From the NCBI RefSeq assembly GCF_026210795.1, contig NC_089431.1:4216001-4280000 (forward strand): a stretch of 64,000 nucleotides of DNA, in the 5' to 3' direction. Below the pieces are notes generated by a model. It saw only the letters and a list, made by a program, of their open reading frames with translations, ran no database searches and was not told the origin of the DNA. This stretch comes from Rhizophagus irregularis. Lineage: Eukaryota. Every line of letters starts with the position of its first letter. Positions within the stretch are counted from its first letter, which is position 1. The position numbers and the translations under genes were made by a program. Shown here piece by piece: positions 1 through 64,000 of this stretch.

Positions 1-67
1 ATTTTTACATTAAATAATAAAATTTCTTTGATCCATCTTTCACCCCTCTTCTTTTCAAATACTTCAG

Positions 68-2653
68 ATGAGTAATATTGATATAGATTCTGAAAGTTTA
101 TCTGATAATGGTATATCACGTGATGCAACACCTCATGTTAGCGAACCAGAAGATATTCCACAGTAGAGTAGTAGAAACTATAAATCTGTAGTTCATGATT
201 ATTTTACTTTAAATAATACATAAAATTGATATGATTGCAAGCATTGTAATAAAAATTATAAAATAGCTAAAGATGGTTCAACATCTAGTTTATGGAAGCA
301 TATTAAAACTAAACATAATGATATATATTCAGAAATAAGTCAATTAACCAGTGCATTAAATAAACTTGAAATCTCAGAGCCATTGGTATATAGTATTTTA
401 TTTTTAATTTATTATTTTATATTTTATAATATATCTGATATTAATTAAACCAATTATATTATAGATATTTACACAGGAATCTTTTCGTAATGATTTAGTT
501 TATTGGATTATTAGTGATGAACAGCCTTTTACCATAGTTCAAAATTTATTATTTCAAAAAATGATAATACGTCTTAATTCTGAAGTTAAAATACCTTCAG
601 CTGATACAATTCATAATGATATTATAAAAATTTTTAAAGATGAAAAAGAATTTATAAAAAAAAAATTACAGGTTTGTTATGTATTTAAATATATTAAATT
701 ATTACAAATATTTTATTTAATATATTATTTTATAAATTTATAGGAAATACCAAGCAAAGTTTCTATTACACTAGATGCATGGACGTCAAAGAATCAAATT
801 TCTTTTTTAGGAATAACTATTCACTGGATTACAAATGATTGGAAACTTGAAAACACTACTCTTGATTTTTCTCATATAGAAGGACCACACTCAGGAGAGA
901 ATCTTGCATCCAAATTGTTTGAAGTTTTGAAGGAATTTGAACTTTTACAAAAAGTAAATATTGCTAAATACTTTATTTAATAAATTTTTTAATTTTAATT
1001 TTTTTTGAAATACATTAGATATTAGGTATTAGTACCGACAATACGTCTAATATGAATAAGATGTTTAGTAAATTTGAAAGTATTTGTGAATATGAAGGAA
1101 TTGAATTTATTGCTAAAAATCAACGTATTCGTTGTTTAGCTCATATAATTAATTTAGCAGTACAAAATATACTTAAAACATTAAAGGAAGAAGCTCCTGA
1201 AAATGAAAATGAAATTTTACAAGAAAATACTTCTACTATTACATTAGGAGTTATTGCAAAAGTAAGTTATATAATTTATAATTAATTTTACTTATAATAA
1301 ATTATTAATTATTAATAATTATATTAATGAATTTATTACATTTTTATTAATAGCTTCGAACATTAATAATAAAAATTAGAGCATCTTCTCAAAAAAAAGA
1401 AAAATTTAAAAGACAATGTATTGCTTTAAATATAAAGCCATTAGAATTAATCCCTGATGTCAAGACAAGATGGAATTCTACACATAATATGATAGAAAGG
1501 GCTATTATTTTACGTGAGGTAAAAATATTTTATAGTATATAAAAAATATATTATATATATTAATACTTATTAGTATTTATTTATTAGCCACTATATAATT
1601 TTGCTGTAACAGATAAAGAACTTTTATCTTATGTATTAAATGATATAGAATGGAAGAAAATAAAAGAAATATAAGGTTTATTAACAGTAAATATATAATT
1701 TATATAATTGCTATTAAATTTTTTACATTATATTAATTTTTAATTAATTTTTAGTGTTTTGAAAAAGCAACCTTAGAGATGAGTTCATCATATTTTCCAA
1801 CACTTGGCCAGACTGTGCCAATATATAATTATTTAATTGATAAGATTGAAGATTTTCTTGATAAAGAAACTGATACAAAATCAGAAGATGTTGTTAATGC
1901 CACAAATAATGCCAAAAATAAGTTACAACAATATTATCTGAGTTCAGATGGACTTGTTTATATAATTGCAACTAGTATGTAATATATATATTTAGTTAAT
2001 AATTGCTTGTTTACTGTAAAATTATTAATTAAATTATTTATTTAATAGTAATTGATCCACGACATAAACTCCAATATTATACTGATAATGAATTTGAAGA
2101 AGACTATATTATTGCATATAAAAATCAAATTAAAGAATTATGGGTAACCAAATATAAACCAGAAAATAATGAAAATGATAATCAAAATATTAATCAAAAT
2201 TCTCTTGCAGCTCATATGTTTAAGAAGCGAAAAACTTCTTATTCTGATGAGCTTGAAGCATATCTTAATGAGCCACTAGCAAATTTTGACATGGATATTT
2301 TAGCATTTTGGAAGGTAAATAACAAATACATGATATTATTTATTATATCAGTTATTTGGAAGTTTATTAAATTTTTAATTTTTTTATAGGTTCATGAAAA
2401 TAAATTTCCGAATTTGTCAAAAATGGCTAGAGATTTTTTAGCAATTCCTGGTATATTTAACTTTAATTATTTAATAATAATTTACAATATAATCATTAAT
2501 TTGCTATTTTAAATAGGTACAAGTGTTCCAGTTGAACGAGTATTTTCCGGTGGTACAGATCTCATTACACAAAGTCGATGCAGCTTAGATCCAGAAACAA
2601 TTCGAAAACTTATGTGTTTAAAAGCATGGATAAAATATAAAAATTCGAATTAG
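68..2653 (+). pseudogene. hAT-family transposase, multi-exon (BED zinc finger, DDE core, hATC dimerisation domain), inactivated by in-frame stops
   Basis: Spliced translation gives BED finger (YDCKHC...STSSLWKHIKTKH), ITLDAWTS (D1), ISTDNTSNM (D2), RCLAHIINL (CxxH), DVKTRWNST and C-terminal FWK..FPNLSKMARDFLAIPGTSVPVERVFS..LMCLKAW. Short GT-AG introns separate the exons. In-frame stops at 164-166, 221-223, 227-229 and 1672-1674; terminal TAG 2651-2653. Confidence 0.92.
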
Positions 2654-3299
2654 CTTAGTATTTAAAAAATGTATTTTTATGGTAAATTATTAGCATTTAT
2701 CGTATAGTTGTATCTTGGTAAATTATTAATTATTTTTTATATACTATATAAGCTTATGCGGCAACTTATAATTGTAAATTAAGAAAAATTCATCCAAATT
2801 TTTCTTATGATCACATGATGCTTAATTTTGAAAAGATTTTTTTAAAATAATAAATATACTGTGGCAACAACTTCGCAACTTAATTGTAAATTTCATTTTT
2901 ATTTTATTTTAGTTTTATTTTTTTTATTTTAATTCCCTACTTTTGTGGATTTCGCCTAAGTCTAATTTAAAACTATTAATCTAACTAATCTATTAACCTT
3001 TTAAACTACACTATAGATTCAAACAATAATACACGTAAAATAAAAGAAAAAATATTAATTTATCCTCCCTCAGTTTACCTTCTTCATTAATCGTATTATC
3101 TTATCCTTTACATATACCTAAGACTGTTCTTGTGACTCTCTCCTCCGATTCCGTATTAATACTTTGTTGCATAGGAGTTGGATTTTCTGATCTCAAATCA
3201 TTTATAACTTCCACTACTTTTCTACTGATACGTCATCTGCCTTAAAACTTCCCTTTATCTCTATCTTCCCCCAAATTATTCTGCGTTACGAAATTTTCT

Positions 3300-4200
3300 T
3301 GCTCGCAAAGAACAGAATACCTGAAGAAAAAAAGATGAAATTAGCAAAAGAATATGAAAGAAACGGAAAAAACAACAAAAAACTTTTCTAAACATATACC
3401 TTTTCGCGAAAAGCAACAAGAACCAAAAACCTAAAGAAGAGAAGAACAAAATTAGCAAGGAATGAAGGATGAAAGAAGCAAAAAGAACGATTCTAACCAT
3501 TGCCCGCCCATAAAAAACTGCAAAGAACCGAATACCTACTAAATAAAAAGTGGACGAAATTAGCAAAGGAGAATGAACGAAAAAAAATAAAAAAAAAGAT
3601 ATACAACACCTGCCTTTTACGAAGAGCCGCAAGGAACCAAGAACCTAAAGGAAGAATGAAAAAGAGAAACACCAGTCTTAAATAATAATAAAAAAAAAAT
3701 TTCTTTTTCGTCTAATTTCGTACGTCCCTTTCCTTCAGGTTTCAGTTCTTGTGAAAAGGCAGGTTTTTTTACTTTTTGATTCTTTTTTAGTTTTCTTTCC
3801 GCTATTTTTGCTGATTTTGTTTTCTCTTCTTTTTTTTTAGATTTTTGGTAAGTTTCTGACATTACTGTGAAGAACCACAAAGACTGAGACCTAAAAAGAA
3901 GAAAAGAACGTACATTAGCAAGGGAACAAGCAATAAAACAAAAAAAAAAGTGTTAAAGCCTACCTTTCTGTGCATAGATAACCAAAGAACCAAAACTTAA
4001 AGACACACTCTTCAATTCTTTACATTCGCTCAAAAAATCTTCTTCGCTTAGGTTCTGTTCAAAACAACTATATTTCTGTGAAGAACTGCAAAGAAACTGA
4101 GACCTAAAAGAAGAAAAGAACGTACATTAGCAAAGGAGAACAAGAAATAAAACAAAAAAAAAATATTTAAGCCTACCGTGCTTTAAGAACCAAAGCTTCA
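3300..4200 (-). repeat. Degenerate repeated intron-like units (~70-80 nt) inside the hAT 3' region
   Basis: 3870-3965 and 4081-4180 are close direct repeats, with more diverged copies at 3305-3610. On the minus strand each reads GT donor...GCTAAT branch site...polypyrimidine-AG. Confidence 0.6.
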
Positions 4201-6592
4201 TGTCAGTTTCTGGCGGTGAAGTTATGAGTTAATTGTAGCTAACAACTGTTCGCGTGAAAATAAAAATGTGAATAAAAATATGACTTTTAGTAAAAATGTA
4301 AAGTGAAAAACAACTGAACCTTAATTGCACTAATTACAATCGGCTAGTCTCTGGCGGTGAGAACTTCCTTTGTGTCTTTGGATACTTAGAAGAAGCCGTA
4401 GCTTCGTGTCGGCTACCTAGGAAGGACGGAATTGGTAAAAGGAAGTAAAAAAAGCCTTTCTTTCGGCTTTTCGTTCACTAAAGGGAAAGAGTAGAGAATA
4501 TAAATTTTTTTTTTTAAAAAAAAAAAAATTTTCATTGGTTCCACCGGTTCCCAGTTTGGTTCACGAGTCGGATTATTAAATAAATCGAACCGGAACCAGA
4601 ACTGAACCGGAAATTTCAGATTAAAATTTTTTAGAACCAAAACGGATTTTCGGTTCAGTTCCAGTTTGGTTTTCAGATAGAACCGGAATCGTTCGGAGCT
4701 TTATATCAGACTGGTGAGTTGTTTTTTATTTGTTTTGCTTTAAAGAAACATTTTTAACATTTTATTTTTATTTTTTTTTATCTAGAAATGCAGGTTTTTT
4801 GTATATATATGCGAGACTTTTAAAGGTAAATTGTGACTTGTGAGGGCTTTTCTTATTTGTTTAACTTTAAAGAAACATTTCTAACGTTTCATTTTTTATT
4901 TTTATTTTTTTAGGGATGCCAGATTTTTTGTACAAATTGAATTTTTAAAGATATTTGGATTTTTGTACAAAATCTTTCACTCTGGACTTACAATGGTTTC
5001 CATTTCCTAGTAATTATTAATATATATTAAATAAAAAATAGTTGGAATTTCGTGATTATGATGTTTAAACTATACTTTAATTTGTTATATTTTAAATTCC
5101 ATATTATATATTATTATATGTAACTTATTTCTAAATTTTAATAATTAATTTTTTTATTAGGAAATTTTACTTTGTATATATTTTTTATTTTTTTTTACTT
5201 TAATAAAACTGCAAATGCGCTGCGGAAAAAAAAAAAAAAAATAATCAATTTTTTCTACTTTTTATACAAATTTCAATTTAAATATTTAACTAAATCATAT
5301 AATGATCTATAAGATAACTTTATATTGGAAAAAACTACATCATTTATGATCTGCAATCTTTATATTTTTCTATTTCTTTCATCAAATATTTAATTATTTA
5401 ATTTATATAATATAACTACCTTCAATTATTTATTATTTATTTGCAATTAAAGAATTTATATAAAAAAAATACAAGCAATTTGCAATTTTATAATTTTATA
5501 AAAAACATTGTTAATAGCAAGATTTTACCCAAACTATAAAAATTATTTCCTGAATGTTTGCTATATTTACTAATATTAATTTCATTATACTCGGTTTAGA
5601 ATTGAATTTAGATTTAAATAATATGATAAATTACAAAAAAAAGTCAAAAGCAGTAATATAATATTATAACATAAAAATAATTCTAAAATTTAATAATTTA
5701 ATATTAAAATGATTTAGAATCAAGTTTATTAGTTACATATTTATTAATTTACCTAAAGATAGATATTTTATATAGGTCTAACAAATTCTTAATTAACAAA
5801 TCAAACCGGTCATATGGTGAATTGTTATATAATATACCAAACTAGTTTTCTGTTTTAGATAATTTGGGCCAAAATTGTAGTGCTGGCAGAAATTATATTT
5901 TCGATAATCCTGGCCAACACTATAAATTCGGTGTATAGTCACATGACTGTTCGTTATAGAAAATATGATTGGGAACTTTGCAGGACCTCATAAAAAAAAA
6001 ATATCGCAAAAATAAGCCCCTTCCAAACTTTTCATTTTGTTCACTTAAAAAAAAGGGTGTTTATTGATTTTATGGAACAATTTAAATTTTATATTTATCA
6101 GTAATAAGTTAATAATATCACGCGTGGTATATTCATAATCTCTTGATTCCTCAAAAATATTCTTTTATTAAATCCGAATATTTGAATAAACAAATAAAGT
6201 AATAATTTCTTTATTTAATAATGATAAAAATTGACATTAATTTCTATAAGTTAATATGGTGTAAAAATAATAGTTATTTGTTTATATAGCCACTTTAAAC
6301 ATATGCCGAAAAACCAATATTCATTTCAAGATCACAGTGGCAAAGGAATGCAAAATTGAATTTATACGTCGACTTTTCATCTGTAAACTATTCTTTCGTA
6401 ATATCTTCATCCGTAGTATAGTCTTCATCTTTAGAAATATAGCCTTTCGCGTTTATGTGTTTAATTAGTTTATTCTTATATGTTACTGACTTATAATCGT
6501 CCACTTTGTAATTTTTGTCAATCATATGTAGATTCTGTTTTGATACTCGTCTATTGTCAGCAAAATCAATATTATTTGTTATTCATCTATTG

Positions 6593-7627
6593 TCAGTCAA
6601 ATAAACCAAACCCCATATCTTCGTCATCTGTATTAGACTCTTCTTTTTCTTCTAATTTCGTTTTACGAGGTTTTGATTTACCAATTGGCTTACTATCAGG
6701 ATTCAAATTTAAAAATGTTATTAATAAATCCTTATATAATTCCTTTGGTAAAATTTTCTTATAAGGTAATACTTTATCAGAAAATTCTTTTGAAGTTAAA
6801 TTATAGAATCTTATAAAAGGAATACAATGTTGTAACGTATTCTTTAAAGAATTAAAATCATCTTTTGAATAAGTGGAATGATCTGATGAAAGACCAGGAT
6901 TTTGAGCAAGACCCCATTTAAGAGTATGATCCCATATTTGAACTTCATCCATTTGAAGATTATCACATTGAATAATTGAACTTAAAAGATTTTCCGGAAT
7001 TTTAGAGAAATCTAATGATTCAAATATTTTATCTGGATCTTCAGAAATTAAATTAGTACAATATTTCTGAAGTTCTAAGAAAGAATTATTTTCAAAACTT
7101 GTTTGGTATATTAAATTAAAATTTTGTTCCATCCAATTCGTTTTGTTTGTAATCAAAAAGGATTGTAAACGAGTGACCAATTCTTGAAGACTTAATTCAT
7201 TGGCGGCGATCAAGATTTTAATAATATCTAAAGTATCATATTCTTCCAAAGATAATTTCCCTCCATATAAATACCTAAAATCATTCAACGATTAAAAATA
7301 AATAAATAAATAAATAAATAAAATATATCTAATAATAAGAACGTAAATTTAATTTGTTTATTTCTCTCACCTTAAAATTATTTGAAAAATATCTGGTGAA
7401 ATATTTGGTAATTTAATTTGTACCAAAGTTCCATCATTCTTTTTTTTATTAGTTGATAAAATTCTACGTAAATAAGTAGAACGATAATTTAAAATTACCA
7501 TATGAGCTCGGAATATTTTTACGTAAGGGTCATTACCAACTTCAATAGTAATATCACAATATTCATCATCATCTAAAATTTCAAGTAAATTTTGTGATAA
7601 TTTTTGTAAAAGTTCGTTGTCAGCCAT
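6593..7627 (-). CDS. BTB/POZ-BACK protein ending in a ribosomal P-protein-like C-terminal peptide; exons 7627-7371 and 7274-6593
   Basis: BTB (CDITIEVG..KIFRAHMVILNYRSTY), phase-2 GT-AG intron at FQIILR|YLYGG, BACK (EVQIWDHTLKWG, IRFYNL). C-terminus EEKEESNTDDEDMGFGLFD* confirmed on DNA at 6652-6593. Confidence 0.93.
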
Positions 7628-8006
7628 TTTTTTAAAAATAATTTTCAGTAAAAAAAGAAAATGCAGCAAAAAAAATTAACGTATGATATCTTTTTATATA
7701 AACATGAATGTTACTCAAAGTTGTTTGTTTATGTAACATTGAGATTCGCGCAGTTGGGCGCAGCGTACATCGTTTTAAAATTTCAGCGCATGTGATTTTT
7801 TAAAGTAGATAAGCCAAGCGCGACTGCTTACTATTATTACTATTATTTTATTTTATATATAATAGATAAGAGCGCATATGACTTCATAGTAGGTTGCTTA
7901 TAAATAATGTGCGACGCCTAATTTCTCGGGTAAAACATTTCCTGTACCACGTATAATTTGTCACCTCGTTGTTTACTTAGAGCTCCAATCATTTTGTCAC
8001 GTGACT

Positions 8007-8238
8007 TTATTGTCCGGAGCGTAGCGAAGGACTTTCCACTTATAAAGAACTAACGATTTTGGATTAACCCATGAAATTTTCCTTCTGTTCATCCGCTGAC
8101 GTCACCTCACTAATTATCTGCTTTTTCCTTTCTTGATTATGTATCACTTTTTACTTGTTTCACTGATGATGTTTTTTTAATAAAAAAAGATTCTGGGTAA
8201 ATAAGCGCGACGAACTTTAACGGTTTTCGTTTTCCTAG
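8007..8238 (+). mobile_element. Short non-autonomous Helitron/Helentron-like element
   Basis: Absent from the paralogous upstream region at ~10835. Has a 5' GAGCGTAGCGAAGGACT motif and a 3' small hairpin followed by CTAG|T. Related copy at 48003-48218. Confidence 0.55.
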
Positions 8239-9089
8239 TATAATAACGAAAAAAATAAATTAGAATTGATTTTATTCAAAATTTCGAATATTAATTTATA
8301 ATTCAATTATCTGTAACGCAACTATAATGCGATTATCAAACAAAAGATTAATTTAAGCTGAAAATTAATATAAGTAATTTCAAGGGAAGAGAGAAAGCTC
8401 CATCCTGGCCAGCACTATAAATTTGGCCTGGTTTAGTACAAGTATATAGTCACATGACTGTTCGTTATACTTGTAAAGAATATAATAGTATTACATAGGG
8501 GCTGTTCGAGATGCGTTTTATTATTAAAGTTCGTTATATCCAGTGAAGTTATTTATAAAAATCGATTCTGGAAATTCCGATTCGGTTTCGTTATAACCAG
8601 TGACCAGTGGCGACTGTATTTAATTGAGTTTAACTATATTAATTCTCTTAATTATGCTAAGCAAATATATGTGAAATAAACACTCTTTGAACTCATTACA
8701 ATAAGAATCTTATTAAAAAAAAAATATCGCAAAAATAAGCCCCCCTGGCAAAAAAAGGGTTTACAGAATAATTTAAATCTTATATTTATCAGTAACAATT
8801 AATAATATCACGCATGGAATATTCATGATCTCTTGATTCTTCAAGAATATTCCTTTATTAAATCCTAAATATTTGAATAAAAACAAATAAAGTAATAATT
8901 TCTTTATTTTAATAATGATAAAAATTGACATTTACTTCTATAAATTAATATGGTGTAAAATAATAGTTATTTGTTTATATAACTACTTCCGAGAAACCAA
9001 TATTCATTTCAAAATCACAGTTACCAAAGGAATGTAATTTATACGTTGACTTTTATCTTTTCCTATTAAATTCATTGTAGTTATACTTT

Positions 9090-10501
9090 CTAGTTCTTCT
9101 CGTATGAATCGTACCTGTCCGCTGTAGTTCTTCTCGTTTGGAACTCATCACCTGATGAATCGTACCTGTCCGCTGTAGTTCTTCTCGTTTGGATAGAATC
9201 ATCACCTGATGAATCGTACTTGTCCGCTGTAGTTCTTCTCGTTTGGATAGAATCATCACCTGATGAATCGTACTTGTCCGCTGTAGTTCTTCTCGTTTGG
9301 ATAGAATCATCACCTGATGAATCGTACTTGTCCGCTGTAGTTCTTCTCGTTTGGATAGAATCATCACCTGATGAATCGTACCTGTCCGCTGTAGTTCTTC
9401 TCGTTTGGATAGAATCATCACCTGATGAATCGTGCCTGTCCGCTGTAGTTCTTCTCGTTGGGAACTTATTATCTGGTGTATCGCTCATGATCGCTAATTT
9501 CGTTTTGCTATAAAGTTTTTTAGTCATACGAGGTTTTGATTTATCAATTGGCTTGCTATCAGGATTCAAATTTAAAAATGTTGCCAATAAATCCTTATAT
9601 AATTCCTTTGGAAAAATTTTCTTATAAGGTAATACTTTATCATAAAATTCTTTTGAAGTTAAATTATAGAATCTTATAAAAGGAATACAATGTTGTAATG
9701 TATTCTTTAAAGAATTAAGATCATCTTTTGAATAAGTGGAATGATCTGAAGAAAGACCAGGATTTTGAGCAAGACCCCATTTAAGAACATGATCCCATAT
9801 TTGAATTTCATCCATTTGAAGATTATCACATTGAATAATTGAGATTAAAAGATTTTCCGGAATTTTAGAGAAATCTAATGATTCAAGTATTTTATCTGGA
9901 TCTTCAGAAATTAAATTAGTACAATATTTCTGAAGTTCTAAGAAAGAATTATTTTCAAAACTTGTTTGATATATTAAATTAAAATTTTGTTCCATCCAAT
10001 CCATTTTGTTTGTAATCAAAAAGGATTGTAAACGAGTGACCAATTCTTGAAGACTTAATTCATTGGCGGCGACCAAAATTTTAACAATATCTAAAGTATC
10101 ATATTCTTCCAAAGATAATTTCCCTCCATATAAATACCTGAAATCATTTAACGATTAATTAAATAAATAAATAAAATATATTATTAATAAGAACGTATAA
10201 TTTATAATAAATAAAAAATTAATTTGTTTAATTATTTCTCTCACCTTAAAATTATTTGAAAAATTTCAGGTGAAATATTTGGTAATTTAATTTGTACCAA
10301 AGTTCCATCATTCTTTTTTTTATTAGTTGATAAAATTCTACGTAAATAAGTAGAACGATAATTTAAAATTACCATATGAGCTCGGAATATTTTTACGTAA
10401 GGGTCATTACCAACTTCAATAGTAATATCACAATATTCATCATCATCTAAAATTTCAAGTAAATTTTGTGATAATTTTTGTAAAAATTCGTTGTCAGCCA
10501 T
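9090..10501 (-). CDS. BTB/POZ-BACK protein with C-terminal 18-aa tandem repeat; exons 10501-10245 and 10137-9090
   Basis: Near-identical paralog of 6593-7627 through BTB-BACK, with the same intron. Diverges after SKPR/KTKL into (RRTTAD[RK]YDSSGDDSIQT)n. Confidence 0.92.
9092..9459. repeat. 54-bp coding minisatellite, 6 full units plus 1 partial
   Basis: Unit TCATCACCTGATGAATCGTACYTGTCCGCTGTAGTTCTTCTCGTTTGGATAGAA repeats head-to-tail without spacers; the last full unit is 3 bp shorter. Confidence 0.97.
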
Positions 10502-11431
10502 TTTTTTTTTAAAAAAAAAATTTCAGTAAAAAAAGAAATGTATGGCTTTTATATAAACATGAATGTTACTCAAAGTTGATTATGTAACATTGACGCCGAT
10601 TCGCGAAGTTGGCGCAGCGTTCATCGGTTTAAATTTGAATAATGGTGCTTACTGCTTAGTGCTTACTATTATTTTATCTATATATAACAGATAAGAGCGC
10701 ATATCGATATGGCTTCATGGGTTGCGCGCAAAACTTTATAAATAACGTGCGACGCTTAATTTCTCAGTTAAAACATGATTTCCTGTACCACATATAATTT
10801 GTCACTCATTGTGCTCCAATCATTTTGTCACGTGACTCTATATAATAGCTTCACGAAAGAAATAAATTAAAATTGATTTTATTATTGCAATATTTCGAAT
10901 ATTAATTTATAATTCAACTATCTGTAATGCGACTATAATGCGATTATCAAACAAAAAAGATTAATTCTCAGTGCGACGGGGCATAATAATATGTATTAAT
11001 ATTTTTCTCTTAAAGTTTATAATGCATTTTAAACACATGTTTCACCTTTTTTATAATCAACATTTACAATCTATATATTGTAATTCATATGAAAAAAAAA
11101 AAACTCTCTCCCCTTTCCGTTTTTTTTGTTAAAAAACCGCAGTAATATACCTTTTTTTTCACAAATACTTATATTTTTTGTAAGGAGCGAGGACCACTCG
11201 GTGGCCTCTACGGAAAGGTCTCCTCTTATTACCCTTGACCTCTGAGAGATATGGATACAGAAGATATACCTGTTCCACTTCAGTCTGTTCATAACGACCA
11301 GACTATTTTACCTTTACCTTTTCCCTTAAAAACGTTTAATAATACGTCCAATACTCATGAAAATACTTTCCTTGTCTCTGTGAAAAAATTTCACGTGATG
11401 ACAAAACACTGAACCGGTTATAACAAGATTT

Positions 11432-13130
11432 ATGAATTTAGGCGCCCAAAAAGTTTCTTTTTTGAGCTTGCTGATCCTTTCTCGGACACCAATAATCTTC
11501 ATTTGTTTTTACACACCAATGATTATCACATGGATTCTACGCCTATTCGATACACATCCACAAGCCATTTGCCTAACACAAAATATCAAATTAGTAAAAT
11601 GCTCACACACTTTTTTACCTTACAAAAAGTTTTACCCTGACGTATTCAACAAAAGTATTTTGGATTGATTCGCCGGAAATTATTGGAACGAATTGACTTC
11701 ATCAAGTCATGTGCATCTAAAAGAACTTTGAAGAACACCATTATACGCACTTTCTTCTCATTCTCTTATAAGCGCTATCGCTTCCATTTTGGCATTTACA
11801 TTCCTTGCAAACACGCTTACTCATCTGGTTCGTTACACTTTCTCACCTGGTGTCATAGCCCGAGCCCTTTCGTTATGTCTTTAAATAGACGCACTTGTGG
11901 TACTCATCAATCTGAATTCTCGAGAAAAGAAATCAATCATCACCTGAAACCTGTGCCTAATTGGAACCCAGGATTTACAAATTCAAAATCTTCACATGCA
12001 AACTTTTTATACGACCTTTGGCAACATCGATGGAAAAATGAAATCTTTTCCAACCGTCTTGGCATTCAATACAATGTCTGTTTTGCAGCCAACAGTAGTA
12101 ATTTCGTGCGAAAGCACCCAGGCGCCTACATTTATAGGAAACACCTTATGAATTTCAAATTCAACCCTAGCAGTAATCCCGCAACAAAACGCAAACAGGA
12201 AACCCGTTTCAAGAGACATTGTGCACGGGTGTTTAAAAACATCAACCCTACATCCCGCACTATGAAAGAGGATAAACTCGCAGCAGGGAGACGTTTTCGC
12301 TTCTTGTTTCATGAATCTCAACACATTTATTCACCTGTTCATCATCTGAAATTCAAACGTTCTTCAAAGGAGAAATTATTACCCGATCCTGATGATTATA
12401 CATTTAATATACCTTACCATTCACTGGAAAATTCCAGTATTACGCCTACAGTTCGTTCACAACCTTTGACATCGTATAGGCCTTCTGGTGCCAACACAAT
12501 CCCCACTATTTGGACGCACAAGAAATCGCGACTCTCGGTGATTTCTTACCACCACTCGGTAAACCCGCCCCTCTTTACTACGGTCATAATCCCGTAGACC
12601 CAACCAAGTTGAACAGTAGTTATTACTTACAATATAACCCTAATCAACCTGATTTACCTCCAAGTATTGAAATACGTATAGCTAACCGCTTAGATTTAGA
12701 CTCATCTGACGCTAACGGTATGGGTACTACACTTAAACATTTTTATCGTCAAGCATTATCAACTCGACAAATCACGGTCTGGACTAAACAGTACCATAAA
12801 TATATGAAACAACCTCCACCACCTCCAATGCCTTCCAAGAAGAAACAGAAGCACAAGTGGAAGAAATGGATGGAAAAGCATCAGGACTATGATGACTTTA
12901 TGAGTAAACCGTACACTTATAAACCCTTTACTCCGGACAAATACCATACAGATCTCTTTGGTCTCGTTTCATACACATCAGACGAGACTAAAACGGTGGA
13001 ATACCACCCTAATAAGAGGGATATTACGACCAATCCTTCTGTTCTGTCTACATCACATGACAATAAACGACCAAGACCAGCGAATAGTTACCTACCCGAC
13101 TCCCTATTTACTAGTCTTAATTCTAATTAA
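11432..13130 (+). pseudogene. Basic, His/Cys-containing protein of unknown function carried by the element, probably one ORF split by two frameshifts (~11650 and ~12505)
   Basis: Three overlapping same-strand ORFs (11432-11668, 11665-12597, 12510-13130). The C-terminal motif TSDETKTVEYHPNKR matches TSDDTKELEQRPNKK in the second copy at ~24580-24625. Confidence 0.6.
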
Positions 13131-13277
13131 ATTAGTTTCTTTTTCTATATATGTATATTTTTCTTGTAATGAGTCTTATAACATTTTTCCTACTTTATAC
13201 TTTACATTCTACATTTTGGCGTCTAATTTACCCTACGTCACCATGTATATATGTAAACATATCAAACAATTTAAAAT

Positions 13278-13342
13278 AGTGTGAACCACTCCACTTATGA
13301 CAGTATTGACAAGTGGCAGCCTTAGGGCTGAAAGCAAAATAC
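13278..13342 (+). ncRNA. Candidate structured RNA motif (three hairpins plus pseudoknot) in element 3' UTR, copy 1
   Basis: Helices AGTG/CACT, CCACTT/AAGTGG and CAGCC/GGCTG; loop GTATT is complementary to downstream AATAC. Compensatory changes relative to copy 2. Confidence 0.55.
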
Positions 13343-13868
13343 GGATTTTATTAATGTTTCTTGTTTTTTTTTTCTTGGAATTTTGGTAAGATTGTTTTAA
13401 ATTTAATTTTTTTAGTTCTGCTTTTTCATTCGATAGTACCTTTTAGACACCCGGTTATGCCTGATTGTTCTATTGAATAGTGGGCAAGACGACCCCTTCG
13501 GGCTCCTCCCGAGAGGTTGGGTTTAACATTAGCTTAGAATTTATTGTTCTTTTAGATCATGTTTATTCCTATTTAGCGTTCGACCCCAGTCGTGTCTGTA
13601 TTTTAAAAATAAAAATAAAAATAAAAGTAATTCATATGAAGTTTTTCTCGATAGAATCTATAGATAGAATTGAAGATACGTAAATCAAAATCTGTGTTAA
13701 CGTTTGTAGGTGGATTTTCAAATGATGTGCACATTCAATTTCTACTAGTTTGTGAACGTGAATATAACGATTTTTTTAAATTCTTATATTTTTTTATTTT
13801 CAAATATATATATATAAAGTTACATATCTACATATTTTAACGTAAAAATAATAAAAAAAAAATGGTCA

Positions 13869-15967
13869 TTAATTTTGTTCTCTTTTATAAAGAATCTCAT
13901 AATGTGCAGGACGATATAATAAAATTAAAGGTTTTAAATTATTATTATACACGATATCAGGATAAAATTCACGAAAATTAACACGTTCCATCGTATCAGA
14001 TCCATTAATATAACCAATTTCAACTGGAACTTTTAATGCTTTAACTAATGCAATAACATGAAGATGATCAGCTTCTTGATCCATTGCTTCTACAAAGTTA
14101 GTACAAAATTGATCCATATCAATTTCAAATTCTAAAAAAGGTTCATAATCATCACGATATAATTTTAAATAAGCCGCAGTAATTAAACGTAAAAAGTATA
14201 CAATATAACAAGAAATTTCTTCAGCTTGAAACGTTACTAATAACATATCTTCGTCAATTTCATCATCCATAATATTTTTAATTTGTTGTTCAATAATATT
14301 ATAGGCATCTTCATAAATAATTGAACTATATCCGGCTGAAATAAGAAGTGTATTTGTTGCAGCCAAAGTATTAAGTGCAGATTGACAAAGAGCTTTATTT
14401 TTTGAATTTAAAAGTTGTTCAAACCATGCAAACATAAATGCTAAATAATTATAATAATTATGATATTGATTAATTACATGGAAATTCACGGAAATTCACG
14501 GTAACAAGTGAATACATTACCTCTATAAAAACTGTTACCATCACTTCGACAACGTCTTATTTTATTGTATTGTTCTGCCAAGTTCTAACATTATTAATTA
14601 TAAAGAATTAATTCTCATTATCATATAATGTTGATACGCAAAAAGATGATGACAAACCATAATTCTTTGCAGATAAATTTCGCCACTCTCCTCATATTCA
14701 TGATATAACAATTGAATATCCTCTGTTGTACAAACAGGAGGTGTTTCAATTAGATCACTTTCCCAAATCAGTTGTGAACTAATATCAGTTTCCTGTGTGG
14801 CATTTAAGGTATTAGTAGAATTGGAAGTAACTTGCGCAGTATTTGAGGTAGTAGACTGAGAGGTAACCACGGATTCTCGTGTAGTATTTGAAGTAGTAGA
14901 TTGGGAGGTAACTTCGGGTTCTCGTCTAGTATTTAAGGAGGTAGATTGGGAAGCAATTCTTGCTCTCATTGCAGAATTTAAAGGAATAACAATTTTTGTA
15001 TTGATAGGGATTGTCTTGTTTATCCGTGGTTTTGATTGTTTACTACCATCCAGAAAATATTTCAATAATTCTTTGTATAATTCTTTAGGTATAATCTTCT
15101 GATAAGGTAACACTTTATTTGTAAATTCATTAGAAGATAAATTATAAAATCTCACACAAGGAATACATTGTTGTAAAGTATTCTTTAAAGTAATAAAATT
15201 ATCTTTCGTACAATTGGAAGGATCCGAAGGAAGTCCAGGATTTTGAGCGAGACCCCATTTAAGAACATAATCCCATACTTGAACTTCACTAATTTTAAGA
15301 TTATTATTTTGAATGATAGAAATCAAAGATTTTTCTGGTATTGATACAAAATTAGGTGAATTTAAGATCTTTTCCGGTTCGTTAGAAATTAAATCATTAC
15401 AAAATTTTTGAAGAACTGATAATGAATCATTTTCAAAACTTGTTTGATATATGATATTAAAATTTTGTTCCATCCAATTTTTTTTATTTTCAATCAAAAA
15501 AGATTGTAAAAAATCAATTAATTCTTCAAGATTAAAATCGTTAGCAGCTTTCAAAATTTTAATAATATCTGAAGTATCAAATTCATCCAAAGAAAGATTT
15601 CCTCCATAAATATATCTAAATATAAAAAAAAATTAAATAAAAAAAAAATCATTTATAAAAAAAAATGAAATCTATTAATTTTTAAACGTAATTAAATTAT
15701 TCATTCTTACTTTAAAATTATTTGAAAAATATCCGGTAAAATATTTGGTAATTTAATTTGTGTCAAAGTTCCATCATTCTTCTTTTCATTATTTGTTGAT
15801 AAAACATTTTGAAAATAAGGGGAACGACAATTTAAAATTACCATATGAGAATGAAAAATTTTTACGTCAGAATTTTTTCCAACTTCAATTATAATATCAT
15901 GATATTTATTATTATTCACATTTTCAAGTAAATTTTGTGATAATTTAGGTAAAAATTTATCATTCAT
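13869..15967 (-). CDS. BTB/POZ-BACK fused to an otubain (peptidase C65, OTU) domain with catalytic Cys->Ser; exons 15967-15711, 15615-14658, 14584-14521, 14440-13869
   Basis: Canonical GT-AG splicing keeps the frame and yields LLYHEYEESGEIYLQRIM-NLAEQYNKIRRCRSDGNSFYR-AFMFAWFEQLL...YFLRLITAAYL...VEAMDQEADHLHVIAL...LLYRPAHYEILY. This is collinear with OTUB1 (RKTRPDGNCFYRAF; LLYRPGHYDILY). Confidence 0.9.
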
Positions 15968-18900
15968 TATGATCGTAAATTCGTAATTATAAAAAAAAAG
16001 ATTTATATTTAACAATGAAAACGACGGGACGTTTTTTTATAAAAAAAAAAAAAAAAAAATTTAACTTTTTTAAACTTTTAGCTTCTTATGATCTTTACGA
16101 TACCGAATTTAGTTTATCAGTGAAGAATATTCTTATTATACTTTTGCATTGCAGTACATCTTATGCAATGTTTTATAAGGTTCTATGGCGCGAGCAAATT
16201 GTCAATGATCTGCGTGAAAATTTTCATTATGCGTAAAAAAGTATTATATGATCGAAATGTCAAAGAATTTAAATAAGTCGTCATTTAGTTCTTTAATAAG
16301 AAGTTATGGCTTTTTTTCCTTAATAATAATTGATAAGATTTTTTTACTTGATTATCAATTGATTTTCACAAGGAAAAATTTCGTTAAAAATTGAGGTAAA
16401 AAAAATTCGGAGAATCGGTGCTGCATTTTTACGCGTATACTAACGCTAATTGGATACATATTAAATCTTATTTCTTTATATCATAAATAAATTTATATAA
16501 TTATTAAATAGAAGCCTTATAAAAATTGACAATAAAATAAAAGCCTTATAAAAAAAAAATTTTTTTTTTATAGTAGTATTTATTAATCCAAGAATAAATT
16601 AAAAATTTATTTGTCAAAACGGAAGTTTATTTTTACCATCCACTAGAATTTATGCAAAAATCCTATTTTAAGTTAAATAAATGAATTTAATATGAATTTA
16701 TTATTTTCTAAATAAAACTAACTATTAAAAAAATAACCTAATAAATATGAAAGTTAAAAAATAGTTACGTTAATATTTCAACCTTAAAATTAGAAATAAG
16801 TGATTTTTCTCTTTTATGACATATTTTTTTAATATAATAGGACAAATGTTATAACCACGTTTTCTGTAGGATTTTTTTTTATTTAAATCATACTTTTAGA
16901 ACATCATTTTTACAATTTTTTATTTTTTTGTTTTAAAAAAATTAAAATAATAATACTGTAATAGTAAATTAGTTATAATTTTTATAACAAAATAAAATTA
17001 ACATAAGAAAAAAGATATAAAGAATGAAAATGTATATAACAACATAGTATTGAAACTTAAACTTTCAATGTTTAATCTCGAGAAGAACATAGAAGATAGT
17101 GATAAAATATTACCGCTATTGCCAAGTAAAAATTTTGCTATGGCGATTTGGTACTCCTTTTAATAACATTACTAGCTAATTATGTCGGATAAATGGAAAT
17201 AATATAAATCTGACGATAACACTTGTACATTAAAGATACGACCTTGTGAAAGGATAAGATCATTCTGACTAGATGTCACGATCGTCTACGAGAAATATTG
17301 ACGAAGATCTTAATTTGATAATATTAAAGAACATTATATTAGACGAGCCAGTCGAGCCATATTTCTATTCTAGAGCACTATCATGATTAAGAAAAGAGAA
17401 ACTAACTATCGACAAAAGCAAGGATTACTCAAAAGTGATTTGTAGGTTTACAAAAAAAAGTTTTATTGAAATTAATATCCTTCTTTTCATTAATGACAAC
17501 ACGAATAGTACATACCCAAAGCAAATATTCTACCGACAATAATGAAACTATAGATATTTATTGACAATTCTTACATTAGAACTGATAATCTGATAACAGA
17601 TGTTTTTGCGCAAATGATCCCTTTAGGAAGTTTTCTAGTAAATACTGGGTCTCATCAAGAAAAAAAATTATTTTATTAAAATAGCATCATATAGAGAAAG
17701 CTTAATTAGATTGATAATTTTATAATCGAATCAACTTATACTAAAATCCACAGAACAAAAATCTTAGGAATTTAGATAAACAAATTTATTATATATATAT
17801 ATAGACACTGAAACTATCAACTACAGACGCCTATATATATATATACACATATATATAACTTATATAATTATTTAAGGAGATAAAGAGTTTTTAAACCCAA
17901 TTTAAATAATTAAACAAGGACTCAGCATTATGAAGAGAAAGAATAATTATATTTTAATTGTTTAACTAGTTATTTATAGGTTTATATACTTGATTTGATC
18001 ACAATCCATATTTTTATATTCAAAATTCAATATGGTTTACATCTAAAAATTAATTCTAAAGTCCTACAAATATTTTTTTACTATAGAAAGGTTGTTGGAA
18101 TTGTCAAATACATGGAAAAGAAAGTATATGAAGTATAAAGCACAGATAAATTTCTATATAATATACTTGCCTAAAACTACAGACCACCCCTTCGAGAAAT
18201 ATTAATTTCACATCACGTGATAAAAATACCATAGTAATGTACTAATAATAAAACAACTAATAATATATAGAATAGAATTAAAATAGATAAGATAGAATTA
18301 TAAAAACAAAAAATCATAAATATTAAATGCTTTTTTTCTAAAAAATAATAAAATAATAAATATCGCTATTTGATAATGTTTTTTAAAAAATTTAAAAGTC
18401 CAGTGGCAAAATTAACATTTTTACATTAGTTAAAACATATAAATTTTTAGAATAAATTAGAACATAATATCGAGCCTGATAATATTTATCATGATGATGA
18501 CGAAAAGATTGATAATACAATCAGTTTAATTGATCATTAAAATGCTGGATCGTTAATTTTTATATTATATTAGCAATTAATATAGCAGTAATAAAGAGAA
18601 TATAGATAAGAATAATATGAGATGCTTAAAAAAATTAATTCAAAGATACTAGACTAAAACAGGAATTTGCTACAAATACATACAGTATTTGTTATTTATT
18701 GTTATGATCTCAAAGAGTGGGAATTCAAAGCTTTTCATAAACTTCTCATAAAAAAATGGTTATAATTTCTATGTCAAAAATATATATATTATTGCTTTAT
18801 TGCTTAAATTTATTATATAATCTTGACCAATTACGGTTTTCATTAAATTATAGTAAGAAAATAGATGCCTATATATAGATATTTAATTACATTTTAATAA

Positions 18901-20964
18901 TTTAAATGTGTATTTAAAAATTACAATTCATTCAGTAAAAAAAATGCATTAATACTTATGGCAGTATTATATAGAAAAATATTTAATATTTTAGATATGA
19001 TCATAATACACTTTCTTTAATCAACTTTGGATCATGAGGATATAATTCCAAAGTTAATGCTATTTACAGCAAGAATTATATTACTATCCGAGAATGATGC
19101 CATTTTCAAGCACGAAAAAGAGCATGATGATCGATTACCTATGTTGACTAGTTCGTAAAACTTGTGGTTTTCTATAACAAATAGTGACCTTCCAGACATC
19201 AACAATGCATGATCTGGTTCGTTGTAAAAGATAGAGTTGATATGTCAAACAATTACATAAAATCACTGGAGATTGCAACAAGAAGGGCGAATTGACGAAC
19301 ATCCGAACATCACAAACGCCAACTTATGAATTCAAGGAGAGATCAAGTATGAAATTTATTATTTAACTGCAAGCAATTAATTAACTATTATTAACTTTAT
19401 TAATTCTTTTTTATAGAAAATTGGAAAGCGTAGAAATGGATTACAGATATGATAAGAGCCGATGATAAGTTATTAACAAAATGTTGCCCCAAAAATATTA
19501 CGTTGGACACATTTATGAAAAACTGCGAAAAAGCATGAAAGGGTTGGCATATTTCAAAAATTTAACAAAAAAAAAAATTCTTTCAACTATGGTACCAAAC
19601 TTACAAAAGAAAAATTTTAATTAAAAATATGAAAGAATGTTTAATATACTTTATAGTTATTACAGCTGATTTTGAAAAACACAGCATAATATAATATAGG
19701 ATTTTCAGTATATAGATCTAGCGTTATTCCCGTCGTCGACGACACCGTCATCGACACCATCATTAAATAATTTTTATTTGTCTATTTTTTTTTATTTTTA
19801 TATTTATTATTCTATTTTTATGTTTTTACACTATATTATTCTATTTTTTTTTTATTTTATTCTCCATTTCACCGAATCGAATATCTAAAACGAAAAAAAA
19901 ATATTAAATTAAATAAATTAAAATTAAAATATTATAAAATTTTTTCTATTTTATAAAATTTATAAGTCCCATAATTTTAAATATTTAATAGAAATTATTT
20001 TAATTTTTTTTAAAAAGATTCTATTAAGCATAATTGTGTTTTACTGCCATAATTATTTACGTACAACTTCAAGGAACGGAGGAAGGTAAAGTAAAATGGA
20101 TAAGAACAAAAGCAGTAGAGTCTAAACTCTAAAGGGATAAGAAGAAAAATGGCGGATAAATGTAAAAAAGACAGGAGGTAGCATGGGATAACGAGATGAA
20201 AATGAAAAAAAATAGTTAAGTAAAAATAAAAGTTACGAGATAAAGGTAACGCTTCGAAATTTTTTTAAAATTAAGAGAAAAATTTAAATCCCAACGGGCA
20301 AGTAAAAAATGATACTGAGGGATGAAATCTTCGTGAAATTGTACTAAAGACGTTATTTTTATAGTTATATTATAGGACCGGCGCAGTGTATTCTTTCTGG
20401 GGAATCGGATATTAACATATAATTTGGATCTTGTCTTATATTCATTATTTTTACATAATGTTCAGGAGAAATCGATGTAGGTTGACATCGAATAAAATTT
20501 TTTTCAATAATCAAACTTGTTATGTCCTTTTATTATTATTTTTTTTTTCATTATTATTATTTTAATTATATTTATTATAATATAACATAAGTGAACGATA
20601 TGATAATCGATGATACGTTATTGCCAATATCAATTAGAATATTCCGGAGTATATAATAAAGTAATTATTGATGCTTTAACATTTGAAACTATCAAACTAT
20701 CTAATTATAGATGGATAAAATACTGTATGTGTTAAACTATGTAAACTATATAAAACCTATAAAACCAGCTTTTTGTGATCGAAAACGAATATATACACAA
20801 TTGCGAGAAATAAAAGATTTTTAAAATAAATAAGCGCATCATAAATTTTTCTAACTTGAGGGTATCGAAGAAATATATGTAATGATAAGAAAAAAAAATC
20901 GATAATTTATAAATAAATCGGTCAACACTTCCTTTATAATTGATACGTTCGTTAATATTAAAGA

Positions 20965-22801
20965 TTAAAAGATTGAACAGGAATCTTCTGAAATTTGGTA
21001 TACTTCATAATCTTCTACAGAAAATGTATCTCCAGTTCCCCTGATAGATTTTTCATAAGAACCTCTTTTACAACAACCACTATAAGAATTATTTCCAGAT
21101 AAAACGAGGTCACCGTTACCAAATGATGGACCGTAAGAAGAGTTATTAAGTATAGCGGACCGTTCGTTCTTCACACGACTTAAAATACAATCATCATTTT
21201 TAAAAGAGAATATAAAACTATTACTAGCAGTACCATAACTACTTTTTGATTTCCATACAACCGGATTATACCCTCCAATAATCTCATTACCGCCTTTTAC
21301 TTTAACAATTGTTAGAGTGCGAGCTTTATTATCACAGATTTTGTGAAATTTTTCGGGTGAAAATCCATCACGAGATCCACTAATTAATAATTTGAACTCA
21401 TATGAAGAAGTTAATTCATCAGTAATTTCTAAATTGTCAATCCATTTTGTGATTATTTCAGCATGCTTAAATGTAATGATATTTGAATCTATACCTCCAA
21501 ACGATTCATTAGATTTGGACATACGACGTTCCGGATTAGTCTTTTTATGCTCTGCAGCCATTTGAGTTATCTCCCTAGTAGTCTCCTCGGTCGGCACAGG
21601 TTCTAATTGAGCTACCTCCTCAGTCATCTCAGATTCTAATTGAGTTATCACTTCAGTCATCTCAGATTCTAATTTAGCTATCCTCTCAGTATCTTCAGTC
21701 ATCTCAGTTATCTTAGTCTCTTGAGTCACAAAATCCTCTTGAAGCTCATCAGACATCTGAGATTCTAATTTAATGTCTTGAAATTCATCGTAGCGAGATT
21801 TTGGCCTATCATTTGGTTTATTGTTATGACTCAAAAAATATTTAACCAAGTCCTTATATAATTCTTTTGGTAAAACTCTCTTAAAAGGTAATACTTTTTT
21901 CGAAAATTCATCAGAAGTTAAATTATGGAATCTAATAAAAGGAATACACTCCTGTAAGGTATTCTTTAATATATCAAATTCGTCTTTTGATAAATCTAAA
22001 GGATCAGAGGAAAGTTCTGGATTTTGAGCAAATCCCCATCTAAGTAAATGTTCCCATACTTGAATTTCATTCATTTGAAGATTATTATTTTGAATAATTG
22101 AGACCAAAAGTTTTTCTGGAATTGAAAAGAAATTTAATGAATTAAATATTTTTTCTGGTTCGTTAGACGCTAAATTTGTACAAAAGGTTTGAAGGTTTAA
22201 TAAACAATCATATTCAAAACTAGTTTGATATACGATATTAAAATTTTGTTCCATCCAATTTTTTTCATTTTCGATTAAATAATATTGTAAATAATTAATC
22301 AACTCTTCAAGATTAAGTTCACTAGCAACTTTCAAAATATTGATAATTTCTGATGCATCATATCCTTCCAAAGGAAATATTCCTCCATAAATATACCTAA
22401 AATAAAAAAAAAATTCGTTTGTAAAAAATATATATATATATTACATACTGTAAAAAAAATATATATATATAACATACTATAAATATAAATATATATATAT
22501 ATAATAAATTATTTTATCTATTTATAATTTAAATATTTTCTTACCTTAAAACTATTTGAAAAATTTCTGGTAAAATATTTGGTAAATTAATTTTTACCAA
22601 AGTTTCAGGATTTTTCTTTTCATTTGTTAATAAAATATTTTGAAAATAAGTGGAACGACAATTTAAAATGACCATATGGGCATGAAAAAATTTTACGTAA
22701 GGGTCACTTCCAACTTCAATTATAATATCATAAAATTTATCATCATTCAAATTTTTAAGTAAATTTTTTGATAAAGTTGATAAAAATTTATTATCATTCA
22801 T
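20965..22801 (-). CDS. BTB/POZ-BACK-TLDc protein with acidic repeat linker; exons 22801-22545 and 22396-20965
   Basis: BTB and BACK motifs as in the paralogs. TLDc motifs FKLLISGSRDGFSPEKFHKICD, IIGGYNP, SFIFSF, YGPSFG, DYEVYQI. Confidence 0.93.
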
Positions 22802-23002
22802 TTTTTCCTGTTAATTGTAATTTTTAGTTTTTGATTTTTTTTTTTTAATTTAATTCTAGTTTCATGAGAGAATTTGGAAAATGATTTTTTGATCATTTTA
22901 ACTTTATATATATTGATGGTCTGGCGTGATACCGGTTTGAATACGTTTTATTTATTCGTACTACATCGTTATTGTTATCCATTAACAGTCAAGTAACTCA
23001 TT

Positions 23003-23573
23003 CAGTGTATGAAATTCACGCATTTTGCGCAGTGCGCAACAAATAGTCACGTGCAATTTGCGCGATTTTGCGCATATCCGCAAATATTTTCAAATATATT
23101 TTTGCGCAAAATTATTTAGAATTTGATTATAAAATAAATAAATAAATAAAATATTTATTTAATTAAACAGAATTAAGCAATATTAATTAAATTTTAAGTT
23201 ATTAACAACTACTTAAGTACCTAAATGACCTAATTGACCTAGTCGCCCAATAATTGTAAGCCGCCTCAAAATCAAAAGGGTGGACCATTAATTAAAATAT
23301 TTAAATGATAATAAAATGTTTCCAAGCCTCTTTATAGCAAGATTAAATACCTTATTAGTTTAGTGTCATTTATGCCATATTAAAGCAATAAAAAAAAAAA
23401 TTATGATTTTGTGAATTGTGATACAAGAAATTTGCGTACTTTGTACTTTGTGGAATTTACGCACAATTTTGAAAATTCGGGTTGCGCAATGCGCAGATAA
23501 AAATCACGTGAAATTTGCAGAATTTAAAAGTGGTTTGCGCTCCGCAAATTCCCCAAATAGATTTCATACACTG
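23003..23573. mobile_element. MITE-like element with 13-bp TIR and TGCGCA subterminal repeats
   Basis: CAGTGTATGAAAT at 23003 and ATTTCATACACTG ending at 23573; clustered TTTGCGCA motifs near both ends; no intact TSD seen. Confidence 0.7.
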
Positions 23574-23999
23574 TATAAATAAATAAATAAATCACTGCAG
23601 ATTTTGTATACCGATCTTTCAAGTTCAAGTATTGTACAATCAACTCTGGCCAAATGCCAGCCTATCCCACAAATTTAACATTGCATTTATATAAAATGAG
23701 AATTTATGGTAATTGGCGGCTTTTAAAAAGTATACCAATACAAAATTTCAATAAGGCAACGCAAAGTTATAAAATTGGTTTTCATATCACAATTTGCCTT
23801 TTTTTTTGAGCCCGATCACTTAACCAACAAGAATCTTATCAATAAATAAACGCTACTAAAATTATTGTTAACAACTTTCATAGTGTTTTTGCTGTGGTGA
23901 AAAAATTGCGTAAGATGCATTCTGTACTGTATTGACTTCCATTATTAAACAACTAGCCGAAGCATTCTAATCACATGATCGTCAATTATATTACCATGT

Positions 24000-25098
24000 T
24001 GCAAAAGTATGGCATCATCTTGACCCTCTTATAGAAGATAATTCTGTATCTCGATCGAAAATACCTGCACCTGTTTCTAGTTCAGTGATACATGCAGTTG
24101 AAAATTATGATCCATTGCCGTCAAGTATTCATGTTCGTCCGGAACTTTTACCGTACATTCCTCAACGCCCGATATATTCAAAGACGGTGCCACCTATTAT
24201 CCGCCGGGTTCACTTGGATGGTTCACTTACCTAAATAAGAAAGCCAAATCGGCCAGTCAAAAGACAATACAACACATAAATAAATCGACAAATCATTTAC
24301 GATAGATGGCTCACGAAAGAGAACAATGCAACGAAGCATCATACTACGGGACGAGTGTGTAGCACTTCGATACCCGCAAAGCATTAACGCGAGACTTAAC
24401 TTTCTACCAAGATGGTTATCATGAGCATATGTTATATCCTCCTTTTCCAGACGTCATCGTTTGACAAAAAACCGCACGTACGAGTACGTTTAGAAGAAGA
24501 ATACGCGAAATTTTTGCTAGACTACCTCACAACAGTTGGAGCACATCTATGGCACTACAGTGATCTCCGTTCAGATACATCTGATGATACTAAAGAACTT
24601 GAACAACGCCCTAACAAAAAGAAACACTGATCTTAACAAGAATTTGGATTCCTACAGATCGTTACATCAAGAGAAGAAATCGTGTCTGATGACAGAATTA
24701 CTCGAATGATTCCCTGGCCTCTGGACTGTCTAACACCAAATGTTAGTTTTTTTTATTTTTTTTTAGAGTCATTATCCTTTTATACAAGTAGATTTCCATT
24801 TCTACATCTATTTACATCTCAAACAACTTAGAATAGTGTGGACTACTCCACCTTTGAAGTATTAGCAGGTGGTAACTTATTAGTTGAAAGTAAAATACAG
24901 ATCATTTTTAATTATTTTTTTTCGTTTCCTCGGATGGCAGCGTATGTCTTCCATCCCGCAGTCTTTTTATATCGGGTGGCCCGATTCGTTTGGTATTATA
25001 GCTCAATTTTTAATAGTCAGTATAGTCGAACTCCTATCCGTGAAATAGATTGACTAGAATAGCCGCTCTTCTTAAAGTAAAATAAATAAAATAAATAA
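24000..25098 (+). mobile_element. 5'-truncated, decayed relative of the 11094-13626 retroposed element
   Basis: Frameshifted coding remnant (PELLPYIPQRPIYSK..YYPPGSLGWFTYL; TSDDTKELEQRPNKK), shared 3' UTR motif at 24818-24900, and TAAAA-type tail at ~25078-25098. The left boundary is approximate. Confidence 0.7.
24835..24898 (+). ncRNA. Candidate structured RNA motif, copy 2
   Basis: Helices AGTG/TACT, CCACCT/AGGTGG and TAACT/AGTTG; loop GTATT (24859-24863) is complementary to AATAC (24894-24898). Confidence 0.55.
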
Positions 25099-25191
25099 CA
25101 TCGCGTGGTCAAGAACGATACATTCAGGTGGCTACCGTATTACACCTGATTCTAAAATTATTGGCCATACAGGTGACGGACATTGCAGTCT

Positions 25192-25597
25192 TTGTATGGA
25201 AAGCCGTCATGGTCAAATGTGCGTAGTAATATAGTAGCGTGTATATGTTGTTTTACGGCGGGATACTCCTGAAAATAACAGGATACAGGGTCACCTGCTA
25301 TAGCAAACGGCAGGTGCTTGCTATAAAATGGCCCATAAAATCAATGTAAAGTGATATTTATAATAAAAAATTTTTAACATTATGACAAACTTTGGAAATT
25401 TTCTAATGAAATTTTATTAGTCTATAAATCTGTTTATAACCGCTACAGTTTTTTAATATTTAAATTTTATGAATAAAAAAATTAAAGAAGTCGCTGTATA
25501 AATTAACTGCAAAAAAATAGCAGGTACCCGTCATAAGTTACAGCGGGTTACGCTATATTTAGTGACGGTCTTTTGACCAGTATGGCTTGCCATAGGG
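25192..25597. mobile_element. MITE with imperfect TIR (CCCTA-type right end), related to 30584-31159
   Basis: TATGGAAAGCCGTCATGGTCAAA on the left versus TTTGACCAGTATGGCTTGCCATAGGG on the right. Internal GTAGCGTGTATA..TTTTACGGCGGG and GCAGGTACCCG motifs are shared with 30.6-31.1 kb. Confidence 0.55.
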
Positions 25598-26362
25598 TCT
25601 TGAGTGTACTTGAAAGTCCTTCACTGCGCTTCGTTCAATAAAGTCAATAATTTACATGTAATGGAAACTAATGTTGGATAGCTATCCTACTACTGTGCTG
25701 TAATATTCAGAATAAATGTATTTCAGAAGATTCTTTGAATCGTTGGTTTAATGTTTATGGTTAAATCTTGATAGCTTATTATTCCCAAAGTTAGTGAGCG
25801 TCATGGCCAAAATTATCCTACATTATGTTGGCCGTATTAAACTATGGAAATTCAAGCTTGGTTTTATAGTACTTTGCTCGATCAAAATACCTTATTCATT
25901 TATACTTTGCTCGATCAAAATGCCTTATTCATCTATTGAATTATGAATTAATAAATTCTATTGAGTATAACTGTTGCAGTAAAGCGGATTACGTGAACTG
26001 AAAAAACGAGTTTATCCGGTCTAAAGATACTATATTTTATAGGGAAAAAGAAAATTTTTTTGTTATAAATTTTATTGCTTATATTTTATTATGTTTTCCA
26101 GCTGAAATCATCAAGTTCTTATCCAAAATTAATTTTTTAGAAAGAAAACGAATAATTAATTTTATTCGTCCAAGTTATTAATTTCGCTTAAAACTATAAT
26201 TAGTATTTCCTCCTAAAATTTCGACTTATTTTTGAAACACAGTTAGATACTGTACATTGTAATATACACAGCAAATATTTTATTGTAATCAAGCTTTTAT
26301 TAATAATATATGATATGTTATATATACTAAGCAAAATATCTAAATTAAAACAATATTTTGTT

Positions 26363-28534
26363 TTAAGATTCAACTATGGATACAGCTAATCCAAGGTATG
26401 GATCAGGTTTGGGTGCAGGAAAAGCTCTTTTTCTAATATGAAATCCTTCAATTGGTTTAAAAACAAAATTTCTAATCAATATTCCTAACAATATTTTAAA
26501 TTCAGTTAAAGCTACTTTACTACCTATACAATTTCTTGGACCATTATAGAAAGGTAAATAATTTAAGTTTGATATATTATTCACTAATGAAGGATCCAAC
26601 CATCTTTTTGGATCAAAATCATCGGCTGTTGGACCCCAAATTTCAGGTAATTTATGAATTGTTGAAATTGACAATGATATTTCGGTATTCTATAAATAAA
26701 TAATAATAATAATAATAAAAAATAATTAATTTTAAAAAAGAAATCTTTTAATGAAAATTAAAAATAATCGACATCGTACCTTTGGAATGAAATAATTCCC
26801 CAAAACTTCATCTTTAAGGTTAATTCGTCTAATATTTGATGCTAAAGCGAAAAATCACTAAGTTAGGATAAAAAGCGATTTGTTAAAAACGGGTCTGGTA
26901 CGAAATCCCGACAGGTACGAAATCCCGAACTCTAATGCTGGTCAAACAACCACGTGACTCTGCATAATTCTGCATAACGCGGGCCATTTGTCGGGATTTC
27001 GTGATTTTGACCCGTCAGGATTTTGTACGGATCCCGTTAAAGGGTTAAAAACTATCATTATTAAATTTTATACCTGGAGCATTTAATCTTAAAGATTCTT
27101 TAACTATACAATTTAAATATTCCAAAGAATTAATCTCATCATATGTAGGATTGAATTTTGATTTATCAGGAAAGGCTTTAACCAACTCTTCACGCAACGT
27201 CTTGTTCATGTGGATGTTGTGCAAGTGAATACAAAGCCCAGCAAGTTGATATGCTTGTTGTTTCGTGTCCTGCAAATAAAAATGTCATGATCTAAATATT
27301 CAAAAGAAAAAAAAGAAAAGAGAAAAATGAATAAAAAATCAATTAAACAAACTAATAATTGAAAAATAACCGAAAATTTTTTTAATTACCTGATATTTTA
27401 GTTCATCATCAGTCATTTTTTCTTCAGCGGGTAGTTTATTATTGATATTGATTAACAAAGATAATAAATCCTTTCCTTTTAATTCTCCATTTTTAGCCTC
27501 GTTATATCTTTCTTCAACCAACCTCTTTGATACACGGTCAATAGTTGCGCACGCATTCTTAAATCTTTTATTTGCTTCTAGTGGAATCTCTCTTACCGAT
27601 GGAACATAATTCGATAAGAGATTAAGAACAATGCGTAAAGTAGTTACTGGGTTATTAAAAATAGAATCATAAGCTATTGCTAATTCATTTTGGGACGTTA
27701 ATGAATTAAATTCATAATTAAATCCTAAAATAGTATATATATAAAAATGTAAATTTTATTATTGTAAACGAGGTAAATGATATAATATCAATATAGAAAA
27801 CAAAATTTTTTCTCTTACCTACTAAGCCAATAACATCCAAAGTAGCTTTTGAGATGTAAGGAGTAAGGTTAATGTTAGTTTCTCCTGAGTTTAACTTCTC
27901 TTCTATCAAACCTTTTAAGGTAGAACCTATACGAACAAATGATGGTACCATTTCCTAAATCACAAATAAAAATATTATATTAACTTAATTCATTAAAATT
28001 TCCATTATGAAGTATAATTACTTTGACGTTACTATACGTAAAAGCTGGATTCGACAATTTTCTTTGTCTCTTATGGTCATCGCCTTCTGCATATATGAGA
28101 CCTCTACCAATAAGTGAAATACCAGACGCATTAAGAGGCTTAATAAAATCATATGCTTTATTTAATGTAATTTCTTGAACTAATTTTGTATCTGCGATAA
28201 GAAGAATTGGATTATTAAATAATCCATGATATTTTATAACGTTTCCATATTTTTTAATCCATCTAAGTTGTGGTACACCGGACTATATAAAAAAAAATAT
28301 ATTACTTGTTTAAAATATGAATTAAGACTGCCGGATTAATAATATTTAGCAATATTTTACCTCTTCTGTCATAAGTGTTTTGAGATTTCCGTAAAGTGAA
28401 CTTTCAGATGGTGGACCAGGAAATTTTCTCAAAGGAGAAATATAAAATGGCCAAATAAATATTTTATAAGTAATCCATCCTATAATTCCTAACACAAAAT
28501 AGCTAATTAAAGAAATGAAATTAATCGAAAACAT
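26363..28534 (-). pseudogene. Cytochrome P450, multi-exon, with a frameshift just after the I-helix
   Basis: N-terminal TM then PGPP hinge, I-helix FAGHETTS, ExxR (KESLRL), FDPKRW, heme motif FYNGPRNCIG. The I-helix frame runs into TGA at 27192-27190, while LREELVKAFP continues in another frame. Confidence 0.85.
26889..27037. mobile_element. ~150-bp MITE inside a P450 intron
   Basis: Imperfect ~28-bp TIR: ACGGGTCTGGTACGAAATCCCGACAGGT versus the reverse complement ACGGGATCCGTACAAAATCCTGACGGGT. Central CACGTGAC. Confidence 0.8.
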
Positions 28535-30583
28535 TTTTTCTTTGTTAATAATAAATTATAACAAATTAGTAGACGGAGCGAGAGATTTTGTAAATTTGTC
28601 GTTTATTTAAATCTGAATTAATCGTGATAAGAATGATCGACAAAATATGAAACTCCTAGTTGGACATGAATACTAATATGAACAACAAAATGATGCGGAT
28701 AATTTCTCCCCGATATTGTGACACAGCACGTAGCATTATTTATTTATTTTGCGAATTATAGATTATTTATTATTTATTCTTATTATATAATAATTAATAA
28801 TCGTATTAAATTATTAACATGCATTTTGCTGAACCCAATTCCAAATTTGTTTATTATTAGCTAAAGCGATAATTTTATTATACAATAGTCGCGCTTCACT
28901 AATTCGAGTATAGTATGTACTGTATACCATGAATTTCAAGAACGAATTGTTTTGCTTTAAAAAAAAAGATGAATAAGTCCATATAGTATGTATAGTATGC
29001 AGCAATTAAAATTTTTCATTGTGCTGTAATTAGAATGTTATTACGATGACTAGGGCGAAATCAAGAATAAAGTTGAATTTTTTCGATAAATATAATTCAT
29101 ATAAAAAATTGTGCCTTTTAATAATGTCGTTGTACAATGAAATTATTAATTTATAAAAACATTTATATTAACATTTGGAATATATAAGAAGTAAGATATT
29201 TTTATTTTCTCTTGAGTACTTAAGAAATAGAACGATTTAACAATTATATCGTAAGACGGATTTTCATAGACGATGGTCAAACCAAAATATACAAAAAAAG
29301 AAATGTAATATTAAAAATGTAATAAAGAAGAAACCTCATTAGATTTGTCATGTTTGTTGAATGTAAGATTTATGCCAAGAAATTGGCTAATTTAGGGGTA
29401 TCAATGAGATAGTCATAACTGGTTAAGAACTTAATCACCTGATTGACCGTTTTGATCTGATCATCAATCTGATTAAAAAAATGCATCGAATTAAGGAAGA
29501 ATTTATTTTTTTTTCTAAATACATAAAAAAAAATAAATAATTAAACTACTGTTTTTTTTAAAAAAAAAATTGTAGTGTAGCACTTTTTTGGCTAACCATT
29601 TAATTTAACTATGGAATAATTTTTATTTATTATATATTCTTATACTGTTATGGGATCACACTGTACTTTTTTTATATTTATTGAACAGCTTTATTATTGA
29701 TGATATATATAATAAATGAATACTGTTTAAATCATTATTTTTATACAATAAAACCTTAAATAGACTATAAATTAACTCGTGACTGATTTAATAGTGTAAA
29801 TATTATACTAATCCATGAATTTTAATGCGTAGTCAATCACGTGACTGAGGCTCCTGCACAGTACAGTTGAAATACTTACGGATATGTTTAATTGGAATTC
29901 AAATACGGAAATACCACAATCTCATCATTCTAAACGCAGCTAAATAATTTATATAGTTTTTCTTATAAATTTCGGTTGTGATTGTATTTAATCTATTACA
30001 ATCAATTACAGATATAATATCTTTAAGACATTTTGTTTTTCGGCATTGTATCTATTAAACTAAAATGATTTATTAACATTGTCAATATCTTTATCATAAA
30101 AATTTTATTTTCCTTTACCATATTAATGTGTATAGTTCATTTTTCAATGTTGACGCGACCACATCACTGTTATAAATTAAATTTTAAAGTAACTAATAAT
30201 GTTATCATATACAATATTTGGGAAAAAGTAAAATATAATAGAATTACAGTATTATCATTTTTTTTTTTGATTTTAATCGTAAAATTTGAAAATCCAAAAA
30301 TTATGAAGAGTTTACTTAACAGCGCCACAATCTAAGATGTATAGCAACGACGAATGTGCAAGTTGGTGAGGTTCTTTTGAATCCTTATATAGTAAAAGTA
30401 CAATAAAATACTTTTGTATACTAATTGTCTAACTAGTAGTTTATACTTTATTCAGTACTCGTTCCAACGAGAATATATTAGTAGTTCGTATTTAAAGTAG
30501 TTGTGCTGATTTCAACATTTGTTCACGACATTGGGTCTCGAATAACAACATTAAAAAAAAATTCCCTTAAATTCGAAGAGTGT

Positions 30584-31159
30584 TTACAGCGTATATAAAC
30601 GTTAAATTATGTAGCGTGTATACGTTATTTTTTACGGCGGGTTACCCCTGTTCTGTCAGGTTACATGCAATTTCAAGGGTAGCCTGTCGCAAAAAACAGC
30701 TTTTAATACGTTATATTTCATAGCGTTGTATACGTTATATGTTATGAAGGGTACCCGTCATAAGAAACGGCAGGTACCCGCTATTAATTACAGCAGATGT
30801 TCGCTAATGTCTGTTATGAAAAAACAAGTCAACTAATAATTAAGATCTGAGTTTTCATTTAATAAATATGGAAAAAAATTCAAAGATTCGGGCAAAATTA
30901 ATTATAATATTTTCTATATAAGTCAAAATTACCTCAAAAAAATTAGGGGACCGCTGAAAAAAGTGGCGGGTAGCCGATTACTTTGGTAGATACTCGCCGT
31001 TTACTTTGGCAGGTACCCGTTGTTTACTACGGCAGGTACCTGTTATAAGAAGCGACGGGTCAACCTTGTAATTAACGGGTTGAACCGTCAGTACAAGGGT
31101 AACCCGCCGCAATATTAGCAGCTAACCCGCCGCTATTAATTGCGTATACCCGCTGTAAA
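30584..31159. mobile_element. MITE-like element rich in GGTACCCG/GCGGGT subrepeats
   Basis: TTTACAGCG at left and CGCTGTAAA at right; many GGCAGGTACC and CCCGCCGC motifs; homology to 25192-25597. Confidence 0.55.
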
Positions 31160-32181
31160 GTATGGCGGACTGCGGCTTACCAATGCTCAAGTGGCCCAAG
31201 CGGCCAATTATATCATTGGAGCCAACACGTGACTTAGAGTAACTGCTGATTGGATATGACTCCATGGCGTCATCACTTGGAGCAGGCGATCGTAACATAT
31301 TTCTGTGGAAACGTGATCGGTGTGACATCATGAAGCACTATTATTTAAAAAAATAGAACCAAAAGTGATGTTGTCGCATTGTTGGAAAATGTAAATTATC
31401 GTATACTATTCATGAATATTTTTTTTTTCTTTTTTTCATATGTAAAATGTTTGTTCACAAAATTATCTTTAAAAACTATTTTTAAAAAAAATCACCAGAA
31501 AAATGAGTCCACGGTTACATTGCAAACTAAAATGAATGTTCGGTGAGTAATCACTGTATAAGACTGATAATTAGATTCCATAAAATGAAGATTCATGAAC
31601 ACAATACAATAAACAGAAAACTTATTTTGGAAAAAATGAAGACGACGATAGCGTCGCCGAATTGGATTCATATACTCCAGCGTAATTTTAAGAAACGGAC
31701 TACTTTTTACCTTAACGGCCTATTATTGTTCCTGCTATCAAAATTCATGTAAAGAAATATCCCATCATGGGATGAAAATACATTGTCGTCATCATATCAT
31801 TTGTTCCATTTTTTTTTGGTTTTGGTTAACTCGAACGCGTGTCAAAAGAAAAGAAATTAAACTTTTTATTTATAAAGCGACAATTCTTTTACATGGTAAC
31901 TAATTAAACTTAAAATTACAGTTTTTTTACGTAGACAATAAAATACCATTTTCTAATCGATAAACTTTTTCATAATTAAAGCAATAAAATTTGGTAACTA
32001 GTTAGTTGATACAAAATATAATTTTCAGTTTCATATTCCAGAAAATCTGATTTTTGAAATTTAAATTTTTTTTTTATATATTTATAAAACCATATCTGGT
32101 ATAATTCATTTATTTAATATACTCTAATTATAACTTTTCGTATTATAAAGTCAAAAAAACAATTAACTTGTTTATACTATA

Positions 32182-32519
32182 TAAGGGTTTTGAAGATATA
32201 CCCGACCCGACCAAAGTGAGAAAGTCTTGACTCTAAACCCGACCCGAGTATAGTTCGACCGGATATCCCGGGTCTAAAACCGAATTTTCAAAGGAAAAAA
32301 AAATGAGCAACCACCATTTTTTCGGCACTATAATGGAACCTTAATGAATTATTATAGATTTAATAGATTTGTAATATTATGAAGTATTTGTTCAATAACT
32401 CGGGTCAACCGGGTCGGGTCATGCGGGTCGCCGGGTCATAAAATTATTGAACTCGACCCGAGCTTTTAAGTCGGGTCGGGTCACATGACCCGGGTCGACC
32501 CGTTCCGTTAGGAGCACTA
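32182..32519. mobile_element. hAT-type non-autonomous remnant with ACCCG/CGGGT subterminal repeats
   Basis: ACCCGACCCG clusters on the left and CGGGTCGGGT on the right. Right end CGTTAGGAGCACTA resembles the hAT end CGTTCGGAGCTTTA at 4689-4702. Left TIR is degenerate. Confidence 0.55.
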
Positions 32520-32714
32520 GGTTAAATCAAAGGCAAATTTCGATATGAGAACCAATTTTTTAACTTTCATTTTACTATAATGCATGAAAATGAATTAGTA
32601 ATAAAAAATTAGGTTAAGGCATTAGTTGTAATTGTAATAAATTACTTAAAATTAATTCATTTATGGTTTAATATAACCGAACATTACTATATATTTATAT
32701 ATTAAACAATCCAG

Positions 32715-35307
32715 TTATTTACAGTACTGCGTATTAAGTAAAAAAAAATTGGGTTTAAACATTATAATTTTAAGAACGTTGATATCAAGATCAATTTCTT
32801 TAGTGACGTATCCTTATATTGAAAACAAAAATTAGATAAAAATATTATAATGTTGATTTATATTTGTTTACCTTTATCACGAGGTTGATTAGAGCTCATA
32901 TTAATATCTAATTCAATTTCTTTTGTAAAGTAATCTATAAAATCATAAAAATCAATTAAATTATGAAATAAAATATGTTGATTGTTAAAATGTAATTTTA
33001 TTTACCACTATTTTCAGATTCAAGAAATTTTCTTCTTTTAATACTTTGGTCTAAATAATTATGAATGTGAATTAAATAGTAGAAAATATTAACAATTTAT
33101 TGAATTAATTTCCGTACCATTGTCATTACTGTCTTCAACTGAATCATCTTCAAACTTTCTTTTATCTTTAAAATAATTTTAATAATAAGTAAGAACATAA
33201 AAAAACAATTAAACAAAAACTGAATAATTACCAATATTTTTCTGATAATAATAAAATGGATCTAAAATTACTTAAAAATGAATAATTGTTTAAAATTTTT
33301 CTTGCAACAAAAATGCGTTGTAATTAATAAAATTTGTTACCAATACCCTATAAAAAATAAGTGTCCGGAAATTGTCCAGAAATTGTCCGGAAAATTTGTC
33401 TAAATAATTGTCCAGAAAATGTCCAGAAAATGCCAGGTACCATGTCCGGAAATTGTTCCGAAAACACACTCGTTTCCGGACACTCATTTTGTCCAGAATT
33501 TGTCCGGAAATTGACCTGAAATATTTTTTCATAAAATTTGGCACAAAAAGATGATCAACAGGTGACCATCATTATAATTGCTTTTAACTTAAAGTTTTAT
33601 ATCATAGATATATACTATTTTTGCCTGCTCAGCAAATTTAATTAGTATGACAAAGAAGGTTATGAATGTCAGTCTTGTGCTTTTTGCATTTTTTTACAAA
33701 ATTAATTTATCCTTTTTTGGAAGTAGCGTCCAGAATTTGTCCAGTTCAAATTATCTGAATTTTTACTATGTCCGGAATTTGTCCAGGTTTATCTGTCCGG
33801 AATTTGTCCAAAATTTTATACTGGACAAATTCTGGATATATTCTGGACAAAGTCCGGATATGTCAAAATTTTAGGTATCAAATTTGTAGCAAAAAAATAG
33901 ACATTTTCCGGACAATTTCTGGACATGCCAGATTTATTCTGGACAATTTCCGGACATTTTCGTAGACATTTTCCGGACATTTATTTTTTATAGGGATAGA
34001 TTGACTCCTTGAACTCCTTAAAGACATTGCAGATTGAATCATGCAACTTAAAGGTCTACAGTCTACTCTTATAAATGGCATCTGGATTATTTATTGTTAC
34101 AGGTCCAATGTCTGATGATTCTATAATTTTAGTTTGATTGGGATTATTTTCATTAACCCACATTTTATCAATTTCCCCAAATATGTTATCAACTGTTGGC
34201 CTTTTTGCTGGATCAGAATGCCAGCATCCCTTCATTAATTCAATATATCCTTCAGGTGCATTTGTAACAATTGGTGGTCGTAAACCATCACATATTTTAA
34301 TTATAAGTTCTATATCATGAATTTCTTCCCAAAAAGGTCTTCTACCTGTCATAAATTCCCACATAATCATTCCAAAACTATATATATCTGAAGCTTCAGT
34401 ATATTTTTGTTCTTGAAAAATCTCTGGTGCCATATAAGGAATAATACCATATTTCTCATTATCATTATTTGATTCAGTTGCAGATCTACTTATTCCCAGG
34501 TCACCTATGTACGCAAAATTTTTATCAAAAAAGATATTTCCACTATGTAAATCTCTGTGAATAATTTTTGCTCTATGTATTTCTATAAGTCCATATATTA
34601 TATAAAATAATCTACTCAGTTTTGTCCACCAATTAATATTATAAAAGTTATTACTTAAATAATGTATCAAATCACCTGAACTATAATATGGCATGATAAT
34701 TATCATATCTTTAGTAATAGGATCTTGAGTAATTCCAAAATATTTACTAACGCTATGATTATTACCGTTTGATAAAATCTGATAATATACCTTAAACTAA
34801 ATAAATAAAAATTTAATTTATCATCATTACATTGAAAATTAGAAATATTGCCATGGACTATACCTCGTTCAGTTCCTTGGATGTAATGTTTTTAGAATTA
34901 TTAAGTTTTTTGAGAACAACTGTATAATTATTATTACGAACAATTGTATTATTACAACTAGTGTAGTACAAATCAATTGGACCATCAACCCAAATAGCTT
35001 TATAAATTTTACTAAATCCTCCTTCGGCAATAAATTCTATATTTTTGAATTGATCATGGGGAACAAACTCCAATATCCAACGTTTTGAACCTGTAACAAA
35101 ATTAACTCGTGTATTTCTTATAAAGTCATCAATGACTTTGTTCCTACTTAAATTAGGTTTGAATATTTCATAACATAATTGACAAGTTTCATAATTTTCG
35201 TCTATAATTTTTCCTTTCTTACATTCTTTACATTTTATCTCTCCCTTACTAAATATAGCAGTTCGTGCTGGCCGATTTAAGGACATATTGTCTGACATCA
35301 TAAGCAT
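32715..35307 (-). CDS. Zn-ribbon/TKL-like protein kinase, copy 1; kinase domain intact (exons 35307-34864, 34796-34056), C-terminal micro-exon tail disrupted
   Basis: CxxC..CxxC, IAEGGFSKIYKA, VVLKKL, HRDLHSGN, DLG, YMAPE, SDIYSFG. A 7-bp insertion gives TAG at 34058-34056, and a TIR element is inserted at 33346-33995. Orphaned tail exons run to ~32715. Confidence 0.88.
33346..33995. mobile_element. CACTA/CMC-like non-autonomous element, 650 bp, 3-bp TSD ATA
   Basis: TIR CCCTATAAAAAATAAGTGTCCGGAAA versus TTTCCGGACATTTATTTTTTATAGGG. ATA at 33343-33345 and 33996-33998. Many TGTCCRGA subterminal repeats in inverted orientation. Confidence 0.9.
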
Positions 35308-35929
35308 ATTTATATTAATTGTTCTGTTATTTCAAAAAATATATAATTTATTTGTAGCGTTCAAGAAAACCTTCTAGTATATAATATTAAAGTAAGGAGT
35401 TCAAAATCCTAAAAAATTATAGTAAACAATTAATCTAGAAGTTCATCATGGAAAGATTCTTGACAAGAATTCTATGAAAGAATAAAAGAATTCTGTAGTT
35501 GCAATGATCAACTCGTCTTCCGTGATACAGGTTACAATGATATGCTGCGTACTATTTTAAAATATCTCCATTAAAGGTAGGAGGACAAATTTCCAAAAAT
35601 TCCATTGTCCTATATATACTTTTAAAATACATTATAGAGTATGGTACGGTATGGTACGATTGATAAATTTCTTTTTTCTTCAAAGGTGGCTAAATGTAGG
35701 GTTCAATGACCGCGGTTCGAGCTCCAAAACATGCCAAATATAAAAGTCAAAAATGGTATTATAAAACCATCATTCCGTCTTTAATTAAATTTGTACCAAT
35801 TTTATTTAGGAAATTGGAAATCTTACGTGATAAAAATTATCAACATAATTACTACGGATGTGAAAAAAAAATATAATCCTTATTTTTATATTATAAAATT
35901 TTTATTATTTTTTTTAAAATTATCATGAG

Positions 35930-36755
35930 AATATAATACTCAAATAACTAAGTTGATAAAGGATTTGAATATTTAAATTTTAATTATATTTTTTCACCTA
36001 AGTACCATTAAATAGCGTACAAGATCTAAAAAGTGTAACTAAATTTCATAATTTTGATTAATCTTTAGGAGATATCATAGAATCTAATTAAGGGAATAAA
36101 TCTGTAAATAATCGTTTTAAAGGGTCATAAGTCATCTTAACTTCACTGAGATGCGTCTCTACTACAATAATGTTCTTGTGCCAATCCCCATTTAACTAAA
36201 TGTTCCCATTTTCCAGATCTCAATTCATCAATATCCAAGTTTTCACGTTTTAAATATAATTTCCAATAATTGAGTGGGTAGTTGAGTGAATTTTTTATTA
36301 GAATTGAATAAAATTTTCGGTTCAGGACAGATTGCTTCTAAATAAAATTCTTGTAAATCAACAAGAGATTGGTGATGAAAAATAATTTGAAAAGAGTCCC
36401 GATCTTTTTTTTTTTTAATATTTGATGATGTTTAATATTTAGTTAATTTTTTCAAATTTAATTCATCTGAGGCTATTGTAGTATTCATTACGTTTCATTT
36501 TTGATATAAACGTGGCCTATATAAAGGTACAGTACCTAAAAATAAATAAATAAACGAATGATTTTTTTTTATCAGAAAATTTTCTTCTCTGATAATAATA
36601 AAATTACTTACTTAAGAGAATTACGTTAAAAGCTTGAGGCGTTTCTACATCAAAGATATTTCAGTGCATATGGAATTCCTTAAAATCAGGTTCCTCTTCA
36701 ACGTGAATGATAACATTTATTCAGTTTTAAGTAATTGTTCGAGCGCTTTGGTTCG
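35930..36755 (-). pseudogene. Heavily decayed BTB-BACK gene (not in ORF track)
   Basis: Fragments KALEQLLKTE, NVIIHVEEEPDFKEFHMH*, IASDELNL, FQIIFHHQSLVDLQEFYLEAICPEPKILFNS, WEHLVKWGLAQE and FIPLIRFYDIS, separated by stops and frameshifts. Confidence 0.8.
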
Positions 36756-36953
36756 TATATAATTATAAATTTTTTGTATTTTATTAAAGAAAAGAGAGAG
36801 ATTTAATGCAAGGATATTATTTTAAGTCTTTTATATTTCATTTTTCTTTTCACAAAAGCTCCATTAACTCTCATATAAGCATATTTTTACGGGACGGAAA
36901 TAATTTCCGATTTTCAATTTCTTTCATAACGGTATAATGCAAATTTTAACTAT

Positions 36954-37250
36954 TTACAATAATCTATATGATAAATTTCTTTGGATTTGGGTGTGAGCAG
37001 CATTATTGTTGCAATCATGGTTATGTTGTTGCTTAAGATCAATAACCTTCTTTGATTTACAAATTCTTCCATGATGACATTCAAAAGACCTTCTTACAAT
37101 GATTGATTCATCAGTTTTATCTTTTTCTATTCGTCCTTTTATGATTACAAATCCATTTGATTTTGCATACTGATCAAGAAAACGTTCTGCAAGGTCATAA
37201 TTATTATTAATAAAATCTTGCCGCTTTATTAGTGACAAAATCTAGGAAAA
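36954..37250 (-). pseudogene. FAR1-type DNA-binding domain fragment (MULE transposase remnant)
   Basis: AERFLDQYAKSNGFVIIKGR...IVRRSFECHHG fits the FAR1 pattern Y-A-x3-G-F...R-x-F-x-C; no downstream DDE domain. Confidence 0.7.
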
Positions 37251-40193
37251 TTGAGTCTAACTTTTCCAAAATTGAATTTATAAATAAATTTTATTAATTT
37301 GTTAAACAGTTATACTAAAAAAAATACAGTTATGAACTTTGAAAAAGATTTTAAATGTAATATTTTCTTTTTTGTTGCCTTACTTCCTTACCAAACTTAC
37401 GTATTTTGTATCTTCATCTTCTTAAGTTGCGTATTTGAGTAGTGTACCTGGGCAATCACAAGTTTATGAGGAAAAATTAAAACATAAAAGGATTAGTATG
37501 GTGGCAAAACATATAAACCCTATGAGAAAGTACTATCACGCAAGAGAGCAAAGTGCATAGAGGTACCTCATACGGTCACAAGCTATAGCTGTACATTAAA
37601 GATCTAAATCTAATAATTACAAATGAAATATTTGCTCTAAAAAACTATAAAATCTCATACAATCACTCTAAAAAAACTATAAATGAATAAAAATAAATCT
37701 AAATCTAATACATAAATAATAAAATATTTTCACTAGAAACAATAAATAAATGAAATCTACAATAAAAACTATAATAATAAATAAGTCTAAATACAATAAA
37801 TGAATGAAATCTATAGTAAACAATATATAAAAATAACTACTGAACACTTGCCACATTGTTCATCACTAAAACAACTATAGAACCTCAGTTTCTCTCAGGC
37901 TACAGCTGGTCATTAGCGAAATATAATTTCGCCTAGTAAAAAGAGCCATGTACACGTGAATTCCTTTCTCTTGTAAGAACATAAATGATACTTACCACAA
38001 TGACCAAATCAAAATTACAAGACACTGTGAGTTAAGCCCGCCCTAAGCTTTAGATCATAAGTCTTCCCCGAAGTGAGACAGAAGGACGTATTAATACGAC
38101 AAAACAAAACAAAAGTTAAAGTTAAAATAAATAAAATAAGAATTTTATTAGGAACTTTTTAAAAGAGAGAAGGAATAAATACTGCGAAGTGGAATGAAAA
38201 ATATAAGTTTATTGGCAAAAGTGAAGAAAAGGAACGAAAGAGTAAGAGAATAAATGTGCGAGTTTAAAATTTCTGGAGTGGCTTTTTATATAAATTTGTT
38301 AGTCAGAATGCAAAAATGATGTCATAATCAAACTAAATTGTGTCATGAAATAAAAGAGATGACTCATAATTAATAGTCTGGTTAATCTGATAATATTTTA
38401 GCTGATCAAGGTCCGCTTATAAGATTTTTAGTCGTGCTGTAGGTCACCGCGTGTCAGTATATATATTAAATATATATAAATAACGCCAGGGTGGTTACAA
38501 AAAAAAAATTTGTAAATCTTGAGACGCGATTTGTTATTCGCTGATGTCCCATAAATGGTTGGCTTATTTAGGTAATTTTATAAAATAAATAATTATTTAA
38601 ACACATAGTTCCATATTGAAATAATGTTATCAGGTTTGGCGTTCCAGAATTGTCAAAATTCAAATAAGGATTCATTTACTTTTACGCTTAATAAAGAATT
38701 GAGTTTGCATCACTTTAATCATCTTGATTTTCTTATCAATTCTCAATCTTATTATCGTAACTGCTTGATAGCTCTTCAAGGAACTTATCGAAAGAACCTA
38801 TTACAAGCGCGCCTAATGCTCAAGAACTCGGTGAACCTTCAACTCACTTATCATAAGGTGGTGTGTCTTCCTTTGTAACATGTTCTAATTGCTCTTGATG
38901 TCTTACATCTCAACATCTAAAAGTTTATCTCCATCAACCGCACTAATACATCATGATTTGCTATTGCTCACAGTCTTCTATAAGCTTTCTGCTCCGTCTT
39001 CTTTGATTTGTAATAACTAGGCATGATAATCTGATGAGCCGTTGAAGATCTATATATATTGTAGCCCGACTTGCATTAAAGTTAATTTCGAATTTTCATT
39101 TCCATTGCTTGTGTTAATAATCAAAGAATCGTCTAATTAATAAGTTTCATAACTAAGTTTCATCATCGTCTGTGGTTTAAGTATATTTTATCGGAAATAT
39201 CAAAAGACTTGTTTTAGGTTAGATTTATATTATAAATAAAATCAACAAAATTTATATTCGTTTTAAATGATATATAAATTTTAAATAAGGGTTTTCATCA
39301 AAAAAAAAAGAAAATATATTAATTGAACGAGTTACCAACAATTGACTAATTAGACTATACGTTATACGAACTACTGAGAGTAGCTCATCGTAAAAGATTT
39401 ATAATTAACTATAAATTTCGCAATCAAATAAGTACGGTGAGCTTTTTAAATTTCGATACTATTTTATCAAATAATTCAGATGAAAATTTTACCTTAGATG
39501 ATATTGACAATATGTTTATAACTGAAATATTATGTTGTCTAATATTCACAATTGGAACGATAATATATATTTAAGAAGTATGTTGTAATTTTATTATTTA
39601 TCGAAAAAAAAAATTAACGGCATGTTATACTGTAAATATTTACAAGATGATTTAAAATAACATACGTTAATTACGTTATGTTCCAAAATTTCAAATCGAA
39701 AAATCATTTAAATAAACATTTATAATAATTCGTTAACAATGTAAGAGGCCCTTATTCCGTATTTTTTATTCCATGTTATTTCTGTAAATGTATCGTATTC
39801 ACGGAATTTATAGCCTCGAAACATGGAAATTATTCAAGTTGCTTAGATTTTTAGTTATTTTACCATAAATGTATCATATTTACGGAGTTTTTACAGAAAT
39901 TATGGATAAAATTTTATTTATGAATTACTTGAAATGTATTTTGAAAAATATTTTTCTTTACGTAAAGCCAAGTGATTCGGTCACGTGACCAATGCACGGT
40001 ATGATAATTTTTTTTTGAAAATCGCATCTCTAATACGAGGGTCCATTTTTTTTTATAAAAACCGATCTCCCACAATTTTTCCAGTAAGCGTGTGGATTCG
40101 GTTAAAAATATCCTACCGAAAATCACTTTCGGATAGGCCGATTTGAGTAGTATTTAATCGGCAATATAGCGTCAAAGAAAATCGTTCTTATTC

Positions 40194-41201
40194 GCGTAAA
40201 CTCTTATACATAATTGTTATGTGACACCATGGTGGCTTAACAATCGCATGATAATTTCATTGATGTTAAAAATAAAATGGCTCAATTGGGGCATCTGCAG
40301 TTTTGTCTTTTTTTATTAATAAAGATACCCACTGATGAATCTAATCAGTAAAAAGCATGATCGTTGCCATAAGTACAAGTTTATATGGAGATATTAAATC
40401 TATTGGTGAACTTGGAAACAAAATTTTATTCGTATAATCTAAAAATCTGAAACTAACTTAACTAAGTACTCCTTTTGTACTCCATACGATAAAATTTATT
40501 TTATTTTATACAAAGGCAAACGCCAAGACTGATTAAAAAGGAAGTGGCCTTTTCATTTATAATTTATTAATATCATAATAACTCCGAAATTTTTCTAAAT
40601 ATACGTTATAATAAAGAATGCTCACATGTAATATTAAACAGACGATTTTCTTTGTCTTAGGATCTTATTTATTGAGAATTATCGACTATCATGTCATTTA
40701 TGCTTGTTTGTGTTTTGATTTCATGTGAAAGCATTAATTCTTGGCTGAAACTTAATCAGATAGAGGTTTACTCCATGGAAACAACATTAACTTCGTATCT
40801 TTATTGTTTGAGTTTATTATAAGGATCTTGGTTGTACAACTATTTCGTACAACCCGATGATTATACACATGACCCCAAAATATTTCTATTGCTATTTAGG
40901 GTAATCCGAATGTTAATGTCCTACATGTACCTTATACTCATATCCGCCATAAAACGCAAAAATTAGTTAATGTTTTTTTAAAAAAAAATTTTAAAGGCTT
41001 TTCGTGAATTCACCACTCATTATAGATTAGATTCATCAGTATCATTGACGAGTACCTAATAAGAAGACAAAACTGCAGATAACCCTTTTTTCCTCATCAT
41101 AATCGCAATTTAGCCATTTTATTGTTTAACATCAATGAATTATCATGCGATCGTAAACCGCTATGGCATCACATGGCATAAAAATTATATATTGAGTTAC
41201 G
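40194..41201. mobile_element. ~1-kb element with ~150-bp imperfect terminal inverted repeats (MULE-like)
   Basis: ATCGCATGATAATTTCATTGATGTTAAA..TAAAATGGCT, ATCTGCAGTTTTGTCTT and CTGATGAATCTAATC at 40243-40346 recur as reverse complements at 41025-41152. Confidence 0.7.
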
Positions 41202-41583
41202 TAACTTACGTTTTACGTAAAAAAAATATTTTACGAAATACATTTCAAGTAATTCATAAATCAACAATCGCACTCTTTTTTACATAAAATTAATAGGGAG
41301 TAAAAATTTACGCCCATGTTTATTTGTTTTTACGAATATTTTATTAGTGCATTATTTATATAAATAACGAGTCCTCAATCCATATTTTCAATCTTTTTAT
41401 TTTCTAAATAAACAATTTAATAGAAATTTCAAATTATTAAATTTTATCGAAAAATAAGTACGCTGTAGTTATATTTGTACAGACTTTTTACATTTTCAAA
41501 ATATTATCGTTTCTTTCGAGAAACTTACTCGTTAAGTTTTTATATATACGATTTCGTAATACAATTTTTTTTAAGTTTTAAAT

Positions 41584-42129
41584 ATGAACTCAAATTATTC
41601 AAATGATCAATTTTTTTGTTCTGATAATAACCTCTATCCTACAATTGGTTCACGTATGAATATTCCTCATGTGGATGTGCAGAATGCTAACATCCATTTA
41701 CCAAACCAATATTACGGCAATCCAGGAGTCTCGGTAAATTCTTCTATCGTACAAGACAATTCTGTCATTACTCAACTCGTTCATCCTATTAAATTTATTT
41801 ATCGGCCATCCAATGACTTTTATATTTATCACATCAAATGTAGAGAAATCTCTATTCAATTATTAAATGATTTTAGTAGTAACGTATCTAACATTAATTT
41901 CAATCAAAATGAATATATCTTTTATTATCAACAACAAAGCGATAATAGAATTTATCAAGTGGTCTGCGAAATAATTTCTCCATCTTTTATTGTTAATCTT
42001 TTAAATAAAACTATTTATGGAATTGAAATTGAACAAAATATTGGGGAAGAATTGACCTTCAAATTTGATCAAAAGGAAAATCTCAAATTTTATTTAACAC
42101 AATATTTAAATCGTTTTTTATTAAATTAA
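41584..42129 (+). CDS. Hypothetical protein, 181 aa, no recognised domain
   Basis: Uninterrupted ATG-TAA ORF in very AT-rich DNA. Internal two-fold pattern (FIYRPSNDFYIYHIKCREIS / FYYQQQSDNRIYQVVCEIIS). Confidence 0.7.
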   Translation: MNSNYSNDQFFCSDNNLYPTIGSRMNIPHVDVQNANIHLPNQYYGNPGVSVNSSIVQDNSVITQLVHPIKFIYRPSNDFYIYHIKCREISIQLLNDFSSNVSNINFNQNEYIFYYQQQSDNRIYQVVCEIISPSFIVNLLNKTIYGIEIEQNIGEELTFKFDQKENLKFYLTQYLNRFLLN

Positions 42130-44691
42130 TTTATACATAGTATTTTAAAATTAAATTATTTTATATTTTTATTATGATTATTTTAGCCCAAACATTAAGT
42201 TTAAAAATAGGTAAAAATAAGATTAATACTTTATCGCATTATCTATAAGTTTTTCTTATTTTATATGTATAAGTAGAAATTATTTTATATTATGATTATT
42301 AATTTATGGAATAAAAATGTTATGATGATTACTGATGGAATTTTATTATGAAATATCAAAATATAGGATAGTTATTAAGCATTTTATATGCCACTTTAAC
42401 GTTAAGGACTTAAGGGTCAATTCGGTAGTTTATTTAAGTTTACTCAACGTCCAACTTTATCTAATAAACCAACGTTATTTATGAGATCACACTGTACAGT
42501 TTTTACATTTATTAATTGATATATATAATAAATGAATTCCGACTTATCTACATATAAATCATTGCAAATGATTTAATATATACAAAAAACCAAGTCATTA
42601 AAATCATTAAATAAACTCATGGATGATTTTATTGTTGATCGTGAGAGTCTATAACTATATATAATAAAACACTTATCGTATAGGCCTTTAAGCTTGCTTT
42701 TTTCGATTTCAGCAATTTGAACGGCCAGATTGTGGCACTTACGTAGTATATAAAATATATGAAATACTTTGCCAGAGCTGGTTTCCTACGAAAAAAAAAA
42801 GAAAAAATTAAGTAAAATAAAATAATAAAAGTATATCTATTTATTTGGCCATTTTATTTGAATTTTTGATCTTCTCACTTTTATTGCTTGTTGAATTAAA
42901 ATATTTATTAACAGTCCGTCGCTTTAGATTTCTGTAAAAAAGCATAATTAATGAAATATTATTGTGACTTCAACAAGAAAGGATTTTTGAGGGGGAGCTG
43001 AAAAATTTCATTGATAGTCTACAATAGTAGTCATTATTATGAATCATATATTTAAATTGAATAAAAAACGCAAATTACTATGAATTTTATGAATTAAAAG
43101 TCCATAATAAATTTTATGAAATGAAATTTTATCTTCTAATAATAAACTATTTTAATTTTTTAATTTGACTATGGCAGATTTACAATTTCGTCGAATTAGA
43201 CATGAATCACCTCAAATTCGTAGGTAATGATATTTTCATACACATATATCATTCTATTTTTGTATTTATGATTAGTTTATAAAAGAAATCACATACTATA
43301 AGTTTTGTAACGCATAATAACTTTTTGTTTAGCCTAATAGCCTACTTTCTTGTAGCATTTTGAAAATGCGATTAATTTCAGCTGGGATTAAACAGAAAAT
43401 TTGGCTAGAATTAAAGTTTATACCGGACCTTAGAGCTTGGATAGTAATCATAGTAATAGTACTCGTGTAACTCAAGTTAGCTTGAGTCAAACTCGTACTA
43501 TTTTTTGACTCTCAACTCGGGTGCACGTGATCTGTAATGGCGCCACCATCCTACTTTTTCGCCGAATCTGATCGTACCATATAAATGCAAATTTTTAATT
43601 AAAAACTTTTTTTAATTTATATTTTGATATTATGTTTATTTAAATTATGTCTCTTTTTGTTCGATCAAAAGTTATATTCATTAAGAATCATTAATCCGGA
43701 ATACATTATTCCTAAATTCTAAAAATCCATTTTTTTTTTATTTAAGAACTTTTATTTAAAAAAATATTAGTGTTCAATAGAAAACTTCCTTTACTTCTAT
43801 CAAAAATATAATCTTCCTAAAACGGAATTCTCCACATTATTTCAATTACTCTTTATCTAATAAAACGAAAAAAAAATATTTATTTAAAAAACCTTTACTA
43901 TTTCAATCGTTCCCTTTATTATAAAAAATAAATCTTGATAAAGAAAAAATATCATTATACCAAATTATCTCTTTATTAACAAAACAAAATAGAAAACAAT
44001 CTTTGTTCTATCGATTTTCCGAGTTTAATAATACTCTATTAAAGATGTATGTACATAATTAAATAAAAATACACTCCCTTAATCATAGATTTCGGAATAT
44101 GTCAAAGATACCACATTAAAAAACTCGTTTTGCTAGTAAAATAAAATCAGAATGTTGTGTTTCTCCACTTTCACTTTCACTTTTCTGAATATATGAACGT
44201 GACCAAAGTCACGCGTACATGTGATTTTTAACGATGTTACAATACGGTGACGCAATGAATAAATATTTCTTTGATCTCTTTTAGAAATAAAATAAAATAA
44301 ATAAATATTTCTCCTTTGATTAGTGACTTCAGAATCTATATCAAAAATTTACATTTGCATACTGTAACACTTTGAATATCCACAGTTTATAAATAAGATT
44401 TCACCCTCATATACTATGCCCCTTGGATATTTGGATGTAAAATTTTCAATTTAACTTGGCGTCAAATGAATTGTTACTTTCCTTAAAAGATTTATTGAGC
44501 AATTATACAATATATATATGTGTGTATATACGTAAAATATTTTTATTTTGCTTTTCTAACAAGAATGGAATAACTTCCAACATAAATCATTTTTGATGTA
44601 AAAAAAAATTGATTTATTGATAATATAATATATTTCCATTATTGATGTCAAATAAAATACACTTTCTATAAACATTTTGATAATTTTAAAG

Positions 44692-46468
44692 CTAGATATC
44701 AAAATCATATTCCTGGGTAATATATTCTGGAAATATGAATTAAGAACGTTAGATTAGAATCTAATATTAAAAATTATTATAATATATAGTTACTTGCCAT
44801 TATTATTTAAAGAGTTTATATCAATATCTAATTCGATTTCTTTTGTAAAATAATCTAAAGAAAAAATATACGTAAATTTTAATAAATCAAGTTATAAAAT
44901 TGGTATATTATCAAAAAAAAAAAATTATTACCATCATTTTCATTTTCAAATAATTTTTTTCTTTTAATACTTTGACCTAAATATATTTTGGTTAATAAAT
45001 ATTGACATCCTAAATCTTATTACAAATTACATTGATATCATACCATCATCATTATTATCTTCAAACTTTCATTTGACTTTTTCTAAGTTAATAGATCGAC
45101 TTCTTAAACTCCTTAAAGACATTGCAGAATTAATCATGGCACTTAAAGGTCTACTCTTATAAATGGCACCAGGATTATTTTTTTGAACAGGTCCAATATC
45201 TGATGATTCTATAATTTTAGTTGGACTATTGAGACCTTCTTTCCGATACATTTCACAAATTCTACTATATATATCATCAGCTGTTGGTCTTTTATCCGGA
45301 TTAGAATCCCAACATTCTATCATTAATTCAGTAAATCCTTCGGGTGCATATGTGACAATTGGTGGTCGTAAACCATCAATTATATCAATAATTAGATATG
45401 TATCATGATTTCGATCCCAAAAAGGTCTTCTACCTGTCATAAACTCCCACATAATCATTCCAAAACTATATATATCTGAAGCTTTAGTATATTTTTGTCC
45501 TTGAAAAATCTCTGGTGCCATATAAGGAATAATACCATAATTCTCATTATTATCTGTAGATTCAGTTGCTGATTTACTTATTCCCAAATCGCCTATATGT
45601 GGATAAATAGGGTTTTCAAAAAAAATATTTCCACTATGCAAATCTCTGTGAATAATATCTAAATTGTGAATATTAATAAGTCCATTTGCGATATTTTTTA
45701 AATTGATCAGCTTACTAGCCCAATTAATGTTATAAAAATTATTACTTATATAACGTATTAAATCACCTTTACTATAATATGGCATAATAATCATAAAATC
45801 TTGTGTAATTAAGTCTTGAGTAATACCAAAATAATTACTAATATAATTATTTTTGGTCAGATAATGAGATACCTTTTCGCTGTTAAGTCTCCATTTTGTA
45901 TAATAATTATAAAATATCTTAAGCTAGGACAAAAAAGGCTATGTTATTAATTATCTAGTACGATTTATTGAATCATATTATTTTATGTTACCTCATTTAG
46001 CTCCTTAGACGTGATGTTTTTAGAATTATTTAGTTTTTTGAGAACAACTGTAAAACTAAGATTACTAATAGTGTTTTTCCGATAAAAGCCAATTAATCCA
46101 TCAATCCAAGTTGCTTTATAAATCTTGCTAAATCCTCCCTCAGCAATGAATTCTATATCTTTGAATTCATCATAGGGAACAAATTTCAGTTTTCCTTCTT
46201 TTTTGACAAGATTAATTTGTGTATATCTGATGAAATCATCAACAATTTTGTTTCCACTTGGTTTAAATGTTATTTTCATATTGTAGCAAATGCGACAAAT
46301 CTGGTGACTTTCATCTAAAGGTCTCCTTCTTTTATTACATTCATTACATTTTTCATATATCTTTCTTTTAACTTTTGGTTTAAGAATAGTCTCAGTCTGC
46401 TGACTTAGATATGTGTCATTTGAAATTAAAAAGTCAATTTTATATTTATAATTTGTTAATTGGTTCAT
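44692..46468 (-). CDS. Zn-ribbon/TKL-like protein kinase, copy 2; nonsense codon at 45071-45069 removes the micro-exon tail
   Basis: Exons 46468-45992 and 45923-~45045 carry complete kinase motifs. KVK*KFED here versus KVKRKFED in copy 4. Tail exons to EYITQEYDFDI* (44692) are still present. Confidence 0.9.
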
Positions 46469-46751
46469 AATTGTTTAATATCTATTAATTTATTTGTTTA
46501 TTTTTTTGAATATACTGTATTAAAACTTATGAGAACCGGCTCCTATATATATATACTTTTTTGTAATAAAAATAGGTTATTTATTAAACAATGAATTCTT
46601 TACAAAACTAAAAAAATTCTATGTATAATTCCCGATAGAAGTTTCTAATGTTTGAAACAAAATGGATCCTACATTGTTAAAAAAATTGATTTTTTTAATG
46701 CTTAATATGACTAAAATTAATTTCTATAAGGCATTTCGATTTTTATTCGTA

Positions 46752-46948
46752 CCCTATAAAAACGAAATGTGTTGAATTTGTTTTATATTTGTGCTCATGT
46801 GTAATAAATATCTAAAAAAGCACCATTTTATCCCGATTTATGTCTTATTATAAAAAAACAAAAATTAAATAAAATGGTGCTTTTTTAGACATTTATTACA
46901 CATGAGCACGAGTTTAAAATAAATTTAACACATTTTGTTTTTATAGGG
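46752..46948. mobile_element. Foldback MITE (197 bp, ~80-bp TIRs, TA TSD)
   Basis: CCCTATAAAAACGAAATGTGTT...GCACCATTTTAT is mirrored at 46869-46948, with TA on both sides. The empty site TTTTATTGTACGTTCC is seen in the paralogous region at ~59633-59648. Confidence 0.92.
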
Positions 46949-48002
46949 TACGTTCCATTGCAGAATTCTTAGAACTATCACAACGTGATTTGCATTGTGC
47001 AACGCAAAGTTTCACAAATCTACACAATATTAACATATCAAAAAATGAAAAATTGAGCAATAAAATATTAATACTAAGCAAATTCTTCCATAAAATACTT
47101 AATCTAAAGGATCTTTAGGGGTCGAATAATTTAAAATTTAGTTAAATAAATAGGAATGTTTATATTTGAGAAAATTTTTATTAAGGACCATATGATTAAT
47201 GATTTTCAAATTTAAAAATTTTGTGATTTTTTAACCTAGTGATATTTTTGAAATTTGAAAAGGATAAATTGATAAATAATTAAAAATTTTATTACATCCA
47301 ATTTAGCCTTTTCTTTTAATCAAAAAGGAATTGTAGATGTAATATCTAATGAATAACTAGTAATGTTTTAATCGTCAATTACACTTTACGCCTGAAGATT
47401 TTTTTTTTAAAAAAAAAATTAAACGTATTTTATACATGAAATAAAATAAAGATACATTAAAATTCTAAATATATTTAAAATTCTTTTTTATAACATAAAA
47501 ATTTTATAATATTTTAGTTGGAGAATTATTCTTATAAATTAATTGCATCAAGTCCTTAATTATTTCTTTTAATTTAATCGATAAAATTTAAGTAGGAATG
47601 ATAATGCAATTTACTCTATCATCAAAATATTTAATTTCTATCATTTTTTCAAATTATAAAATTTTTTTTTTCGATTTATAAATTAATTGATTTATGTTCA
47701 GTTTATCAAAAATATTATACTGTGAAAAAAAAAATTCAAATTATTGTTAATATTTGAAAATACTGTAATATAACATAATATTGTTGTACATAAAGAGAGA
47801 AAATTGGATTTCTATTTACTAGCACTAATAATATCGATTTTACTTTTTTTAAATACTAACTTTATTCTAAGACAGTATTTTACTGGGATTTTCCCGTATG
47901 AATATCGAAAATTTTCAAAGATTTATAGAACAAATGTTACGCCAAAGGAATCGTTAATAGTAAATGGAATATGTTAATGTGGTATTGGAAATACCAATAC
48001 GT

Positions 48003-48218
48003 TTTATCCAAAGCGAAGCGAAGGACTATATATGTTTATGAACGTTAATCACATATTTCACATATTGAATCACTTGGCGAAGTCCGTTTGTCCGCACGCG
48101 TCAGTCGCGTCACGTCACTGTAATTTGTGCTACATCGATAAACAAAAAAAAATATGAAAATAGATGTTATAATACAAAATTTTATCGCTCCGGACCCATA
48201 ACGGTTTCCGTTTCCTAG
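48003..48218 (+). mobile_element. Short Helitron/Helentron-like element, second copy
   Basis: 5' AAGCGAAGCGAAGGACT and 3' AACGGTTTCCGTTTCCTAG|T match the ends of 8007-8238. Confidence 0.55.
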
Positions 48219-49698
48219 TTTATTTAAATTCGTAGTAATATCAGAATCACTATAATGAAACGAAAAGGAACAAATGAAGAGAGATATTAAATTGATTATG
48301 TGATTCTGATGCAGACGGACCATTTTCTAAGTTCTATGAAAATTTTCAGTCATGTGAGTAGTATAAGACTAGTGTAAGCAAATCACATTGTAACTTAATC
48401 ACGTGTAATAAATTAACCATTGCGCCCATCTTTACTATGCAAGTCGTTAGCTTCTTCACTGTAAAATAAATTAATGAATTGATTTATTAATATATATAAG
48501 GTACGGTTGTTATATTTAACCCACAATACTTTCCTATTTTTATTTTAAAAAAAATTTGGATGATTATAAATATTATGTTATTGCAATTAAAGTCAGTAAT
48601 AATCCTTACACAAAAAATATTCAATTTTCATCAAAGCTTCTTCTTACATTACATTTATTACATTCTTTGCCATTTTTCTATTGAATTTTAAGTTTTTATT
48701 CCGCCGGTTCTTATAAAATATATCTCTCATTAAAATTCATTAAAATTTTTTTAAGAAATAAAATAATTCATTCGTTTGTAGTTTCAAGAAATTTTCTAGC
48801 ATTCAGATATGTGCTGTATATATCAATGTATTTTTTATGGGAAATCTAGGTGCTACATTAGGAGCAAAATAGATTAAATGTAGAATTTGTTTGATAAATG
48901 TGAACTTGATCAGTACTTGATTTATATATAAAATGATTTATATGTATATAAATGGTTCCAATCCCATAAGTTATGTGCCATTCTACAATCTTACCGTGTG
49001 ATTATCTGTTATATCTGAATGTCTTAATCATTTCAACAATAGACTTTGTGAAATAAATTAAATTATTGTTTCTATTATTATTGTTATTACACTATTTATC
49101 TCCTACTAGTAATCGAGATCTTTTTTGCTTGACGAAAAAAAATACTAGTATTGTCGAAATTTATAGTAATACAGAAAAATATCATTATGTAAATATAATT
49201 TAAATTTAATTACTTTGTAATATATTTTGAAAAAAAGAAAAAATTTCGTATGTAAATCGTCAAATATATGTACTATCTGGAATTTTTCACGTAATATTTA
49301 ATCTTAAAATATTGAATTAACTGAATTTAACTCTTAGAAATAATCTTTATTGTTCTTATTTTAAAATGATATTAAAATGAATGAAAATTAAAATTTTGTT
49401 CTCTATTTGCTTAAGACTTAAGATTAACTTTTTTTAAATTTTCTTTTTATTATATATATAATGTATACTCTCCTAATTGCACGCTCATAAATTCAATAAA
49501 TTCCAAGTTTGCAACGCCATGTTCTATATAGGAAGCATTCATCATTTAGATTTCTTAAGGAATAATTTACAATTTAATTTAGCGTCAAATGAATTGTTAC
49601 TTTCCTTAACATCATTTATTAAATGACGATAAATATGTATATGTAAGAATAAAATAAGTTAATTTTGTTTTTCTAACAAAGCGGAACACTCGTTCCAA

Positions 49699-50258
49699 TT
49701 AAAGGTTGGAACCGGGATTACAATCCCAGGGTGCGAGTAGTAGAGCGGAAGCTACACTAAACATAAGAGATAAGAATATTACGAAAACAAAGTATTTATT
49801 CGACTTCATCATCTTTATGTTATTATTGGGTTTATTAGGTTATAAAAATTTAGGCTTAGTCCGAAAAGTCTTAATCGGTTAACAACCGGTAACCAACCCT
49901 TTAACCGATTAATTAACCGGTTAAAACTCAATCCTAGTCAGCATTCAGGATTAGCATCAAATATATTTTTAATCCCGGACAAAATTAGGCCAGAACCAAA
50001 ACTCTAACTAATCATATCAGTTCGAAACGAAACTCTGGAAATTCAGGCCGAAATTATCTGGCCAGCACTATGAATTTCGGCCCGCATTATGAATTTTATA
50101 ACACAAAAAATTCCACGTGTGGCTTTCTTACCTTTATCCGCCGAAATCCCGTGATTTATAATTCTGGCCGGCACTGTAAATTTGGCCAGAAGTACAAAAT
50201 GTTTTCATTTTAACCGCCGCCGGCGGTTACAAATGTCTTAACCGGTTAACCGTTTTAA
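49699..50258. mobile_element. 560-bp insertion downstream of kinase copy 3
   Basis: Absent at the homologous sites (~44580, ~57480). Bounded by TTAAA..TTTAA with CAA(T) duplicated. Contains AACCGGTT and TGGCCAGCACT repeats. Confidence 0.7.
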
Positions 50259-50384
50259 CAATGTAAATCATTTTTCATATAAAAAAAAACTAGACTTTGA
50301 TAAAAAAAAATTAATTTATTGATAATATAATATATTTCCATTATTGATGATAAATAAAATACACTTTCTATAAACGTTTTAAAA

Positions 50385-52171
50385 TTAGATATCAAAATTA
50401 TATTCATTGGTAATATATTCTGTAAACATGAATTAAGAAAATTAGGTTAGAATTTAATATTAAAAAATTATTATAGTATATAATTATTTACCATTATTAT
50501 TTAAAGGTTTTATATCAATATCTAATTCGATTTCGTTTGTAAAATAATCTAAAGAAAAAATATACGTAAATTTTTAATAAATCAAGTTATGAAATTGGTA
50601 TATTATCACAAAAAAAAAAAAAATTATTACCATTATTTTCATTTTCAAATAATTTTTTTCTTTTAATACTTTGACCTAAATAAATTTTAGTTAAATAAAT
50701 ATTGACATCCTAAAATCTTTAGTATTATAAATTACATTGATATCATACCTTCATCATTATTATCTTCAAAATTTCTTTTGACTTTTTCTAAGTTAACAGA
50801 TTGACTTCTTAAACTTCTTAAAGACATTGCAGAATTAATCATGCCACTTAAAGGCCTACTCTTATAAATAGCACCTAAGTGATTAGTTGTTACAGGTCCA
50901 ATATCTGATGATTCTATAATTTCAGTTGGATTATTATATTCATAGAAACTTTTCCGTTCATTTTCATACATTTCACCAATTCTAATATATATATCATCGG
51001 CTGTTGGTCTTTTATCCGGATTAGAATCCCAACATTCTTTCATTAATTCAATAAATCCTTCGGGTGCATTTGTGACAATTGGTGGTCGTAAACCATCACT
51101 TATTTCAATAATTAGATATATATCATGATTTCGATCCCAAAAAGGTCTTCTACCTGTCATAAACTCCCACATAATCATTCCAAAACTATATATATCTGAA
51201 TCTTTAATATATTTTTTTCCTTGAAAAATCTCTGGTGCCATATAAGGAATAATACCATAATTCTCATTGTTATCTGTCGATTCAGTTGCAGATTTACTTA
51301 TTCCTAGATCACCTATATATGCACAAGAATCAAAAAAAATATTTCCACTATGCAAATCTCTGTGAATAATATCTAATCTGTGTATATTAACAAGTCCAAT
51401 TGCGATTGTTACTAAATTACTCAGCTTATCAAACCATTTAATGTTATAAAAATTATTACTTATATAACGTATTAAATCACCTTTACTATAATATGGCATA
51501 ATAATCATAAAATCTTGTGTCTTTAAGTCTTGAGTAATACCAAAATATTCACTAATATAATTATGCCGAGTTTTATAAGTGTCTTGAGATATCTTATCTC
51601 TTTTATACTTAACCCGATATTTTTCAAACTGTGTTTTCCATTTTGTATAATAATTATAAAAAATCTTAAGCTAGAACAAAAAAGGTTATGTTATTAATTA
51701 TCTACAATTTATTAAACCAAATTATTTTAAAATATTGTACTATTTTACCTCATTTAGCTCCTTAGACGTGATATTTTTAGAATTATTTAGTTTTTTGAGA
51801 ACAACTGTACGATTAAACCAAGTTGCTTTATATATTTTGCTAAATCCTCCCTCAGCAATAAATTCTATATTTTTGAATTGATTATAGGGAACAAACTTCA
51901 ATTTTCCTTCACTTCTGGCAAGATTAACTTGTGTATATCTAATGAAATCATCAATAATTTTGTTTCCACTCGGTATAAATCTTTTCTTCATTTTGTAACA
52001 AACGTGACAAATCTGGTGACTTTTGTCTAAAGGTTTCCTTCTTTTATTGCATTCATTGCATTCAATTTTTACGCACTTTGATTTGACTATGGTTTGCGTT
52101 GATTGAAATGAAGATGTGTCATTTGATATCAAAAAATCAATTTTATATTTATAATTTGTTAATTGGTTCAT
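50385..52171 (-). CDS. Zn-ribbon/TKL-like protein kinase, copy 3, apparently intact including tail micro-exons
   Basis: CNECNKRR..CHVC, IAEGGFSKIYKA, HRDLHSGN, DLG, YMAPE. Tail exons QSIKRKKLFENENN, DYFTNEIELDI and EYITNEYNFDI* (TAA 50387-50385). Confidence 0.9.
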
Positions 52172-54425
52172 AATTATTTATCTATAATGTGTTTGTTTAC
52201 TTTTGAATATATTAAAAGAAGCGGCTTCTATATATATACATTTTTGTAGTAAAAATGGTTTATTATTGAATAATGAATTCTTTACAAAATTAAAAAAATT
52301 CTATGTATAATTCCCGAATAGTAGAAGATTCTAATGTTTGAAACAAAATGGATCCTACATTGTTTAATTAATTGATTTTTTTAATGCTTAATATGACTAA
52401 ATCGATTTTATTTGTAATACATATCTGAAATTTCAATGACCGATGCTATTTTATAATTCTGGCCAAATTTTTAGTGCCGGCCAGAATCATATTTCACGTG
52501 ACATCGGACAAAAGTTTAGCCACTCGATTTGATGAAATTTTGTTTACATTAATGTTATACAAATTTATAATGGCGACTTTCAAGTTTCAACTAGAGTTTC
52601 ATTTTGGAATAATCCGAAATTGCCGAGTTTTGGAAACATGTATAATTTGTACTGTACGTTCCATCGCAGAATTCTTAGAATTTTCACAATATGACTTACA
52701 TTGTGCAACTCACAATATTAACGATCTTTACGAGAAAAATATAATTAAGCAATAAAATATTGATACTTAGCAAATTCTTTCATAAAGTAAGAAAACACTT
52801 AATCAAAGGTTCTTTGGAGGTCGAATAATTTAGAATTTAGTAAATAAACAGAGATATTTAATAGAGATTTTTATTAAAATATTTTAAAAGACCATATCAA
52901 TTAATTTCAAAATTTGAAAATTTTTATTAAAGTCTAGAAAAAGAAAATTTAGTGATTTAATCTAGTAATATTTTTTGAAATTTAAAAAAGGAATAATTTT
53001 TTCAAAACTAATTGATAAATTGATAAAATGATTAAAAATTTTGTTACATCAAATGTAGCTTTGTCTTTTAATCAAAAAGGAATTGTAGATGAGTAATATC
53101 TAATGAACAACTAGTAATTTTTTAATCGTCAATTACTTTTTTTTAAAAAAATAAAACGTACAGTATTTTATACATGAAATAAAATAAAGATATATTAAAA
53201 TTCTAAATATATTTAAAATTCTCTTTTATAACATAATATTTCAGGTAAAAAATTATTCTTATAAATTAATGCGTCAAGTTTCATTATTTTTCTTTTTTAT
53301 TTAATCGATAAAATTCAAGGAGTAATGATAATATAAATTATTTTATCAAAATTACTTAATTTCTAATATTTTTTAAAATTAAAAAAAAAAAATTATTTTG
53401 GTTTATAAATTAATTGGTTTATGCCGTGCAAAAAAAACCAAAAAAAAAAAATTAAAATTGTTGTCATTATACATTTATACTTTGTGTACATAACACTTCG
53501 GTAAACAAATATATTTTCGACGTTCCCGTATGAATGTAGAAAATTTTCAAAATTTTAAAGAGTAAATTGTACAGTATGTTATTGCGATCACCGAACGCTC
53601 TTATAGTTTGAGTAAAATAGTAGTTATCAAATATTAGCCGATTTACAAGATGATTTACCCAAATTGACATGATGCGCTGTCTTTATATAAATTTCAATAA
53701 CGGACTATATAAAACGTTGTCTAAATGATTAGTTTAGTCGTTGCGTAAAAATTTTATAAAATAAATAATCTATATTCAATTATTGATTGATAAATTCCGG
53801 AAAAATTCGGCGGAAATCACATTAAATCATTAAATCATTTAAAAAAGTTTAATACTATATCTGGTAATATCTATTGTATTGTTTATTTGATCAAATGACC
53901 CCATTTTAAGTTATTCCGTAGGAATTTTTAAAAAAGCATGTGCAAGCATGCGTTTTTTATGATCTGTATCACATAAATATTTAAGATGATTACTAATAAC
54001 TAACTTTTACAGGCATATGTTAAATGTTAAACAAACATCCAACCTAAATATAAAGAAAATATTCCTTTTTTGTTAAAATTAACTCACAATTTCCGCCCTT
54101 TTACTAATTTAACCGGTAATATACCGTACAACGCGCTTATTTTCGTTCGGCGAGATAACCACGTGATAAAACCACCATCAAGACTCGACTATGAAACGTA
54201 ATGTTTGTCGCTTTGCAGTTATTCGTGTATTTTATTTTTTATTATACAAAACTTAGGAAATATTTAATTTTGACTTGGTTATTTTATTAACATTTTTTTA
54301 TAATTTTTAATTTTTATAATTTTTTATAATTTTTCTTTTTCTATTTTTTTTTTAAAAAAAAAGGTATACGAAAATAAATATATTGAAAATAAAAATAGAT
54401 TTAAAAAATATTTAAACTTTTTCTT

Positions 54426-55962
54426 TTATAGTAACTTATTTTCTTTTATAATTTGAAATACTTCATATTCTTCTATGGAAAATCTATCCCCTGATTCTCT
54501 TATTGGAACTTCATAAGAAGATTTTTTACAATAATTATCATCATAATAATTTAAACCTGATAATGTAAGATCACCATCACCAAATGAAGGACCATGAATA
54601 AACCAATTATTTATAGCTTGCTTTTCATTTTTTACTCGACTTAAAATATGATTATCAATATTATCTTTATCCTTAAAAGAAAATATGAAATTATCTTTAG
54701 CGATATCTAACATTGAATCAGAATCCCAAGTAATTTGATTATACCCTCCAAGAATTTCATTATGATATTTCACTTTAATAATTGATACTGTATGAGGTAA
54801 ACAATCACAAATCTCATGAAATTTTTTAGGTGAAAATCCATCACGAGATCCACGTATTAATAATTTAAAATCGTAAGTATTATTTGTTATTAACTTATCC
54901 GTAATATCATATCTATCTATCCAACTTGATATTAATTCTGCATGTTGTGATGTGATTATTTTTGAATCAATACTTTTAATATTCTTTGAATTGATTTCTT
55001 TTGGTATATAAGATTTTGTTCCTTCACTTTTATTATTATTATTATTACTATTATTGGGATCTAAATAATATTTAATTAAATTTTTATGTAATTCTTTTGG
55101 TAAAACTTTCTTATAAGGTAATACTTTAACCAAGAATTCTTTAGAACTTAAATTATAGAATTTAATGAAAGGAATGAATTTCTCCAAGGTATCTCTTAAA
55201 ATGTTAAAATCTTCTTTTGAAAACTTTGTAGGATCTGAAGGAAGTTCGGGATTTTGTGCAAGTCCCCATTTAAGAACATGATCCCAAACTTCAATTTCGT
55301 TCATTGTAAGATTATCATTTTGAATTAAATTGATTAATAATTTTTCAGGAATTGAAAAGAAATTTGGTGTATGAAATATCTTATCTGGATCTTTAGATAT
55401 TGAATCTGTACAATATCTTTGTAATTCCAAGAAAGTTTCGTTCTTAAAACTTGTTTGATATACGAGATTAAAATTTTTTTCAACCCATGTTGATTTTTTT
55501 TTAATTAAATAAGATTGTATATAAGTGATTAATTCTCTAAGACTAAGTTCACCGGCAGCGACCAAGATTCTAACGACATCTGTAGTATCAAATTTTTCCA
55601 AAGATATTTTTCCACCATAAATATACCTAAAATAAAATAATTTAACGGTTAAAAATTTTTAATTAAATTAATTTTTAAAATTTCTTTATTTTTTTTTTTA
55701 TTTACCCCAAAATTATTTCAAAAATATTAGGTGAAATATTCGGTAATTTAATATGTACTAAACTTTCATCATTCTCCTTTTTATTGGTTGACAAGATTCT
55801 TCGGAGATAAGGGGATCGATAACTTAATATGACCATATGAGCACGAAAGATTTTTATATAGGGGTCATTTCCAACTTCGATAATAATATCGTTATATTGA
55901 TCATCATCTAAAATTTCAAGTAAATTTTGTGATAATTTTAATAAAAATTTATTTTCTACCAT
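54426..55962 (-). CDS. BTB/POZ-BACK-TLDc protein; exons 55962-55706 and 55626-54426
   Basis: BTB and BACK motifs with the same phase-2 intron. TLDc motifs FKLLIRGSRDGFSPKKFHEICD, ILGGYN, FIFSF, GPSFG, EYEVFQI. Confidence 0.93.
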
Positions 55963-57575
55963 TATTGTAATCAAAACAAGTTTTATCGTTGTTATTATTT
56001 ATTTATTTATTTATTTTTTAAAAAAAAAGAAAAGAAAAATTAAAAAATAAAATTTCCGAAAAAAAAAAATTTTTAAATGTTTCGACTTTATATAAATAAA
56101 CAGGTAAATGGGAAATCAGCTGAACAAGTTTATGTATTACAAATTTTTTTTTTTTGAACCAATGTAATTTGTTTGTACATCTTTTAAACAAACACCGGTT
56201 TTTCGGAAGATTAACGAAAATTTTTGCGCAGCATAAAATTTTTTGATAACCTAATTATGGTAATGAAATAATGAATTTTAATTTATTCAAAAAGAGTAAC
56301 TTTCGAAAGTAATAAATGATAGTGACACAAATATTAACGCATTCTTTACTCCGGAATAAAATTTTCATTTGTTTCAAGTATTTATGACGTTACTTTACTT
56401 ATTTATTTGTTTGTCGTACAACATAATTATTCTTTCTCTCCCCCTATTAATTATATTTGTTCACGGAGTCCTATATTAGGAGAGAAAATAGATTAAATGC
56501 AGAATTTGTTTGATAAATGTGAACTTGATTTATGTATAAAAAAGGTTCCAGACCCATAATTTATGCGCTATGATCCTATAACGTAAATAAAAGTTTTAAC
56601 TTAATGAATAATTTTAATCATTTTAAGTAAATTATTATCTGAATGTCTTAATCATTTTGACTCATGATAATAAATCATTATAATACTATTAATTATTATT
56701 TTTATTTTCATTACATTGTTTAATCTTCTAATTGAGCATTATCTTTTTTTGCTCGACGAAAATAATAAATATATAACGTTATTATTTAGTATTGCCGAAA
56801 TTTATGGTAATTCAGAAAAAATAAATTATGTAATTGTAATTTAATTACTTACGTTACGTTTTAAAAAAAGAAAAAAATTTCGTATGTAAATCATCAAATA
56901 TATGATGTACAGTATCTGGAATTTATGATTCTTCGGGATGAATTTAATCTTAAAAAATCGAATTAGCCAAATTTAACCTTAGAAATAATCATATTAAAAT
57001 GAATGAAATTTAAAACTTCGTCTCGACTTATTTTAATTCTTTATAAATTTCCTTTTATATAACATATCAGATATGTTGTAGGTGGAAACGGAATTCCGAA
57101 TCCACATATGTGGATACGGGATGTTGGCCAGAATTAAAGCATAGTGCCGGACTAGGATTTCGTAATGCTGGCCAAGATCCGATTTCCACCGATATTCAGA
57201 AACCACATACAACATATATCTATATACTATCTGATTGCACGCTCAGGTCAATAAGTTTCAAGTTTGTAGCATCCCTAAATGTAGGAAGTATTCAAAAGAT
57301 AATTTAGATTCGTAAGGAATAATAATTTACAATTTAATAATTTTAATTTAGCGTCAAATGAATCTTTACTTTCCAAAACAACATTTATTAAATGACGATA
57401 ATAAATTTATATATAAATATGAAATACTTTTTTATTTTGTTTTCCCGTCAAGGCGAATACTTGGATGAGTAACTTCCAATGCAAATCGTTTTTCATATAA
57501 AAAAAAAATTTGATTATATATATTACCATTATTGATGATAAATAATATACACTTTCCATAAACTTTTTGATAATT

Positions 57576-59369
57576 TTAGATATCAAAACCATATTCCTTG
57601 GTAATATATTCTGTAAACATGAATTAAGAAAATTAAGTTAGAATTTAATATTAAAAATTATTATAGTATATAATTATTTACCATGATTATTTTTTAAAGA
57701 TTCTATATCAATATCTAATTCGATTTCTTTTGTAAAAAATTTAAGTAAATTTTATTTAATCAAGTTTTGAAATTTGATATATTGTAAAAAAAAAAAAAAT
57801 TATTACCATTATTTTTATTTTCGAATAATTTTTTTCTTTTAATACTTTGACCTAAATAAATTTTAGTTGATAAATTTGATATCCTAAAATCTTTAGTATT
57901 ATAAATTACATTGATATCATACCATCATCATTATTATCTTCAAACTTTCTTTTGACTTTTTCTAAGTTAATTAAAGACATTGCAGAATTAATCATGCCAT
58001 TTAAAGGTCTACTCTTATAAATAGCACCTAAATGAATAGTTGTTACAGGTCCAATGTCTGATGATTCTATAATTTTAGTTGGATTATTGAGACCTTCCTT
58101 CCAATACATTTTATCAATTCTACTATATATATCATTGGCTGTTGGTCTTTTATTCGGATTAGAATCCCAACATTCTTTCATTAGTAATTCAATATACCCT
58201 TCGGGAGCATTTGTCACAATTGGTGGTCTTAATTCATCAAAGATTTCAATAATTAGCTTTGTATCATGATTTCGATCCCAAAAAGGTCTTCTACCTGTCA
58301 TAAACTCCCACATAATCATTCCAAAACTATATATATCTGAAGCTTTAGTATATTTTTGTCCTCGAAAAATCTCCGGTGCCATATAAGGAATAATACCATA
58401 ATTCTCATTATTATTTATAGATTCAGTTGCAGATTTACTTATTCCCAGATCACCTATATATGCATTATAAATATCTTCAAAAAAGATATTTCCACTGTGT
58501 AAATCTCTGTGAATAATTTCTAAACTATGGATATTAAAAAGTCCATTTGCGATTTGTTTTAAATTACCCAGCTTTTCAATCCAATTAATTTTATAAAAAT
58601 CATTACTTATATAACATATTAAGTCACCTTCTCTATAATATGGCATAATAATCATAAAATCTTGTGTATTTAAGTCTTGAGTAATACCAAAATAATTACT
58701 AATATAACTATAGTCCTGAGTTTCTTGGTAAGATATCTTTTTGCTTCTACGCTTAGCCCAATTATTATCAAACTGTGTTTTCCATTTTGTATAATAATTA
58801 TAAAATATCTTAAGCTAGGACAAAAAAGACTATGTTATTAATTATCTACAATTTATTAAACCAAATTATTTTAAAATATCATTGTATGTTACCTCATTTA
58901 GCTCCTTAGACGTGATATTTTTAGAATTATTTAGTTTTTTGAGAACAACTGTATAGTTAGGTTGATGAAACATGTTTTTCCGATTAACACACAAATCAAT
59001 TGGGCCATTAATCCAAGTTGCTTTGTAAATTTTACTAAATCCTCCCTCAGCAATAAATTCAATATTTTTGAATTGATCATAGGGAACAAACTCCATTTTT
59101 CCTTCCACTTTGATAAGATTAACTTGTGTATATTTGATAAAATTGTCAATAATTTTGTTTCCACTCGGTTTAAATAATTTCTTCATTTTATAACAAACGT
59201 GACAAATCTGGTGACTTTTGTCTAAAGGTTTCCTTCTTTTATTACATTCTTTACATTTCTCTTTTTTATACTTTGAATTAACTACTATGGTCTGCGTTGA
59301 CTGAAATGAAGATGTATCATTTGATATCAAAAAGTCAATTTTATATTTATAATTTGTTAATTGGTTCAT
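57576..59369 (-). CDS. Zn-ribbon/TKL-like protein kinase, copy 4
   Basis: Same motifs and intron positions as copies 2 and 3. The acceptor of the penultimate micro-exon (~57740) appears deleted. Last exon EYITKEYGFDI*. Confidence 0.88.
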
Positions 59370-60879
59370 AATTATTTTGTTTATTTTTATTGAATATATT
59401 ATTAAAAATAAACAGCTTTTACATGTATATCTGATATATATACTTTTTTGTAATAAATAGTTTATTTGTTAAACAATCAGTGAATTCTTTTATTGCGGCT
59501 AAAAAAATTCTATGTATTAATTCCCGATAGAAGTTTCTAATGTTTGAAAACAATATAAATCTTGCATTATTATGAAATTGCTTTTTTTAATGCTTAATAT
59601 GGTTAAAATTAATTTCTATCAGACGTTTCGATTTTTATTGTACGTTCCGATCGTTCTGTTGCAGAATTCTTGGGACTATCACAATGAAACTTGCATTGTG
59701 CAACGTTAAAGTTTCACAAACCTACACAATATTAACTGTCTTGAATACGAAAAAAAATCAATAAAAATATTGATACTATATAAATTCTTCAAGAAATACT
59801 TAATCCAAAGATTCTTTGGAGGTCGAATAATTTAGAATTTAATAAATAAACAGAGATGTTTTATTATATATATATATATATATATATATTGAGGAAAATC
59901 CCTATTTAAGATCATATATGATTAATGATTTTCAAATTTGAAGATTTTTATTGAAAATCTGGAAGAAAATTTAGTAATTTAATTTGATAATATTTTATGA
60001 GCTTTGTAAAGCAGGCAAAATACGCATACTATATGGTCTTTAAAAGTGTTACAATAGGTAAATAAAGGTTTGCACCAAAAATGTAAAAAAAAAATCGAAA
60101 ACAATAGAGAATTAGAAAATTTGGCAAATATCGCCAAAACGGGGAGCGACAACGAGTATGATTTTATTAAATTATTAGGGAGTATTATAAAAAGTCTGTT
60201 GAGCGTATTAGTGCAATGATGATGTGTATACATTACGGATTAACGGAGTTACGCCTGAAGGATAAAACAAGATAGCTTTAGCGAGCAAGGAAATAAACAT
60301 ATGATAGAAGTAAAAAAGCCAGTCTGTGTAACCCTTATACTGCAAAATATGTATTTTGGCAAATCAACTAACAATTCAGCAAGTTTTTCTGTATAAATTA
60401 TAACAAAGTTTATATACTTCTTTCGCTAAATGTAATTATCTTTATATGTAATTACAAATTTTCAAATAAAAACAAAGATTAATTGCAAATTACATTTACT
60501 TTTATGTGTAATATAAGCATTATGTGGGGAAAATCAGATCTCAGTTCTTCCAAATTTGTAAAAAATAATTTGAAGTATATTCGCACTATATTAGAAATTG
60601 TATAGATTAGTTTAATTATTTTTAATGGTTCCTTTCTATTTAATAAAGTAAGCTTTACCTATACTTACGCGTGTTTAAAATTGAATGTACATTATCAACT
60701 TATCAACCTTGTTTATCACAGTCTTTCTCAGTAAGATTATTAAGGCGGCCTTTAATGAAATGGACCTCTTTAATTAGTTCAATGTTTTGATTTACAATAT
60801 GATCTAGTTTCTAGATTTGAATGAAAATACTAAATTAGTGGTTTTACACTTATGAGATAATGATAATTAAAACTTCTTT

Positions 60880-62280
60880 TACCTACTGAATTGATTGGGA
60901 CTAACGATCTGTCGATCGAACTATTAACGAGTTTCCAGTTGCCGAGCACAGCAGCTCCGCCAAATGTAACGAGACCAGCGCTATTGCAAAAGGTTTTAAG
61001 TTTGTCAGAAGATAAAAATTCATGAGCCTTAGATGTAACTAATTTTTATATAGTAAAATTATGTTATTTATGTCCTTAACAAACTTACTAAAACATATTT
61101 TATTATTATTCTTACCATTATTATTATTGGAATATCTCCTGATGACAGTTTTCAACAAATTTACAAGTCTAAACATTATGTAATATTTATAAAATTTAAA
61201 AGATAGCTAAATATTATTTTGAAATTTACGTAAAATAAAGGTTCTAAATTTTTTTTTTTAAAAAAAATAGTTATATATATACCTATTTAGATAGACTCTT
61301 TGATGATGTGATGATGTAATCATTTTCCCCATGTACTGATAAATTACCTCATTTCATTCATTTGACTTATTTGACTAATATGGCTTGGTGCGATGATCTA
61401 CTTCGGAAAAAATAAATCACAGTAATGTGATGTAAGATTTACTTTAAGCCATCGTCCTATTTTCTCCGAGCATCAAAATTATTTCAGCTATATATAATAT
61501 GGACTCGTTTTAAAAAGAAACCAACCTATCGCAGTTTGAAAGAAGGGACGAGACACTTCTCAATTAAGGTATGAATGAATATACTTTTTTCGATCGTAGT
61601 TGTGCACGCTAGATGGCCTTCCTTATCAGAAATCAACTGCGGATTACAGAATTTATAGTCATTGTCGGAACGTGATGAAATAAGCTAATTGTGACCCCTA
61701 GGTCACGAACTCATAGTTGGACAACTTTTCTACTGCGTAATAATTTCTGATATTTTATGATTCGAGCTCTGCTCCTATAGGAAATACTCTCTACGAAAGA
61801 ACCAGTATGTATCATCCCATTATTTTTTCACACTCTTTCGTTAGTTTGGAAATGCCTGGCGAAAAAAATTCTGAAATTGTCTATTGAATAGATTAGTTAG
61901 TAATTTTATAAGTCTTTAGAGGAGCGTACTAGGGGCTTTAACTATTACGTGAATGTTTTCTTCAGGAATTCCTTCGGGGTTCGTCCAATATTTTACGGTT
62001 TATACATTGCAATTAATTCGTCTTCGCTCGAAGAGAAATTCCCTCCATTGAGTCATTTCTATGTATCAGGGTATTTACTTTCCGTAATTTAAGGTAGCTT
62101 GGTCCAAAATGAAAGTCATGATCTTTTTCTTTTTTTTATTAATCGTTTTAGTTCACTTAACGTTTCGTCTGTGTTGATTTTAATTGAGAAAATATTGTCA
62201 ACGTTTGGAGTTTTCCGTATTTCTGAACATTAGTAAACCCATCGTGGTCCAACCATATAAACATGAATTCAATAACACGT
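60880..62280 (-). pseudogene. Crinkler (CRN)-type gene remnant: N-terminal CRN domain followed by decayed exons
   Basis: 62205-61925 translates, with frameshifts, to VDNIFSIKINTDETLSELKRLIKK...SYLKLRKVN...IPEENIHVIVKAP. This matches CRN-N (LxLFLAK-equivalent LKLWKV, and HVLVxxP). Downstream sequence is stop-ridden; its extent is approximate. Confidence 0.7.
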
Positions 62281-63541
62281 GCACACGGGCACAATAACAT
62301 CATTAATTTCGTTATTCCACGTTGATTTTGCCAATATTTAGTGTTAGTAAAAAAACTCGATCACTTAACTTCCAATCTAGTCTAGGCATTCAGGAAGGTT
62401 TGACCAGAGCTCACTAGTTCTGGTATCACCAAAGGGGAATCCAAGAAATTTGAATTTATAGATAATGCATTATAGCAGTATTATAGCTTGCAATAATGAC
62501 TACTAGTAATAAATTGCAAGTATTTATGTAAGACAAATTTTCTTATTAATTAATCCTCTTTTTTGTATATACCACTCTTAGACTAGGTTATAGTGCCACT
62601 CTATAATCTACTGTACTCCAGCTATTTTATTAAGTCATTGCCATGTGACACTCTGAATAATGTTTAGAGTATCACGTGTTATTCGCAGGACTATTTAATT
62701 GTTTTCTGCTTTTTTAGAAACATTAAATTACTGTGGATTATCAACAAAGTGAACTATATCCTCGACTAAGACTAGTCAAATATTCGATGATATTGATAGC
62801 TGTTAATGATGATATAATTATATTGTATTTTTGTTGTCGCTCATTACCCTCTTCATCATTTACGAAAAATAGTGTTGTTAATAACCATCAAAATCTATAC
62901 GTAAAATAAAATAATAATATATCCTAAATTATTGAACTAATCCTAATCATTACATCATAATTACATAATTATTAATCAAGGGGTTGATGTAATCTACACG
63001 AAAATGCTGGATCGGTGAATCCTATTGTTGTCAACTGGGTTGTAAATATTATTTCGATTTGAAGTTTCGATTTAATTAAAAATTTTGATTTATTTGATTT
63101 ATTTCAATTTCTGTCAGAATTAAGGTTCAATTCAGTGGAATTAAGTGTTTATTTCTGTCTTGTAATCGATAAAATTCAAGGAGGAACGATAACTCATAAT
63201 ATAAATTATCGTCAAAATATTTAATTTTCTGATATTCTTCAAAATTCTAAAAAATTAATTGGTTTATGTTTAATTTATAAAAATATTTATGCCGTACAAA
63301 AAACAAAAAAATTCAGATTGTTATTATACTTAATGATCGAAAATCGAAAATACATTGTTTACGTAATATTTAATACTGTATTGTCATAAAGAGGGAAAAT
63401 TGGATTCCAACATTAAATACTGTAATATCGATTTTTAATTTTTCATACTTTTTTTTAAATACAAACTCTACTTTAGAAATACTAATAATACCATTATTTT
63501 AAATTATACAAAATTTAAATTTATACATATAATTCAAATAC

Positions 63542-64000
63542 CTTTCGTTAAATTGTCCTTCCCTTAAACTATTTTTTGCTTTATAGAAATTCTTCAGAAA
63601 TCATCAAAACTAGAACTTAGCTTTTCTTTCAATTGCTTTGGTAAGTTTTGGCTTATATACCAAATGCAATGTACGTGGAAAGACTGAAAAGTGTTTGGAA
63701 ATTGTATTGTTACTGCGGCATTAACCGCAGGATCACCATCAGTTACAAAACCTTTGGTGACACCACCAGTTGCTTCTTTTACACATTAAAAAACCCATTC
63801 ATAGGAAGTTGTGTTTCATCATCAACAATTGCTTGTGCTACAATTCGTGTCTTTAAATTATTGTCTGAAGTAACAAAGAGAGATAATGGGTGATTATACA
63901 GGTTGGTTTTTGTAAGTATTATCATGCATTATCACGTCATGATACAAAATCTGTTGCCCGGGACTCATCCAAAAAAAGATGGGTTAATGAAGGATCAAAT
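63542..64000 (-). pseudogene. MULE/FAR1-related transposase DDE domain, frameshifted, truncated by the window edge
   Basis: Minus strand gives FWMSPGQQ..HDVIMHDNTY[K]TNLYNHPLSLFVTSDNNLKTRIVAQAIVDDET..YEWVF..PKVFVTDGDPAVNAAV..FP..HCIWYISQNL, with several frameshifts. Confidence 0.88.

Follow-up and report, generated by a model that had tools for sequence, protein, structure and literature searches.

The C-terminal tip of the ribosomal stalk is a short linear binding motif that includes a CK2 serine (PMC11624264, available text). A stalk peptide of 11 residues binds a ribosome-inactivating protein (RIP) with a Kd of about 10-13 uM and a fast off-rate, and the presence of five tails on each ribosome strengthens the interaction (PMC3280276, Table 1). 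In the alanine scan of that study, RIP binding depends on the five C-terminal residues as well as on an acidic cluster, the first position being dispensable. Stalk tails are also needed for the activation of GCN2, which scales with their number, and GCN2 binds mainly to domain II of uL10, according to the accessible part of PMC6421407.

BTB proteins represent the second system of relevance. Long-form BTB domains are predicted to dimerise, and substrates are usually hooked by the C-terminal module (PMC1257465, available sections). Loss of the phi-x-E motif abolishes binding between KLHL3 and Cul3, as stated in the available text of PMC3616122, which is also the source of the motif definition. 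The accessible part of PMC8647823 presents BTB/POZ genes as accessory genes that are strain-specific and occur in high copy number. Neither a BTB-stalk fusion nor the description of a stalk mimic was found in the literature searched (titles and abstract openings, with few subscription papers and no supplements). This agrees with the initial annotation of this locus, which knew of no such fusion.

Here, we describe a gene of Rhizophagus irregularis in which these two systems meet. The window, i.e., the whole 64-kb stretch of DNA that was analysed, is AT-rich and harbours intron-bearing, tandem BTB and kinase genes. Among these is gene A, a two-exon gene on the minus strand (7627-6593) which encodes P0001, a BTB-BACK protein of 312 amino acids. 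Exon 1 (7371..7627, minus strand) holds the ATG at 7627 and the N-terminal two thirds of the BTB domain (Pfam BTB, E = 3.9e-12), and is covered by spliced contigs. It is followed by a 96-nt GT-AG intron (7275..7370, minus strand), whose joint is present in the contigs of sequencing runs X3 and X5. Exon 2 (6593..7274, minus strand) encodes the end of the BTB domain, the BACK domain with a helical extension, a basic linker, a stalk-like tail, and the stop codon. The 3' untranslated region extends over 6190..6592 (minus strand), with contigs ending at 6208 (X3) and 6190 (X5). P0001 is identical to a public BTB/POZ protein record of Rhizophagus irregularis DAOM 197198, several records that stem from different assemblies contain this sequence, and its 90% cluster has two members.

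Other elements of the window were noted as well. On the plus strand, positions 230-2389 hold intron-split open reading frames with a BED zinc finger; the rest of these frames had no Pfam match and, by its motifs, looks like a hAT transposase. An exon of an otubain-like deubiquitinase (13869-14495, minus strand; PF10275, E = 9e-43) immediately follows a third BTB-BACK gene (14598-16036), and is possibly a neighbour of this gene or its fused C-terminal part. Meanwhile, two long open reading frames of 318 and 216 amino acids, located between BTB genes (11641-13130, plus strand), had no significant Pfam match.

Runs X3 and X5 come from two studies, and their RNA nature, which could only be guessed, was judged by splicing. 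In both, the 96-nt intron is removed, depth is zero within the intron and almost nil in its flanks, and thus they behave as transcripts. The bin that covers the intron (7291-7361) had zero depth in all four sequencing runs mapped. The contigs of X3 (6208-6767) and X5 (6190-6752) each run gap-free through the BACK-tail junction, the terminal motif, and the stop, with one difference and none, respectively. The single difference, at 6577 in the 3' untranslated region, may be a strain variant, an error, or the result of editing. Runs X15 and X16 hold relatives only, at low depth; that the tail is uncovered there is a matter of this low depth and not evidence. Since spliced contigs from two studies bridge the junction and the stop without gaps, it is unlikely that the gene is silent or that the assembly is faulty here. 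Gene A is a real BTB-BACK gene, transcribed and spliced, and its product ends in a P-stalk tip that is in frame and has a free end. The initial annotation had named a silent or spliced-around tail and a misassembly as outcomes that would speak against its reading, and the public records and the contigs of the two studies point the other way on both counts.

An older annotated model, P0002, places a potential 61-nt intron at 6551..6611 (minus strand), whose splicing would take away the stop together with the five residues before it. A main or regulated product spliced at 6611-6551 would drop the hydrophobic tip and read on for 53 residues, so that the tail would be either a splice switch or the product of a wrong gene model. 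The segment does possess a GT, a branch-point-like word, and an AG, and the frame stays open upon its removal. However, the X3 and X5 contigs cross these positions unspliced and at even depth, with the true intron spliced out, and the 6611/6551 joint is absent from the four runs mapped, as judged at the level of contigs, from which rare isoforms are dropped. We consider this explanation very unlikely.

The stalk-like tail is made of 19 codons and the TGA (6593..6652, minus strand), and residues 295-312 of the protein are predicted to be disordered, with pLDDT below 50. The minus-strand frame 7291-6593 closes with these 19 residues, and the TGA at 6595-6593 is in frame with BACK. When the last 30 residues were compared with the PDB, 27 of the 28 matches at E<=10 were P0/P1/P2 chains (best E of 5e-4). 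Together, the frame and these matches confirm the observation from which this analysis departed, namely a 19-residue P-stalk C-terminus with a free end that is in frame with BACK. The Pfam family Ribosomal_60s (PF00428) matched residues 288-311 with an E-value of 1e-3 and 20.1 bits, which is under its cut-off of 28.1 bits. At the centre of the tail is a stalk tip of 11 residues which, together with the stop (6593..6628, minus strand), would be the minimal donor-derived part, and which is equivalent to the C11 peptide in the available text of PMC3280276.

The terminal motif is unique to gene A among the six frames of the 64-kb window. Given the base frequencies of the window, the chance of the last eight residues plus the stop is 1.6e-13 per site, suggesting that the motif derives from stalk-tail sequence. 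Judged from the sequence, capture from a stalk-tail coding sequence stands as the sole plausible origin of the tip, and the captured stalk peptide proposed by the initial annotation would hence be retained. Chance resemblance, or a chimaera introduced by the assembly of what is a repetitive multigene region, would be the alternative. Against it stand the low chance per site, the agreement among records from different assemblies, the older model P0002, which shares the junction, the bridging contigs of two studies, and the presence of at least half of the stretch's words in 14 of the 24 runs listed. This alternative is largely refuted, and we assign it next to no probability.

The tail departs from typical stalk tails in its details. 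The distance between serine and methionine is six in gene A; among 117 eukaryotic stalk matches this spacing is three in 71 and six in 10. The CK2 serine three residues before the methionine is thus absent from the tail of gene A, where a threonine in an acidic context may substitute for it. Codon usage is also unusual, with GGG for the first glycine found in 1 and the TGA stop in 3 of the 117 eukaryotic matches, counts in which some codon choices were fixed by the search pattern itself.

These peculiarities bring up the possibility of a second-hand donor, i.e., an old pseudogene of a stalk protein, or a protein outside the ribosome that had acquired a stalk-like tail earlier. This proposal concerns the origin of the tail only and is compatible with our preferred explanation of its function. 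The atypical codons and spacing would fit it, non-ribosomal carriers of the motif exist, and the 19-mer occurs in no other protein among seven candidates of 71-2000 amino acids. On the other hand, no such donor was found, and the linker of the BTB gene would also explain the atypical spacer. We see only a slim chance for this route.

The body of the protein is that of a BTB-BACK protein. BTB was recognized in the full protein (PF00651, E = 2e-20), and BACK (PF07707) reached 22.8 bits on exon 2, above the cut-off of 20.9, and 18.8 bits on the full protein. The structure model (pLDDT 85, pTM 0.77) displays a BTB domain and a helical BACK up to residue 274. The predicted fold matches KBTBD2, KLHL11, KLHL22, A55, and SPOP (best E of 1.7e-8, TM of about 0.5-0.57), with KBTBD2 and KLHL11 being the closest over 260-295 columns. 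A helix at residues 3-18 is predicted at low confidence (pLDDT of about 50), with a sequence conserved in relatives, and this N-terminal helix is predicted to be of the type typical of BTB dimers.

Whether P0001 engages Cul3 is a separate matter. The phi-x-E motif of the alpha3-beta4 loop is absent from P0001 and present in only 2 of the 44 aligned relatives that have this loop. Yet the P0001 loop aligns well with that of gigaxonin, a Cul3 adaptor whose aligned loop shows no phi-x-E either. As judged from these alignments, Cul3 binding is doubtful but not to be dismissed. The description of gene A as a BTB-BACK Cul3 adaptor was thus upheld by Pfam and by the fold as far as BTB-BACK is concerned, and not by the Cul3 motif.

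The initial annotation had envisioned a Cul3 adaptor that serves as a bivalent bait and would trap and ubiquitinate plant or bacterial RIPs. Its claim that the tail holds the handle used by RIPs agrees with sequence comparison: every residue that RIP binding cannot do without in the alanine scan of PMC3280276, as far as the available text goes, is kept in the tail of gene A, and it is the first position that is dispensable there. The predicted BTB-BACK fold, whose N-terminal helix is of the kind found in dimers and whose loop aligns with that of gigaxonin, would also suit such a decoy. Against it, the tail is not conserved among the 155 proteins examined, though one would expect a module used in defence to spread or to arise repeatedly, and its affinity would be weak and transient next to the large ribosomal pool (PMC3280276, available text). 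Moreover, the phi-x-E motif, critical in KLHL3 (PMC3616122, available text), is missing, and RIPs that act on AM fungi are not a topic in the titles and abstract openings of the literature matches listed. A RIP decoy accordingly has a low probability in our assessment.

A selected translation regulator is somewhat easier to conceive, and still improbable. In such a scenario, the tail would bring the fungus's own eEF1A, eEF2, eIF5B, or GCN2 to a BTB-BACK dimer for sequestration, turnover, or signalling. The tail is intact and expressed, the stalk tip is a short linear binding motif (PMC11624264, available text), GCN2 activation rises with the number of tails (PMC6421407, available text), the fold is nearest to the Cul3 adaptors KBTBD2 and KLHL11, and the clients are always in the cytosol. 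However, the tail is found in no relative examined, phi-x-E is missing here and in 42 of the 44 relatives with the loop, and the serine-to-methionine spacing is six where three is usual. In addition, GCN2 binds chiefly to domain II of uL10 (PMC6421407, available text), which P0001 does not have.

The distribution of the tail among relatives provided insights into its age. Among 155 annotated proteins examined, the terminal motif was found in P0001 only. Three partly overlapping groups make up this set, namely P0002, 44 representatives, and the 120 best of the 672 homologues; unannotated loci and the 552 further homologues lie outside this count, and the word-indexed search for tails misses diverged ones. 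Searches with the tail region returned P0001 as one of two candidates, and P0001 plus a tail-less fragment from R. diaphanus as two of seven. The ESM Atlas yielded no usable match to the tail once ribosomal families were excluded. In a tree of 30 rows, P0001 was nested among tail-less rows on a branch of 0.03, grouping with P0047 (support 94/89), then with P0048 (98/91), within a clade of seven rows (100/98). Proteins labelled as belonging to isolates A1, A4, B3, and C2 occur among the best 120 of the 672 homologues; none of them ranks within the subclade of gene A and its paralogue gene B, and none is tailed. As all close relatives examined are without it, the tail is likely a recent product of gene shuffling. 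The conservation in another isolate or species whose lack the initial annotation had listed as counting against its model was not seen, as the tail is absent from every other protein among the 155.

Gene B, a tandem paralogue that encodes P0047 (9090..10501, minus strand), lies 2.9 kb from gene A and carries a different, repetitive tail. Aligned by blastn, the two genes are 91% identical until about 6656, have no match beyond it, and are 85% identical once more from 6382 onwards. This leaves a segment of about 270 bp in gene A (6383..6651, minus strand), which includes the tail, without a counterpart in gene B. The corresponding slot of gene B is occupied by an array at 9104-9463, made of 6.7 copies of a 54-bp unit that encodes an 18-residue repeat. 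Over 285 codons, the genes differ by 8 synonymous and 17 non-synonymous changes (dN/dS of about 0.5). This ratio and the tail-less relatives in the tree suggest that the tail was gained recently and under loose constraint.

Variation at this position is not restricted to the pair. P0047, P0048, P0049-P0052 of R. clarus, and P0003 of R. diaphanus diverge straight after the common linker into unrelated tails, and more distant members display matches to TLDc, HMG/YABBY, Sel1, AbfB, and UBA in their C-terminal slot. The slot is hypervariable, since both the nearest relatives and the distant members carry differing tails or domains in it. In one BTB-BACK relative, P0013, the tail has repeated FG-containing motifs, which by eye only is nucleoporin-like. 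A frame of 64 residues behind the stop of gene A was considered as a remnant of TLDc and not upheld (E of 0.07, with 52 of 2000 shuffles equally good).

The extent of the captured sequence may be smaller than 19 codons. The linker of P0048 resembles the first half of the 19-mer of gene A, and for this reason the captured part may be the last 11 codons only. The initial claim on the 19-mer therefore stands for the stalk tip, and perhaps not for a stalk origin of the whole, part of which may come from the linker of the BTB gene itself. Two directly repeated copies of a 9-bp sequence (6632-6624 and 6385-6377) delimit a stretch (6377..6632, minus strand) that contains the last 11 codons and about 200 bp behind them. 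This is a possible target-site duplication and suggestive only, as 231 of 20000 shuffles gave a comparable result with windows chosen post hoc. As for the other marks of a captured gene fragment of the retrocopy or Pack-MULE type, no poly(A) was observed in the segment, and no bracketing pair was found among the 25 longest of 242 inverted pairs.

The source of the tail was also sought in metagenomes. A DNA pattern with the exact spacing of the gene A tail had no metagenome matches. A looser pattern retrieved at least 116 metagenome loci; none of those listed was recognisably from an AM fungus or matched the 3' segment. Comparison of gene A with 118 stalk-motif loci of other organisms gave matches only to the codons or to adjoining AT-rich bases, the best being 94 nt at 72%. 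The donor gene was not found in these metagenome scans, a comparison outside of which lie the organism's own RPP genes. Many of the P-protein genes retrieved (L007, L014, L030, L036, L059, L093, L114, and others) have an apparent tiny last exon that encodes the tail only, behind an AG acceptor. We propose that a tail encoded in this way, in the genes of these other organisms, would be easy to shuffle.

The same motif terminates proteins that are unrelated to both stalk and BTB proteins. Two of the at least 116 metagenome loci (L035:91-1530 and L069:58-1359) encode VWA proteins which are 81% identical, both end in the stalk motif, and differ in silent codons. The ESM Atlas places one of them among VWA clusters, and the literature searched held nothing on the stalk motif in combination with von Willebrand. 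An open reading frame of 98 amino acids that ends in the motif (L001:1231-1527, L002, L119/L120:6001-6297) is shared by two viral contigs (70 and 187 kb) that are almost identical, and lies near papain, WH2, and GT25 genes; no further relatives were found in viral_contigs.

Matches in the prokaryote collection were seven in total. Six of them were ordinary eukaryotic P proteins on short contigs, which we read as contamination. The seventh, from a Chlamydiia bin (G001), is an orphan of 214 amino acids with the exact motif that lies between bacterial genes (L121:809-1453), and the Fe-S assembly and ferredoxin genes adjoining it make the contig look bacterial. A second chlamydial orphan (L132:940-1530, G106) has the motif with one substitution, so that carriers make up 2 of the 301 genomes of the phylum, and two chlamydial relatives of the L121 protein are without the tail. 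On the basis of their sequence, the orphans of G001 and G106 are candidate host-directed stalk mimics. As all these carriers were found by motif search, they demonstrate recurrence and not conservation. Their existence on unrelated proteins indicates that stalk-like tails can be kept off the ribosome.

Based on these findings, we postulate that gene A results from a recent and apparently isolate-limited capture of a stalk tip into the hypervariable slot of an expanded family, with likely weak binding of stalk clients and a probably near-neutral effect; signs of selection were not seen. This is the account that we consider probable. The recent age of the capture is likely, and its restriction to an isolate apparent, from the comparison of sequences. 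On the branch that leads to gene A alone, the variable C-terminal slot would have acquired the final 11-19 codons of a ribosomal stalk tail. Either ectopic recombination or repair from a template would have brought this about, possibly helped by the similarity of the acidic linker to stalk sequence. A BTB dimer is predicted to carry two flexible tails, which would touch eEF1A, eEF2, eIF5B, GCN2, or RIPs transiently and with micromolar affinity. As the five tails on every ribosome would outnumber those of gene A, its protein would be of consequence only when able to recruit a ligase as well, and we doubt that it does.

Some observations speak against this account. Most random insertions would not give a tail that is in frame, complete, and at the very end of the protein, as this one is, and two studies show it to be expressed. 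The atypical codons fit silent drift under constraint at the protein level, although one or two codons prove nothing, and the motif is also found at the end of VWA, viral, and chlamydial proteins that are unrelated. We consider it possible, if rather unlikely, that the protein works as a decoy or regulates translation. In its broadest form, a young and working stalk mimic, the two tips of a BTB-BACK dimer would catch translation GTPases, GCN2, or RIPs and deliver them to a ligase, as one of several independent mimics (fungal, viral, chlamydial, and VWA) that would form an undescribed class. We hold this broader proposal to be unlikely as well.

The implications differ between these outcomes. 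If the tail works, gene A would represent a natural reuse of a ribosomal docking peptide as the substrate hook of a ubiquitin-ligase-type scaffold, and, among the numerous BTB genes of AM fungi, would be the first with a candidate function. Should the tail be neutral instead, as in the capture scenario that we favour, gene A would be a snapshot of a BTB family sampling new C-terminal modules, down to a motif of 11 residues. Meanwhile, the occurrence of the same end in viral, chlamydial, and VWA proteins turns stalk mimicry into a general question that can be tested.

Gene A shares features with four groups of proteins. Like the eukaryotic stalk proteins uL10/P0, P1, and P2 (PF00428), it has an acidic, MGFGLFD-type end and a free C-terminus; in contrast to them, it has no stalk dimerisation or rRNA-binding domain, its spacer is longer, and its codons are atypical. 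P0001 is not a ribosomal stalk protein, as its body is BTB-BACK and the N-terminal uL10 or P1/P2 dimerisation domain is missing. Its predicted fold is like that of the BTB-BACK Cul3 adaptors KBTBD2, KLHL11, KLHL3, gigaxonin, SPOP, and vaccinia A55, but it is devoid of Kelch, MATH, and PHR domains and of phi-x-E, and its would-be substrate module is a disordered peptide. With the VWA proteins, the viral open reading frame, and the chlamydial orphans it has the terminal motif in common, while bodies and hosts are unrelated. The closest likeness is to the expanded BTB-BACK(-TLDc) family of Glomeromycota, with which gene A shares the BTB and BACK core (65-93% identity to the best 120 of 672 homologues), the tandem arrangement, and the variable C-terminal slot. 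Unlike in any other member examined, this slot holds a stalk tip, in place of TLDc or another folded domain. Gene A belongs to the Glomeromycota BTB-BACK family, and what is new is the stalk tip in its slot.
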